Of a stretch of DNA of 64,000 nucleotides, positions 1 to 64,000 are shown in pieces (position 1 is the first letter of the stretch; the number at the start of each line of letters is the position of its first letter). The DNA lies in contig CAVQMM010000001.1 of NCBI GenBank assembly GCA_963713615.1, positions 2,560,001 through 2,624,000 of the forward strand. Reading direction: 5' to 3'. This stretch comes from an uncultured Chlamydiae bacterium. GTDB lineage: Bacteria; Chlamydiota; Chlamydiia; Chlamydiales; JAJFMA01. The notes below the pieces were generated by a model that searched no databases, was not told the origin of the DNA, and was given only the letters and a program-made list of their open reading frames with translations. The position numbers were made by a program, and so were the translations under genes.

Positions 1-165
1 ACTACTGATCCGTTTGATCCGCAGACACGTCAGGCATTGGTAGACCTACTAGAGTATGCAGACAAAGTCAAATTTGCCAAGGAACATGCCACACCAGAAA
101 ACTGCAAAACAGCTTTAGCCTATGCTCAAAAGTTTGTCAGTAGGCAAAGGGACATAAGGGACTAA
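1..165 (+). CDS. 3' end of a CDS running in from the left edge (hypothetical, BatD/DUF4381-like C-terminus)
   Basis: Frame 1 is open from base 1 to TAA at 163-165 (...LVDLLEYADKVKFAKEHATPENCKTALAYAQKFV...). The family guess rests only on the AD.VKFAK motif. Confidence 0.5.
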   Translation, partial: TTDPFDPQTRQALVDLLEYADKVKFAKEHATPENCKTALAYAQKFVSRQRDIRD

Positions 166-176
166 AAGGACGTAAG

Positions 177-597
177 GAGGTAACTACAGAAGTATTTGGG
201 CTCTCATGGATCGATTCTTTGAAAAAAAAATCACTTTTTTTTGTGAGAAGGCGATTCTGGAGAGCTTAAGTGGTATGGCACTATCCAGTCTGGAAAGACA
301 GGCGTTTCTCCCTTCCCAGGCCCGAAGGGTCGATATTGCAACAGGCCATGGTATATGCCAGGAAGGGATTTCGCAGTCTGAAGGACTGCTACAAGACGCC
401 AGTTTACAAACGCCATTTATGCATGCGCTTTATGGCAGCCCTACAGGCTGCTAAAACCGTTTTGGCATATACCATGGCGATGCCATGGCCTGTTGCAATA
501 TCGACCCTTCGGGCCTGGGAAGGGAATGACTCTCTCTTCACCGGCATCCGATTTTCAGGAAATTGACTTCGGAAAATCGGACTTCTGCAATTACCTC
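177..597. mobile_element. MITE-like palindromic element, family A (solo copy)
   Basis: Ends GAGGTAACTACAGAAGT ... ACTTCTGCAATTACCTC form imperfect TIRs, with a long internal inverted repeat. Same element as 26679-27004 and the 40817-43362 array. No transposase. Confidence 0.8.
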
Positions 598-666
598 TAA
601 GGGACTTGTAAGAAGTTGCCTCTTAAGTCCTTTTTTTAACCATTCCGCTAATTTTAAGGAGAAGTT

Positions 667-1026
667 ATGCCCAAGGAATTAAAGCCCACAGTAGCCATGG
701 AGGACTCCTTCGATCTCCTAGACATTCGTGTTGGACGAGTCCTAGAAGTCGAGTTGGAGCCTTCGGCGCCTAAACGTTCCTATCGTCTTAAAATCGATTT
801 TGGGGGCTATGGCATCAAGACAAGTGTTGCGCGCCTGACACAGCATCCTCCCGAGGAACTTAAGGGGAAGCTGGTATTGGCTGTTCTCAATTTTCCGCCG
901 CGAAAGGTGGGAGAAGTGATATCCGAAGTGCTTACTCTAGGAGTTCAGCTGCCAAAGGTCGATAGTGGAGAAGCCACGTACATCACCATAGTGCGTGATG
1001 TACGTCTTGGTAGCAAGCTATCTTAA
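667..1026 (+). CDS. csaA: tRNA-binding OB-fold protein (CsaA/Trbp111 family)
   Basis: LDIRVGRV..., NFPPRKVG..SEVLTLG motifs; 119 aa; RBS AAGGAG. Confidence 0.75.
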   Translation: MPKELKPTVAMEDSFDLLDIRVGRVLEVELEPSAPKRSYRLKIDFGGYGIKTSVARLTQHPPEELKGKLVLAVLNFPPRKVGEVISEVLTLGVQLPKVDSGEATYITIVRDVRLGSKLS

Positions 1027-1035
1027 ATTCAATTT

Positions 1036-1362
1036 CTATTGCGGAGGGTAGTAGGGCTCTTGAAAGTTCGGATCTCCCTGGTTTTGTGGCACTACGATCA
1101 CATCACCACCACTGCTCTGAGATTCCCCAGAATTGACCCCTCGTTGGTATGCGGCATCTGGGTGGTAGTAATCATTATCAGGTACACGACGATTCTGTCC
1201 CTGCTCTTGATGCTGGTAACTACCCTGCGAATGAAATTGACCTTCCCGTTCTCCACCACCTTCTCGGTAGGCTAATAAGGAAGGGTCCGAGGCCATCATA
1301 TTGGCAGAATAGATGCCAGATGCCAAGGACATGATCATTAGAGCTTTCAGTGATTTATTCAT
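1036..1362 (-). CDS. Small secreted low-complexity Q/Y/G/D-rich protein
   Basis: Signal-peptide-like N-terminus followed by SLLAYREGGGEREG; paralog of the adjacent gene. Confidence 0.7.
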   Translation of the reverse strand: MNKSLKALMIMSLASGIYSANMMASDPSLLAYREGGGEREGQFHSQGSYQHQEQGQNRRVPDNDYYHPDAAYQRGVNSGESQSSGGDVIVVPQNQGDPNFQEPYYPPQ

Positions 1363-1433
1363 AAATCCCCCTTAAAAACTACTAGGCATTACAGCCCAAT
1401 TATAACATATACTACTAATTTGGATAGCCTGAG

Positions 1434-1763
1434 TTATTCTTGTTCGTCAGCATCATCCCATTGATAATAAGGGTCTGTCTGCGCTGATGGCTCGTATTGA
1501 TTATTCGGTGCATTATAAGGGTCATATTGGAATGTTTGGGTGGGCCTAGCATAATCTTCGGCTTCATTCTGCATAATCAAACCTGGATCGTTGTAAACAC
1601 CCTCTCCATTGCGCCAGTTGTTGTCGTAGTAGCCTCGGCCTCGATCGTAGCCCCCTTCTCTCTCAAAGCCTCCATCTCGGTAAGCCAACAGAGAAGAGTC
1701 GGCATAGGACAGGAATGAGAGCAGGCCCACTAGCACTAGGGATTTTTTTAAATTTATTTTCAT
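1434..1763 (-). CDS. Small secreted low-complexity Y/D/N-rich protein
   Basis: Signal peptide (MKINLKKSLVLVGLL...) followed by SLLAYRDGGFEREGGYDR; RBS GGGAG before ATG at 1763. Confidence 0.7.
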   Translation of the reverse strand: MKINLKKSLVLVGLLSFLSYADSSLLAYRDGGFEREGGYDRGRGYYDNNWRNGEGVYNDPGLIMQNEAEDYARPTQTFQYDPYNAPNNQYEPSAQTDPYYQWDDADEQE

Positions 1764-1848
1764 GACAACTCCCATCATTTAATTGCTCATTGGTCCTTAT
1801 CTTTCTGATAGACCATCGGATGATTTCCATAAATGTTTTGTTCTACAA

Positions 1849-3852
1849 CTAACCCATGGTGAGCTCAAGCTGCTCATATTTCCGCAGTAGGTCGCGATAA
1901 TGTGCGGCATCCTCAAACCTCAACTCCTTGGATGCCGCCTTCATGAGCGCAGCATACTCCGCTATCTTGGACCTAATCTCTTCCGGAGTGATGTATGTGT
2001 GATGATGTTCCGCTGCAAACTTAACACCTCGTTCAGAAGTGTCGTATGACACTGCCTCGTCAAATTCAGCGATCAGCGGGGAAATATCACGCATTACACT
2101 CATCGGAGTGATGCCATGAACTTCATTGTAAGTCTGCTGTGCAGCACGTCGGCTATCGGTGATTTTGATGGTTTTGGCGATGGAATTGGTGATCTTGTCG
2201 GCATACATGATCACGCGCCCCTGAGCATTTCGAGCTGCGCGACCGCATGTCTGTACCAACGCAGTCTCACTACGCAGAAAGCCTTCTTTATCAGCATCTA
2301 AGATAGCTACCAACGAAACCTCGGGGATGTCGAGGCCTTCTCGTAGAAGGTTGATGCCCACAAGGACGTCGAATTCGCCTTTGCGGAGGTCTAGAATAAT
2401 CTGCATGCGCTCTACGGTATCGATGTCCGAGTGCAGGTACTTGGCCTTGATATGTAACTCCGTTAGGTAATTGGTCAAATCCTCAGCCAAACGCTTGGTC
2501 AGTGTGGTGACCAATACCCGCCCCCCTTTGCTGGTGTGGCGATGGATCTCATCGAGGCAATCATCCACCTGTCCGGAAGCGGGCCGAATCTCTATCGTCG
2601 GATCTAGTAAGCCTGTAGGACGCACAACCTGCTCAATGATTTCACCGCCAGCCTCCAAAATCTCCCAAGGGGCCGGGGTTGCTGATACATAGATCACCTG
2701 ACGAATCTTGGCATGCCACTCCTCAAACTTGAGCGGTCGGTTATCGAAAGCCGAAGGCAACCGCCACCCAAACTCCACTAGCGTTTGCTTACGAGCTCGA
2801 TCACCATTGTACATCGCCCGCACCTGCGGAACGGTTTGGTGCGACTCGTCCACAAACAGGAGAAAATCCTCCGGAAAATAGTCGAATAGGCACGGAGGCG
2901 CAGAGCCAGGAGCCCGACGGCTAAAGTGGCGTGAGTAGTTCTCAATACCTTTGCAAAAACCAATTTCGCGCATCATTTCGAGGTCATACATGGTCCGTTG
3001 ATGGATGCGTTCACGTTCTAAAATTTTCTGATTGTCTTCATAAAACTTAAGGCGCTCGGCGAGTTCCTCCTTGATGGTGATCTGAGCATGTTCCCGAACT
3101 TCTTCGGGGGTGACGTGGTGCGATCCGGGATAAATCGTGACCTCTTGGACGCGTTTGATGACCTTTCCGGTCAGGGGGTCGATCTCACTGATACGCTCAA
3201 CCTCATCGCCAAAGAATTCAATACGCAGAGCCATGTCATCTTCATAAGCTGGAAAGATGTCCAAAACATCGCCTCGAACCCGAAAGGTACCGCGATGGAA
3301 GTCGATATCATTGCGCTTGTATTGCAGTTCTACAAGATGCAACAGCAGCTCATCTCGACGATATTCCTGACCCATCACAAGGTTGAAGCGCATCTGTCGC
3401 CAATATTCCGGCATGCCCAAACCGTATATGCAGGACACCGAAGCAACGATGATAACGTCTGAGCGCTCCAGAAGAGATCGGGTGGCGCTAAGGCGCATCT
3501 TGTCGATCTTTTCATTGATCGCCATATCTTTTTCAATGAACGTGTCGGTACGTGGGATATAGGCTTCAGGCTGATAGTAGTCGTAGTAGGAGACAAAGTA
3601 CTCCACAGCGTTGTCAGGAAAGAAACCTTTGAATTCTTGATAAAGCTGTGCGGCCAAGGTTTTATTGTGGGCCATGACGAGGGTTGGACGCTGCACTTTG
3701 GAGATGATATTGGCCATGGTAAAGGTTTTACCAGAGCCAGTAACCCCCAAGAGAACCTGAGCTTTGCGGTTATCTAGAAGGCCCTGGGAGAGCTTCTCGA
3801 TAGCCTGTGGCTGATCACCTGCTGGTGCATAGTCTGACCGCAATAAAAACAT
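1849..3852 (-). CDS. uvrB: Excinuclease ABC subunit B
   Basis: [41 protein letters not shown]-terminal UVR motif. The start could instead be 3864. Confidence 0.98.
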
Positions 3853-3881
3853 AAATCTATCCATTGTAAAACAAAAAGTTC

Positions 3882-3949
3882 ATGGACTAATTGGACAAAA
3901 AGAAAAAGTCCATTTTGTCCAGTTCGTCCAATCAGTCCAATTAGTCCAT
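3882..3949. repeat. GGAC/GTCC 9-mer palindromic repeat (family C)
   Basis: ATGGACTAATTGGAC...GTCCAATTAGTCCAT; related copies at 57841-57928 and 8138-8180. Confidence 0.7.
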
Positions 3950-3963
3950 AAACACCTGTTTCA

Positions 3964-5043
3964 TCATCCATCTTTTCTAACGCCAATCCGCTCGGCCCGC
4001 TCGCGGGCCATGCGAGAGATCTTATTCCATGCACCGCGCAATCCCATGGCAGAGCGCATCTCATTGATCGTATCGTTGCCGATATCAATCATTTTGAGGG
4101 TACCTTCATAGAGGATCTGCTCAACGAGACCCTTATCCTGAGCGTATTCAACGCGCCGTTTGCGCAGGGGTTCCAAGAAGGCGTTTAGCGCGATTGCAAG
4201 CTTCTTCTTGACCTCCACATCCCCAACAGTACCCGCTTGATAACGTTCCTTGAGGTCAGCCACTTCATCTTTGAGTGGATTGAAGATATCGTGGTAAACG
4301 AATACGGGGTTCCCCTCGATAGTTCCTGGTATATGTGCATGCACACGATTGGGATCCGTATACATCGCCCCAACCTTCTTATTGACGGATTTTTCATCGT
4401 CCGACAGAAAGATGGAATTACCGGCCGATTTGCTCATTTTACCCTTGCCGTCGGTACCAATTAAAGAGGGTACTTCAGTAGGAAGGAAGCCGGGAAGAGG
4501 AAAAACCTCGCCATAGCTCTGGTTAAAGCGTCGGGCAATATCGCGAGCCAGTTCTATGTGCGCTTCGTTGTCGCGTCCCACAGGTACCAAAGTGGCCTTT
4601 GGCAGAAGGATATCGGCAGACATCAGAACCGGATAACCGATCAGCCCAAAGGGAACACTGTCGGGGTCCATGTGTGCATTACGCGCCATTTCCTTAATGC
4701 TGGGAAGTCCAGTTAAACGATTGATGGAGATGAGCATTTCAAAGATCAAATTCATCTCATAGATAGCTGGCAGGGCGGACTGTATGTAGAGAGTGCATTT
4801 AGAAGGATCGATGCCGCAAGCGAGATAATCGAGGACCATCTCTCGAGTGTGTTCGCGAATCTGCAAGATGGCTTCTTTGTCAGGCTTGGTGGTCAACATA
4901 TGTAGATCAGCCACAAAGAAGTAGCAGTCATACTTCTCCTGCAAAGCGATGCGGTTGACAATAGACCCTACATAATGCCCTAGATGGAGAAGCCCTGTGG
5001 GTCTGTCCCCTGTAACGACGATATTCTTCTTTTCTTCAGTCAT
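3964..5043 (-). CDS. trpS: Tryptophanyl-tRNA synthetase
   Basis: TGDRPTG.LHLGH, YPVLMSADIL, VPVG.D, KMSKS. Confidence 0.97.
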   Translation of the reverse strand: MTEEKKNIVVTGDRPTGLLHLGHYVGSIVNRIALQEKYDCYFFVADLHMLTTKPDKEAILQIREHTREMVLDYLACGIDPSKCTLYIQSALPAIYEMNLIFEMLISINRLTGLPSIKEMARNAHMDPDSVPFGLIGYPVLMSADILLPKATLVPVGRDNEAHIELARDIARRFNQSYGEVFPLPGFLPTEVPSLIGTDGKGKMSKSAGNSIFLSDDEKSVNKKVGAMYTDPNRVHAHIPGTIEGNPVFVYHDIFNPLKDEVADLKERYQAGTVGDVEVKKKLAIALNAFLEPLRKRRVEYAQDKGLVEQILYEGTLKMIDIGNDTINEMRSAMGLRGAWNKISRMARERAERIGVRKDG

Positions 5044-5052
5044 AGCACACCC

Positions 5053-6282
5053 CTAAAAGACAAACTGGTGGAGAAGACCAGTCTTATTTACTGTCTCAAC
5101 AATAATAATTACCAGTGATACCACCATCACGGCCACAAGTGCAAGCTTGCCGCCAGGTACCTGATAGTGCTCGCTAGAACTTAGTTTTAAACGATAACGT
5201 CCCCACCAGACCATCAGAGCTGGAAGCAATGCCAACAAGATGACAACTCCATAGGCTCCGGCATATTCCAATGCTGTAAAGAAGGCTCTTGGGCTCGTAA
5301 GGGCAAAGAGCAGTGGGGGTACGAAGGTCAAAGCATAGAGCAACACGCGCCCACGCGCATCGTTGCCAATTTTGAATCCATCGGCCAAGCAATCCCAAAG
5401 GCTTAACGATACGCCTAAAAAGGAGGTCGTCACGGCTAGAATGAGAAAACAACGCGCCAGCACATGAATCGTCGCACTACCCAGCAGATGAGTGAGTAAC
5501 ACCGGACCACTTGTACCATCAAAAAAGCCTTGGCGAATTCCAAAAGGCCCTTCAATAGGGATCACTCCCAACGCTACTGCTTGCCAGACGGTGTAGATGA
5601 CCATCGGTGCAATAGAACCGATCAGCAAGACGCGTTTCAATTTTGCCACATCGCGTTCCAAGTAGGTCGTCAATGTTGGAATGATGATGTGATAACCAAA
5701 GGAGGTTAGCACCACCGATGCTCCCACCAGCGTATATTTCCAGTTGGCATGAGCCAACAAGCTTGGATCAATGTCGGGGACCAATACAAAAGTCATGATC
5801 ACAAAGACAACCACCATGGCAACCATTAGCCAACGGTTGAAATGATCCACAGCGTGCGCACCGCGATAGACGAAAAAGCTGAAGAGAGCGAGTAGCGGCA
5901 AAGGACCAATCCAAGAAGGTAGGTCGAACCCAAAACCCACATCGACAACCTCCTTGAAGAGCTGTCCGCTAACGGCCACATAGGCTGTGGTGAGGGCATA
6001 TAGGAGGAAAAGGTAGCTAGCCCAAGCAAAAAGTCGTCCTGTTTTACCCAAGGTGCGCTTTGCCATCGTGATCATATTGGCGTTGCTGGTCATCCACAGG
6101 TTCACTTCGAGAATGAGAAATGCTGTATAGGTCAGGAACAGCCAAGCAAAGATAAAGACCACTTGAGCCGGAAAAAAACCCGCCAGGCCGGTAGCAACCG
6201 GTAGGGCTAACATAGCCGCTCCAATGGCTGTTCCCGCAACGAGGAGAACACCCCCTGTGACCTTACTACTGCGATGTATCAT
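5053..6282 (-). CDS. tyrP: Aromatic amino acid permease (TyrP/Mtr family)
   Basis: GGVLLVAGTAIGAAMLALP, SFGYH.IIP, about 11 TM segments; start adjusted to ATG 6282. Confidence 0.88.
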   Translation of the reverse strand: MIHRSSKVTGGVLLVAGTAIGAAMLALPVATGLAGFFPAQVVFIFAWLFLTYTAFLILEVNLWMTSNANMITMAKRTLGKTGRLFAWASYLFLLYALTTAYVAVSGQLFKEVVDVGFGFDLPSWIGPLPLLALFSFFVYRGAHAVDHFNRWLMVAMVVVFVIMTFVLVPDIDPSLLAHANWKYTLVGASVVLTSFGYHIIIPTLTTYLERDVAKLKRVLLIGSIAPMVIYTVWQAVALGVIPIEGPFGIRQGFFDGTSGPVLLTHLLGSATIHVLARCFLILAVTTSFLGVSLSLWDCLADGFKIGNDARGRVLLYALTFVPPLLFALTSPRAFFTALEYAGAYGVVILLALLPALMVWWGRYRLKLSSSEHYQVPGGKLALVAVMVVSLVIIIVETVNKTGLLHQFVF

Positions 6283-6301
6283 GATATATCCTCGTGTATG
6301 A

Positions 6302-7537
6302 TTATGCTGGAATCCATCCCAGCTCCCGAGCAAGCTGCAACACCACCACCGCACTGGCAAAGAGTATGACGATAATAAGTGTCACCTTTCCTCCTGGCAC
6401 CAGTGGCTTACTGACGTAATCACGCCGGTAACGGCATACCCACACCATTAAGGCAGGAATAATACCAAATAGGATGACAGCACCAAAGGCCCCAGCATAG
6501 TTGAGGGCGGTAAGGAATACTCCCGGATAGGTAATACCGATAAGATAGGGGGGACCTAGTGTCAACAAACATAGCAAAGCACGGCCCTTACTGTCGCGAC
6601 GGATGTTGAGACCATCGGAAAGGAAGTCAACAAAGCTCAAGGCTACGCTAAGAAGGGAAGTAATGATAGCAAAAAAACCAAAATACTCGGCCAACGTCAC
6701 GACCCAGGCAGACCCTACAGCATTCCTTAGGGCGGAAGTAGCCATGTTACCTTGCTGAAGAGCCTGACGAAAACCGGCCTCTCCTTCTACCGGAACGATC
6801 CCCAGAATAATCCATTCCCAGACAAGGTAGATCACCAATGGGATACCGCTACCTAATAAAATAGCCGTTTTAAGACGACGCGGATGAGCGGTCCCAAGAT
6901 AATAAGTAATACTAGGGACTAGGTTGTGATAGCCGAATGAAATAATCATCGGAGGCACGACAAACCAGGCGGCATTCCAATCCACGTGCTTGAGGTAGTC
7001 GGTATGCACATGACTGGAGCCCATTGTTACTAGCCCCACATAGGTGATGATGAGTCCACACATAAGAACGCGATTGAAATAATCGACGCGCGAGGTCCCT
7101 GAGTAGATGAGGATGCCGAACAGTAGAACACAGATCAAACTACCCGTCCAAGGGGCCATGGTAAAGCCAAGCACCTCATGAGCCATGGTAGAGATAAGAC
7201 TGCCACTTCCCACCACATAAGCAAGCATCACGGAATAGAACAAAAAGAGAAAGAGAAGCCAGCTCAACACCTTGCCATAAATGCCTAGGGTGCGATCAGC
7301 CATGGTGACAATTCCGGCGATGTCACCGAAGATGATATTCACCTCGAGGAGTAACAGTCCTGTAGTCACCATAAATAGCCAGGAAAGCACAAACATCAGC
7401 ACAGATGGCTGAAAACCCGCCAACGCTGTAAGCACGGGCAGACCAAGCATTGCGGCGCCAATACAACATCCGGAAATGAGTAGGGCACTACCAAGGACGC
7501 TGCCTTGAAGGGGAGGCTGAGGGGTTAAAGTTTCCAT
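6302..7537 (-). CDS. tyrP: Aromatic amino acid permease (TyrP/Mtr family), second paralog
   Basis: GSALLISGCCIGAAMLGLP, SFGYHNLVP; tandem pair as in Chlamydia. Confidence 0.88.
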   Translation of the reverse strand: METLTPQPPLQGSVLGSALLISGCCIGAAMLGLPVLTALAGFQPSVLMFVLSWLFMVTTGLLLLEVNIIFGDIAGIVTMADRTLGIYGKVLSWLLFLFLFYSVMLAYVVGSGSLISTMAHEVLGFTMAPWTGSLICVLLFGILIYSGTSRVDYFNRVLMCGLIITYVGLVTMGSSHVHTDYLKHVDWNAAWFVVPPMIISFGYHNLVPSITYYLGTAHPRRLKTAILLGSGIPLVIYLVWEWIILGIVPVEGEAGFRQALQQGNMATSALRNAVGSAWVVTLAEYFGFFAIITSLLSVALSFVDFLSDGLNIRRDSKGRALLCLLTLGPPYLIGITYPGVFLTALNYAGAFGAVILFGIIPALMVWVCRYRRDYVSKPLVPGGKVTLIIVILFASAVVVLQLARELGWIPA

Positions 7538-7638
7538 ATGGGTTAACTCCTGGCATGCTGCCGAAAAAACTCAGGCGGCAGGGTTTCAATTTGGCTAAGG
7601 TCTGTTGAAAAAAAACAAGGTGGCAGAGGGCTGCAAGA

Positions 7639-7731
7639 TTAGGCGTAACAACGCCAACCCCAACCCAAACTAAATCGGACATGGGCAAGTGGAATAATAA
7701 CGAATGATGATGTACTTAAGCGCTGTGTCAT
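7639..7731 (-). CDS. Putative Trp/aromatic-sensing leader peptide (30 aa, MTQRLSTSSFVIIPLAHVRFSLGWGWRCYA)
   Basis: Hand translation. RBS-like AAGGT upstream; ends WGWRCYA; lies about 100 nt upstream of tyrP-tyrP-trpS, followed by C-rich tracts, small hairpins and U-runs. Confidence 0.6.
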   Translation of the reverse strand: MTQRLSTSSFVIIPLAHVRFSLGWGWRCYA

Positions 7732-7858
7732 TGAACTACCTTAAAGAAAAAGGATATCTCATAGACTCGCTTTTGGTCAAATACTGCTTGATGAAGATCA
7801 GAGGAATTTTGAGCCGTGACATATATATATGGTTCTTGTGAAGAATTGGGCTTTGGAA

Positions 7859-8084
7859 TCACAATAGTGTCTCGGCGCGTAGCGCTTTGGAGTGCGCGTC
7901 GCTCGCGACCGCTTTGGGTTTGGGCGAGCCTCTTGAATCACGCATCGTTCTATGGAGCCTCAAACCCCCACAATTACCCCTAGAGCGGAAGGTCATGTTT
8001 CGTGTAATGCCTAGTTCACCCAAATCCAAAGCGGTCGCGAGCGACACGCACTCCAAAGCACTACGCGCCGAGAAACGATTGTGA
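7859..8084. repeat. REP-doublet (REPIN-like) element, family B
   Basis: TCACAAT..CTCGGCGCG.AGCGCTTTGGAGTGCG...CGCACTCCAAAGC..CGCGCCGAG..CGATTGTGA inverted arms; near-identical to 49003-49228. Confidence 0.85.
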
Positions 8085-8204
8085 GGGCTTTATTAATTCA
8101 TCTGACATCTCAAAAGAATTCTGCAATCGTCACAGCTGGACAAAAAAAAAGTGAAGTCCATTTGTCCATACTGTCCATACATGTTCTGGCTAACAAACCG
8201 CAGT

Positions 8205-9851
8205 TTACCCCTGACCTTGGCGCTGCTGCTTTTCGACTTGGCGCTGCTCTTGGCCGAGTCGGCCAAGCTCATAGCCATCGTAATCCACAAATTTGAAGAA
8301 GCGTTCAAACGCTGGCACAGCTGCGCACACCTGCTTAGCCATTTCCTGAGCGATCTGACGGTAAGTCGGATGCCCAGCAGCCGACGACCGCAGCTCACAG
8401 AGCCACTGTAACCCGCGCAAGTTCACGTGGAAGTACCAACGCATGTTGTAAGCCATCGGTACAAGGTATTGTGCTTCTTCCGGAAGATCTGACGCTATGG
8501 CATCGTAAACTCCCTTAGCACGAGTTAATGCTTCACAGTAGTCAGACTCAATCTCTGTGCCAACGATCTCTGGAGGTATCCAGAAGCCATAGGAACAAGT
8601 AATGCGCTGACGTTCTTGTGTGAGCATGCGATGACGATGTAGGTCGCGGTAGACACCAAAGTCAGCTAGGATTTCGAAGGTGAATTCAGCGTGCTCCAGA
8701 GCTCTGGGGGACTTGTGACGACGGTTTTCGCGCGAACTACAAGCGGCATCAAGAATGGTGGCCAGTTCTTCTTCCGTAAGCCCTTTGCAGTAGTTGCGAA
8801 GATCTTCGAGACTCTTGTCTGAATAGGCAAATAGCAATGCGGCCGCTACCTTGCTGACAGCATCTTTGTCATAACCGATGAGCTTCACACCAACTTCTGT
8901 AGGACCTGGAGTGAAATCTGTATTCTGCTCTGTAAGCAGCTTAAGCTGTGCTGCCATGGCCTCAGCATACTGAGCGAAGGCCTGATGGGTACGATGCTCA
9001 CAATCCGAACGACGCACGAAAGAAGGGATAACAATGCTGAGTTCCTCAAAAGAGCGTTTTCCAATCTCTTGGAGTTCCGCAAGATTGTTGCAGTGTAGCT
9101 TATGGATAAGTGACTCGAAAAAGCGCCCATTGCCATACATGCCCATGTTCGTCAGGGCTGAGGCTGGCAAGAGCCCCCTTAAGCAGTCGAGAACCTTTGC
9201 CCGTAAGGCCGCATTGTAGGCCACTTTGGAGACTTCCGACTCTTTGGGAAATCTCGCTTCCATAATCGCTGTCATCGGAGGAATCAACTTGCTGTAGGTG
9301 TCGAACAGCATGTTGCAGGTGTCTAAGTAGACATCGCGGAAGGCTGATGTCATCAGAATCGGTTCGCGATAGAACAGATACTCGCCCTTGACCTTCTGGT
9401 CGAAATAGATGTATCGCGTCGATTTTTCCAATGGCGAACCACCCACACGGCTGTCCTCAATGAGGTTAGCAGCCAACATGGAGATGTTTTCAATCGCCAA
9501 ATGTGCGCCGCCCAATTCGCCAATGGAGTCGTCGCCATAGCCATCCAAAATGCGGTCGTAGAAGTTCTGTGCGCGCTGTATGGCTAAGACCTGCGCTTCA
9601 GGATTCTCCTCGTCACCTTCGGAAACATGCCCAGTGATAGCCTGAAAGGCCGTTTCCTCATTATTCGTGATAAATTCCTTAAGGAGCAAAGATCGCAGAC
9701 CCAAAGTGGAGCGGGAATAGCGCGAAAAAAGGGCTCCCTTGATGACTTCGGGAAGGTTACGCAAGGCAAAGACATGACTACGCGTATTGGTCACATATCG
9801 TTCGAGGGTTTTAAGCTGACCCTCTGAAAATTCTTCATAATCGTCTAGCAT
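8205..9851 (-). CDS. thyX: FAD-dependent thymidylate synthase (long chlamydial two-domain type)
   Basis: YGDDSIGELG, EKSTRY, RDLHRHRMLTQER, ELRS..GHPTYR. Confidence 0.92.
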   Translation of the reverse strand: MLDDYEEFSEGQLKTLERYVTNTRSHVFALRNLPEVIKGALFSRYSRSTLGLRSLLLKEFITNNEETAFQAITGHVSEGDEENPEAQVLAIQRAQNFYDRILDGYGDDSIGELGGAHLAIENISMLAANLIEDSRVGGSPLEKSTRYIYFDQKVKGEYLFYREPILMTSAFRDVYLDTCNMLFDTYSKLIPPMTAIMEARFPKESEVSKVAYNAALRAKVLDCLRGLLPASALTNMGMYGNGRFFESLIHKLHCNNLAELQEIGKRSFEELSIVIPSFVRRSDCEHRTHQAFAQYAEAMAAQLKLLTEQNTDFTPGPTEVGVKLIGYDKDAVSKVAAALLFAYSDKSLEDLRNYCKGLTEEELATILDAACSSRENRRHKSPRALEHAEFTFEILADFGVYRDLHRHRMLTQERQRITCSYGFWIPPEIVGTEIESDYCEALTRAKGVYDAIASDLPEEAQYLVPMAYNMRWYFHVNLRGLQWLCELRSSAAGHPTYRQIAQEMAKQVCAAVPAFERFFKFVDYDGYELGRLGQEQRQVEKQQRQGQG

Positions 9852-10032
9852 GGGCCGTCCGATTCCTAAGCTATAGCTGTTTTTTGATGAGCAGAAACGT
9901 CAAGCGTGCCACAGAGTCGCCACTGTTTCAAGCAAAAACCGCTGCTGATGGATAATGGGGATCCTAATGAACGAGATTGGACAAACAACATTCAAAATGT
10001 TAAATTGTCCACTATTCTATGATGAGGCCCAG

Positions 10033-11199
10033 ATGTTCAAACGCTCACTCACTCCAAAGCTCAAGAACGTTGCTGCACATTTTCCAGTGGTCACGTTACT
10101 AGGACCTCGTCAAGCAGGCAAGACTACACTTGTGCGCTCGACTTTCCCTCAACATACTTACATTTCGCTTGAGAAACTGGATGTGCGGGATTTTGCCCTT
10201 TCAGATGCGAGGGGCTTTCTAGAGACTTATGCGGGTAAGGAAGGGGTTATCATTGACGAAGTGCAACATGCACCCGGTCTACTCTCTTACATTCAAACCA
10301 AGGTAGATGAGCATCGTCAGCCGGGCTGCTTCATACTCACGGGATCCCAAAACCTCTTGGTTAATCAATCGGTGGCTCAAACACTGGCCGGCAGAACCTC
10401 ATTGCAAACCTTGCTGCCATTCACTCTTGAAGAGCTCAGACAAGCACAGGCTCTCCCTGACAAGATGGAGAATGCGCTCTTTAATGGCTTCTATCCAAGT
10501 ATATACGCACAGAAAGTACCACCAGCTGATTGGTATTCCAGCTACATTCGTACTTATGTCGAACGTGATGTACGGCAGATCAAAAACATTACAGACCTTC
10601 GTCTCTTTCAAACGTTCCTGAAACTGTGTGCAGGAAGGATCGGACAACTGCTAAATATATCTTCGTTAGCAAACGATTGTGGCATAGGAGTGAGTACGGC
10701 CAAAGGTTGGCTTTCATTGTTAGAAGCGAGCTATCTGATTTTTCTTCTACAACCTCACTATAAAAACTTCAGTAAGCGCCTTGTCAAGTCTCCTAAGCTC
10801 TACTTCTATGACACAGGCCTAGCCTGCTCACTCCTAGGCCTAGAGACGTCTCAAAGCATCGCCACGCACTACCTAAGAGGCGGATTATTCGAATCCATGA
10901 TCATTTCTGACCTGATCAAACAACGCTACAACGTGGGCCTTCCTCCAAACATCTACTTTTGGAGAGACAAGCTTGGGCATGAGGTCGATTGTATCATCGA
11001 TAAAGATGGTAAGCTGATACCTATAGAAATTAAGGCTGGAATGACTATCTCTTCCGATTACTTTCAGAGTTTAGGGAAATGGTGTGCTCTTGCAGAAACT
11101 AATCCAGCCAATGGCATTGTCATCTATGCCGGAGATGCCGCTCAAAAACGGCAAAATGGCCAGGTCATCGGGTGGCAGAATATTTCAGACATTGGTTAA
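10033..11199 (+). CDS. AAA_14 ATPase with DUF4143 domain
   Basis: GPRQAGKTTL, IIDEVQ, LTGSQ, KSPKLYFYDTGL, EVD..PIEIK; start adjusted to 10033. Confidence 0.88.
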   Translation: MFKRSLTPKLKNVAAHFPVVTLLGPRQAGKTTLVRSTFPQHTYISLEKLDVRDFALSDARGFLETYAGKEGVIIDEVQHAPGLLSYIQTKVDEHRQPGCFILTGSQNLLVNQSVAQTLAGRTSLQTLLPFTLEELRQAQALPDKMENALFNGFYPSIYAQKVPPADWYSSYIRTYVERDVRQIKNITDLRLFQTFLKLCAGRIGQLLNISSLANDCGIGVSTAKGWLSLLEASYLIFLLQPHYKNFSKRLVKSPKLYFYDTGLACSLLGLETSQSIATHYLRGGLFESMIISDLIKQRYNVGLPPNIYFWRDKLGHEVDCIIDKDGKLIPIEIKAGMTISSDYFQSLGKWCALAETNPANGIVIYAGDAAQKRQNGQVIGWQNISDIG

Positions 11200-11217
11200 C
11201 ACCATGCGTGATATAGC

Positions 11218-12108
11218 CTATGCGAACTTGTAGGCCAACCGAAGGAGTCTCCATCGCAGGGTCTGGCCCGCTTGATCACGTGCATATTCCACGGTTTCCT
11301 GCCTTGACTGAGTTCCAATAAGACGAATTTCAGCGTCGGTCAGGCGATACATAACGCTATCAACGACATGATGATCATGGAAAATATCCATGAGGTGCTT
11401 ACGGCAGCGGTCAAATACGCGATGCCGCCACCAAAGACGACCCATGAGAAAGACTAGATAGGCTAGTGGTAGAAGCTTCCATGCCTGAGTAGCGACAAAG
11501 GAGTGTGGCCCCCCTTGAAACATAGCGACGACATCGACCACTATGGATAGAAGCAGGAGTCCAAGCAAAATTAAAGCCTCATAGGATGACTGAAGCAATG
11601 GACCAATCCATCGTCGCACGGGTGAAGTCGCCGTGCGGTAACTGAGCATCTCTTCAAATTTTGGCTCTTCGAACGCCATGCGCCCCACATGTGAGAGCTC
11701 ATGAGCCATCAATTCATCGCGGTGATAAATACCTAGAAAGGTCTCCTGAGAAGCAAATTCGCGACGCAATTGCAGCAAAGCCATGGGAGGGCTCTCCTTC
11801 TCCAGCTGAAATATCCAGGCACAGCCTCCATGCCAAGGCATCAGGCGGTGGTTGCTGAAAAAAAGAGGGATCCAAGTGGGAGATATGTCATAGAGACGCT
11901 TACTCGTCTCCAAGGCTTTATGTAGGGGCATCGTCGTACTTAGCTCATCGTGCACGAAGGGAACGTGTTCCTTTAACTCATTGACAATGGACTCTTTGAG
12001 TTTTAGGCAACGCTCGGTACGATCGAGAAATTGCGCTTCAGTCTCGCCTGGTCCTGGAATAAACCCCTGTTCATTGAGTTCGATAAGGCGTGCATCGGAG
12101 AGTGTCAT
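11218..12108 (-). CDS. Hypothetical membrane protein with HExxH motif
   Basis: AHELSH motif and two predicted TM helices; start adjusted to lie outside the adjacent repeat. Confidence 0.65.
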   Translation of the reverse strand: MTLSDARLIELNEQGFIPGPGETEAQFLDRTERCLKLKESIVNELKEHVPFVHDELSTTMPLHKALETSKRLYDISPTWIPLFFSNHRLMPWHGGCAWIFQLEKESPPMALLQLRREFASQETFLGIYHRDELMAHELSHVGRMAFEEPKFEEMLSYRTATSPVRRWIGPLLQSSYEALILLGLLLLSIVVDVVAMFQGGPHSFVATQAWKLLPLAYLVFLMGRLWWRHRVFDRCRKHLMDIFHDHHVVDSVMYRLTDAEIRLIGTQSRQETVEYARDQAGQTLRWRLLRLAYKFA

Positions 12109-12128
12109 TAGCGTTCGTTTCCTTTTTA

Positions 12129-12332
12129 ACAATCGTGTCTCGGCGCGCAGCGCTTTGGAGTGCGGTGGCTTGCGACCGCTTTGGGTTCCTTGCGACGGTT
12201 GTGTTAAGCGTACTAAATTATGACACCCTTAACGAACGACTGTGACGCTGTTTAACACGACCATCGCAAGGAACGAAAAGCGGTCGCAAGCCACCGCACT
12301 CCAAAGCGCTACGCGCCGAGTGACGATTGTGA
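12129..12332. repeat. REP-doublet element, family B (different internal segment)
   Basis: Same outer arms as 7859-8084; inner GGAGTGCGGTGGCTTGCGACCGC...GCGGTCGCAAGCCACCGCACTCC. Confidence 0.85.
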
Positions 12333-12408
12333 GGGTTCTAAATGTTTCCGTAGAACACTGGAGCTGACAGCTTACAAGAATCCCGTATTCTTAAGCAATT
12401 CGTGCATC

Positions 12409-13884
12409 TTACAGTAGGTAGGTGCGCCGTTGCTGGGCATTGCCGTAGCCCAGCTCCCCACGGTATTTTGCGATGGTACGCCGCGCGCACTTGATGCCAT
12501 GTTTGGTCATGAGATGGGAGATTGTCTCATCCGAAAGAGGCTTGCGTTTGTCTTCTTGTTCTACAATCCTACGCAATAGATCACGCGCTGTAGTGGATGA
12601 GACGTCATCTCCCTTCTCTGTTTCCAAAGCGCTCGTAAAAAACGAGCGCAATGGCAGCAAGCCTCGCGGGCTATTGAGATATTTGTTCGAAACGGCTCGT
12701 GCAATTGTACTCTCATGTAGCTCAAGTTCATCGGCTATGGTCCTCATCGTCAGAGGCACCAAATTGCCTTCGGCATGTAAAAAGAAGTCGGCTTGTCGAC
12801 GTGCGAGGCTTTGAGCTATCCGTAAAACCGTGTCGTTACGTTGACCGATCGTACGCATCAGCCATCTGGCTGAAGTAATTTTCTGCTTGATAAAGTCGGC
12901 TGTCTCGGAAGGTAATGTGGGATCCTCCAACATACGCATGTAGCGTCTATTCAGCCTAAATTGTGGGATCGGCTCATCATTGGTTTCAACGACTAACAAA
13001 TCTCCCTCTTTCTTGATAGTGACGTCCGGAACGATGTGTTGCACAGGGACTTGAGAATAGTATGCGCCAGGATGCAGGTCTAGCTTAACAACGTCCTGCT
13101 GAATCGTGCGAGAGACCTCATCCGAAGAATACCCTAGGTTTTTGGCAATGCTCGGAATGCGATTGTGCAGAAGATCATCGTAACACCGATTCACAATAGC
13201 GTAAGCTAACCCTCCTTGCTTTCCTTTTGTTGCTAGCTGGATTAGCAGCGATTCCTGTAGATTTACTGCAGCAACTCCCGGAGGATCAAATGTCTGAATC
13301 ACTTTGAGGATGCCAGTTAACGCCTCCTCATCATAACTGTAGAGAACCGCTAATTCCGAGAGATCTGAGCCCAAATAGCCATTTTCATCTAGCGAGCCTA
13401 TCAACGTTTCAGCCATCTGCAGGTCTGTAGGTTTCGCAAGACTTTCTCGTGCCTGACTCATAAGATGATCGAACAGAGTCTCCTGTTCACAGATAATGGT
13501 TTCCAAAAAGGTCTGACGCTTTTCATCTTCTGCTGTACGCCGCATGCCATAGTTCTCTGTTTCGGCAAAGTGATCGCGAAAGTCGTCATCTAGTTGCTTG
13601 AGAACTTCAAAATTTTGCTGTTCAAAGTCCATCTCTTTGTCTTCATTAGCTCCCCGGTCGTCATCGATCTCGCGGTTAAATGGAGAGTCTTCTTCATGAT
13701 CCTCGGAGTACTCGAGGACAGGATTTTGCTCCATTTCAAGCGCTACGAGGGTAGCCAGTTCCATGATGGGAACCTGCAGAAGCTGAATAGCTTGCTGCAT
13801 CTGAGGTAACATGATAAGACGCTGCGTCTGCTTCTGACTTTGGAGGGTTCTAGGATCCATTTTCATTGCCACTTGGTCAGCCAT
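12409..13884 (-). CDS. rpoN: RNA polymerase sigma-54 factor
   Basis: Gln/Leu-rich region I, HESTIARAV, RpoN box ARRTIAKYR. Confidence 0.97.
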   Translation of the reverse strand: MADQVAMKMDPRTLQSQKQTQRLIMLPQMQQAIQLLQVPIMELATLVALEMEQNPVLEYSEDHEEDSPFNREIDDDRGANEDKEMDFEQQNFEVLKQLDDDFRDHFAETENYGMRRTAEDEKRQTFLETIICEQETLFDHLMSQARESLAKPTDLQMAETLIGSLDENGYLGSDLSELAVLYSYDEEALTGILKVIQTFDPPGVAAVNLQESLLIQLATKGKQGGLAYAIVNRCYDDLLHNRIPSIAKNLGYSSDEVSRTIQQDVVKLDLHPGAYYSQVPVQHIVPDVTIKKEGDLLVVETNDEPIPQFRLNRRYMRMLEDPTLPSETADFIKQKITSARWLMRTIGQRNDTVLRIAQSLARRQADFFLHAEGNLVPLTMRTIADELELHESTIARAVSNKYLNSPRGLLPLRSFFTSALETEKGDDVSSTTARDLLRRIVEQEDKRKPLSDETISHLMTKHGIKCARRTIAKYRGELGYGNAQQRRTYLL

Positions 13885-14043
13885 GGTATGCCTCCCTAGA
13901 ATAGCGGATCTCTGTCTTCAGTATAGTCTTTACCGTCCACAATCACAAAAAAAATATTTTTTAGTTTCTTTTTCATTGAAGGCTAGGCAGTCCTGGCATA
14001 CAGTAAAATTTAGGGGGCGGCCACTAAATTGGCCTAGGTAATT

Positions 14044-16122
14044 ATGTCTACCATCACAGCAATTACAGATTCCCAAGCTCTAGCGGGGATAAAGTCCGGC
14101 CAGGCAAAACCAGCGGTTCTGCTCGTCGATGACGAACCATTGGTTTTAAAAGCACTGGAGAAGACGTTATTGGATCCACGCTTTGACCTCGTTATGGCTG
14201 AAGATGGTGCAGAGGCCTTAAAACTCATGCGCCAGAGGATGTTTGCGGTCATTATCTGTGATCAGCGCATGCCCGGGATAACCGGTGCCGAAGTTTTGCG
14301 TGAAGCCGTTAACATTCAAAGCCATGCCATCCGAATCCTGCTGACTGGCAGTGGAGACCTCAACACTGTCGTCCAAGCCATCAACGTGGGTCAGGCATCA
14401 CAGTTCGTCCTAAAACCCTGGGATGAAGCCTCATTGCGACAAACAGTAACGGGATGCGTCGAAAAGCACCTATTGCTGAAAGAAAACGACCGACTCCAGC
14501 AGCTGACCACGGCACAGCATGAGCAACTAGCCAAGGCCCACGATACCCTAAAACGTGAGCTAAAGCTGGGTGGGCGCATTCATGAGGTGATGCTGCTTGG
14601 ACGCGTTCCTGACAACATTCCCGGCCTTTCCATAGCAGCAGCGACGGTACCATCGCGAGATATCGATGGAGATTTCTTCGACTTCTTCCGGCCACTCCCT
14701 CAAATCTTTGATGTTGTCATCGGGGATGTGATGGGTAAGGGGATTCCTGCCGCGCTAGTAGGTACCGCTGTAAAAACCCAGCTAACCCGATTTGCCGTGC
14801 CGTTTAATCGTCTCCAAGTTTTCGATAAACACGGTATTTGGCGGGATGACGTCTTCAGTCCCCAAGAGATTTTGACGCGTGTTCAGAAGGAAGTGTCGCC
14901 TGCATTGATTGATTTAGAGTACTTTGCAAGCTTGTTTTATGGCCGCTTTGACTTGAAGCAAACGACCTTTACCTATGTAGACTGCGGCTCATCAAAACCC
15001 CTACATTACCGAGCAGCCCTCAAGCAAGCTACAGAGCTGCGAGGCGATAACTTCCCGGTCGGCGTATTGCCCTCGGAAACATTGACGTCGATCACAACGC
15101 GCTTTGACAGAGGAGACCTCTTCGTCTTTTACTCTGATGGAGTAACGGAAGCGCGTACCCCTACTGGTGAGCTCTTTGGCAGTGCTCGCCTCAAGGCTTT
15201 GGTGGAGCAAAATCATGACCTGACCGCTAATGAGCTCCTAGCTACCATTAAACGCACTGTCGTCACCTTCGCTGGTAAAGCGCAGTTTGACGACGATGTG
15301 ACCATCATCGTCGTACGGGTCGATAATACGTTGGTGCCTGAGTTCGCTAAACAAGCAACGGCCAAATTCAGTAGCGATCTTTCCCAAGCTAAGGCTGTGC
15401 GCGAATTTGTTCGAAGACTCTGTCTGCAAGCACCTGGAGATCGTGAACGTCTCGACCAAGAGCTCCAACTTGCAATCAACGAAGCCTTTTGTAATATTGT
15501 GATTCATGGCTACAAGCGAACAAAAGGCGAAATCATCCTCCGTGGCGAGCTTGGGGAAGAAGGGATTGTTTTGGAGCTTAGTGATCAAGGACCCGTATTC
15601 GACCCTTCCGCAGTGGCTGACCCCAGCTTCACGGGTGACCGAGATGATGGCTTTGGTTGGTATATAGTCAAAGAGATCGCCGACCGGGTTATCTACGCGC
15701 GCAAAGAGTCGGAGAAAGGGTGGAACCATCTAAAAATCTTTAAGAAATATCATTTAGAAGAGGGTAAGATGGAGATTTCGCATGATACCAAAGAAGGCAT
15801 CCTAATAGTGACACTAGAAGGCGAACACTTAGATGCCCGCGAGACGCCCTTCTTCAAACAGAAGGTCAACGACCTGTTGGAAGGCGAAAGCTGTAGCAGA
15901 GCGGTCTTTGATTTGCATAGACTTCAGTTCATAGACAGTTCGGGCTTAGGAGCCTTCCTGTCTATCCTCAAGACATTGCACAGCAAAGGTGGTGACCTTA
16001 AGCTATCTGGCATGAACAGAACCATCCGCACAATGTTTGAACTGGTATGCATGCATAAGATTTTCGAAATCTTTAATTCCCCAGAGGAAGCGTTACGTTC
16101 CTTCGAAATCTCCAGGCAGTAG
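14044..16122 (+). CDS. Fused REC - SpoIIE/PP2C phosphatase - anti-sigma kinase (HATPase) - STAS protein
   Basis: LLVDDEP, CDQRMP; GDFFDF, GDVMGKG, YSDGVTEA, DDVT; AINEAFCNIVIHG, GFGW; FIDSSGLG. Confidence 0.9.
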   Translation: MSTITAITDSQALAGIKSGQAKPAVLLVDDEPLVLKALEKTLLDPRFDLVMAEDGAEALKLMRQRMFAVIICDQRMPGITGAEVLREAVNIQSHAIRILLTGSGDLNTVVQAINVGQASQFVLKPWDEASLRQTVTGCVEKHLLLKENDRLQQLTTAQHEQLAKAHDTLKRELKLGGRIHEVMLLGRVPDNIPGLSIAAATVPSRDIDGDFFDFFRPLPQIFDVVIGDVMGKGIPAALVGTAVKTQLTRFAVPFNRLQVFDKHGIWRDDVFSPQEILTRVQKEVSPALIDLEYFASLFYGRFDLKQTTFTYVDCGSSKPLHYRAALKQATELRGDNFPVGVLPSETLTSITTRFDRGDLFVFYSDGVTEARTPTGELFGSARLKALVEQNHDLTANELLATIKRTVVTFAGKAQFDDDVTIIVVRVDNTLVPEFAKQATAKFSSDLSQAKAVREFVRRLCLQAPGDRERLDQELQLAINEAFCNIVIHGYKRTKGEIILRGELGEEGIVLELSDQGPVFDPSAVADPSFTGDRDDGFGWYIVKEIADRVIYARKESEKGWNHLKIFKKYHLEEGKMEISHDTKEGILIVTLEGEHLDARETPFFKQKVNDLLEGESCSRAVFDLHRLQFIDSSGLGAFLSILKTLHSKGGDLKLSGMNRTIRTMFELVCMHKIFEIFNSPEEALRSFEISRQ

Positions 16123-16179
16123 CCGCAGCTTATAGACTGGTTTGTATCTTTGCTCGCGCAGTGACGGGAGAATAATGGG

Positions 16180-16923
16180 ATGACGACGCGCACACCATTA
16201 ACGGGAGCAGCCCGGCAGCGACTCATCGCCGCACTTCATCGCCAGTATGTCGAAGGTCCCACAAAGCGGCACCGCTGGAAATACCTTGCGAAGGTATATG
16301 GGTGGGTGTTTGTCGTCACGGGCGCCAAAGCTATCAAGAGATGCAGCGATGTGATCGTATCAGTCATCCTATTAGTCATTCTTAGCCCCGCATTTCTGCT
16401 GATTGCTGGACTCATCAAAGCCACTGACAATGGACCGATCCTATACGTTTCACGCCGTATCGGCCGATGGGGCAAAGAGTTTCTATGTCCCAAATTCCGA
16501 TCCATGCATGTCGATGCCGAGAAGCGTAAAGCGGCCCTAGAAAGTAGTGAAGCATTTAAGGGTTCTGTCAGGTTCAAAATGAAGAGCGATCCCAGAATCA
16601 CGTGGATAGGAAATATCTTACGTAAAACGAGTATGGATGAACTCCCGCAGCTATGGTGCGTACTAAAAGGAGAGATGTCTTTGGTAGGACCGCGCCCCCC
16701 GCTACCTGAAGAAGTTGCCAAGTACACATTAGAAGAGCGTCGACGCCTCGATATCATCCCCGGACTCACTTGCTTCTGGCAAGTCAGTGGTCGATCGGAT
16801 ATCCCCTTTGACGAACAAGTGAAACTCGATTTACAGTACATTCAAAGTCAGAGCATCTGGGTGGACCTCAAAATCCTACTTAAAACCATTCCAGCAGTGA
16901 TTTTTGGGCGAGGAGCATACTAA
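16180..16923 (+). CDS. Initiating polyprenyl-phosphate sugar phosphotransferase (Bac_transf)
   Basis: KFRSM, DPRIT.IG..LRKTSMDELPQL, GEMSLVGPRP, PGLTCFWQVSGRS. Confidence 0.93.
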   Translation: MTTRTPLTGAARQRLIAALHRQYVEGPTKRHRWKYLAKVYGWVFVVTGAKAIKRCSDVIVSVILLVILSPAFLLIAGLIKATDNGPILYVSRRIGRWGKEFLCPKFRSMHVDAEKRKAALESSEAFKGSVRFKMKSDPRITWIGNILRKTSMDELPQLWCVLKGEMSLVGPRPPLPEEVAKYTLEERRRLDIIPGLTCFWQVSGRSDIPFDEQVKLDLQYIQSQSIWVDLKILLKTIPAVIFGRGAY

Positions 16924-16940
16924 CATTAGGGGAAAATGAC

Positions 16941-18398
16941 GTGAAAGCTGTACTTAATGCCACAGGCTACTGCTCCTCACTCACGCCACTCGTTCTGCGG
17001 CGTCCTACGCCTCTATTTCGCGTCGTCGATAAACCCATCATCGTGCATGTCATTGAATTTCTCGTTAGCAATGGGTTTTCTAAAATTGAACTCGTGCTAA
17101 GCCACTTGCCAGAAATGATCGAAGATGTCCTAGAGGAAGGCTCGCGTTGGGGTGTCAAAATCACCTATCACCTCACTAGAGACCCTAATAAACCTTTCGC
17201 TGTCCTCAGCCCCGTCTCCAGGGGTTGGAAGGATCATATCCTCCTCCTAGGACGCGCCGATGTGTTGCCCAACTTTGATCTACAAAAGCTCAAGAGTCCC
17301 AGCCACTTAAAGGCTACGCTATTGTATACAGCCAACGGCTGCTGGACCGGTTGGGGCCTACTTCCCGCCAGTGCATTGGGCAATATGCATATCGACGCCC
17401 CCTTCGATGCCTTGCCAGAGTCTATTGGAGAGCATAATCGGTTGACCACGAAGAGTTCTGAAATGGAAGCTCTTTCTTTTGCCGGATGGCAGCAGTCGAA
17501 CAATGAGCTGATTCAACGACGTACCTCCACAGCAGCCTTTCCCTCCACATCGCGGATGGTAGAACCGGGCATCTGGCTGTCGAGAGCGACGACCATTCAT
17601 CCCACCGCCATTATTACCCCTCCAGTCTTTATTGGGGATAACTGTCAGATCTTGGAAGGGGCAAGCATTGGCCCTAATACCGTTGTAGAGAATCACTGCA
17701 TCATCGACCGACAAAGTTTGGTTGAAAACTCCATCGTATGCCAAGAAAGCTACGTGGGACGTTCTTTAGAAATTCGCGACAGTGTGGTAGATCGCAATAC
17801 ACTGGTAAATCTGTCCCTGCAGACCTCGGTGATCATCCGAGATGATTTCATCTTGGCCCACCTGGCTCCACCGCCTCTAAGTCAGCAGATTTTTAATGGC
17901 GTGGAGCGCGTGACCGCCTTGCTGATTGTATTGGTACTAGCACCATTTTTACTGTTCTTCACGCTATTGTGGGGCTTAAAGTTCTCAAAAATGTTGCAGC
18001 TGCCCATCGAGCGAGAAAATGACCCATGGCCAACATTTCATTTTTATACCTTTGAAAGACCTGAAGGCAGAATCTCATCACGTATATGGAGACTGTTCCA
18101 ACACCTTCCGTCCCTCATCAATATTGTTCGTGGGGAGTTACATTTTGTAGGAGTCCACCCTATGACAGCCCTACAGCTAGAACGCATGCTCCCGGATTGG
18201 CAAAAGCTCTATCGCAAAACCAAAGTAGGCCTCATCACCCTCGCCGATGTGGACTATATGGGCTACCCATCGGACTCTGAACGCTTTGCATCCGAAACCT
18301 ATTATGCCGCCCACCAAAAAGTACGCTTTGATATTCATGTGCTCACTCGTTGGTTTGGACGCAAACTCTTCGGCGTCTTCAAAGCAGACTCAGAGTAG
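16941..18398 (+). CDS. Degenerate NTP-transferase + left-handed beta-helix + TM + sugar-transferase-like fusion
   Basis: P.PLFRVVDKPII, hexapeptide repeats (PPVFIGDNCQILEGASIGP), LPSLINIVRGELHFVGV; GTG start. Confidence 0.75.
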   Translation: MKAVLNATGYCSSLTPLVLRRPTPLFRVVDKPIIVHVIEFLVSNGFSKIELVLSHLPEMIEDVLEEGSRWGVKITYHLTRDPNKPFAVLSPVSRGWKDHILLLGRADVLPNFDLQKLKSPSHLKATLLYTANGCWTGWGLLPASALGNMHIDAPFDALPESIGEHNRLTTKSSEMEALSFAGWQQSNNELIQRRTSTAAFPSTSRMVEPGIWLSRATTIHPTAIITPPVFIGDNCQILEGASIGPNTVVENHCIIDRQSLVENSIVCQESYVGRSLEIRDSVVDRNTLVNLSLQTSVIIRDDFILAHLAPPPLSQQIFNGVERVTALLIVLVLAPFLLFFTLLWGLKFSKMLQLPIERENDPWPTFHFYTFERPEGRISSRIWRLFQHLPSLINIVRGELHFVGVHPMTALQLERMLPDWQKLYRKTKVGLITLADVDYMGYPSDSERFASETYYAAHQKVRFDIHVLTRWFGRKLFGVFKADSE

Positions 18399-18535
18399 GA
18401 GAGAGGAATTAAGATTAGAATCTTTTACCGCCGATAGTCTCACACCTTGTGAAAAAAAAGCTCTTTCAGCTAAAAGCCTGTAGAACATCATCAATAAGTT
18501 GCTATCATTATTTGAGCGAACTTTCGGGGTAGGCT

Positions 18536-20527
18536 ATGCACAAACTCATTCTGATCACTGCTTGGCTCACAGTTATCTGTGCGGCCATTGGCGGCACAGT
18601 CTGTTATCTGGCATATGAGGCCCAGAACAGACAGGAAAATGTCGATTATCGCGAGGTTGTAGCCCTACTCTCCGCGAAAAAGACCGATGAAGCACTGGAC
18701 ATCCTAAAACCTTACTCCAAAGACCTCTCAGTAACTCCTCCACAGGGTTTGGATTGGTTGCCGTTATTTATCGAAGCCTATCAACAAGCTGACAATGCTA
18801 CTGAGCTCGTAGCCCTCTATCTATCCTATCCGCGCGGCTTCGATAGCAATGAAGAAGCTACTCTCAAAGTAGCTGCAGCACTGCTGTCACAAAAAAAAGT
18901 TGACGACTTCTACCGTCTCGCCAGCAGCTGGCAGAACCGGCTGACAAAAGAGGCTGACTGGTTTGTCCTAGATGCCGATGCTCTATTGGTGGAAGGAAGA
19001 ATTAATGAAGCCCTGAAACTCTTGCAGTCCCGGGTGTTTGACGGCACTGAGGACAGTGGAAGGCTGATCCGTCTAGCCCTCATTCATGCTAAAGACAATC
19101 TTGCTGAATCCTGGAATATCCTCGGCGAAGCCTTGGAAAAAGATCCCACCAATGCCGATGTAACCACTTACCGCGCCCAAATCCTCGAAGCCATCCAAAA
19201 ACCTACTCTCGCACGTATCGAATATCTTAGCGCTATCCAGAAGGATCCTAGAAATCCTAGTCTCATCTACCAGCTCGGCGAGTTTTATCGTCGCAATGGC
19301 CACTATGAATTAGCATTAAACGCCTGGAGTCAGGGTCTCGATCTCCCTCACAGTGAGGAACTATGGCTAGCGACTCTCTTCTGGTCGAAGATGACATCGC
19401 CAATGAAATCTCAGCCTGCCGCAACACCACCCAAAAACAGTGCATTGTCACCACTCATTACTTACCTACATCAGTTGCCAGCAGATCATTTTTGGAATGA
19501 TGTCGCGTTTGATGCTCTTCCTGAAGCCGCTACGTACCTCAAGACGCGTCAAGAAACTTTCTGGCTACGGCTCGCTAACGCACTGGCCCAGAGCGATGAA
19601 GCACACGCTGCTGAGTTGCTGGATTTCAATACATTCCATAACACCAGCTGGTCTCCACAGCTACAGCTAGCATTACAACAAATTTTGGCATACCGCCGCT
19701 ATGGGATCCTACACATTGATGAGGTCAGTCCACCTAATCAAGATAATTCCTTAGCCGAGGAAGACTCTGCAACTCGCTCCTGGCCTCCGCATCAGCTATT
19801 CAGAACATTACAGACTTTGGCACAGAAAACGCCCGCTGGCCTGCCCGCCCAAGATGTCCCCTTGGATATCCAAGCGCTCCTTAATAGCAGACTAGCTTTT
19901 CCAGCCGCCTTCCTCGCCAGCGGCTGGTTAGAGGCGGCTCTGACCTTTCCCGTTCCGCGCGTAGTCCCCGAAGACTTTCCAGGATGGGTCTCGTTTGCCT
20001 ATACACAGGCCATCCGCTACGGCCGTAGCCCTCTAGAAGCGCTTAATTTCGCTACTCGGCAAACACCTAATCAACCCCTGACGTTATTGACCGGCGAACT
20101 CATGATCAGCACAGGTAGCCCAGATGCTGGCATCGAACAACTGAAACCCCTCACAGGCAACTATAATGAGATCGGCGTCCGTGCCGCTTGGCTCATCAGC
20201 CAGGTCAATTTAGATCGTAAGGACTTCCAAGCTGCCCAAGACACCGTAATGCAACATCCTATGCTATCTCGACATGTCGTAGGCAAGGAGACCCTAGCGC
20301 GTATCGCCCTTCAGCAAGGAGATATCGCCCAGGCTGATACCCTCTACGGTAAGATCGAAAAAGAGTCTTTAGAAGCGAGATTCTATCTGGCCCGCCGAGC
20401 CCTATCAGAGAAAAAATGGGACTTGGCTAGAAGACTCACTGAACAACTCGTGATTGAATACCCCGATAACCAACAACTACATAGAGACCTACAACGTCTG
20501 CGGGTCTTAACTGAAGAAGGATCATAA
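18536..20527 (+). CDS. N-terminally anchored TPR protein (paralog 1)
   Basis: N-terminal TM and TPR-like helices; shares WFVLDAD, QLxEFYRRxG, FWLRL and GELxISxGSPDAG with 22478-24658. Confidence 0.8.
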   Translation: MHKLILITAWLTVICAAIGGTVCYLAYEAQNRQENVDYREVVALLSAKKTDEALDILKPYSKDLSVTPPQGLDWLPLFIEAYQQADNATELVALYLSYPRGFDSNEEATLKVAAALLSQKKVDDFYRLASSWQNRLTKEADWFVLDADALLVEGRINEALKLLQSRVFDGTEDSGRLIRLALIHAKDNLAESWNILGEALEKDPTNADVTTYRAQILEAIQKPTLARIEYLSAIQKDPRNPSLIYQLGEFYRRNGHYELALNAWSQGLDLPHSEELWLATLFWSKMTSPMKSQPAATPPKNSALSPLITYLHQLPADHFWNDVAFDALPEAATYLKTRQETFWLRLANALAQSDEAHAAELLDFNTFHNTSWSPQLQLALQQILAYRRYGILHIDEVSPPNQDNSLAEEDSATRSWPPHQLFRTLQTLAQKTPAGLPAQDVPLDIQALLNSRLAFPAAFLASGWLEAALTFPVPRVVPEDFPGWVSFAYTQAIRYGRSPLEALNFATRQTPNQPLTLLTGELMISTGSPDAGIEQLKPLTGNYNEIGVRAAWLISQVNLDRKDFQAAQDTVMQHPMLSRHVVGKETLARIALQQGDIAQADTLYGKIEKESLEARFYLARRALSEKKWDLARRLTEQLVIEYPDNQQLHRDLQRLRVLTEEGS

Positions 20528-20533
20528 ACATTC

Positions 20534-20863
20534 ATGAAGCTCAAGACTCTATTGATCAGCCCATTATTCCTATCACTCGCTACCTGTCTGAACGCGACAG
20601 AACTCGCTTCGGATACCCCAAGTCCAGGTCATCATGGACAGCTCCTGCTGGCTCGCCGCGAAGCGATTGCTAATAACCTAAACCTACTCTATGACCGTAA
20701 TACTCGCGCAGATAGACAACGACAAGACCGTCGAGAGTACTACCGCTCCCGTCTGCAGACACGAAACTCTTGTTCCAAATGTCAACCTACTGAGGACCAA
20801 GCAATTGACGATACCGTAAGCGAACAACCCCCTACCCAAAGCGATACCACGCACGTGGTATAG
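20534..20863 (+). CDS. Small secreted hypothetical protein
   Basis: Signal peptide; LLLARRE...LLYDRN; a CxxC motif. Confidence 0.65.
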   Translation: MKLKTLLISPLFLSLATCLNATELASDTPSPGHHGQLLLARREAIANNLNLLYDRNTRADRQRQDRREYYRSRLQTRNSCSKCQPTEDQAIDDTVSEQPPTQSDTTHVV

Positions 20864-20959
20864 AGGGTCCGATCATTTAAATGTAAGAAAGCAGGAGACT
20901 AAAAAAAGGCAAAAAGATCTATAAGGGGGATAAGGAAGACATCAACCCGAGGAGCGACT

Positions 20960-21574
20960 ATGTCTATGAATTATTTGGCTTCCCTAGTCCTTCGGCTACC
21001 CTTTGCCACCGCGGTGGCTGCAGGATGCCTCCTCGCCACCTCAGGTATCGCTGATGACGATGCGATACAAAATCCCCTGATGGATGATGCCCAATCGTAC
21101 GATTTTTCGCTCAAAGATTATGACCTAACAACACCCGGGGAAAGTCTTGGTCTGAATCCAGGAGAAACTCTGGCGGATAGGGGTCAAAGTTTCTATGACC
21201 GCAATCAACACCAGAGATCTTCAAATAACCCCAGTAGCAGCAACTGGCAAAGAAGCCAGAATAGTCAAAGTTCGGATTCCCGCGACCGAAGAAGTTCATA
21301 CGACAGCTATTACCAAAGAAACGGCAATAGTACCTACCGAGACAACGATTACCGCAACAGGAACAACAACACCAACCAGAACAACAGCGACAGCGGTGGT
21401 GGATACAACCAGTACCAGTACTATCCATATGAATATGAGCGCGGAATATCACGTCAATACCAGGACGGACGCATACCCTACTACCGATCCCGCGAGTACC
21501 CGAGTACTTATGGGTCCAGGAGTGTGGAACAAGCCACGTCTCCGAATGCTAAATACTACTGGGGAGGACGATAA
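20960..21574 (+). CDS. Secreted N/Y/S/R-rich low-complexity protein
   Basis: RBS GAGGAG; hydrophobic N-terminus; TLADRGQSFYDRNQ followed by N/Q/Y/S/R tracts. Confidence 0.7.
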   Translation: MSMNYLASLVLRLPFATAVAAGCLLATSGIADDDAIQNPLMDDAQSYDFSLKDYDLTTPGESLGLNPGETLADRGQSFYDRNQHQRSSNNPSSSNWQRSQNSQSSDSRDRRSSYDSYYQRNGNSTYRDNDYRNRNNNTNQNNSDSGGGYNQYQYYPYEYERGISRQYQDGRIPYYRSREYPSTYGSRSVEQATSPNAKYYWGGR

Positions 21575-21613
21575 ACCTCTCTTTCTAAAGTAATTGCAAA
21601 ATAGGGAATTCTT

Positions 21614-21880
21614 ATGAAAAAGCATATAGCAAGCTTTCTTTGTGTCCTTTTTTGTGCTCCGGCCATCTATCTCCTGGCCCACGATGACGATTTTCATAAC
21701 CAGGATCTGCTGTATGACCGCCAACAGCGGGAATGGCAACAGAACGAGTATGAATCGGGACGGAATCAACCCCAATTTGATGCCTATTACCACCACAATG
21801 ACTACCCCGGTTCGCGCGGAAGTAACTACTACAACGACTCCAATTACAACTACGACGGGGACCCATATAACGGGTACTAA
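21614..21880 (+). CDS. Small secreted Y/N/D-rich protein
   Basis: Signal peptide ending LLA, then HDDDFHNQDLLYDRQQ and a Tyr/Asn-rich tail. Confidence 0.7.
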   Translation: MKKHIASFLCVLFCAPAIYLLAHDDDFHNQDLLYDRQQREWQQNEYESGRNQPQFDAYYHHNDYPGSRGSNYYNDSNYNYDGDPYNGY

Positions 21881-21925
21881 CAGAAAAAGAACGGTTCTTG
21901 TGAAGCATTGGGGGGCGCTTTGGAA

Positions 21926-22162
21926 TCACAAATCGTCACTCGGCGCGAAGCGCTTTGGAGTGCGGTCGCTAGCGATCGCTTTTCGTTCCTTACGATGGTC
22001 ATGTGAAACGGCATCACTATCATTCGATGCAGAATAGGGAGGATTACATCGGACAGGGGCAAGGGCACGCACACGGGCACGAAGAAGCCTCTTTAGCGTT
22101 ACTTTTGGATATTGGCGACGCAGTCGGTTGGGGCTCCAAAGCGCGCCGAGATACGATTGTGA
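21926..22162. repeat. Degenerate/chimeric family B element
   Basis: Left part is the reverse complement of 12240-12332. The interior contains GGGCACGCACACGGG as in the 62341 element. Ends CGCGCCGAG.TACGATTGTGA. Confidence 0.7.
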
Positions 22163-22477
22163 GTCAAGAAAAAGATGTGTGCAACACTATGACATAGGAC
22201 GTTGATTAGGGCTCCAAAGGCTACGCGCCAATTGATTATTTTGAGGTCCTAAAGCATTAGGTCTGTTTATGCATTCCAATAAATTTGGGTTTGTGTCAAA
22301 AAAGACTTGTACCACAATCAGCTCCCGCGATTCAACGATCGCAAACGAGTCAATATTGGAAATATGGACCCGATTGGGATCGTTGAATCCCGGGGCTTTG
22401 GCGCGGTCCAAATTCGATGTTCAGGCGGACTGTGGTATGGGCGTCGCGTTCAATGTTGACTGAGGGAGAGAGTATTC

Positions 22478-24658
22478 ATGCGCAAATTTATTATTATCGC
22501 CGTATTTTTGATCGTCATCGTCGGCGGAGCTACAGGCCTTTTTTTTCGTCACCAAATCTACAACTATCTCACAAGTGAACGCTACTCGCCAGAACAAGAG
22601 AAGAAAGATATCGCCACAGCAGAAGGCCTACTGAAAGATAGCAAGCCTCAGGAAGCTCTGGATATCATACAGAAATATCAGGAACGCTTTGTTCAAAAAG
22701 GCCCTATTCCCCGTAAATGGGTAGACCTCTTCATTAAGGGATCCCTAGCCGCTGGAGAGCCCGAGAATATTTACTTCTTATATGAACAATATCCTCATGC
22801 AATCAATGGCAATGAAGAAGCCGCGCTGATCGTCGCTGATATTCTCATCAAAAGTGGTAAGGCAAACGACTACCTTCAGCTACGTGAACAATGGAAAAAT
22901 AAAGAAGGCAAGCCAGCCAATTGGTTCGTTCTTGATGCTGACAAAGCTCTCGTCGATGGAGATCGCGCTGCTGCCCTCAAACTATTGAATTCCCGATCCT
23001 TCGAAGGTGCCGACGACGTTCCTCGCCTAGTACGTCTCGCCTTCCTCAGTGTGGACGAAAATCCGCGGCTGACCTGGGAATACCTGACAGAGGCATATCA
23101 GAAAGATCCCAAGAACGCTGAAGTGCGTTCCTACCGAGCACGACTTCTAGAAGCCGTGGACAGGACAGCTCTAGCACTCTCTGAATATGTGGCGGCAGCG
23201 AGCCTAGATCCTAAAAATCCCGCTATGAGGGACCAACTCGCAGAGTTTTACCGCCGTCATGGACGCTACAACCTAGCGCTCAAAGTTTGGGAAGATGCCC
23301 TGGAATTCCCCAACGCCGATTCTATATGGATCAAGGCATGGTTTTGGAGCAAGGTAGCTACGCCAGTCGATTTCAAGTGGAGCGATAAGAAAATCCCACC
23401 CGGTGAACTACAGCCCTTCGTGGAATACCTGGTAAGCCTGAAATCTGATCAATTCTGGGATACGGCAAAATTTGAAGCCATACCCAACTCCAACCGTTAT
23501 CTGCAAACCGAGCAGGCAACCTTTTGGTTGCGCCTCATCCAGCAGCTTAAGGATGGCCAGCAAGATAAGGCCTGGGAACTCATCTTATACAATAGCTTCA
23601 GCCCCGTCAGTTGGAATCCTGAGCTTGAAGAGATGCTCAAGCGTGTCTTAGCCTATCGCAGAACAGGCTCTCTAGCTTTCAATGAAGACACCACTAAGCC
23701 AAACGCCACCAATAACCCCTCCAAGTCAGCCAGTGATATCGCCAATCAAGCGACCAAAGATGCCTCTACAAGCGTTGTAAACAGCGCTTCTACACCACCT
23801 GACGACACAACCCAGAAACCTGCTGGGCTGGCATCAATCAAAAATCAGCATCCCTTTTACCTACAGATTCAGGAATTAGGAGCCAAGGCTGATCAACCCG
23901 GAGCCAAGGTGGATATTCCACCAGACCTTCAGAAGCTCATGACCGGCAAAGACGCCTTCTCGGCGTGTTTCTTAGCCGGAGGCTGGCTAGAAGCAGCCCT
24001 AGACCTGAATACAAGCAAAGTTCTTCCTGAGGATGCCCCTGAGTGGCTAGCCTATGGCCTCACGCAAGCTATTCGATATAACCGTGGTACGTTGCCAGCC
24101 TTGGAGTTTGCCACACAGCAAAAACCTTCGCCTTCTCTGACGATGCTTACTGGAGAACTTCTGATCTCTAGTGGGAGCCCTGACGCCGGCCTCGAGAAGC
24201 TCATCACACTGGTGAGTAGAAACGACGATGTTGGCTTCCGCTCGGCTTGGCTTGTTACCCTTCTCTATATCGAACGAAAGCAATATGAGGATGCTAAGAA
24301 GATCATTGAAAGTCATCCTCGTTTGGCCAACGATATCGTGGGAAAAGAAGCCCTTGCCCGCATTGCACTACTCGAAGGCAAAACGGAGGAAGCTGATAAG
24401 CAGTACAGCGATCTCGAAAATGACTCTTGGGAGGCGAAGTCCTACCTAGCCCGCAAGGCCTTCGATAATAAAGACTGGCAACGCGCCAAGGAGCTAACTG
24501 AGATGCTGTTACAAGAGTTCCCGAACAACACTCTGATTCAGCAAAACTATGAGAAAATTATTGAACAACAGGCCAAAGAAAATGGCCCACAAGGTTCCAC
24601 CAGCCCAGAGCAGAAGCCAGTACAAGCACAGCCTCTAAACACCAAGGGATCACAGTAA
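22478..24658 (+). CDS. N-terminally anchored TPR protein (paralog 2)
   Basis: As for 18536-20527; RBS GAGGGAG. Confidence 0.8.
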   Translation: MRKFIIIAVFLIVIVGGATGLFFRHQIYNYLTSERYSPEQEKKDIATAEGLLKDSKPQEALDIIQKYQERFVQKGPIPRKWVDLFIKGSLAAGEPENIYFLYEQYPHAINGNEEAALIVADILIKSGKANDYLQLREQWKNKEGKPANWFVLDADKALVDGDRAAALKLLNSRSFEGADDVPRLVRLAFLSVDENPRLTWEYLTEAYQKDPKNAEVRSYRARLLEAVDRTALALSEYVAAASLDPKNPAMRDQLAEFYRRHGRYNLALKVWEDALEFPNADSIWIKAWFWSKVATPVDFKWSDKKIPPGELQPFVEYLVSLKSDQFWDTAKFEAIPNSNRYLQTEQATFWLRLIQQLKDGQQDKAWELILYNSFSPVSWNPELEEMLKRVLAYRRTGSLAFNEDTTKPNATNNPSKSASDIANQATKDASTSVVNSASTPPDDTTQKPAGLASIKNQHPFYLQIQELGAKADQPGAKVDIPPDLQKLMTGKDAFSACFLAGGWLEAALDLNTSKVLPEDAPEWLAYGLTQAIRYNRGTLPALEFATQQKPSPSLTMLTGELLISSGSPDAGLEKLITLVSRNDDVGFRSAWLVTLLYIERKQYEDAKKIIESHPRLANDIVGKEALARIALLEGKTEEADKQYSDLENDSWEAKSYLARKAFDNKDWQRAKELTEMLLQEFPNNTLIQQNYEKIIEQQAKENGPQGSTSPEQKPVQAQPLNTKGSQ

Positions 24659-24662
24659 ATCG

Positions 24663-25472
24663 ATGAAGGTTAAAGATTACGCCTTCCTAGGCGCTTTAGG
24701 CCTATTGGCTATCTTTGTCTGGCTGCGAGACCGACTATGGATGTCCTCAGCAGAGGACACCCTGCCTATATTGGTAGCATTGCCGGTTTTCTTTTGGTTA
24801 GGAAGACCTTGGCATATTCTAGAAGCGCCTTTTCATTTATCCACTAAGGCAGTGGCTGCTAGCGTTATTTTGTTTCTTTTCGGCATCGTCGCTGAAAGCA
24901 CCCTTCTAATGGCTATAGGGTGGACCTTGCTTCTGTGGTCGTGGCTTAAGGTGCGTACACCTCCTGCAGACCAGAGTGACCTTAAAAAGTTATTGATACT
25001 TCCGTTGATGTCCTTCCCTTGGATTACGCTGGATATGCAAACCGTGGGATGGTACTTCAGACTTTCAGGAGCTTGGGTAACAGCACATTTTTTCTCTCTC
25101 TTAGGCTTCCCAGTCAAGTGGGAAGGTACCACTATCCTGATTGATAAGATGCCCATCTCCGTAGAAGCCGCCTGTGCAGGGCTCAATACTCTCCAGAGTA
25201 TGCTAATAGCAGGAACCGTGGTGGCCTTTGTGATCCTAGGACGCACAAATCGCTACTGGCCCAACCTATTAGTTCTAATTTTGATGGCATGGCTTGCCAA
25301 TACCTTCCGCATTGTGGTCATTAGCGCTGTTGCGTTGACATTTGGTCGAGATTTCGCTCTTGGAGCCTTCCACCAATGGGGCGGCTGGTTCATCTTGGTA
25401 TTAATGTTTGTAATGTGTTGGCTATTGTTTGAACTACAGGCTCCTAAAGTAGCACCTAAGCCGAAAACATGA
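24663..25472 (+). CDS. Exosortase/archaeosortase family protein
   Basis: About 8 TM segments; catalytic-triad motifs VEAACAGL (Cys), LANTFRI (Arg), FHQWGGW (His). Confidence 0.85.
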   Translation: MKVKDYAFLGALGLLAIFVWLRDRLWMSSAEDTLPILVALPVFFWLGRPWHILEAPFHLSTKAVAASVILFLFGIVAESTLLMAIGWTLLLWSWLKVRTPPADQSDLKKLLILPLMSFPWITLDMQTVGWYFRLSGAWVTAHFFSLLGFPVKWEGTTILIDKMPISVEAACAGLNTLQSMLIAGTVVAFVILGRTNRYWPNLLVLILMAWLANTFRIVVISAVALTFGRDFALGAFHQWGGWFILVLMFVMCWLLFELQAPKVAPKPKT

Positions 25473-25939
25473 TCAAAAAAGCAAGTTTACCAAAACCTAT
25501 TGAAATTGCGGTCCTAGGCTACTGCCTTTGGCAAGCTACCGATCTGGTACGCTCTTGGCTTACAGCTCCAGCGGAAAGATGGGCTTGGATCGCTTTTTTT
25601 ATCTGGTGCATTCCTGTCATTTGGTACCTAGCTATCACCATCCAAGAGCAGCAAATCAAACAATCAACGCCTATTCTTCTTGGTGCAGCGATTGTCGTTG
25701 CCCTCGTCGGTGGCTTAGGGTCTCTGAATATCTTGGGACACATCGGATTAGCTCTGGCGTTGGCGGGCATGCTTCCATTTCGCTGGGAAATCCTTGTCTG
25801 GTTAGCCACGGCGCTGTCTTGGTTGCCCAGTTTTGGGTGGATGATTAAAAGTCTTCCCTTTGCAATTATTCCCATCATCCAAATAGGGTTAGCCTTATTC
25901 GGAAGCGCCTTTTTGTTGTACTGTTGGCGGAGGTCCTAA
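25469..25939 (+). CDS. Small multi-TM protein (exosortase-associated)
   Basis: ATGA overlap with the exosortase; Trp-rich, about 5 hydrophobic segments. Confidence 0.7.
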   Translation: MIKKASLPKPIEIAVLGYCLWQATDLVRSWLTAPAERWAWIAFFIWCIPVIWYLAITIQEQQIKQSTPILLGAAIVVALVGGLGSLNILGHIGLALALAGMLPFRWEILVWLATALSWLPSFGWMIKSLPFAIIPIIQIGLALFGSAFLLYCWRRS

Positions 25940-26622
25940 TATGCAACAGACCGGTCGTACAATAGCACTATGGATAGGGCTAGCTGTGGCGGTAGTCCTG
26001 GGGCTTCTATGGCAATTCGCACCTTTAACAGACGCCAAGAGCAGGCTGCAGGCCCTTCCCTTGAATGGCCCTAGTTTTATTGGTCAAGATATCGCTCTTT
26101 CCGATTGGGAAAAAGGCTATTTTAAAAATGTCAATGTTCTCAAACGCGTCTACACCATCGGTAAGAAGACGTTGTTTGTCACAGCGTTAGATGGAACGCT
26201 AAATCGCCACGTGGTTCACGATCCCCTATATTGCTTCCGAGGCAGTGGCTATGAGGTCGCTAGCGAAAAAACTATCGATCTGCCAGATGGTGGCTCCGTC
26301 GCTTTCTTAAAGTTGATTAAGAACAATTCAGAACAAGATGCCATGTATTGGTTCACAAATGGCCAGACAACGTACGATAGCCCCTTACGCTATTGGTGGC
26401 AGGCAACTCTGCGACGCCTCACGCTAGGCATGTCTGGGAAAGAGCCCATTTTGATCGTCGTTCAGCCCATTGACGACCACCCTCTCGACTGGAAAGAGGT
26501 CGTGCACTACTTCCCTCAGCTTCTCACGCTATAAAAAGCTTCACAAACGCTCTAGGCTTATCTTTCAATGCTTTAAGATCTCACAATCGTGTTGAATCGT
26601 TTTCTTCGTTTTGTAAATGTCC
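25534..26622 (+). repeat. Left copy of ~1.09-kb direct repeat (partner 39724-40812)
   Basis: Base-by-base match at offset 14190; only four differences seen in the core (25849, 25876, 26099, 26439), more at the edges. Confidence 0.95.
25941..26534 (+). CDS. Exosortase-associated EpsI-like protein
   Basis: N-terminal TM, HDPLYCFRGSGY (H.P..C..G.G motif), YWF; downstream of the exosortase. Confidence 0.75.
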   Translation: MQQTGRTIALWIGLAVAVVLGLLWQFAPLTDAKSRLQALPLNGPSFIGQDIALSDWEKGYFKNVNVLKRVYTIGKKTLFVTALDGTLNRHVVHDPLYCFRGSGYEVASEKTIDLPDGGSVAFLKLIKNNSEQDAMYWFTNGQTTYDSPLRYWWQATLRRLTLGMSGKEPILIVVQPIDDHPLDWKEVVHYFPQLLTL

Positions 26623-26678
26623 ATAATTTCCATAAAGTCCATTTATACTGTGGCGAGAATGCACAACATGGACACTAT

Positions 26679-27004
26679 GAGGTAATTGCAAAATTATTTG
26701 AGCCCTTAAGGATCGATTCTTAGGAAAAAAGGTTACCCTCTTTTGCGAGAAGGCGACGCTATAAAGCTCAGATGGCATGCCACCATCTAGTCTGGAAAGA
26801 CAGGCTTTTCTCCCCTCCCAGGCCCGAAGGGTCGATATTGCAACAGGCCATGGCATCGCCATGGTATATGCCAAAACTGTTTTAGCAGCCTGTAGGGCTG
26901 CCATAAAGCGCATGCATAAATGGTGTGTGTAAGCCGACGCCTTATGGCATCCCTACGAGGCTGCTAAATCCATTTCTGACATATACCGTGGCGATGCATG
27001 GCCA
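26679..27004. mobile_element. Truncated family A MITE-like copy abutting the CRISPR array
   Basis: Starts GAGGTAATTGCAAAATT after ...ACAACATGGACACTAT; the second arm is degenerate and ends at the first CRISPR repeat. Confidence 0.8.
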
Positions 27005-27007
27005 AAT

Positions 27008-29085
27008 GTTTCAATCCACGCCCCTGCGTGAGGGGCGACGCCTTAAAGGCGAGCAAAAGGCGAACGCTATCATGTTTCAATCCACGCCCCTGCGTGAGGG
27101 GCGACGGCATGGTCAACTTGCGAGAAGACCAATCGTTAGTTTCAATCCACGCCCCTGCGTGAGGGGCGACCATGACTCCAGAGCAAATTATTAGTGAAGT
27201 GGCTGTTTCAATCCACGCCCCTGCGTGAGGGGCGACATAGCAGCCGAACAACTAGGTCGCAAATGCACCGGTTTCAATCCACGCCCCTGCGTGAGGGGCG
27301 ACGGTAGCACCTTGGACCTGTGCGTTTCTAAAGGCTGTTTCAATCCACGCCCCTGCGTGAGGGGCGACCAGCTAGTAACTGGCTCTGGACAGGGACAAAC
27401 ACGTTTCAATCCACGCCCCTGCGTGAGGGGCGACCTTGTGTGCTAAGAATCCCGAAGTTGGGTTGGGGGTTTCAATCCACGCCCCTGCGTGAGGGGCGAC
27501 TTTGTGTTAACCTACCGGCTTTGCGAATCCATAGTTTCAATCCACGCCCCTGCGTGAGGGGCGACTTTGAGCCGTTGGTAAATGCGTATACCTATCGTGG
27601 TTTCAATCCACGCCCCTGCGTGAGGGGCGACGTAACTAAGTAACAAGCAAGCAAGGAATAAGTAGTTTCAATCCACGCCCCTGCGTGAGGGGCGACAAAC
27701 GAGCACGGTGAAGCGTGCAATATTGGTCAACGTTTCAATCCACGCCCCTGCGTGAGGGGCGACCCAGCGTTTCGCGCAATTCATCGTCCATGTAATGTTT
27801 CAATCCACGCCCCTGCGTGAGGGGCGACGTGTGAAGCGAATTTGTTGCGCAAAGTGTCCACTTGTTTCAATCCACGCCCCTGCGTGAGGGGCGACGTAAA
27901 TACTGGTTGACCACATTACCCTTCCTATGTTTCAATCCACGCCCCTGCGTGAGGGGCGACGTGACGGCTTCTGGGGACCTGTCCACAGCAGCGAGTTTCA
28001 ATCCACGCCCCTGCGTGAGGGGCGACAACGATGTTAGCCTATACATCAGTGCAATAACAGGGCGAGTTTCAATCCACGCCCCTGCGTGAGGGGCGACGCG
28101 GCGTGCTTTGCCGCTTGCCTGGATATCGTGGTTTCAATCCACGCCCCTGCGTGAGGGGCGACGTCCCGATGCTTATTCCCGCTTGGTTGTTACTGGTTTC
28201 AATCCACGCCCCTGCGTGAGGGGCGACACACCGCAGCCACCGCAGCAACTAGCTGCATAGTTTCAATCCACGCCCCTGCGTGAGGGGCGACGCCTTTAGC
28301 CTTGGCCTTTTTGCCAGCGTTTCAAGTGTTTCAATCCACGCCCCTGCGTGAGGGGCGACAAACCAGATAGAGTTTGCCTTTAGCGGGAATGATGTTTCAA
28401 TCCACGCCCCTGCGTGAGGGGCGACCCGCCGCCCCCGCCGCCCCAATTGTGACTGCTTGAGTTTCAATCCACGCCCCTGCGTGAGGGGCGACATGACGGA
28501 AGAGTAGCCGTAAGGCCATTATTGATGTTTCAATCCACGCCCCTGCGTGAGGGGCGACCTACCATTTGTTTTTGCAGGTATGGCCCCATTCCTGTTTCAA
28601 TCCACGCCCCTGCGTGAGGGGCGACGATGTTAGCCTATACATCAGTGCAATAACAGGGTTTCAATCCACGCCCCTGCGTGAGGGGCGACGGAAAAGCCGT
28701 CGGTTCATCTTCGATCCACGAAGTTTCAATCCACGCCCCTGCGTGAGGGGCGACCGTAGCCGCTTGGCCCGCGGGAGCCACTGTCGGGTTTCAATCCACG
28801 CCCCTGCGTGAGGGGCGACTGGGAGCCGATTTTGATCTGTTCCAAACCCTATGGTTTCAATCCACGCCCCTGCGTGAGGGGCGACGCTGCTTTGACGCTC
28901 ACCTTACCAAATGGACCGGTGTTTCAATCCACGCCCCTGCGTGAGGGGCGACCTATGCAGTTGAACTTATGGACGACGACATACGGGTTTCAATCCACGC
29001 CCCTGCGTGAGGGGCGACTCAACATTGAATTCAAAGCGCTCAGTGTCCACGTGGTTTCAATCCACGCCCCTGCGTGAGGGGCGAC
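27008..29085 (-). CRISPR. Type I-C CRISPR array, 32 identical 32-bp repeats (GTCGCCCCTCACGCAGGGGCGTGGATTGAAAC), 31 spacers of 32-39 nt
   Basis: Repeats counted by eye; canonical I-C repeat ending ATTGAAAC on the minus strand; adjacent to cas2. Confidence 0.98.
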
Positions 29086-29300
29086 CGCGAACAGTATAAC
29101 ATACTGAAGTTTAGCTCGGTAGAATTAATCCAGCGCGGATCTGACTTGCCGAAACAACTTAAAGATATTTATTACACCTATGAAAACGGAAATAGTTCAT
29201 TCACAAGGAATAGTGATTTGCGCGAATCTCTCGCGTTTGCTATGGGCAATGTGGGTCCGCGCTCCAGATTCTATACTCTAAAAAAATGGATGCCGCAAGA
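29086..29300 (-). promoter_or_regulatory. CRISPR leader
   Basis: AT-rich non-coding stretch between cas2 and the first transcribed repeat. Confidence 0.75.
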
Positions 29301-29591
29301 TTAGACGATTAATACACCCTCAGGGTCGTAGGAAGGCTTAGCACCTGTATGCTCAACTCTGCGATGCCAATTGTCCCCAAGAAAATAAAACCTCAGACTA
29401 TCCGTTTCTGGGTCTATGGCTTTATATAAGCTATTGGAAACTTTCACCCAAAGTGTAGAATCGATCGAACATTCAAAAACCGAATGTTGCACTCTTTGGC
29501 CATAGTTCACGCAGATTCGAGCTACGCGCCGCAACCTACGCCGACCCGCAGCAGTTTCTGTATTAACATCATAGGTAATCAGGATAAGCAT
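29301..29591 (-). CDS. cas2: CRISPR-associated endoribonuclease Cas2
   Basis: LITYDV...RRLRRVA...YGQRVQHSVFEC...DSLRFY. Confidence 0.96.
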   Translation of the reverse strand: MLILITYDVNTETAAGRRRLRRVARICVNYGQRVQHSVFECSIDSTLWVKVSNSLYKAIDPETDSLRFYFLGDNWHRRVEHTGAKPSYDPEGVLIV

Positions 29592-29605
29592 ATCATTCCC
29601 TAGTA

Positions 29606-30637
29606 TTACTTCCACAGAAATGGAGGATATGCCTCCAAGTCACCTCTAATATAACGAGCCAATAACATAGCCTGAACATGAGGTATTAGGCCGATTGCAA
29701 TTTTCTCGCCTAAAAACGGATGCTCGACTTCTTCTTTCTTTCGGTTTTGATAGGCGACTAAGACTTCCTTTCGTGTTTCATCATTCATGATTACAGCACC
29801 ACTTTCGGACATCTTAAAGCCCCTTCCTTTGATTTGCTGACGATTGACTAATGTTAACGCTACACGATCTGCGAAATGGGGGCGTAGCTCTTCCATTAAA
29901 TCCAAGGCTAGACTGGGCCTTCCTGGACGATCGCGATGTAAAAAACCAACAGCAGGATCCAAACCAACAGTTTCTAATGCAGATGAAACATCATGAGCAA
30001 GCAATGTATAGTAAAAGGAAAGTAGCGCATTCATATTGTCTAGAGGTGGACGTCGCGTCCTTTGTCGAAAGTAAAAGTCCTGTTTCTGCGCTAATATGAG
30101 ATGATCGAAAGCCGAAAAATAGAGCTGCGCAGCTTCTCCCTCCACACCACGCCAAGAATCAACCGTCTGTTCTTCCTTCATTTGCTTTAAGCGATACCCC
30201 ATTGAATCTGCTACCTTCGTAAGTACTTTTGCGGCATCGCTATCATTATGCTCACGCGCAGCTCTCATTAACACCGTACGGCAATTTGCCACCTTACCAT
30301 AAACGATAAGTCTAGCAATTTTAGCACTCGTGACACCACAGTCTGCAAATCTATACTGTTGACGTCGAAGTAGGACATTGCCTGAAACAGGACCTTGCAC
30401 CTTCGCTATGAACCGTCCATACTGACTTAGAAAAGATAACGATACTTTGCTCTCAACACATAACTGCATTAACGGCGGACTACACATAACCTGGCCAATG
30501 CAGACAATTCCCCCTAGAAGATGTATTGGAAATCGACCCTTTGTTTCATCCTTCACACGAATAAGAACTGTTTCCCCGTCTCTACAAAGATATGAACCCT
30601 CTGTTGTCACGAATAGTGTGTTCAATAATTTTTTCAT
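29606..30637 (-). CDS. cas1: Type I-C Cas1
   Basis: MKKLLNTLFVTT, GVEGEAA..YF, RRPPLD..NALLS, GFLH.DRPGR.SLALDLMEE, YPPFLWK. Confidence 0.97.
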   Translation of the reverse strand: MKKLLNTLFVTTEGSYLCRDGETVLIRVKDETKGRFPIHLLGGIVCIGQVMCSPPLMQLCVESKVSLSFLSQYGRFIAKVQGPVSGNVLLRRQQYRFADCGVTSAKIARLIVYGKVANCRTVLMRAAREHNDSDAAKVLTKVADSMGYRLKQMKEEQTVDSWRGVEGEAAQLYFSAFDHLILAQKQDFYFRQRTRRPPLDNMNALLSFYYTLLAHDVSSALETVGLDPAVGFLHRDRPGRPSLALDLMEELRPHFADRVALTLVNRQQIKGRGFKMSESGAVIMNDETRKEVLVAYQNRKKEEVEHPFLGEKIAIGLIPHVQAMLLARYIRGDLEAYPPFLWK

Positions 30638-31341
30638 GGTGCCCTCCAATCGCCTTCTGCCGCTTTCTCTAAGACGTCCATGTACCTTCCCATAGAGGCT
30701 TCCGCTTGGGTGAATCGAGGCATACAGAGCTCAATGAGCGAACAGCGTTTGCATGCTGATTTCCAAACTGCCGGTGGCGTTTTTCGGTTTCGATCAAGTT
30801 CATGTAATCGCAACGCAGCAGCCTCAGTAGTTGCCCTCAAGCAAGCGTTGAGTTCGATTTCTAAGCGTTTACGCGGTTCTCCATAAAATATAGCTCCTAC
30901 TGACAGGCTTGTCTGAAGCATTTCTTCAAGACAGAGAGCCTGAGCACATACCTGTACGCGATCGCAGTCGCTAACCTTGTCTCGGCCTCTTTTATACTCA
31001 ACCGGGACTGGCCGCCAGAGTCCTTCTAGATCCGCCAGTCTTACAGCACCTGCTGCCATGCAGATGTTAGGATCTGAGCCATCAATTCGAATAAACTCCA
31101 CTACATCGGCTTGACCGGTAAGTCCTAAACGCAGACTTCTCAGCCGTAAACCACGGGTGATACGAAGACCATCACGAACTTCCGTAGATGGATCATGTGC
31201 CTTTGCATGTAGCAAATTGCCTTCTGCAGTTAGCTTATTGTCAAGCCACTGCTGTTCCAAATGGATTAAGGCCCATTGACGTTCACAAAACATCAGGTGC
31301 TGCAAAGCGGAGATCGGTAAAAGTTCATCCTCCTGAAACAT
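30634..31341 (-). CDS. cas4: Cas4
   Basis: ISALQH..FCERQWALIH, G.ADVVE, PVEYKRG, C..CSL...C. Confidence 0.95.
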   Translation of the reverse strand: MFQEDELLPISALQHLMFCERQWALIHLEQQWLDNKLTAEGNLLHAKAHDPSTEVRDGLRITRGLRLRSLRLGLTGQADVVEFIRIDGSDPNICMAAGAVRLADLEGLWRPVPVEYKRGRDKVSDCDRVQVCAQALCLEEMLQTSLSVGAIFYGEPRKRLEIELNACLRATTEAAALRLHELDRNRKTPPAVWKSACKRCSLIELCMPRFTQAEASMGRYMDVLEKAAEGDWRAP

Positions 31342-31364
31342 AGCTATATGCCTTGTATGGATAT

Positions 31365-31404
31365 TGACCAAAACGAGATCGACCATTGGATCTCGTTTTG
31401 GTCA
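31365..31404. terminator. Perfect 16-bp stem-loop between cas7 and cas4
   Basis: TGACCAAAACGAGATC-N8-GATCTCGTTTTGGTCA; no clear U-tract. Confidence 0.5.
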
Positions 31405-31430
31405 CGTTGACGTTGATGTCTGCGGATTCT

Positions 31431-32315
31431 CTACATACGTAAAAGTTCTACACCTAAAGGAAGTTCGGTATCGTTAATTTGAATATTATAGTCCTCAAAT
31501 TGACGTACGGACTGAACCTCATTTTTTTGCGCAATGGATATTCTATCGAATAATTTGTGAGCAGGGGCATTACCCAGCTGACTGCCATGTTTGAACACAT
31601 ATAATCCCCTGGTCGACATATGCCCTCTAGCAGCGGAATGATCATGTTCAAACATCTGCAAAAGTGCTTCCCAAAACAAATCAAGATCTTCTTCAGAAAA
31701 GCCTGTTTGTTTTGCTAAAGCTGCAGAAATAAAGCCGTGTGCCCTGTACAGGCCATAGGAAACAGTATGTTTCCTTCCCATAGTACGGTTGTCCCCGTCC
31801 TGTTCTTTGGCCTCTTTTTCTGTGGTAACTGCCATTCTCGTAATGGAATGTTCGATGGGAAATATTGGACTAATAGACCTAGCAAAAGTCAACTGCACAG
31901 GTCCACGAACCTGACCACAGCGTTTATCTTTGTCTCCTGTGCTCATGACAGCGCCAAAAGTTCGGATGTCATAGAAATTTTGACACATCCAATCTCTCGC
32001 TTTGTCCACCTTATTTCTCGGCCCTTCATCTGCTTCTGAGAAAAGCCCTTCGTCCAATGCCTTATGGGCTCGTTCATGTTGATGATTTAAGATGGCTTTT
32101 TCCTTAACGTAAATCTCATAAGGAGGTTTGGGGTTACCCTCCATTTTTAGCCCTATATAATTTCTCACCTTTCGCTTAAGACATACATCTGTTATCAAAC
32201 CACAACCGGTTTCGGAATCTACTCGAGGAGTATTACCTCCATCAGGATCACCATTCGGATTGCCATCTTTAACATCGAATAAAAGTACAAAATCATAACG
32301 ATTGTTTATAGACAT
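31431..32315 (-). CDS. cas7: Type I-C Cas7 (Csd2)
   Basis: [47 protein letters not shown]. Confidence 0.97.
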
Positions 32316-32319
32316 GAAT

Positions 32320-32688
32320 CTATTCTCCTTTATCTTGTATCTTAGCACTTGAGAAAAACTGTTGGCGCTGATGGTAATATCCCAGGGCAAAGCGAGCCTG
32401 TTCTTCTAATCCTAGTTGTGTCGGAAAATCGGTAAGGCCTCCCAGAACACTCCCTAATTGCCTTTCAAATGATATCGCCAAACCCTTATCTAGCTTTGGA
32501 AGATGATGATTTTTCAGATTTAGCAATGTTGGAAAAACGATAGTGGGTCTTGTTGCGGCAGTGCCATAATACCGCTGACGAATGGTTGCATTAATTCCTG
32601 GCAATGCCTTTTCCTGAATACGTTCCAGAACAGCAAACAGTCGCCCTAGTCGATAGCCTGGGTCGTTATTTGTTTCGTCTAGTGACAC
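32320..32688 (-). CDS. cas11: Internally translated small subunit Cas11c
   Basis: In-frame AAGGAG-N6-GTG giving (M)[15 protein letters not shown]..., 122 aa, matching the known hidden Cas11 of type I-C. Confidence 0.7.
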
Positions 32689-34059
32689 TTGAATCTCCTT
32701 ATGTTGAGTTCCTTGAGAACGAACCTGTCGGTTCAAATAGGCTTTTAGCATAGCTGCACGAGGGTACGAGATAGTATGATCATCCCCTCGCTCAGCGCGA
32801 ATACGCGCAAGCACACTCAATAACATTATTCGCGGATAGGCCCCCCCGTCCAATATTGCTTTGATGAGAGCACTCGTTATTGATGGGTGCAGATTGTCTA
32901 GTTTTCCTTGCAACGCGGTTGCTCGAAGCAATGTCATTAAGGAAAGATGATCTGGTTCACGCGTGCCATGAACTATGAAGAGATCATCAAAATGCCTTCT
33001 GATATTGCTAGTGAGCTCCTCTACGGGTAACACCCGCCAAAAACGAATAGCTAACCTGGAAGCATTTGGCGAAAGGCCCAAGATGTAAAAAAGGGTTTTG
33101 TCTTTATTGTTAGCAAGAACTCCTGCATATGGAGCAGCATAAATACTTCTAACAGCAGACGCATTGCGATCAGGATTATCCTTTTCAGGCTCTGCGAATA
33201 AGTCAGCAAAACTTTCCTCCAAATCATGCTTTTGGCCAGCCCAAAATACTACTGAAGTATCTCCATTAATAATGAGCCGTTGACGACTTTCTTTGTCGAG
33301 CAAATGATTTAACGCAGTCGTGTAGGAAAATGCGGCTTCTTTTCCTACGGGTGCATTATGTCCCTGATTCTTTCTAAAAGATCTGAAGGACTCTTGCTGA
33401 AAACTAACGATGTTGGTCCCGCTCGGCTGTCCACCTCTCACTCCTTTGATCGATGGATGAACCCTTTCAATAGGCCCTAGGTTACCTGTCACTAAACATA
33501 GCCCTAGGGGTTCATCCTCTTTATCATCTATTTTTTTTAGAGCATTCCTTACGCATGGAGCTTCACAAACCGGTCTGTTGTAGCCTTGAACGAAAAATGA
33601 AGTATTGGCTTTTTTTAGAGTTAAATCATCCCATAATGAATGAGTTTCTAATTCCGAAAGATTACCCTTCTCCAAAAAAGAAAGAACAGCTGCTATCTCA
33701 TCATCATTGCCTATAAACTCTGCCAGACGTTGAATTCCCTTTATAAAAGCCGTTTGCTTCTTCTTTCCATCGTCTGGCTTGTCAGAAGCAATGCCCAACA
33801 CCCACTGCGCATTATCCCACAGAAGGTTTGGCAGTAATTGGGTGGAAGTACGCTTTACTCCTTTGGGAACCAGAAAACGCTTTGGAATAGACTTCTGTCC
33901 TTTCTTCTCACGAGTATCATGAATGTCAACGAAGTAACCATCTCTACTCAGAACTATAAGAAAAGGAATTTCCTTCCATTCCAAACCTGGAGGGGCAATG
34001 CCACTATCCGGATCAGCAGCCTTGCGATTATAGTAGTCGTAGAGTGCCTGCAAAATCAT
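32320..34059 (-). CDS. cas8c: Type I-C Cas8c (Csd1)
   Basis: [45 protein letters not shown]. Confidence 0.96.
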
Positions 34060-34721
34060 CCTCTTACCTCTGGGCTGTTGGGTGATGGAACCAACAATAC
34101 TCCCTTGTCTAACGTAGCTCTAAAAAACAAGGGTCGAATATTGTCTGGATCCGAGTAGTTTAGATCATAGAGCATCCATCCAAGATCACGTGACTCGTCA
34201 ATAGGTTCAGGAAGGTCATTGCGATGGTCAAGCAACTCAAAAGAAGCCGCGAATTCACGGCAACCGAGATAAGGTTGATTGAAGCATTGACCATTGTTAG
34301 CCCTACGACGAAACATTTCCGAGAACTTTTGTGTGGTGTTTTCAGGCTTAGCTTGTGAATCAATGTCAAACCTTCCATGAATCAGATAGGCGACATCCCT
34401 CAGTAGCAGGGAGGCTCGCTGTTGTCTGTCTTCTTCAATGTATTGTCCTAGAGACCCTACCCCTCGAGTCATGGCAGTACGTACAGTTCCTCTGGGAATA
34501 ACACTCCCGACTTCATTGCGAAGCACTGACAACCACTTAATGGGATTTAAAATCTCAATCTTGGTAATTCGCCATCGAATTGCGGGTTTCCACAAAACTG
34601 CCTCAAAGATACTCCTGGCCGCAGAAGGGGTCATTATGTCATATGACACCCGTTCTGCCTTCATCTCCGGTCGGGTGAAGCAGGCAAGATCTCCCCATAC
34701 CTTTAAACAAAATTCATTCAC
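34056..34721 (-). CDS. cas5: Type I-C Cas5
   Basis: GDLACFTRPEMKAERVSYD..TPSAAR, QPYLGCREF, DLGWMLYD. Confidence 0.97.
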   Translation of the reverse strand: MNEFCLKVWGDLACFTRPEMKAERVSYDIMTPSAARSIFEAVLWKPAIRWRITKIEILNPIKWLSVLRNEVGSVIPRGTVRTAMTRGVGSLGQYIEEDRQQRASLLLRDVAYLIHGRFDIDSQAKPENTTQKFSEMFRRRANNGQCFNQPYLGCREFAASFELLDHRNDLPEPIDESRDLGWMLYDLNYSDPDNIRPLFFRATLDKGVLLVPSPNSPEVRG

Positions 34722-34732
34722 TGATTTCCCTC

Positions 34733-36994
34733 CTAACAGATAAAAACTTCTGGCTCTTGGTAATGTTCGTCACCTCCCAAAAAGCCCAACTCGTGGTGAT
34801 AAAGCCCCTCAACCTGTGCAAAGTACCCAGGACTCGCAGGTCGAAGTTCTTGAATCTTCTTCTCAGATAAAAGTTGTAGAAACAAACCACGCGGAATATT
34901 TACGGAATATCGTTGTAGTCGGCGCAACACATCTCTGCTTGGACCACCGTCGAAAAGGGCCTTAATCCGCTCCTGAGCATCACCATAATGCACAAAAACC
35001 GAAGCCTGGCTGGAGTCGTCGATGAGTTTGAATTTCTCAGCAGCAGTTCGAAATTGAAACTCTAGATCTCTCGACTCAAGGTCATCCAAGATTCTCTCGG
35101 AATCAAAGTCATTTATGGATGAATAAAACTGTTGAAAGTAGCTGCTTATAGACTCTGGATGAAGAGGGTCTGCCTTGTTCGTTTGGAGCATTTGCCGGGC
35201 TATGGTTTCTCCCTTTCTAAGGATCCCCTGTGAAGCTGGCTTGGGAGGAATAAAAACTACGACCTTTCCCAAATCAAGGCGACCCTCACGATTGCATCGA
35301 CCTGCAGCCTGAGTGATGGAATCAATGCCTGCCAAGGCTCGGTATACAACTGGAAAGTCGAGATCAACGCCTGCTTCCACTAGTTGGGTGCTAATCACCC
35401 TAATAGGCTCACCAGCCTTTAATTTTTGCTTGATTTCACTAATGACATCGGAACGATGCTGCCCACACATGAGCGCTGAAAGATGGTACGTGCCTACTGG
35501 CATGAGTCTGAATAGTTCTCTACAATCATCTCGGCGATTAACAATGCACAATACCGAAGGATAAATTTGCAGCTCCTGTGCAATGTCCTCCCATGAACGT
35601 TTTTCGGATAGGGAGTCGGGTACCTGCACCCGAACTCTTTTCAGCTTGTCATACAGCAAATGCGGTTCATCAATAATTTCCCGTACATTCCTGAGTCCTT
35701 GGAACCGTCTCCCATGTTGAATACGCTCCACAAATTCTGGCTGGGTGGCGGTACAGAGAACCGCTGTCATGTTGTAGTAATCACTCAGAGCCTGTAGCAT
35801 TTTATTGATGGGTCCCAAAAATTTTGTTTCCAGGAGTTGGACTTCATCCAGAATCACTACGCTATTAACGATGTTATGTAACTTACGAGTGCGACTCGAA
35901 CGTGCTGCAAACAGGGATTCAAAAAATTGAACATTCGTAGTTACTATGATAGGAGCATCCCAGTTTTCACTAGCAAGACGACTCTGCGTTGTTTCCTTTT
36001 CTGAATCGAAATTGCTATGATGTTCTACAACGGCATCTCCAAAAATAGATCTAAACTCGTTAGCTGTCTGTTCAATGATGCTTGTGTAAGGAATCACATA
36101 AATAATGCGCCGCTTGCCATGCATAAGGGCATGGTTTAAGGCAAAGGCCATACTAGATAGTGTTTTACCACCTCCTGTCGGTACGGACAGAGAAAATATT
36201 CCCGACTCCCACTCCGCAGCCTGCTTGCAACGTTTTAAGACTGCTGCTCGAAGCTGATTCAATGGGTTTGACTCAACTTTTTGCAGCTTATTGGCCATAA
36301 AGGTTGAGAATTTCACCTCAAGCTCACTTAGAGATGGATACCCCCCACGCAGAGCATTCCTTTCAGCGTTCATGAAAGATTCAGTATCCAGAAAGTCCGC
36401 ATCAACTAAGCAGGAGAACAACATACGAATCCACAGAGCATGCGCATCGCACCCTGGTGGCTTCGAAACAGGAACAGGTAAGTCGTCGGACAATCGAACT
36501 TGATCTAAGCAACAAACCCTATCATACAAAGATGTGTTGGAGATTCGCGTAGAGAGTGAACTTGCACCCGCTTTTTCTGAATTCCAGTCCGGTAAACCTG
36601 CGTGGTGCCCTGCTATTAAATAGGCAATAATCTGACCACGTTTTTTGAGCTTCTCTATAGAGTGAATTGCTCCTGCTGTAGAATGATCCACGCGCCCCTT
36701 TTGTTGTTCAAGGTGCGCCTCGGAATCATACCCACTCTTACTCTTGATGTAATTTTGAAATTCAGATGAATATTTGCCCAAGTCATGCCATAGGCCAGCT
36801 AAAAAGGCCCAATCACCGCAACCAAATTCATCGGCAAAGTTCTTGGCGAGGTGTGCTACACTGCGTAGGTGATCGCCTAATTCATGCGTTTGCCAAGCTC
36901 CGTTTTTTCCTAAACAAACATGGGCCAAGTAACATTGGGATTTTTTGTTATCATCTAGCGCTCTCCTATCCATCCTTATCTCCTCATCATCCAA
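34733..36994 (-). CDS. cas3: Cas3 HD nuclease-helicase
   Basis: HDLGK, HHAGL, LVDADFLDT, VPTGGGKT, DEVQ, STQLVEAGVD, QAAGRCNREG; start uncertain. Confidence 0.96.
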   Translation of the reverse strand: MDDEEIRMDRRALDDNKKSQCYLAHVCLGKNGAWQTHELGDHLRSVAHLAKNFADEFGCGDWAFLAGLWHDLGKYSSEFQNYIKSKSGYDSEAHLEQQKGRVDHSTAGAIHSIEKLKKRGQIIAYLIAGHHAGLPDWNSEKAGASSLSTRISNTSLYDRVCCLDQVRLSDDLPVPVSKPPGCDAHALWIRMLFSCLVDADFLDTESFMNAERNALRGGYPSLSELEVKFSTFMANKLQKVESNPLNQLRAAVLKRCKQAAEWESGIFSLSVPTGGGKTLSSMAFALNHALMHGKRRIIYVIPYTSIIEQTANEFRSIFGDAVVEHHSNFDSEKETTQSRLASENWDAPIIVTTNVQFFESLFAARSSRTRKLHNIVNSVVILDEVQLLETKFLGPINKMLQALSDYYNMTAVLCTATQPEFVERIQHGRRFQGLRNVREIIDEPHLLYDKLKRVRVQVPDSLSEKRSWEDIAQELQIYPSVLCIVNRRDDCRELFRLMPVGTYHLSALMCGQHRSDVISEIKQKLKAGEPIRVISTQLVEAGVDLDFPVVYRALAGIDSITQAAGRCNREGRLDLGKVVVFIPPKPASQGILRKGETIARQMLQTNKADPLHPESISSYFQQFYSSINDFDSERILDDLESRDLEFQFRTAAEKFKLIDDSSQASVFVHYGDAQERIKALFDGGPSRDVLRRLQRYSVNIPRGLFLQLLSEKKIQELRPASPGYFAQVEGLYHHELGFLGGDEHYQEPEVFIC

Positions 36995-37186
36995 CGATTT
37001 GGATCAAACGTCCATGGAATTTACCAACATTACCCTTATTTATCAAGACTAAAGATAATGAATTAATTATTCTACATACAGTCTATAGTTAATCTTATAT
37101 TTTTTAGTTATGCTTGTTGAGCTGTTGTGTCAGAGACTATCAACAAACGCAAAATACTCTCACGTCTGACCAAACTTGAGATTATG

Positions 37187-37346
37187 GGCCTTGTTCACCT
37201 TTACGGTCAGAATTTCGGTCGGACGAAAAAGGTCGGATGTCGTGGTTTGTGACGAGGGCATAGCGCCAGCTATGTCCGAGGAGCAAAACGCGACAGACGA
37301 TCCTTTTGCAGTCGACCGAAAACTGACCGCAAAGGTGAATAAGGCC
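37187..37346. repeat. Palindromic intergenic element (family D)
   Basis: GGCCTTGTTCACCTTTACGGTCAG...CTGACCGCAAAGGTGAATAAGGCC long imperfect inverted repeat. Confidence 0.7.
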
Positions 37347-37419
37347 AGATTATGCATCGAAGAGATAAGATAGAGAACGGGCAACAGATACCCAGGCTAG
37401 CCTAAGGTAAACAGAACTT

Positions 37420-39183
37420 TTATACATTCGTTGCAGCGGACTGCTCAGGGTTAAAATAGATTTTCCAATGAATTTGATTCACCAAGTCTTGTTCGTCATA
37501 AGTCAATGGGGATTTGACCACACCAGTCACATGGTAAGAACGAAGGTGATTCTCTATTAAGGATAGATTTAATTTGTCACACTTTCTCAAATAGCGAGCA
37601 ATGTCTACAGCGCGTTCAACAATCGCCTTTCTGTAATTATCCTCTATTTTTTTTAAATAATCATTACTTTTAACATAACCCAAATCCAGTTGATTTATTT
37701 TTAAATCAAATTCACTATTGTTTTTAATATCGATCAATCCGACAATTGCCCTCAAATAAATACACTTATCTAAGGAGGTCTCGAATCCGTAAGCCAAAGT
37801 GGGATGGATAAGGATTTCTCTTGTCTCCCCTAATTGCATCCCTTTAACTCCTAAAGCCAGTCCAGGAATTGTATTTTTTAAATTAATAACAACGTTAGCC
37901 TCTGTGGCTAGACAATGACCCATCGGTGAAAAGATGCTATAACTTAGTGAAACATGGCATCCTTTGCATTTGACGTCTCCATTTCCACTTTTAATCATTC
38001 GATAGCTAAGTTTCGCAGGAATAACTGTACGGTAATTTGAATCTAGCTTCAATCTTTCAAAAAGTTCGTCTGCCTCTTGCAGGTTAGCCTTGGCTTCCAA
38101 AAATGTTCTTCTATATGCAGGAAATCGAGCCAGTCGGTCTCCACTACCTTGGCTTTCTGTCGCTTTTAATCCTTCAAAAAAGTAAGGCAAATAGTCGGAA
38201 TCATATGTCTGTATTGCTTCCCAAACAGCCTTTGCCATTACCTCATTGATATCGTGTTGTGTGATGAAAGAATCGGAGTTATTTTTTCGAAACGTATGGT
38301 TTTTTTTTCCAAACTTTTGAAGGATTTCCTCTAATGAGAGGGATGACAAAAGGGATTTATTAATTAAATCTTGAGTGTTTTCCAGTTCAGAGATAATTTT
38401 TCGAGAATTGTCTGAACTCTTTACCCAGCCAAAGACAAATTGAGGGGTTTGTGTGATCAATTTGGTCGAAGATGTCGTCGTTTGACTCTGAAGCGTATTT
38501 ATTTCATCGCCAATGGACTTAAAGCTAAAGCTAGGAGAAAATGGCAAAAACTCTTCGTTGTAGTCCTGTCGTATTAACGAGGCTGACTGGAAAGGAGGAA
38601 CATCTTCATCCATAGCCTCTTGAATATTTTCCTTACGAGCAATGTACAATGAATTCTGTTCACCATAACCCAGAAGCTTTCCGATTAGAACTTTGTCTCC
38701 CTTAAGCAGGGAATAAAACGTTTGCCGATTAGATAGTAAGGCATCTAAAAGAGCTTGAGAGGTCACTGCAGGACCCAAGACGTATTGAAATAGTGGTAGG
38801 CTTTCGTTGACAACTTGGTGAAAAAGTGGAATGTTGATCACAAGAACATGGATATAGCCCGGTATGCGGGGATCTTCCCTATTGCAAATGTGAATGATCA
38901 CGTCGGAAGGTGAATCTACTAGATCCTTCCATATACCAGCCCCAGCTCTCAAAGCGGTTGATTGCCTGTGAGTGGTGGAATTAACAGGTAGAGGGTCTTT
39001 GGAGAAGTATCCTTCAACACATACAGGTTTTTTGTTTAAAACTGCATAACCCGACTCGGAATGTTCTAGAAGGGTTTCAACAAAGACCTTTAAAACAGCT
39101 TGCTGTGTTAAAGAAAGATCATATGTTTCCCCGATACAAATTGTCCTTGCCAATATGAAAAATATCATTAAGAAACGAAACAT
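37420..39183 (-). CDS. Secreted protein with a C-terminal FKBP-type PPIase-like domain
   Basis: Signal peptide; TIPGLALGVKGMQLGETREILIHPTLAYG; visibly AT-rich. Confidence 0.7.
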   Translation of the reverse strand: MFRFLMIFFILARTICIGETYDLSLTQQAVLKVFVETLLEHSESGYAVLNKKPVCVEGYFSKDPLPVNSTTHRQSTALRAGAGIWKDLVDSPSDVIIHICNREDPRIPGYIHVLVINIPLFHQVVNESLPLFQYVLGPAVTSQALLDALLSNRQTFYSLLKGDKVLIGKLLGYGEQNSLYIARKENIQEAMDEDVPPFQSASLIRQDYNEEFLPFSPSFSFKSIGDEINTLQSQTTTSSTKLITQTPQFVFGWVKSSDNSRKIISELENTQDLINKSLLSSLSLEEILQKFGKKNHTFRKNNSDSFITQHDINEVMAKAVWEAIQTYDSDYLPYFFEGLKATESQGSGDRLARFPAYRRTFLEAKANLQEADELFERLKLDSNYRTVIPAKLSYRMIKSGNGDVKCKGCHVSLSYSIFSPMGHCLATEANVVINLKNTIPGLALGVKGMQLGETREILIHPTLAYGFETSLDKCIYLRAIVGLIDIKNNSEFDLKINQLDLGYVKSNDYLKKIEDNYRKAIVERAVDIARYLRKCDKLNLSLIENHLRSYHVTGVVKSPLTYDEQDLVNQIHWKIYFNPEQSAATNV

Positions 39184-39270
39184 AGTTTAAAAAATCAAAG
39201 TCCATTTAGCATTACATTCATTTTTTGTTTAAAACGGCACAAAACTTCGCCGTAACCTAAGACAAAGCCT

Positions 39271-39639
39271 TTAAGGCCAAGCTACACAATTACAATGATA
39301 AGGACAGTCCCTCACAACGCAACCCCAGCAGCGTGTGCACCACACTCGATGCCCCATGCGACATCGATCGGTAATTGAGTCTATCATTAAATCTTCAATG
39401 AGACAATATATCCCATTTCTATCCCAGGCGATTTTTTCCGCAAAAACTCGCGCTCCATCAACAAAAAAATAGAGACCTTCATCGGTGATCCATAGTTGAG
39501 TGGGATCAAGATAGATCTTTTTATCAATAATTTTATATTCCTCTGCAAATCGAGCAAGAGGAATTTTGTCGATAGTCGGTGTACCAAAAATAGGGCAGAA
39601 CAGCACGTTAAGCAGGCAGAGGAGAATATTTTTTTTCAC
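39271..39639 (-). CDS. Small secreted protein with a Cys/His-rich C-terminus
   Basis: Signal peptide; CRMGH...CTRCWGC....CPYHCNC. Confidence 0.65.
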   Translation of the reverse strand: MKKNILLCLLNVLFCPIFGTPTIDKIPLARFAEEYKIIDKKIYLDPTQLWITDEGLYFFVDGARVFAEKIAWDRNGIYCLIEDLMIDSITDRCRMGHRVWCTRCWGCVVRDCPYHCNCVAWP

Positions 39640-39723
39640 AACAAACCCTCGCTAGTCCAATAAAAACATATATATATATAAAACACTTTCTTTAAGAGCA
39701 CGCAAAAAGTCGGATTTGGTCAC

Positions 39724-40129
39724 AGTTACCGATCCGGTATGCTCTTGGCTTACGGCTCCAGCGGAAAGATGGGCTTGGATCGCTTTTTTTATCTGGTGCA
39801 TTCCTGTCATTTGGTACCTAGCTATCACCATCCAAGAGCAGCAAATCAAACAATCAACGCCTATTCTTCTTGGTGCAGCGATTGTCGTTGCCCTCGTCGG
39901 TGGCTTAGGGTCTCTGAATATCTTGGGACACATCGGATTAGCTCTGGCGTTGGCGGGCATGCTTCCATTTCGCTGGGAAATCCTTGTCTGGTTAGCCACG
40001 GCGCTGTCTTGGTTGCCCAGTTTTGGGTGGATGATTAAGAGTCTTCCCTTTGCAATTATTCCCATAATCCAAATAGGGTTAGCCTTATTCGGAAGCGCCT
40101 TTTTGTTGTACTGTTGGCGGAGGTCCTAA
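39724..40129 (+). pseudogene. 5'-truncated duplicate of the 25469-25939 membrane protein gene
   Basis: Identical protein from SWLTAPAERW onward; lacks the first ~22 codons. Confidence 0.8.
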
Positions 40130-40130
40130 T

Positions 40131-40724
40131 ATGCAACAGACCGGTCGTACAATAGCACTATGGATAGGGCTAGCTGTGGCGGTAGTCCTGGGGCTTCTAT
40201 GGCAATTCGCACCTTTAACAGACGCCAAGAGCAGGCTGCAGGCCCTTCCCTTGAATGGCCCTAGTTTTATTGGTCAAGATATCGCTCTCTCCGATTGGGA
40301 AAAAGGCTATTTTAAAAATGTCAATGTTCTCAAACGCGTCTACACCATCGGTAAGAAGACGTTGTTTGTCACAGCGTTAGATGGAACGCTAAATCGCCAC
40401 GTGGTTCACGATCCCCTATATTGCTTCCGAGGCAGTGGCTATGAGGTCGCTAGCGAAAAAACTATCGATCTGCCAGATGGTGGCTCCGTCGCTTTCTTAA
40501 AGTTGATTAAGAACAATTCAGAACAAGATGCCATGTATTGGTTCACAAATGGCCAGACAACGTACGATAGCCCCTTACGCTATTGGTGGCAGGCAACTCT
40601 GCGACGCCTCACGCTAGGCATGTCTGGGGAAGAGCCCATTTTGATCGTCGTTCAGCCCATTGACGACCACCCTCTCGACTGGAAAGAGGTCGTGCACTAC
40701 TTCCCTCAGCTTCTCACGCTATAA
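40131..40724 (+). CDS. Second copy of the EpsI-like protein
   Basis: 197 aa, identical to 25941-26534 except one K->E change (GMSGEEP). Confidence 0.8.
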   Translation: MQQTGRTIALWIGLAVAVVLGLLWQFAPLTDAKSRLQALPLNGPSFIGQDIALSDWEKGYFKNVNVLKRVYTIGKKTLFVTALDGTLNRHVVHDPLYCFRGSGYEVASEKTIDLPDGGSVAFLKLIKNNSEQDAMYWFTNGQTTYDSPLRYWWQATLRRLTLGMSGEEPILIVVQPIDDHPLDWKEVVHYFPQLLTL

Positions 40725-40816
40725 AAAGCTTCACAAACGCTCTAGGCCTATTTTTCAATGCTTAAGGACCTCACAATCGTGTTGAATCGTTTTCTTTGTT
40801 TTGTAAATGTCCCTAG

Positions 40817-43362
40817 GAGGTAATTGCAAAATTATTTGAGCCTTTAAGGATAGATTCTTAGGAAAAAAGGTTACCTTTTTTTGTGAGAAGGCGATTCTGG
40901 AAAGCTCAAATGGCATGGCACTATCTAGTCTGGAAAGACAGGCTTTTCTCCCCTCCCAGGCCCGAAGGGTCGATATTGCAACAGGCCATGGCATCGCCAT
41001 GGTATATGCCAAAACGGTTTTAGCAGCCTGTAGGGCTGCCATAAAACGTCAGTATTCACACGCTATTTATACAAGCGCCTTATGGCAGCCCTACAGGCTG
41101 CGAAATCCCTTCCTGGCATATACCATGGCGATGCCATGGCCTGTTGCAATATCGACCCTTCGGGCCTGCGAAGGGAATGGCTCTCTCTTCACCGGCATCC
41201 GATTTTCAGGAAATTGACTTCGGAAAATCGGACTTCTGCAATTACCTCCTATGGACAACATGAACACTATGAGGTAATTGCAAAATTATTTGAGCCCTTA
41301 AGGATCGATTCTTAGGAAAAAAAGGTTACCTTTTTTTTGCGAGAAGGCGGTTCTGGAGAGCTCAGATGGCATGCCACTATCTCGTCTGGAAAGACAGGCT
41401 TTTCTCCCCTCCCAGGCCCGAAGGGTCGATATTGCAACAGGCCATGGCATCGCCATGGTATATGCCAAAACGGTTTTAGCAGCCTGTAGGGCTGCCATAA
41501 AACGTCAGTATTCACACGCTATTTATACAAGCGCCTTATGGCAGCCCTACAGGCTGCGAAATCCCTTCCTGGCATATACCATGGCGATGCCATGGCCTGT
41601 TGCAATATCGACCCTTCGGGCCTGGGAAGGGAATGGCTCTCTCTTCACCGGCATCCGATTTTCAGGAAATTGACTTCGGAAAATCGGACTTCTGCAATTA
41701 CCTCCTATGGACAACATCAACACTATGAGGTAATTGCAAAATTATTTGAGCCCTTAAGGATCGATTCTTAGGAAAAAAAGGTTACCTTTTTTTGTGAGAA
41801 GGCGACGCTATAAAGCTCAGATGGCATGCCACCATCTAGTCTGGAAAGACAGGCTTTTCTCCCCTCCCAGGCCCGAAGGGTCGATATTGCAACAGGCCAT
41901 GGCATCGCCATGGTATATGCCAAAACGGTTTTAGCAGCCTGTAGGGCTGCCATAAAACGTCAGTATTCACACGCTATTTATACAAGCGCCTTATGGCAGC
42001 CCTACAGGCTGCGAAATCCCTTCCTGGCATATACCATGGCGATGCCATGGCCTGTTGCAATATCGACCCTTCGGGCCTGGGAAGGGAATGGCTCTCTCTT
42101 CACCGGCATCCGATTTTCAGGAAATTGACTTCGGAAAATCGGACTTCTGCAATTACCTCCTATGGACAACATGGACACTATGAGGTAATTGCAAAATTAT
42201 TTGAGCCCTTAAGGATCGATTCTTAGGAAAAAAAGGTTACCTTTTTTTGTGAGAAGGCGACGCTATAAAGCTCAGATGGCATGCCACCATCTAGTCTGGA
42301 AAGACAGGCTTTTCTCCCCTCCCAGGCCCGAAGGGTCGATATTGCAACAGGCCATGGCATCGCCATGGTATATGCCAAAACGGTTTTAGCAGCCTGTAGG
42401 GCTGCCATAAAACGTCAGTATTCACACGCTATTTATACAAGCGCCTTATGGCAGCCCTACAGGCTGCGAAATCCCTTCCGGCCTGGGAAGGGAATGGCTC
42501 TCTCTTCACCGGCATCCGATTTTCAGGAAATTGACTTCGGAAAATCGGACTTCTGCAATTACCTCCTATGGACAACATGGACACTATGAGGTAATTGCAA
42601 AATTATTTGAGCCCTTAAGGATCGATTCTTAGGAAAAAAAGGTTACCCTCTTTTGTGAGAAGGCGACGCTATAAAGCTCAGATGGCATGCCACCATCTAG
42701 TCTGGAAAGACAGGCTTTTCTCCCCTCCCAGGCCCGAAGGGTCGATATTGCAACAGGCCATGGCATCGCCATGGTATATGCCAAAACGGTTTTAGCAGCC
42801 TGTAGGGCTGCCATAAAACGTCAGTATTCACACGCTATTTATACAAGCGCCTTATGGCAGCCCTACAGGCTGCGAAATCCCTTCCTGGCATATACCATGG
42901 CGATGCCATGGCCTGTTGCAATATCGACCCTTCGGGCCTGGGAAGGGAATGGCTCTCTCTTCACCGGCATCCGATTTTCAGGAAATTGACTTCGGAAAAT
43001 CGGACTTCTGCAATTACCTCCTATGGACAACATGGACACTATGAGGTAATTGCAAAATTATTTGAGCCCTTAAGGATCGATTCTTAGGAAAAAAGGTTAC
43101 CCTCTTTTGCGAGAAGGCGACGCTATAAAGCTCAGATGGCATGCCACCATCTAGTCTGGAAAGACAGGCTTTTCTCCCCTCCCAGGCCCGAAGGGTCGAT
43201 ATTGCAACAAGCCATGGCATCGCCATGGTATATGCCAAGACGGTTTTAGCAGCCTGTAGGGCTGCCATAAAACGTCAGTATTCACACGCTATTTATACAA
43301 GCGCCTTATGGCAGCCCTACAGGCTGCGAAACCCCTTCCTGGCATATACCATGGCGATGCCA
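40817..43362. mobile_element. Head-to-tail tandem array of six family A MITE-like units
   Basis: Units start at 40817, 41271, 41727, 42182 (internal ~49-bp deletion), 42588 and 43043 (truncated); joined by 22-bp linkers CTATGGACAACAT(GG/GA/CA)ACACTAT. Confidence 0.9.
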
Positions 43363-43454
43363 CATAGGCCTCAACCTAACAAGCCCTTTGGGCTTATGTT
43401 TCAATGCTTTAAGGCTTTCTAGGCAACTCAAAAGGTTGGCTGGCGCAATTTCCT

Positions 43455-43482
43455 ATGTGGCGCAGTCATTCCATGACTGCGA
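43455..43482. repeat. Short REP-like hairpin (family E)
   Basis: ATGTGGCGCAGTCATTCCATGACTGCGA, identical at 52617-52644. Confidence 0.7.
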
Positions 43483-43546
43483 ACAATCCGTTGCAATTGA
43501 GTTACTTGGAAGCCCTCGGTGGTGGAGAAGATCGCAAACCCTCAGA

Positions 43547-44500
43547 TTATTCTCTTACCTTGCGCTCAAAGAAGGCCACTGTGGTGTAATCAGAGATATG
43601 CTGAACCGCCAGGGTCCATGAACCTTCTACAGGGATTTGTTCCCAGTTCCTACTTCGCTCCTCAAAGAAGGAACTCTCTGCCATAACATATAAATCTGCA
43701 CCCTCAGAAGTCTCCACTCCAGCATAAATTAAATAGTTACCCGCAAAACACTGGAGGGCTATGGTCGCTACAGGACCACATGCATGAGTTGGCTTTGGTG
43801 GCCAAGCGAGAAGCAAAACGTCTTTCGAATCAGCTCTTTGCAAATGCTCGACAAAGTCGTCTTCTGTAGTATGATCAAAAAAGCTCTCTTCTTTGCTATA
43901 TGCCCCTGCCTTCTCATAGCCCTGCACGTTAATTCCATTTTGCTCAAGAAAACAAGCCACATATCCACGTCCACAACCAACATCATGAACAACATTAGCG
44001 GAATCTTTGCTAACCTGAGGAAAAGTACTCAAAATTGCAACAGGAAGTCCTCTGCCAGGCTTAAACCAGGAATTTCCACCATAGCTACCAACCAACCTAG
44101 GAAGCTGCCCGCGTTGCTCTGCAGTAGGCTCGACTTCCGGATTTTTATTGATGTTTGGAAATAATAATCCTGCCATCAAGTCTTTATAATATGCAACCCG
44201 TTCGGTTTCTGGATTGGGCTTCATCCCTGGATGTTCTATGTTATATGGATAGATAGCATCCTTAAAAACCATATTGAGAACTTCATAGTTTAACGAATTC
44301 AATTTTCCATAAGTGTATAGTTCAAAAACCTGCTTTATTGCATTATTATAACAAATTTTTTCGCTGTCATTTAAAACGGTTTCGAGAATTTTTGCATAAA
44401 AAACCATTGCGTTCATAACGGATTTACGATTATGTTGTAAATCTCCAGTTCTTACATTTCCCGGAACAATTTCTATGTTATTAAAACCAAGTTCCATCAC
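43547..44500 (-). CDS. Class I SAM-dependent methyltransferase-like protein
   Basis: HDVGCGRGY motif I, LLLAWPP; AT-rich. Confidence 0.65.
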   Translation of the reverse strand: MMELGFNNIEIVPGNVRTGDLQHNRKSVMNAMVFYAKILETVLNDSEKICYNNAIKQVFELYTYGKLNSLNYEVLNMVFKDAIYPYNIEHPGMKPNPETERVAYYKDLMAGLLFPNINKNPEVEPTAEQRGQLPRLVGSYGGNSWFKPGRGLPVAILSTFPQVSKDSANVVHDVGCGRGYVACFLEQNGINVQGYEKAGAYSKEESFFDHTTEDDFVEHLQRADSKDVLLLAWPPKPTHACGPVATIALQCFAGNYLIYAGVETSEGADLYVMAESSFFEERSRNWEQIPVEGSWTLAVQHISDYTTVAFFERKVRE

Positions 44501-44642
44501 AATCCCTTTTTAAACAGATTTATTGTTGTTTTTTGATGTTTATCATTATATAAAGTAGTAAATATGCATCAATTTAATTATAAAAGCAATAGAAACATGC
44601 CAACAAAAGAAGGTTACCTTCTGCGTAAATCAAGTGGCGCAA

Positions 44643-45815
44643 TCATGGAATGACTGCGCCACAAGGGATCTCTATTCCTAACTCCTGTTGCATGATTTGA
44701 AAGATGTGATGAATGATTGTCACATCCGTGGGCAAGGCTCGATTGCTGAGCATTGCTGCATAGGAATCCAGATCTTTGGGATGGTATCCGTGCATTCCTG
44801 GAATGCGCCTTTGTCCCATATAACTAGGAACGATCAGCCAACCCGACCTCATTAAGAATATCGTCTCTCCATAGCGGTGGTCTTCAAAGTAGACTCCAAA
44901 GCTTCTTAATTCATCGTCGCTAACCACAGCGCCAACATCTAGCTCATCTAATAGCGCCTGAATTTTCTTGCGCGCATCATCGTTTAAAAACCAAAAGCGC
45001 GCCATGGTAGAATCAAACATGGCGGCATAGTCCTCGCCATATTTGAGGCCAAGTTTATCGATGTCACGCTGAAGATCATAACTCCCCGTCACCTCATGCA
45101 TGCCATGGTCAGCAAAGATATACAAAGCCACTTCATCATAAGCATTCTCAGCGGTAGCTACGATGGACTGAATCTGCTGTTCATACCATTGAAGGAGCTC
45201 ACCGACCTGTACGTGATAGGGTCCTACGCGATGCATGAGGGCATCAAGCTGCCCTAGGGTGACATAGGCTAGCTCAATATCCCCTTTTTTTAAGTCCGCA
45301 ACTAAAGCTTTGATCTTGGTAACATCATCGACACCGGCGGCAGCCATATGGTAGGAGATATTCCTTTCTACCAGCAAATCAAAAATGCTCTTTTCCTTTG
45401 GAAGCCCTCCAGGAGCATAGATACGCTTTTTCTCAGCATAGTCAAAGTAGGGTAGGTGTGCGAAAGGAACATTATAGAGCTGAACATAGCCCGAGTATCC
45501 CAACTGTTGTGCTACTAAGCGACTGAGGCGGCTACGTACGCGGTGATTATTCATAATAAAGCCAGGAAGGATGCTTAGCCATCGGTAGGATGCAAAAGGA
45601 GATGTCTCTGGAGAATAGTAAAACGATGACCAGAGTGTATGTTGGTTGGGGAGCTTACCGGAAATAATCGAGGGATCACAAGCGCTAGAGTACCCAAAAA
45701 TTGTTTCTAGAGGCTTTCTGGCGGGAGCTATGTCGCTTAGAAAGTTGGGAAAACGCTGTATCACCTCCCAGCCCATAGCATCGATGAATAAAAATAGTGC
45801 AACTTTCCGTTTCAT
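44643..45815 (-). CDS. Alkaline phosphatase superfamily nucleotide pyrophosphatase/phosphodiesterase
   Basis: FIDAMG, LDALMH, FADHGM, GMHGY. Confidence 0.85.
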   Translation of the reverse strand: MKRKVALFLFIDAMGWEVIQRFPNFLSDIAPARKPLETIFGYSSACDPSIISGKLPNQHTLWSSFYYSPETSPFASYRWLSILPGFIMNNHRVRSRLSRLVAQQLGYSGYVQLYNVPFAHLPYFDYAEKKRIYAPGGLPKEKSIFDLLVERNISYHMAAAGVDDVTKIKALVADLKKGDIELAYVTLGQLDALMHRVGPYHVQVGELLQWYEQQIQSIVATAENAYDEVALYIFADHGMHEVTGSYDLQRDIDKLGLKYGEDYAAMFDSTMARFWFLNDDARKKIQALLDELDVGAVVSDDELRSFGVYFEDHRYGETIFLMRSGWLIVPSYMGQRRIPGMHGYHPKDLDSYAAMLSNRALPTDVTIIHHIFQIMQQELGIEIPCGAVIP

Positions 45816-46957
45816 GCCAATCTTGCCCGTAAGTAATAGAATTGTTTGATCAACTTATTATAATCGCGCTCACCATACAGGAGCTGCTGGATAAGGCCGA
45901 GATCTAGGGCAATGCTACTTTCGAAACTCAGTAACAGCCAAAGGGCGGGATAGAGACGATTCCTAGGGTGCAGCGTGGACCATCGCCATGTGGGACTGAA
46001 CATGCCTAGCTGAAGTAAACGGGCATTGCGAAGAAAATTTTTGCACTGTTGGGATAAGGCTTCTTGATGTCGCGGTAACATATTGCAGTACGTTTGTAGG
46101 CTAGGTAAAGCAGTTCCAAGGCGTCTTCCCTCATACCACAACAGGAATCCCAGATAATAACGTACGGTTTCGCTATAAGTGCGAAAGAGATCGTCCACCT
46201 CCAATAATTCAACGTTTCCCTTAAATTTAAACTCTATGGCTTTGACATAGTGATCAACCATCCAACTAGCATCTGGAATGTCTGTGTAATTGCGATATGC
46301 TGTAATACGATTAAGCTTTGTCTTGTAGCTGATATCGTAGTCTCCATGAGCAAGAAGGATGCAGTCACCAAAGGCTAGGTGGTTTTTCCATAGAAATTTC
46401 TGGAATTTTTGCACCTGCTGTCTTTCTAGAGGGATCTCTCCTCCTAAGCCCATCTTGACATCCAGCAAGAGTTTGCCGCGATTTAGCAATAACCTCGTTC
46501 CTTCGTCGAGGCGAGGATATTCCATACACTGCACAGGCATCAGAGAAAGGATATTCTCCTCACCATACAAAACCTGATGACCATAACGCATTTCGTAGTT
46601 CATTAAAGACGGTTCAGCGTATTTCAGAGTCTCAGTGGTATGCAAATAGAGGTCTACCGGCAGGTCCAAGCTTTCGCTAAGCTGCCTTTCAAGCTTGTGA
46701 AGACGTTCCTGAAAGTCTTGACGACGTCCCCAAGACAGGGGTTCACTGATCACTAAAAGGTCATAGTCATTAAAGGGTTTTTGCACGCCCTCGTCTTGAA
46801 ACGGCGTGCCTTCGCCGCGTCCATAGCCTCCTAAGAGCACGATGCCTTCGATTTTGGGCGCATCAGGTAAAGCACAAACGGCCTTGACAATCTGCTGCAG
46901 ATCCTTTTCAAGGTGTTCTTCGAATTGCGGAGTTCCGTATAAAGTATATTTTCCCAT
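45812..46957 (-). CDS. Pol-beta-like nucleotidyltransferase domain protein
   Basis: LLGGYGRGEG...NDYDLLV...VDL; coupled to its neighbours. Confidence 0.7.
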   Translation of the reverse strand: MGKYTLYGTPQFEEHLEKDLQQIVKAVCALPDAPKIEGIVLLGGYGRGEGTPFQDEGVQKPFNDYDLLVISEPLSWGRRQDFQERLHKLERQLSESLDLPVDLYLHTTETLKYAEPSLMNYEMRYGHQVLYGEENILSLMPVQCMEYPRLDEGTRLLLNRGKLLLDVKMGLGGEIPLERQQVQKFQKFLWKNHLAFGDCILLAHGDYDISYKTKLNRITAYRNYTDIPDASWMVDHYVKAIEFKFKGNVELLEVDDLFRTYSETVRYYLGFLLWYEGRRLGTALPSLQTYCNMLPRHQEALSQQCKNFLRNARLLQLGMFSPTWRWSTLHPRNRLYPALWLLLSFESSIALDLGLIQQLLYGERDYNKLIKQFYYLRARLA

Positions 46958-46959
46958 CT

Positions 46960-47829
46960 TCAGGATCGGCCGTAACGCTTGATTCCTTCTTTGTGCCCCT
47001 GATGGTAAGCCAGGTGAATTACCGATCGATAGAGCAGGTTATAGGGAATCGTAAAGGGTCTACCATTTTTCAATGCACAATAGGTGTCTCTAGCAAGTTC
47101 CTTGCCAACTTGGTAAAGACGTTCAAGGCCAGGAGTTTTCGATCCATAAATATATCCAAAGGCAACGCCTTGGCGATAACGCTTTTGGTATAGACCCTTA
47201 ATCGAGTAGTTGTGAGAGTGCTCAACAACGGAATCGCACACCATCTTAAATCGAGCTCCCTTGGCCTGACACTCTCTACACCAAGCGAGATCTTCAGCAT
47301 ACCCCGTCGTATAAAACTTTGTACCTTGCCATAAACAACGCTTAAATGCACAAGCTACCGCGGAGAAGAAATTGGTCAAATCCCCGTTGGGGAAACGCTC
47401 GGGCGCATAGGCGCGAAGATAGTCCTGCTGAACAATAAAATGCGCATCGTTGCGCGCAATCTGTCGACTCATGGTCGCATCGGCAACATCTTCAAGAATG
47501 GGCTCTAACAATCTCTCTAGCCAATAAGCACTTTGGGGAATGGCATCAGCGTTTAAAAATACGGTGATACATTGCGGGGCTTGCTCAATCATCATGTTGA
47601 GCACCTTGCCAGGGACGTAATCGCCGGGTGGAATGCGAATGATCTTCGAGGCATCAGGATTATTCTTTTCGATACACTCCAGCGTCCCATCAGTTGAGCC
47701 GGAATCCACATTGTAGAGAACGAAATTCCTATAGGTTTGCCTTTCCAAGGCCTTAAAAACCTCAGGGGTATAGGGCATCTCGTTCTTGGAACGCATAATA
47801 ACTGCGACCTGTGGTCCAGTAATAGCCAT
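46960..47829 (-). CDS. Glycosyltransferase family 2 (rhamnosyltransferase-like)
   Basis: VDSGSTDGT, FLNADAIP, AEDL, VEHSHNY. Confidence 0.9.
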   Translation of the reverse strand: MAITGPQVAVIMRSKNEMPYTPEVFKALERQTYRNFVLYNVDSGSTDGTLECIEKNNPDASKIIRIPPGDYVPGKVLNMMIEQAPQCITVFLNADAIPQSAYWLERLLEPILEDVADATMSRQIARNDAHFIVQQDYLRAYAPERFPNGDLTNFFSAVACAFKRCLWQGTKFYTTGYAEDLAWCRECQAKGARFKMVCDSVVEHSHNYSIKGLYQKRYRQGVAFGYIYGSKTPGLERLYQVGKELARDTYCALKNGRPFTIPYNLLYRSVIHLAYHQGHKEGIKRYGRS

Positions 47830-47852
47830 TATCTCACCGCTTTGGCTAATTC

Positions 47853-48983
47853 CTAACACACAGCGCTGTACACTTTCAACACTTGCTGTGCTGCTGCTGC
47901 CCAACTAAACGTCGCCGAATAGGCCATGCCTTTCTCAATGCGACTCTGACGATCTGAATAACCTGCTGCTACCACCATAGCACGGCAGATTTCCTCGGGC
48001 TGAGAAGGATCGAAAGTATCAGCATAGCCAGTTGCTAACTCCCCTAACGATGTTGTGTTGGAACAAATCACTGGCGCACCACAAGCCATGGCTTCCAACA
48101 ATGGAAAACCAAATCCTTCAAACAACGAAGGAAAGACCATAAAGTCACATGTGGAATACAACCTGACAATGTCCTCACGTGGAATAGACCCCAAGAAATG
48201 AATGCTCTCCTTGACACGACTAGCATTTGCGTACTGCTTGACAACCTCTGCCCCAGACCAATCAGGCCCTGCTAAAACCAGTTGGTGGGTGGAGGGATGT
48301 CGGGCCTTGAACAGCTCGAAGGCCTTGATAAGATTGAGGTGATTCTTGGCCGGATGTTCCACGCGGGACACGTACACAATGAATGGACGTGCAATGCCAT
48401 ATCTCTCTTGGAGAACTTCTAGAGCCTCATCTTTAGGCAAGGGCTTGTATGTTTCGCGGTCTATACCGGAGTAAATGACGGTGATTTTTTCTGCAGGGTA
48501 TCCTGTGAAACGAATCAGATCACTTTTGGTGTAATGACTGACTGTGATGACATGATCGCAGCGATGGACAAGCTTAGCGAGGATGTGCCTGTGATAAAAA
48601 GTGCGTGCTTGGTCGTACTTACCAGCGAGAGCAAGAGGGGCCATGTCATGAACCGTAGCGACGACCGGGCATCCTTTGATGAGGGGAACACGGCGAATAC
48701 TTGGGATATGCACCACGTCGTAGTTCTTCGCGCTGGAATACCAAGGCAGTAGGCTATTATGCCAGAGAATATTGACCAGGGGTTGTTCCACAAAAGAAGG
48801 GGAAAGAGCAAAGCTAAAATTGCTGGGAAGGGGTGGAAATAACTCTTCACAGCCGCTCGGAGTATAGATTTGGAATGTGTCGACCTGGTCAAGTTTGCCC
48901 AAGGCGTTTAGCATGCTGAAGATATACGTCGCGATGCCGCTGCGACCTCTATCCAAAACGAACGCTGTCCAGGCTATTTTCAT
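47853..48983 (-). CDS. Glycosyltransferase family 4
   Basis: TVHD, KNH..L, FPSLFEGFGFPLLEAMACGAPV. Confidence 0.93.
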   Translation of the reverse strand: MKIAWTAFVLDRGRSGIATYIFSMLNALGKLDQVDTFQIYTPSGCEELFPPLPSNFSFALSPSFVEQPLVNILWHNSLLPWYSSAKNYDVVHIPSIRRVPLIKGCPVVATVHDMAPLALAGKYDQARTFYHRHILAKLVHRCDHVITVSHYTKSDLIRFTGYPAEKITVIYSGIDRETYKPLPKDEALEVLQERYGIARPFIVYVSRVEHPAKNHLNLIKAFELFKARHPSTHQLVLAGPDWSGAEVVKQYANASRVKESIHFLGSIPREDIVRLYSTCDFMVFPSLFEGFGFPLLEAMACGAPVICSNTTSLGELATGYADTFDPSQPEEICRAMVVAAGYSDRQSRIEKGMAYSATFSWAAAAQQVLKVYSAVC

Positions 48984-49002
48984 CCCACCCTCTGCTTTGG
49001 AG

Positions 49003-49228
49003 TCACAATCGTATCTCGGCGCGCAGCGCTTTGGAGTGCGTGTCGCTCGCGACCGCTTTGGATTTGGGCGAGCCTATTGAATCGCGCACCGTTCTTTGGA
49101 GGCTTAAACCCCCACAGCTACCCCTAGAGCGAAAGGTTACGTTTCTTGCAATGCCTAGTTCACCCAAATCCAAAGCGGTCGCGAGCGACGCGCACTCCAA
49201 AGCGCTTCGCGCCGAGTGACGATTGTGA
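49003..49228. repeat. REP-doublet element, family B
   Basis: Near-identical to 7859-8084. Confidence 0.85.
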
Positions 49229-49309
49229 CTCCAAAGCGCCCCCAATTCTAAGCCAATTATGCAGGTTCATAACCTTTAGGTCCAGCTCCCCTCCTATGAA
49301 TGTCCCTTC

Positions 49310-52300
49310 TTAATGCCTTGGCGTTAAGATTTGACATGCATCCTCGGCTAGTTCATTTCGTCCATCATAGTATTTTCGTTTTTTGGGTAAAATACGTACT
49401 AAATAATTATTTTTTTGAGCAGAGTTCATCCTACTGTATTCCAATAGATTGATAATTTTCATCCCATAGTTCCTTGATCTCAAAAATCTCATCTTTAATT
49501 TGTCCTTTCCAGGGAAATCTCTATGCGAAGGACCATCAACCTCTATCAACAAATTATGTTTGGGAATATGGATATCGACGGAATAGGATTCGATTTTACT
49601 TTCAGAAACCGGCTCATAACCTAGCACTTCAATGGCATCAAAGATTTCTTGCTGTAATAGAGATACGCAGGTCGTCGATGGGATATCCAACATTTCAATG
49701 GCTTCCACTAGCTCCTTTGGCCAGAGGTCTTGTGACCATTTTAACACTTCACAACACTCTAAATACACCTGCTTCAGCTGTGCCAGATATTCATCGCTTA
49801 GAACATCAGGATTCACTTCTTTCAGACATTCAGTCAGAAATGTTTCATTCAAAAGCCCCAAGGATGCAAAGGAATGAAGTAACAACGACATCTCCTCTGA
49901 CCCATATTGGGCAGCCAAATTTGTCTTCTCCGCAAATTTTACCATGCTTGGACACTGCACAGTATTTACCCCTCTTCGCGCACAGGCATTTGCAACAACA
50001 GCGAGTTCCGGTAATTGAAAAGCATTAGGGTTACTAAAAGCGCGCTCGGCCAATTTTGATACAAAATTTTGCGCAATGACTACATTGTCACCAAATACCT
50101 CAAGCGATGACAGGCCGCTTGCCATCGCGCTAATCGAGGAGGGGTCAAATGTATCGATCCGCCGACTTGCTAGCTCTAGCAACGAGGCCACATGGAGCTT
50201 TACTTCCCTTCTCGCCATTTTGACATAATGTAAAGACGACAGTCCCTTTAAAATCATACCGATGTTCAATGGAGTAAGTTCATCAGCCCTCGTTGCAGCC
50301 TCCTGAGCAATTGCTACCATAAGAGACCGTATCGTAGCAGTGTCGGCTTCATCGAATTGGAACTTAGCAAAGGCATTTGCTGCTACCGCCAATCCCAGGT
50401 GATCGACATCTTTCAGCTTTTCTTTTAATTCTTTTGCAATGAGTACCATTAGTGAGGTTATCTCTTGCAGACCATCTTGGGCTTCAAAATCAATTTTGGA
50501 GAACCCGCCGGTCATCATAGTGAGCTCACGGGCCTTGAACGTTGTTATGCAGTCTTTAGACCGTCCGGCAAACTTCATCACAATCTCGTGAGCCACAGCC
50601 CTTTGCGCTACTGTAAACCCACATTTTACCAAAGTACTGCAAAGAATTGCTAAACTACGATTACTAAATGTAAATGAATTCGAATTTAAGAGGATAAGAA
50701 TACCACTTATACATTGATGAACACTAATTTCTTGTTCTGGATTGAATTTATAATTCGAAAATACACTTACCAACATCGCCAATCCACGCTCATCCAGAGT
50801 CTTCATATCCGTATCCCCACGCTTGGCTACATTAGCCAGAAACTCCTGTATCGTCCCGAGATTGTCGTCACAGAATTGAGGCCTTGAAAGTGCTGATGCA
50901 ATCACAACCGCTTGAGAAAACTCCATATTCCCCAGCGAATATGTGGCACGCTTGGCCAAAGCCAAGGCAAAGGGCTGAATTGCGAGAAGCTCTTCTTCGC
51001 TAAAGGTGAATTTAGACATACTATTAGCAAACATCAGAAGTACTTTGGCGGAAAACTCATTGACATTAACAATGCTCTGAGTCGCTATAGACTCGAAAAG
51101 GCGGCGCACCAATTTGCATTCATCTAAACTAAGCTCCTGTTTTGATAGAAAACTAATTAAAGTAGCAAGTTCAGCTATTTTAATCTCCCCAACCAAATTC
51201 TCGGAAATTATTTTTTTAGAAATATTTATTCCAGCATTAATTAAAACCGGCAATTCGTTTTCACTACAGTCCTTTTTAAAAAGCGGTCTAATCGCTTTAT
51301 CTAAATCAAGATTATTACATTTTCCTATATTATCAGATATTATTTTAGCCGTTGTTACTATAAGATTCCGAATAGGAACAGCATCTGCCCCTTCATATTC
51401 GAAATTTGACATTCCTTTTGCGAACAAAATAAGATGGCTTAATTCAAAAGTTTCGATCATTGTTAAGGCTTTGTTCGTTAAATCTAATAAACGTGTCTGA
51501 ATAATTAGCAATTCCTCAGGACCGTAGTCAAATTTGGCTATTCCGTTAACGATCATCCCTATGTCAAACGAGTTTAAAGAATCGTTATTTAAAATTTTTA
51601 GCAGATTGAGCACTGTTATTTTAAAACCCTGCTTCTCGGGTAACATTCCAAGGTTATTAACCATGTTCGAAATATTTTTAGGACGAAAATCGTCATATCC
51701 TCTCGTAATGAATCGATTCTCTAGCCTACGCGTGATTCTCAAATCAAGTTGATCGGTGAACTTGCGTAGTGTCTCTTGATCGGCCCTTTCACCTTCGTTT
51801 GAGAGTTTGCAAATAGCCATAGCAATAGCACCTGAACAAAGCAGATTCATTCTCTTGCTATTCTTAGACACTTTCTGAAGGTCTTGCAAGGTGCAATTAC
51901 CATTAAGACGTTCATAGGCTTGATTCGTATCTACCACGTCCTGCTCGCCTATGTTTCTGTTGTCCCCTCTTGACGATTGAAAAGGCTTGGGAAAGGTACC
52001 TCTCGTGATATTAGAGACCCGTCTGTCTGAATGGCTACCTCCTCTACCTATGTCACGACCACCATAGTGAGGGCTTGGGGAATCTTGTGGAGCGGGAAAT
52101 CGATTTGAATTCCCATAGTCCATTCTGTTAAAATTAGAACTACTTGAATTAGAATTTGTGTTGCGGTTCCCACGATAGGTATGCCCATCACCGCCCCCCC
52201 GGCTAAAGCCACGACCACGATAAGTAGAGCGTGGAGGATGGTCTCGTCTGTCATTTTGAGGGGAATATTCTCTGTCGGTGGATCGATTAAAATTCCCTCG

Positions 52301-52402
52301 GTTTGATCTACTGCTGTCCTGAAAATCTGAATTAGAATTCAGGCGTTGATTTCTGTTTGTATTGAGACGATTACTATTATATAAATCATTAACATTATCC
52401 AT
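49310..52402 (-). CDS. RAP-domain protein with helical repeats and an N-terminal RG/N/S-rich disordered region
   Basis: C-terminal SLLQQEI...YSVDI....LIEVDGPSH...LK; ~40-aa helical repeats (F...EL..A.A.SK); RGG motifs. Confidence 0.75.
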   Translation of the reverse strand: MDNVNDLYNSNRLNTNRNQRLNSNSDFQDSSRSNRGNFNRSTDREYSPQNDRRDHPPRSTYRGRGFSRGGGDGHTYRGNRNTNSNSSSSNFNRMDYGNSNRFPAPQDSPSPHYGGRDIGRGGSHSDRRVSNITRGTFPKPFQSSRGDNRNIGEQDVVDTNQAYERLNGNCTLQDLQKVSKNSKRMNLLCSGAIAMAICKLSNEGERADQETLRKFTDQLDLRITRRLENRFITRGYDDFRPKNISNMVNNLGMLPEKQGFKITVLNLLKILNNDSLNSFDIGMIVNGIAKFDYGPEELLIIQTRLLDLTNKALTMIETFELSHLILFAKGMSNFEYEGADAVPIRNLIVTTAKIISDNIGKCNNLDLDKAIRPLFKKDCSENELPVLINAGINISKKIISENLVGEIKIAELATLISFLSKQELSLDECKLVRRLFESIATQSIVNVNEFSAKVLLMFANSMSKFTFSEEELLAIQPFALALAKRATYSLGNMEFSQAVVIASALSRPQFCDDNLGTIQEFLANVAKRGDTDMKTLDERGLAMLVSVFSNYKFNPEQEISVHQCISGILILLNSNSFTFSNRSLAILCSTLVKCGFTVAQRAVAHEIVMKFAGRSKDCITTFKARELTMMTGGFSKIDFEAQDGLQEITSLMVLIAKELKEKLKDVDHLGLAVAANAFAKFQFDEADTATIRSLMVAIAQEAATRADELTPLNIGMILKGLSSLHYVKMARREVKLHVASLLELASRRIDTFDPSSISAMASGLSSLEVFGDNVVIAQNFVSKLAERAFSNPNAFQLPELAVVANACARRGVNTVQCPSMVKFAEKTNLAAQYGSEEMSLLLHSFASLGLLNETFLTECLKEVNPDVLSDEYLAQLKQVYLECCEVLKWSQDLWPKELVEAIEMLDIPSTTCVSLLQQEIFDAIEVLGYEPVSESKIESYSVDIHIPKHNLLIEVDGPSHRDFPGKDKLKMRFLRSRNYGMKIINLLEYSRMNSAQKNNYLVRILPKKRKYYDGRNELAEDACQILTPRH

Positions 52403-52565
52403 GAATTAACCTAAGGCAAAGTTTACTTATTATTTTTTGCTTTTGTTTACTTTACGTTTTTCTACTATTACTGTCAATAGCACAATTAAGTGCATAGAAA
52501 ATTCTAATTTGTGCGGTTCGATTCTTCGTAGTTAAGTGTCAATATCTTACACATCAGCGAATAAC

Positions 52566-52663
52566 ACGCGCGCAGCGCTCTGTAGCCTGGAGTGCGGTGG
52601 CTTGCCACCGCACTCCATGTGGCGCAGTCATTCCATGACTGCGAGAACGGTTGAAATTACCTC
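52566..52663. repeat. Composite remnant: collapsed family B hairpin + family E REP + possible family A end
   Basis: GGAGTGCGGTGGCTTGCCACCGCACTCC (52589-52616), family E (52617-52644), TTGAAATTACCTC (52651-52663). Confidence 0.6.
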
Positions 52664-52689
52664 ATGAGCTGGACTATGTCCTCATCGTC

Positions 52690-53214
52690 TCAACCACCAG
52701 TTTCGAGTTGTCGAGACCTGGAGGGCCGATCCATCATATAGAGCTCTAGAAGTGCGAAGGCTCCCAGAACGACAAAAACCACAAAGACATAGGGTGGGAT
52801 TGCATAATGAAAGGTAAGTGCCATAAGCACAAAAAACTGAAAAGAGGTGACGACTTTACCGCTCCAAATGGCCCTAACAAAATACTTGCCCCATTCTCCA
52901 GCAAAGTAAAGGTAGGTAGCAAAGATAACGACAGCAAAGTCTCGTCCAAGCATAGCGGCCATCTGAAGAGGTGTCAAATTCCCCTCCAAGATGAAGACAA
53001 TGAATAGAAAAACGACGAAAAATTTGTCCATCAGAGGGTCAAGGACAGCCCCTAGCTGACTGGTGTTGCGAAAGCGTCGTGCAAAATACCCATCCATGCA
53101 ATCGGTAAGCATGGCCAAAATGATGGCAACGCATCTGAGCGTTTGATTTTCGCTCAAGAAGGCAAACGCCAAGGGCGCGCGAAGAAGAGATAAGAGATTG
53201 GAAACATTGATCAT
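52690..53214 (-). CDS. CDP-alcohol phosphatidyltransferase (PgsA-like)
   Basis: SNLLSLLR, TDCMDGYFARR...SQLGAVLDPLMDK. Confidence 0.88.
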   Translation of the reverse strand: MINVSNLLSLLRAPLAFAFLSENQTLRCVAIILAMLTDCMDGYFARRFRNTSQLGAVLDPLMDKFFVVFLFIVFILEGNLTPLQMAAMLGRDFAVVIFATYLYFAGEWGKYFVRAIWSGKVVTSFQFFVLMALTFHYAIPPYVFVVFVVLGAFALLELYMMDRPSRSRQLETGG

Positions 53215-53255
53215 TATAAGGCTTTGATTGCTCCTATACACCCATGCGTGGTCTA

Positions 53256-53873
53256 TTAGAAACAGCTCCTTGCCCACCTCCTATAGCTGACAACTCCGAT
53301 GATAGTAATCACTAGCAATACCACAAGGCTAAGGATCACCTCTTCATAAGTTCGAAAATAGTGAAATAGTACATGATAGTTTTCCCCAAACGAATACCCA
53401 ATCTGATAAAGCACAGAGATCGCACATAAGGCTCCGAGGCCATCCCGAAAAATAAAGCGAGGGAATGGCATGCGCCATAAGCCACACGTCATAAATAAGC
53501 AATTGCGCAACCCTAGCGGCATAAAACGTCCGATTAAAAAAGTAAAAATCCCATATCTTTCCACCCAATCACCCGCTTTATGAACACGAACAGGAGTAAC
53601 AACACGACGAAATAAGGCCATGTCATAGAGCTTGGGTCCCAGTATTCGACCCAACCAGTAAGCCTCATACGCCGATAAAATTGCGGCTAGGTAGAGCCAT
53701 CCCCACATCAGCCAGTAATGCTGTGGGACACAAGTGCTCACCAAAACACCACCTAGCATGACCAAAATATCCTCACTGAAAGGCAAATTCAACCCTGCCA
53801 GCAGGATTAGACCAAAGATCACATAGTGAGCTTGGCCTGCGTTATTACATAAAAATGTGGCTATTGACTCCAT
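53256..53873 (-). CDS. DedA family membrane protein
   Basis: LPFSED, YWLGR, IGRFMPLGLR. Confidence 0.88.
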   Translation of the reverse strand: MESIATFLCNNAGQAHYVIFGLILLAGLNLPFSEDILVMLGGVLVSTCVPQHYWLMWGWLYLAAILSAYEAYWLGRILGPKLYDMALFRRVVTPVRVHKAGDWVERYGIFTFLIGRFMPLGLRNCLFMTCGLWRMPFPRFIFRDGLGALCAISVLYQIGYSFGENYHVLFHYFRTYEEVILSLVVLLVITIIGVVSYRRWARSCF

Positions 53874-53982
53874 GCGTCCGGCGTAAAAAAAAAATTCCTG
53901 GATCTTTCCCAACTCCTATGATAAGAGGAGGTTTTTCATTGTAACCCGCTAGGGGTGAAAAACTCAAGGTCCCCCCGCTATC

Positions 53983-55995
53983 ATGAATTCCAACCTGCTA
54001 TCATCTCCTCGCACCAGTGATCCCGCAGTGCACGGTTGGGCTATCGCCACGCGTGGCAGTCAAGATCACCCGTTGTGTCTAACCGAAGCCGCTCGGTCTC
54101 CATTAGTTCTCCAGTTGGAGCCGTACATAGGCGACTACTTGTTACCGATAGACCTGCGTTTGAAGAAGCCTTTTCGAGCTGTCTGTCATCATATCTACTC
54201 CAAAGAAGATTCCTACACGACGCCTCGCTTTATTTCACGATTACCTGAGATCTCTCCACATAGTTTTTTATTACTGGCTGAAGATGCTACTGGATATACA
54301 TGCCTTTGGTGCCTCTCTCATGCCGATCAAGTTGTGGAACTATTGCCCCTCGATGACGATACCATTTTATGTAAAGCGACCAGCGGTACCAGTCGCCGTG
54401 CAAACCAGCCCCGTCCGGCATTGGTGTGTGTCAAAGGGTCCGATCCCTACGCTACTCTTGAGCAGGCGATCTCGATCGCTTTACAACTGACTAGTGGGCA
54501 TGGAAAACTCTATGCCGATAAACCTGCCCCTCCGCCATGGTTGCGCTGTCTGGGTTGGAACTCACGCCTTTACTGTGGATGTTCACCAACACACGATAAA
54601 ATTATCGCGGCGGTACGAAGTCTTCGCGATGAGGGACAATCTCCCACCTATGTGATGATCGAGGAAGGTTGGCAGCAGCTGGCTGTGAACTCTAAAGATC
54701 GTCTATTACGTCCCTGCCTCTCTAGCTTTGATGCCGATAATAAACGTTTCCCCTATGGTCTTAGGGGATTAGTTGAAGCGCTACACCAGCTCGGTGTTAC
54801 TCAGGTAGGTGTGTGGCATGCCATCATGGGCGCACGTCATGGCATTCATCCCGACATCGCACGTCGCTATAATTTACCGCCTGATGACCAGGGCCGGTTT
54901 CTGCTAGGATACCACCTCGGACAGACGTTTGAATTTTTTAGCGATTACTATGGCCATCTACGCGAACAAGGCATTACCTTTGTAAAAGTCGGCGACCAAA
55001 TTAGCACCCGCACCTACCATCGTCCTGGAATGGATCTGACCCTTCTTCACCAAAACCTGCAGATTGCCCTCCAAGGAGCCACGGGAATTCACTTCAATAT
55101 AGGCCATTTAAATACCGATTGTTTAAATAGTGAAAACCTTCTCTATTGGACAACCTCAGCGATAGCGCGTGCCGCCGAAGATATCGATCGAGCTAACCCT
55201 GTGGGCATCGCGCGGTCTATCCGCAATAATTTGTCCAACGCGCTCTGGTTGCATTCACTGATGCTTCCCGATTTCGATACGTGGCGCACTGATGCCGATC
55301 CGCATGATATTTTGGCGACCTTTCATGCACTTAGTGGCTCCTTGGTTGCGGTAGGAGATGCCCCAGGGCATTGCCTTAAGACAACTCTCAATAAAATGGT
55401 CTTGCCCTCTGGCAAAATCATGAGTGCTGACGCTCCCTTAACGCTGTGCCGCGACTCAATCTTCTGTAATCCCCTGGAGGAAAAACAAGCTTACAAAGCC
55501 TTTACGCACAAGGGAAGCGCTGGTGTGATTGCCGCCTTTAATTTATGCGCTGGTAGGCATACCTTGCATGGTCGTGTGGCGAGTAGCGACATCGAAAAAT
55601 TACCGGGTGAACGCTTTGCCGTTTTTAGCCATCTTCATGGCTTCGTTGCCGTGGTAGATGCTGGCGAAGCCATTGAGATAACCCTCAAACCTAAGCAGTC
55701 TGATATCTTCATATTCGCTCCAGTCAATCATGGTGTGGCAATCCTTGGGTGTCATCAACTGTTTCTACCGCCTGGACCTATCAACGAGGTGGTCATAGAA
55801 GATGAAAGTGTACACATCAGTTCACTCATCGCTGCACCCCTGCTTCTCTATTGCGAAAGACAGGTCCTAGAAGTGCGCTGCAATGGACAAGTCGTCCCTT
55901 GGGCACATGATGCTAGAAGACACCTCCTTAGCCTTGATGAACGCACACACATCGAGGAAACCTCCTCCATGTACTCTATTCTGTTCGAAGCGTAG
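53983..55995 (+). CDS. Sip1/raffinose synthase-like (GH36) protein
   Basis: LGWNS, MIEEGWQ, RFPYGL, VGVWHA..G, FVKVGDQ, PDFD, HALSG...VGDAPGH. Confidence 0.75.
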   Translation: MNSNLLSSPRTSDPAVHGWAIATRGSQDHPLCLTEAARSPLVLQLEPYIGDYLLPIDLRLKKPFRAVCHHIYSKEDSYTTPRFISRLPEISPHSFLLLAEDATGYTCLWCLSHADQVVELLPLDDDTILCKATSGTSRRANQPRPALVCVKGSDPYATLEQAISIALQLTSGHGKLYADKPAPPPWLRCLGWNSRLYCGCSPTHDKIIAAVRSLRDEGQSPTYVMIEEGWQQLAVNSKDRLLRPCLSSFDADNKRFPYGLRGLVEALHQLGVTQVGVWHAIMGARHGIHPDIARRYNLPPDDQGRFLLGYHLGQTFEFFSDYYGHLREQGITFVKVGDQISTRTYHRPGMDLTLLHQNLQIALQGATGIHFNIGHLNTDCLNSENLLYWTTSAIARAAEDIDRANPVGIARSIRNNLSNALWLHSLMLPDFDTWRTDADPHDILATFHALSGSLVAVGDAPGHCLKTTLNKMVLPSGKIMSADAPLTLCRDSIFCNPLEEKQAYKAFTHKGSAGVIAAFNLCAGRHTLHGRVASSDIEKLPGERFAVFSHLHGFVAVVDAGEAIEITLKPKQSDIFIFAPVNHGVAILGCHQLFLPPGPINEVVIEDESVHISSLIAAPLLLYCERQVLEVRCNGQVVPWAHDARRHLLSLDERTHIEETSSMYSILFEA

Positions 55996-56181
55996 ACATT
56001 TTCTAACACTATTCTTCCTCTATTTTTTAAATCTTAACATTCCGCTTAAGAAATAAAAATATCTATCATCAATACTTTACCATTAAAGTTATTAATTTTT
56101 TACATTAATTAAAGATCTGTATTATCGCTCAACAGACAAACTTACTTTTAAACAAAGACAATCAAATTTAGGAGTTATTGA

Positions 56182-57819
56182 ATGGATATCATTAGATCGC
56201 TTGTTCCCTGGTCAATCGCGGCGCCACCTCCCGCACCAACTTTTGGAGAGAAGGCAGTAAAAGTTGCCATTTTCACTGGAAAGATTGTCGTACGTGGACT
56301 CGCTGCAGCAGCGGTTTTGTATGTCACTGGACTAGCATTATCACAACTGGGTCATGCGTTAGCAGGAGCTGCCACTTCAGGCTCATTTACAGCGTCTTCT
56401 CTAGAACTTGCTTCAAAGGCTCTAGTCAGCACTGCTGATGTCGTCAGCTGGCTAGGAGGCGTGGTATTTAAGTGCATCGCCGTCCCTATTTACGCTGTGG
56501 GTTATGTGTTGCCGCGGTGGATTATCACCGAAGGACTGCCACAACTGGCTACAGATCTTCGAACCATTGCTGTCATGGCTACCGATATCGCTTGGCAAAG
56601 TCTTCAGTGGCTTGCTCGCGAGGTGATTGCGCCTGCCGCCGAATTCGTGATTACGGTACTCAAGGAACTTCCAAGCTTCCTCAAATCGGTCGCTGAGACC
56701 ATTTTTGCGCATGTTCTCCAACCTGTCTATACCTATCTTGTCCAACCGGCATACCAGTTTGCCGTACAAACTTTGCAAACAATTGGCACTATCTTGGCGG
56801 ACTCGTTAGCTTGGTCCTTTGATAAGATAGTGACGTGCCTGTACATGGCTAAAGATGCCATAACCTATGTTTTCTCCCAGGCCGTTGATACGTTAATCTA
56901 TATGTCTGATCTGGCCTGCCGAGCGTGGAGTAATATCCGTCCAATGGCTGAGTGGGTCGTGCAAGAAGTCATCCATCCTGCAATACAGGGTCTTGTGGAC
57001 GGCTGCACATGGATAGGCAACAATGTTCTGCAACCCCTCGCAGAGGCTGCAAAAACAGCAGTTGTGTGGATGGCCACGACAATGCTTGAATGCGCCAAAA
57101 CGGCGTGGGGATATCTAACATTGGCCATGGAAACAGCTGCTCTGTGGGCAAAAACACTCCTAGAGGGTGCAGAGATGTTGGCTCGTTGGACTTTTACCAA
57201 TGTGATTTCGCCTGCTTTGGAGACTGGTATCTGGGCCTTAAAACAAGCGTGGCAAGCGACTTCCTATCTTGTTGAGCAAATATTTCACACCATCTCCAAG
57301 CTGTGGAACACCACCGCTGCGGCGATTGAATGGCTAAGAGACCGCATTGTTATTCCTGCGATCACGGCAGCGATCGAAGCTGTTGTTTGGGTAGCAAAAA
57401 ACGCTATCTGGCCAGTCATTAGTGGTGCATACAGCATTTTGAGCTGGATTGCCATGAAAATTGTTGTACCAGCAGCTATGAACCTGTGGTATTTGGCTCA
57501 GCATGCTCTCAATGGGATGATCAGCATTGGATCAGTTATTGCTAATACCGCCGGAAACCTTTGTCAGTGGGTAGTAGATACTCTACCACCGATATTGCAA
57601 ACGGTAGCAGATGCTGCAAGCAGTGTGTGGATGACCGCTAGTGTTGTCTTTGAGCAGACAGTACAGCCAGTATTAACCTCTCTTCAAGAGGGATTGTGGA
57701 CCGCCCTAAACGTAACGCAGACATCACTTGTTTCGCTACACGAATGGATCGTGGAAACGCTACAAGAGCTTGGTAATAGCATTGTAGCAACCTTCAACTC
57801 TCTTCCTAAGCCGGTGTAA
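56182..57819 (+). CDS. Hypothetical protein with periodic Trp-containing amphipathic helical repeats
   Basis: RBS AGGAG; W...I.P motifs recurring every ~11/22 aa; hydrophobic N-terminal region. Confidence 0.7.
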   Translation: MDIIRSLVPWSIAAPPPAPTFGEKAVKVAIFTGKIVVRGLAAAAVLYVTGLALSQLGHALAGAATSGSFTASSLELASKALVSTADVVSWLGGVVFKCIAVPIYAVGYVLPRWIITEGLPQLATDLRTIAVMATDIAWQSLQWLAREVIAPAAEFVITVLKELPSFLKSVAETIFAHVLQPVYTYLVQPAYQFAVQTLQTIGTILADSLAWSFDKIVTCLYMAKDAITYVFSQAVDTLIYMSDLACRAWSNIRPMAEWVVQEVIHPAIQGLVDGCTWIGNNVLQPLAEAAKTAVVWMATTMLECAKTAWGYLTLAMETAALWAKTLLEGAEMLARWTFTNVISPALETGIWALKQAWQATSYLVEQIFHTISKLWNTTAAAIEWLRDRIVIPAITAAIEAVVWVAKNAIWPVISGAYSILSWIAMKIVVPAAMNLWYLAQHALNGMISIGSVIANTAGNLCQWVVDTLPPILQTVADAASSVWMTASVVFEQTVQPVLTSLQEGLWTALNVTQTSLVSLHEWIVETLQELGNSIVATFNSLPKPV

Positions 57820-57840
57820 ACAAGTTTTGAATTTGTCTCT

Positions 57841-57928
57841 ATGGACTAATTGGACGAACTGGACTGAATGGACAAATTGGACAAAAGTCCATTTTTGTCC
57901 AATTCGTCCATTCGGTCCAGTTCGTCCA
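57841..57928. repeat. GGAC/GTCC 9-mer palindromic repeat (family C) between convergent genes
   Basis: Five TGGAC units at 9-nt period followed by five GTCC units. Confidence 0.8.
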
Positions 57929-57947
57929 CAGCCCCAGGCCATGCGTG

Positions 57948-59483
57948 CTATTTGGCTTCTAGGTTAGCTTCCTGATCCTCTTCGACTAGGCAGAAGGTGC
58001 AGTCGCCAATATCATAGCCCTTCTTGAGCATATCGAGCTTCTTCCTAGAAATACCACCGACAAACTCAATAGTCTTTAAAAAGCGCGCGCGCGCTGTGAA
58101 CTTACCCAATATGCCTACAGAATCAAACAATGGAGGCCCGAAACGCTTGCCCATGATACTCGCAAACAACAATGGCATCACAACCTTTTTGTGGTTTACG
58201 CTGAAGAGCTTTGCCACTTCCTTGGATGCTTCAAATAATGCTGTAGAGCCCCAATCCTCTGCGACATCTAACTTCCATATGATTGTCTGGAAGATATAAG
58301 CCACCTGAGGTAGGGTGAGAGCATCTACTTTGAAAAGCTCAGGCGTATACTTGAGGTCATTGATAAAAAAGAAATCGCATAAATCAAAGAAGTCACCGAA
58401 ATTCTTGATGCGCGTATGAATCAAAGGCATCAATTTGGAAATTCGATCATCTCTAAAACTCCATTCTTGGAGGCGTCCCCACAACTGATCTACAGGAATG
58501 TTATTGATGATATAGTGCTGATTAAGCCAATCAAGCTTTTTAAGGTCAAATACTGCCCCAGAAACACCCACGCGAGAGACATCAAATTCTTTGATGAATT
58601 CCTCAAGACCATAAATTTCTTTATCTCCAGGCATGCTATAGCCCATCAAAGACAAGAAATTCAGAAAGGCCTCTGGCAGATATCCAGAATCGCGGTAATA
58701 AAAAATTGAGGTTGGGTTTTTACGCTTCGAGAGCTTCTTGCCGTCAATACCCAAGAGCAAGGGCATGTGCATAAAGACTGGCGGAGTCCATCCAAATGCC
58801 TCATAAAGGTACACGTGCTTTGGTGTGGAACTCATCCATTCATCACCACGAATGACATGCGTAATCTGCATGAGGAAGTCATCGACAACATTGGCCAGAT
58901 GATATGTCGGAAAGCCATCAGATTTCATCAATACTTGATCATCCACGTCGGCCCAAGGCACCGATATGCGTCCCTTGATGGCGTCTTGATAAACACACTC
59001 ACCGCTTAATGGTACCTTCAGACGTATCGTATAAGACTGACCAGCATCCTGCCGCAGCTGGATCTCTGCCGGGCTTAGATTGCGGTAACGACGGTCATAG
59101 CCGCTACGCTCACCTTGTGCAGCCATCACCTCACGCATTTCCTGCAGTTCCTCGGGTGTGGCAAAGCACTTATAGGCTTTTCCCTGATCCAAAAGTTTCT
59201 GACAATGCTTGCGGTAAATTTCCGTTCGTTCCGACTGACGATAAGGTCCATAGGGTCCGCCAACATCAGGTCCCTCATCCCAGTGAATCTGGCACCAATT
59301 CAAGCTATCAAAAATGCTCTGCTCGTACTCTGGCCGGCTACGGGTGCGGTCGGTATCTTCAATTCGTAAAATAAACTTCCCGCCATGATGTTTAGCAAAA
59401 ACCATGTTAAAAAGAGCCATGTAAGCTGTGCCTACGTGGGGATCGCCAGTAGGCGAAGGAGCAATACGCACGCGAACGGTCAT
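57948..59483 (-). CDS. gltX: Glutamyl-tRNA synthetase
   Basis: RIAPSPTGDPHVG, LRIEDTD, THVIRGDEW, KLSKR. Confidence 0.97.
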   Translation of the reverse strand: MTVRVRIAPSPTGDPHVGTAYMALFNMVFAKHHGGKFILRIEDTDRTRSRPEYEQSIFDSLNWCQIHWDEGPDVGGPYGPYRQSERTEIYRKHCQKLLDQGKAYKCFATPEELQEMREVMAAQGERSGYDRRYRNLSPAEIQLRQDAGQSYTIRLKVPLSGECVYQDAIKGRISVPWADVDDQVLMKSDGFPTYHLANVVDDFLMQITHVIRGDEWMSSTPKHVYLYEAFGWTPPVFMHMPLLLGIDGKKLSKRKNPTSIFYYRDSGYLPEAFLNFLSLMGYSMPGDKEIYGLEEFIKEFDVSRVGVSGAVFDLKKLDWLNQHYIINNIPVDQLWGRLQEWSFRDDRISKLMPLIHTRIKNFGDFFDLCDFFFINDLKYTPELFKVDALTLPQVAYIFQTIIWKLDVAEDWGSTALFEASKEVAKLFSVNHKKVVMPLLFASIMGKRFGPPLFDSVGILGKFTARARFLKTIEFVGGISRKKLDMLKKGYDIGDCTFCLVEEDQEANLEAK

Positions 59484-59488
59484 AGGAA

Positions 59489-61447
59489 CTAACCTTTATT
59501 AAAATTCATGAACCACAGGAGGTCTCTCATGATGTTGTAAGTTTCGTTTAATTGAAAATCATTTTGGACAAGCTTGTCAGCGGCATCATCTTCGTCGATG
59601 TCTTTGTCCTTGTCTTTGTTCATTACCTCTTTCATGAATGCTGTATAACCCTTGTCTTCTTTGATGCGCAGCTCAGAATTCTTCTTTAGCCGCTCGAGAT
59701 AGGGTTGATACATATCCATGCGAGGTTGGAGGTCGTACCGATATAGCTTCGCAACACGCGCTCGTTGGATAAAGGGGATGTCGAGGAGCTTGTCGTCATA
59801 GCTTGGATCGATGTGATCCGGTGGAAGGGGGTACTTCGACGTCTTTTCGCCTATATCAGAAGCTGCCAAGCTACCGGGAACGACAATATCCGATGCGACA
59901 CCAACCATCTGAGGTGTTTTACCTGAAACGGTGTAGTAGCGACCACGTGTAACTTTGTATTCGCCTTCCGGGTTAACAGCGCTTTCCTGTGTTCCATTCA
60001 AGGTAAAGGTCTGAAAGGATCCCTTACCATAGGAATGATCGTCACCCGCAATAAGCGCCCTTCCATAATCTTGAAGAGCTTGTGCAACGATTTCAGCGGC
60101 GGAGGCACTGGCTTTGTTAATTAGCACGATCATAGGGCCTTGCCAGATGGGCTGTCCCTCTAGATTACGTAAATGCTGCACCTTGCCGGTTTCATCCTTG
60201 ATAGAAACGACAACGCCTTTTTTGATAAATAAACCAGTCACGGTCACGGCTTGTGCTAATAAGCCTCCGGAATTGGAGCGTAGATCAAGAACAACGCCCT
60301 TAACATTATAGTTCTGTTTCATGCGTTTGAGCTCTTTGTCCAAGTCAGCAGTCGAAGAGGTCTCTGGGTCTTGATAGAAGGTATGCAAGCGGAGGTAGGC
60401 GATGACACCATCGCCATAGGGCTCAATAGACGATTCATAGCGCGCATCAGTAATAACCACTTCGCCACGCTCAATAGGGATCTCAATATGCTTTTCCTTG
60501 ACACCATTTTCGCCGTTGTCTTCTTCACGCACAACTGTCAAACGCACAGTGGTTCCATTTTCACCGCGAATAAGTTCAACGGCATCGGAGATGTCCATGC
60601 CTACAATAGGCTCACCATTTACGGCAATAATGCGATCCTTAGTCTTAAGCTTACCATTACGTGCTGCAGGACCTCCTTCTACAATCTTGACGACTGTGAG
60701 GCCCGTGATATCATCGCGGAGTTGCGCTCCAATGCCAAACAAACGCTGTTGGACGCCAATGAGAAATTGCTTGGCTTCATCAGGCGTGAAGTAGTTGGTG
60801 TGCGTGTCGAAGGCTGACGCTGTCGCTTTCAAAACGTTCGAATAAATTTCGAGCTTCTTCTTCGTAACATCTGTCGTCAACACTTCGTCTTCGGATTTGG
60901 CTTGATACTTGTCAATACGCTGCAAAGCTTTTTCTTTCAGCTCAGGAGTCATTTTTTCCGTTACATCGCGCTGCAGAGCTTTAATTTTTTTCAAACGGTC
61001 AATCAAATCTGCTTCAGTAGCCACCCAGTCAGGGTCCTTGAACTCCTTACGATCTACCTTAAGCGGTAGTTGCTCGGGTGTGATCTGCTTCATCAGCAGG
61101 CGTCGGCGCAGAATAGCTTTGCCCATAGCATCCTGAATGGCTGCGAATACTTCATAGTTAGCCGTGTCGTAATCCTTCAATACCTCTTGAATCATCTGAT
61201 CATTGGGATCAACCCACTGCTGAATATCACTCTTGATAAAGTAGGTCTTGGATGGATCTAAAAGCTCCAAATAATTATTAAGAGCTCTTTTGACAATAGT
61301 GGGATCAAGCTGCTTGACCATAGCATGAGCTTGCATAATCTCATTTAGCTTCCTCTTCACCCCCTGGGAATCGATCTCTGGAAGCTTGGCAGCAAAGGCC
61401 AGCGGCATCAAAACTGTAATCAAGACGAAAAGGAATCTTCGAAGCAT
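59489..61447 (-). CDS. tsp: Tail-specific (S41) protease with PDZ domain
   Basis: GIGA PDZ, DLRSNSGG, SASAAEI, YGKGSFQ. Confidence 0.93.
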   Translation of the reverse strand: MLRRFLFVLITVLMPLAFAAKLPEIDSQGVKRKLNEIMQAHAMVKQLDPTIVKRALNNYLELLDPSKTYFIKSDIQQWVDPNDQMIQEVLKDYDTANYEVFAAIQDAMGKAILRRRLLMKQITPEQLPLKVDRKEFKDPDWVATEADLIDRLKKIKALQRDVTEKMTPELKEKALQRIDKYQAKSEDEVLTTDVTKKKLEIYSNVLKATASAFDTHTNYFTPDEAKQFLIGVQQRLFGIGAQLRDDITGLTVVKIVEGGPAARNGKLKTKDRIIAVNGEPIVGMDISDAVELIRGENGTTVRLTVVREEDNGENGVKEKHIEIPIERGEVVITDARYESSIEPYGDGVIAYLRLHTFYQDPETSSTADLDKELKRMKQNYNVKGVVLDLRSNSGGLLAQAVTVTGLFIKKGVVVSIKDETGKVQHLRNLEGQPIWQGPMIVLINKASASAAEIVAQALQDYGRALIAGDDHSYGKGSFQTFTLNGTQESAVNPEGEYKVTRGRYYTVSGKTPQMVGVASDIVVPGSLAASDIGEKTSKYPLPPDHIDPSYDDKLLDIPFIQRARVAKLYRYDLQPRMDMYQPYLERLKKNSELRIKEDKGYTAFMKEVMNKDKDKDIDEDDAADKLVQNDFQLNETYNIMRDLLWFMNFNKG

Positions 61448-61740
61448 TTTTATCTCCACTAGCCGCATCATTGGGGGGCCGGTTATAATAGCCTATTGTT
61501 TATCATAACCCAGGGGTTCTTTTCATTCCAGATTAAGCGCCCGAGAGCAATGAAGGAAAAAAGGTAAAGAAGTGAGGAGGAGAGGAAGGCCAAAAAATCC
61601 TAATCTAGTCTTAATCCCTAATTCCCCTCTGCTTTTCTATTCTCCTACCCATTTTTCTTTCTCTTATGCCTCTTCTTTATCCTCCTCCTAGGACAACAAA
61701 TAAAAATTTTCGATCTCGCTACACTTTTTTGCAAAAAAGC

Positions 61741-61768
61741 TTGCCTTCAATTCATTAATATGTAAAAT
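61741..61768 (+). promoter_or_regulatory. Putative sigma66 promoter of euo
   Basis: TTGCCT-N16-TAAAAT about 80 nt upstream of the euo start. Confidence 0.4.
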
Positions 61769-61848
61769 AGATGTTTCGATATTATGAATCAGTTAACTGT
61801 TTGAAGAGTTTTAAAGATTATTTAAAGGAATGGCAATAAGGAACAATC

Positions 61849-62304
61849 ATGGCAAATAAAACAAAATCAAAAGGATCCGGTCAGGGCTCCAAAAAAGCGA
61901 TCATTGGCAAGGAAATCCTGTCTATTACGGAAGCAGCGAAGCTTAATAATGTTACGCGGCAAGCGATCTATGTTGCTATTAAGCTAAACAAGCTAAAGGC
62001 TAAGAAAGAAGAAGCGCGTTGGGCGATCCATATTAATGACTTGGAAGAATATCGCAACAACAAATATTCACGTACTAAGTCGGTGTTCGATGGCCAGCTA
62101 TTATTTGACAATAAGAAGGGCTATTTCTCGGTCAATCAAGTAGCGCGAATGCTGGGTGTACCACCACAAAAGATTTACTATGCCACTCGCGTTGGTAAGC
62201 TTAAAGCGCACCGTAAGGGAGCTGCTTGGGTGATTCATGTCGAAGATGTGAAGGAATATCAGAAAAGCGCAGAAGGTAAGAGTACCAAACTCGTGGCCTG
62301 CTAA
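61849..62304 (+). CDS. euo: Chlamydial developmental regulator EUO
   Basis: SITEAAKLNNVTRQAIYVAIK, YSRTKS, QKIYYATR, RKGAAWVIH; two HTH repeats; gltX/recJ synteny. Confidence 0.93.
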   Translation: MANKTKSKGSGQGSKKAIIGKEILSITEAAKLNNVTRQAIYVAIKLNKLKAKKEEARWAIHINDLEEYRNNKYSRTKSVFDGQLLFDNKKGYFSVNQVARMLGVPPQKIYYATRVGKLKAHRKGAAWVIHVEDVKEYQKSAEGKSTKLVAC

Positions 62305-62340
62305 TTCACGAAGTTTATAACATGCGGTCAAGGGGTAGAA

Positions 62341-62477
62341 GAATCCGAGCCCGTGTGCATGTCCGAGCCCGAAAAACCGTAACTTAAATACGCGTTTCCA
62401 ATTCGTCGAGTTCATTCAGCCGATGGAAGCACCGATTTTTCAGGCTCGGGCACGCACACGGGCTCGGGCTCGGATTC
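62341..62477. repeat. Palindromic element between convergent euo and recJ (family F)
   Basis: GAATCCGAGCCCGTGTGCATGTCCGAGCCCGAAAAA...TTTTTCAGGCTCGGGCACGCACACGGGCTCGGGCTCGGATTC. Confidence 0.7.
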
Positions 62478-62509
62478 CTACCGTGAACGTTTACCTCGTA
62501 AACGTGTTT

Positions 62510-64000
62510 TTAGAGTAAATCGTTTTCATCATCTTCAGCATCCTTTCCTTCTCCAATAACCTGAAAATCACGAATGAGAAGTTGGATACTAGCTTTATTT
62601 TGAAAGATATTGATCTGAGGGGTAAAGGCAACACGAAGGGTAAGATTCTTGCGTCTTAGGTTGCGATAATGGTCCGCTTTTCCGAAGGCTACTCCCTCGA
62701 GGATACGATCACCCTGCTGCAAGTACATGCGGAGATGTGTCTTGCCAATGACCTTTGGGGGCCATGCCTGCAAGGCATCGCAATAGAGTACGGGAGGGGA
62801 ATTTTCATTACCAAACGGCTCTAGGAGTTTGATAGACTCCATAAAATCGAAAGTAAGCTCTTCAAAGCTAACTTCTGCATCCAAGTAAAGCTTGCTGATG
62901 ATGTCTTCATCGCCCAGCTTTTCCTCTACAGCCTTGATAAAGCGCGCCTTAAATTCATCAATATTCCGCAATTGAATAGTCAACCCTGCGGCGTAATCGT
63001 GACCGCCGAAATTAAGCAGAAGATCTGCACTGTCTTTAAGGGTGTTGAGCAGGGGGAATTCGCGAATAGAGCGCAAAGAACCTTTACCGATCTTCCCATC
63101 AATAGCGATCATAATGGTTGGTCGATTGTATAACTTACAGAGGCGTGTACAAACGATTGCAATAACGCCTGGATGCCACTTATCTGAGGCCATCACAATG
63201 CCTTTTCTAGACAAAATTTCTTTGTCAGTAACAAGGCTCTGTTCAACATCGGTAGACATCGTGCGTTCAATACGCTGACGTTCGATATTGTTTAGATCTA
63301 GCTCGCGCGCCAAATTTTCGGCATCTTGTTCATTCTTAAGAAGGAGTAGTTCAACCCCTTTTTGAGGATCGTCGATGCGGCCTAAACTGTTAAGCCGAGG
63401 GGCTATCTTAGAAGCGATATCAAAAGTCGTCAGATCAGCGCACTGAATCTCGCAAACCTCCATGAGCTTAGCCAAGCCCATACGCTGCCCAGCGCGCAAT
63501 TGGCGAAGTCCATAGTGGACGAGGATACGATTTTCACCCAACAAGCTACCCATATCAGAAACGGTACCGAGGGCTACAAGATCGAGGCAACGTTTGAGGT
63601 CTATAGCATCCGAACTAAGCTTGCCTTGAGCTACGCGTACATTAGTAATCGCATGCGCGAGCTTGAATGCCACTCCAACACCGGTTAGATCTCGATTAGG
63701 ATAAACATTGCCCACGAGCTTGGGGTTCAGTGTCGCCACACAATGGGGAATTTTATCCGTCGGCTCATGGTGATCGGTGATAATGACGTCGAGATTTTTT
63801 TCGATGACCTTAGCGATCTCCACGGCAGCAGTGATGCCGCAGTCTACCGTAATCATCAGCTTACATTCGTGCTGAAGAGCATACTCCAGAGCGTCTACAA
63901 ATAAACTTTCCCTGAGAAGCGTGCGGCTAGAAATGAAAAAATGGGCGTTAGCACCGATATCGCGTAGAAATTCGGTCAGCAAAGCTGTCCCAGTCATCCC
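62510..64000 (-). CDS. recJ: Single-stranded-DNA exonuclease RecJ (5' part outside the window)
   Basis: ITVDCG, ITDHH, ALGTVSD, PRLNS.GR, GSLRS, GGH..AAG, EPFG..N. Confidence 0.96.
   Translation of the reverse strand, partial: GMTGTALLTEFLRDIGANAHFFISSRTLLRESLFVDALEYALQHECKLMITVDCGITAAVEIAKVIEKNLDVIITDHHEPTDKIPHCVATLNPKLVGNVYPNRDLTGVGVAFKLAHAITNVRVAQGKLSSDAIDLKRCLDLVALGTVSDMGSLLGENRILVHYGLRQLRAGQRMGLAKLMEVCEIQCADLTTFDIASKIAPRLNSLGRIDDPQKGVELLLLKNEQDAENLARELDLNNIERQRIERTMSTDVEQSLVTDKEILSRKGIVMASDKWHPGVIAIVCTRLCKLYNRPTIMIAIDGKIGKGSLRSIREFPLLNTLKDSADLLLNFGGHDYAAGLTIQLRNIDEFKARFIKAVEEKLGDEDIISKLYLDAEVSFEELTFDFMESIKLLEPFGNENSPPVLYCDALQAWPPKVIGKTHLRMYLQQGDRILEGVAFGKADHYRNLRRKNLTLRVAFTPQINIFQNKASIQLLIRDFQVIGEGKDAEDDENDLL

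What the first reader, a model, noticed from the sequence alone, without database searches (positions are those of the whole stretch)
40817..43362. Head-to-tail array of six ~455-bp hairpin-forming MITE-like units
Seen: each unit has TIRs (GAGGTAATTGCA...TGCAATTACCTC), a ~100-bp-arm internal palindrome and a second hairpin (TCCGATTTTC...GAAAATCGGA), and is joined to the next by a constant 22-bp linker with CTAT at both ends; the first unit is preceded by CTAG. Units differ by SNPs, one ~49-bp deletion and a truncated last copy, so they are not identical copies. Known: IS5-family ends and 4-bp YTAR-type targets look like this. Long tandem MITE arrays are unusual, suggesting rolling-circle or unequal-crossover amplification, or a structured ncRNA array.
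Basis: partly seen in the sequence, partly recalled or inferred. Interest (0 to 1): 0.7.

Follow-up and report, generated by a model that had tools for sequence, protein, structure and literature searches.

The report
Mini-transposon tandem array in environmental chlamydia
The six head-to-tail repeats are copies of a very common non-coding mini-transposon with the ends of an IS1182-family insertion sequence; it lands in 9-base repeat hairpins, and two landings in one such hairpin were likely expanded by recombination into this array, a small bacterial echo of how satellite DNA is thought to start.

Summary
The array is real: six units, 40817-43362, with 22-bp linkers. The unit is one of over 100 genomic copies of a MITE (245 exact 12-bp ends). 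Its partner is not IS5 but an IS1182-family element of 1,432-1,459 bp with the same ends, found in metagenomes and not found in this genome. Among dispersed copies, 45 of 89 carry target duplications, mostly 4 bp and A/T-rich, not YTAR. The target is GWCN-[4 bp]-NGWC inside a separate family of 9-bp 'GGAC' tandem-repeat hairpins, and the linker is 22 bp (4+18) of that target. The long inner palindrome is a captured REP doublet, 82% like those beside a Y1 transposase. The 'truncated' sixth unit runs into a second nested MITE. Four full-length units form one clade with a neighbour-to-neighbour gradient. Three more arrays and three doublets exist in the genome. Best reading: double occupation of one periodic target, then unequal recombination (inferred). 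Rolling-circle and ncRNA readings are unsupported. The scan earlier noted an IS1182 MITE in another chlamydia-like genome. Known kind; the target rule and satellite-like growth are new.

The parts
40817..41248 (+). Unit 1, family-A MITE (432 bp); left end closest to dispersed genomic copies (96%)
41271..41704 (+). Unit 2 (434 bp)
41727..42159 (+). Unit 3 (433 bp), reference unit for the sub-parts below
42182..42565 (+). Unit 4 (384 bp); 49-bp deletion at 42480 removes most of the right REP arm, between CCCTTC microhomologies
42588..43020 (+). Unit 5 (433 bp)
43043..43362 (+). Unit 6, left 320 bp; first 135 bp identical to the copy at 26679; ends at the 11-bp target of family B
41249..41270 (+). 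Linker 1 (others at 41705-41726, 42160-42181, 42566-42587, 43021-43042): 22 bp of 9-bp GGAC target repeat, 4 + 2x9 bp, CTAT being the duplicated site
   Evidence: same arm sequence in empty hairpins
41727..41743 (+). Left terminal inverted repeat, 16 of 17 bases as in the autonomous IS1182-family elements
41744..41810 (+). Subterminal hairpin homologous to the region downstream of the transposase gene in L178 and L210
   Evidence: 0 of 2000 shuffles reach the score for either
41860..42087 (.). Captured REP doublet (REPIN-like), 57-bp perfect outer stem, 22-bp inner stem; 82% identical over 219 bp to doublets next to the Y1 transposase gene at C1:3243331-3243843
42143..42159 (+). Right terminal inverted repeat
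43363..43499 (+). Left end of a nested family-B MITE (TIR CATAGGCCTCAACCTAA; usually 309 bp with 11-bp duplication); its right end and unit 6's right end are not in the window
40770..40816 (+). Left flank: start of the GTCC arm of a 9-bp-repeat hairpin, then CTAG; the same flank precedes empty and filled hairpins elsewhere
26679..27007 (+). Related partial family-A copy 14 kb upstream with the same left junction as the linkers; abuts the CRISPR array

Best explanation
The array is six locally amplified copies of a non-autonomous IS1182-family MITE that inserts into 9-bp GGAC repeat hairpins; it likely began as two elements 22 bp apart in one target arm and was likely expanded by unequal recombination or slippage. 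Shown: the unit has IS1182-type ends plus about 67 bp of the IS's downstream end, carries a captured REP doublet, and dispersed copies sit in GWCN-[4 bp]-NGWC sites with duplications. Inferred: a transposase dimer reads the two GWC half-sites; because GWC recurs every 9 bp, one hairpin offers many sites, so neighbouring sites get filled, or two insertion alleles recombine through the 12-bp ACAACATGGACA repeat, giving a dimer with a 4+9n linker; the dimer then grows by homologous exchange. Inferred: the partner transposase has since been lost from, or is not assembled in, this genome. No host function is needed.
For: Family size: 245 exact 12-bp ends; 123 pairs from 326 looser ends. Duplications: 45 of 89 dispersed copies have 4 bp or more (40x4, 4x5, 1x13) against a mean of 5.6, maximum 13, in 2000 random re-pairings. 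Target: GWC at the expected offset at 215 of 245 exact ends, background 2.5% per position; 97 of 138 9-bp-repeat clusters are empty, 36 of them two-armed, so the target exists on its own. Partner: metagenome elements of 1,432 bp (L215, L225) and 1,459 bp (L210) with the same ends in the same 9-bp repeats; DUF772 + DDE_Tnp_1; 34-36% over 95-98% to plasmid proteins annotated IS1182, including ISUnCu17; DDE and Y-R-E-K residues invariant in 6 of 6 aligned. A 48%-identical relative in G281 has 5-bp duplications in GTCC-N5-GGAC at 2 of 2 loci examined. Local growth: units 1, 2, 3, 5 form a clade at 100/99 among 75 copies; left ends grade from generic (unit 1) to identical with the 26679 copy (unit 6). 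Doublets with other linkers: 14, 14 and 37 bp in this genome, 13 bp in G140, 4 bp in G352. The two junction halves of the linker occur separately at window 26679 and C1:3729686.
Against: No relative of the transposase in G000 (tblastn best E 0.03; 0; PF05598 and PF13751 none). 44 of 89 dispersed copies lack a duplication of 4 bp or more. The autonomous L215 and L225 have reverse-complement flanks, not duplications. The array's own left junction is CTAG, not CTAT. The single 13-bp duplication is not above chance (0.15 expected). The three other arrays share one 43-bp linker and some flanks, so there are two independent array origins, not four. The right interior shows no clear likeness to the IS's 5' end beyond the terminal repeat. 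The tree left out units 4 and 6 and ignores gene conversion. No reads span the array.
Confidence: 0.75

Rival explanations
1. The transposase itself made the long direct repeats: it attacked a slipped or cruciform 9-bp hairpin at two distant positions, duplicating 22 bp (or the 43-bp loop in the other arrays) or deleting the loop, as proposed for IS1272; recombination across the long duplication then seeded the array from a single insertion.
For: Of duplication-less dispersed copies with both flanks typed, 25 join the same hairpin type and 3 are mixed; geometry is GGAC-arm|GTCC-arm in 19, the reverse in 5, direct in 7, as expected if the loop was lost. IS1272 (IS1182 family) replaces stem-loops, and loop or stem duplication is modelled in PMC5678879 (passages).
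Against: Double insertion followed by deletion between the two copies gives the same junctions. Only 1 of 89 dispersed copies has a long duplication, none a whole-loop duplication. The outer flanks of arrays A and C do not carry the 43-bp linker.
Confidence: 0.12
2. The copy number is an assembly artefact: a long-read or repeat-resolution error expanded one or two copies.
For: No public run held half of the stretch's words; no contig bridged a linker. Arrays A and C share about 5.5 kb of flank at 99.6-99.8%, which could be misjoined.
Against: Units differ by 2-15 substitutions, one has a clean 49-bp deletion, linkers 1 and 2 share a change, and differences recur in other genomic copies.
Confidence: 0.05
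3. The array is kept because it is transcribed into a structured RNA or acts as a terminator or processing array.
For: Very stable predicted fold; lies 93 bp downstream of an EpsI-like gene on the + strand; 12 distinct compensated pair types in the stems.
Against: No Rfam match; G-U versus A-C variants 9:9 and 8:7 by type, 118:119 by cell in the inner stem; no promoter-like site, one terminator-like site against 1.5 expected; no clear orientation bias (12 sense, 7 antisense); no full-length match in 40 relatives, only weak inner-hairpin hits in 1.
Confidence: 0.04
4. Rolling-circle replication by a HUH (Y1) enzyme acting on the captured REP doublet produced a concatemer that integrated here.
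For: The unit carries REP doublets of a Y1 transposase present in the genome.
Against: Unit boundaries follow the DDE-type ends and target DNA, not the REP; units are polymorphic in a gradient; the 4+9n linker rule holds at several loci.
Confidence: 0.04

Closest known systems
IS1182-family MITEs (e.g. the ISMac2 partners of Methanosarcina acetivorans; PMC3852290, passages incl. Table 4)
   Same: Non-coding, multi-copy, shares mainly the terminal repeats with an IS1182 element; 4-bp duplication.
   Different: 432-752 bp rather than 160-169 bp; over 100 copies; carries a REP doublet and nested elements; strict GWC-N6-GWC target; forms tandem arrays.
IS1272 and other palindrome-targeting IS1182 members (PMC5678879, passages); ISUnCu17
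   Same: Same transposase family; hairpin targets; many junctions without duplication; ISUnCu17-like ends GAGCCTCTTGCAAAA match 11 of 15 bases.
   Different: IS1272 targets were reported to share no sequence and never to be duplicated; here the target has a sequence rule and half the copies have duplications.
REP-targeting IS (IS1397, IS621, IS1594; as reviewed in PMC3184786, passages)
   Same: Insertion into small intergenic palindromic repeats.
   Different: IS621 and IS1594 are IS110 family in that review (IS1397 as IS3 family is recalled); the target here is a 9-bp periodic hairpin, not a GTAG-type REP.
Tandem REPIN clusters of Pseudomonas fluorescens SBW25 (PMC3116915, passages)
   Same: Near-identical palindromic units repeated in tandem with flanking DNA; REP doublets clustered beside a Y1 transposase.
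   Different: Largest REPIN cluster there is four units, about 700 bp; here the unit is a DDE-type MITE wrapping the doublet, 5-9 units, 2.3-4 kb.
Transposon dimers by double insertion expanding to satellites in Drosophila (PMC5932611, abstract and section 10)
   Same: Target preference gives head-to-tail dimers separated by target DNA, which then expand.
   Different: Eukaryote; linker there is one duplication at a single site, here it spans neighbouring sites of a periodic target.

Membership tests
MITE (non-autonomous TIR element) | Terminal inverted repeats | tested here: met
MITE (non-autonomous TIR element) | Many dispersed copies with target duplications | tested here: met
   45 of 89 against 5.6 by chance
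MITE (non-autonomous TIR element) | No transposase of its own | tested here: met
   only 84-102-aa frames over the palindrome; no match to the partner
MITE (non-autonomous TIR element) | Autonomous partner with matching ends | tested here: met
   L215, L225, L210 in metagenomes; not found in this genome
MITE (non-autonomous TIR element) | Mobilisation in trans | not testable with these tools
   needs an assay
IS1182 family (partner) | Single ORF with DUF772 and DDE_Tnp_1 domains, DDE plus Y-R-E-K motif | tested here: met
   the motif's name is recalled
IS1182 family (partner) | Full-length similarity to named IS1182 members | tested here: met
   34% over 95% to ISUnCu17-family proteins, E 3e-55
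IS1182 family (partner) | NCBIfam IS1182 model cut-off | tested here: inconclusive
   best model but 67 bits against 270 (488-position model, 389-aa protein)
   2 of 40; the YTAR rule for IS5 is recalled
   none of 11 DDE_Tnp_1 loci examined in the genome has them; IS5 models below cut-off for the partner
REPIN/RAYT (inner palindrome) | Inverted REP doublet forming a hairpin, clustered beside a Y1 transposase | tested here: met
REPIN/RAYT (inner palindrome) | Neighbouring Y1 enzyme scores as RAYT | tested here: not met
   passes IS200/IS605 cut-off (57.3 of 55), not RAYT (21.9 of 80); so 'REPIN-like'
Known structured RNA family | Rfam match | tested here: not met
   0 at gathering score
Known structured RNA family | Strand-specific G-U preference | tested here: not met
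Known structured RNA family | Expression | not testable with these tools
   no RNA holder listed

The most novel reading that the evidence does not exclude
An undescribed IS1182 subgroup and an undescribed family of 9-bp GGAC repeat hairpins form a transposon/landing-pad pair across environmental Chlamydiota: the enzyme reads two GWC half-sites, the periodic pad lets it stack elements and gain or lose 9-bp units, the ends capture whatever REP a genome has, and the pair generates bacterial satellite DNA.
Probability: 0.3. Interest if true: 0.6.

Novelty: new variant of a known kind. Interest (0 to 1): 0.38.

Why it matters
It gives a sharp, testable target rule (GWCN-[4-5]-NGWC) for an IS1182 subgroup, a family whose palindrome targeting is poorly documented in the papers read, and a worked bacterial case of target preference turning a transposon into tandem arrays. 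It also shows a chlamydial-type genome with about 56 kb of one nested MITE family. No host function is shown, so the interest is for mobile-DNA specialists.

Tried and rejected
Own-genome partner search: PF05598, PF13751, PF13586 none; 31 PF01609 matches, 11 representative loci examined, none bounded by these ends. The 3,055-bp copies are 752-bp copies with an IS66 inside, not the partner. PF01609 loci of four relatives: no matching ends at 12 of 12. Viral scan: 32 single matches, not examined further. PDB: no match. Sequencing runs: no RNA holder listed, best share 0.14; laid contigs gave short pieces only and did not bridge a linker. CRISPR spacers do not match the element: only 15-19-base chance hits. 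Literature searches found no description of this element or of the 9-bp hairpins; the library lacks most subscription journals, the ISfinder review could not be read, and no supplements were read, so absence from print is not established. Papers seen as passages but little used: PMC3733652, PMC3281130.

Full report
Observation. The array is as described: six direct copies between 40817 and 43362 with 454-456-bp spacing, inverted ends, 22-bp linkers and a strong fold. The linkers are not all identical, the long palindrome is a 57-bp plus a 22-bp stem, and unit 6 continues into another element.

Host and family. The genome G000 is 3.97 Mb in 3 contigs, 99% complete. It is inferred to be an environmental chlamydia: 46 of 49 named records carrying the end-plus-target motif are titled Chlamydiae or Parachlamydiales, and an earlier scan note says the same (unchecked). 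The 12-bp end occurs 245 times exactly. Pairing 326 looser ends gave 123 elements; I dropped 11 as chance or broken pairs and set aside 23 array members, leaving 89 dispersed copies, commonest about 750 and 430 bp. The 752-bp form is the 432-bp form plus a nested 309-bp MITE (family B) with an 11-bp duplication in 70 of 84 cases. The 3,055-bp form holds an IS66 as well. Unit 6 stops at family B's target and goes on as a family-B left end.

Target. Of the 89 dispersed copies, 45 have a duplication of 4 bp or more, against 5.6 in random re-pairings; 44 have none. The 4-bp sites are A/T-rich, YTAR in 2 of 40. The site is symmetrical, GWCN-[4]-NGWC; four copies have 5-bp duplications, where the repeat spacing is 10. 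GWC stands at the expected offset at 215 of 245 exact ends. These sites lie in 9-bp GGAC tandem repeats: 184 arrays against 12 in a shuffled genome, 138 clusters, 97 empty, 36 of those two-armed hairpins. Empty hairpins contain the arm AACAT-GGAC-ACTAT-GGAC, so CTAT is the duplicated site and the linker is 4+18 bp of target.

Partner. None in this genome. A metagenome scan (74 stretches) gave complete elements of 1,432 bp (L214/L215, L225) and 1,459 bp (L210), and three with one end plus gene (L168, L178, L234), all in 9-bp repeats. The 389-aa protein has DUF772 and DDE_Tnp_1, scores best but under cut-off with the IS1182 model, matches plasmid proteins annotated IS1182 including ISUnCu17 at 34-36% over nearly full length, and keeps D160, D283, E344. 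Unit bases 18-84 resemble the region behind the transposase gene in L178 and L210 (0 of 2000 shuffles; weaker for L168 and L215, p about 0.04). Relatives occur in 26 of 400 genomes of the phylum; in G281 two of two loci examined have a 5-bp duplication in GTCC-N5-GGAC, while the more distant G105, G286 and G219 elements show no such flanks. The end-plus-target motif occurs in 3 of 3 other genomes of the genus and 7 of 401 in the phylum, around quite different interiors.

Cargo. The inner palindrome is 82% identical to REP doublets clustered behind a Y1 transposase gene at C1:3243331. That enzyme passes the IS200/IS605 cut-off, not the RAYT one, so I call the cargo REPIN-like.

How the array arose. 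Units 1, 2, 3 and 5 form a clade (100/99) among 75 aligned copies; units 4 and 6 were left out by length. They differ by 2-15 substitutions; left ends grade from generic in unit 1 to identity with the copy at 26679 in unit 6. The linker's right half is the left junction at 26679 and its left half is the right junction at C1:3729686; they overlap in ACAACATGGACA. Three other arrays (5, 5, 9 units) share a 43-bp linker that is the middle of a hairpin; they share flanks, so they count as one origin. Doublets with 14, 14 and 37-bp linkers occur in this genome, 13 bp in G140 and 4 bp in G352. I infer a dimer from double occupation of a periodic target, then unequal recombination. This parallels double insertion in Drosophila (PMC5932611, abstract and section 10) and tandem REPIN clusters (PMC3116915, passages). 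A structure-dependent rival, after IS1272 (PMC5678879, passages), explains the duplication-less junctions equally well (25 same-type, 3 mixed) and cannot be excluded.

Against other readings. No Rfam match, equal G-U and A-C variants and no promoter-like site argue against a selected RNA. Unit polymorphism argues against assembly expansion, though no read spans the array.

Verdict. A real, well-explained selfish-DNA structure: a new IS1182-family MITE with a new-looking target rule and satellite-like growth. IS1182 MITEs are known (PMC3852290, passages), and the scan noted one in another chlamydia-like genome. Five literature searches found no description of this element or its 9-bp target; the library is incomplete. 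Interest 0.38.

Noticed in passing
window 25534-27003 and 39724-41141: A 1.1-kb direct duplication (98.6%: 3' part of a membrane gene, an EpsI-like gene, the hairpin flank) brackets a 12.7-kb block holding a type I-C CRISPR-Cas locus and two other genes; the second copy starts mid-gene. Could reflect integration by single crossover.
   Followed up: partly
window 27008-29085: Type I-C CRISPR array, 32 repeats; its cas-distal end abuts the broken MITE copy at 26679-27007; no spacer matches the genome beyond chance.
   Followed up: partly
G000 genome-wide, e.g. window 57843-57927; C1:2014355: Family of 9-bp GGAC tandem-repeat hairpins, two sequence types, also beside the same ends in other Chlamydiae records; origin and mobiliser unknown.
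   Followed up: partly
G000 genome-wide; window 43363: Family B MITE, 309 bp, 11-bp duplication of a palindrome in the REP arm, 84 paired copies; CAT-start ends suggest IS4 family (recalled); partner not sought.
   Followed up: partly
G000 C1:470830-476707 and 2280303-2285872: About 5.5 kb of flank shared at 99.6-99.8% between two of the other arrays; segmental duplication or misjoin.
   Followed up: no
G000 C1:3256585-3257178 (L016): A RAYT (83.7 bits, cut-off 80) flanked by tandem REPs of the type found inside family B, 367 word matches; IS66 and IS1634 copies sit inside these REPs in several elements.
   Followed up: partly
G000 C1:3729315-3729686: A 372-bp fold-back copy with two right ends, likely from exchange between the inverted arms.
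   Followed up: no
window 43547-44500: 317-aa ORF with no NCBIfam match, lying between two halves of a third REP type (43457 and 44634) just after the array.
   Followed up: no
window 37185-37346: Another multi-copy hairpin repeat of about 160-180 bp, found at high depth in the laid runs.
   Followed up: no
G281 (control): 113 forward matches to the reversed pattern, a 9-bp-period CAGG repeat, all on one strand; probably one long tandem tract.
   Followed up: no
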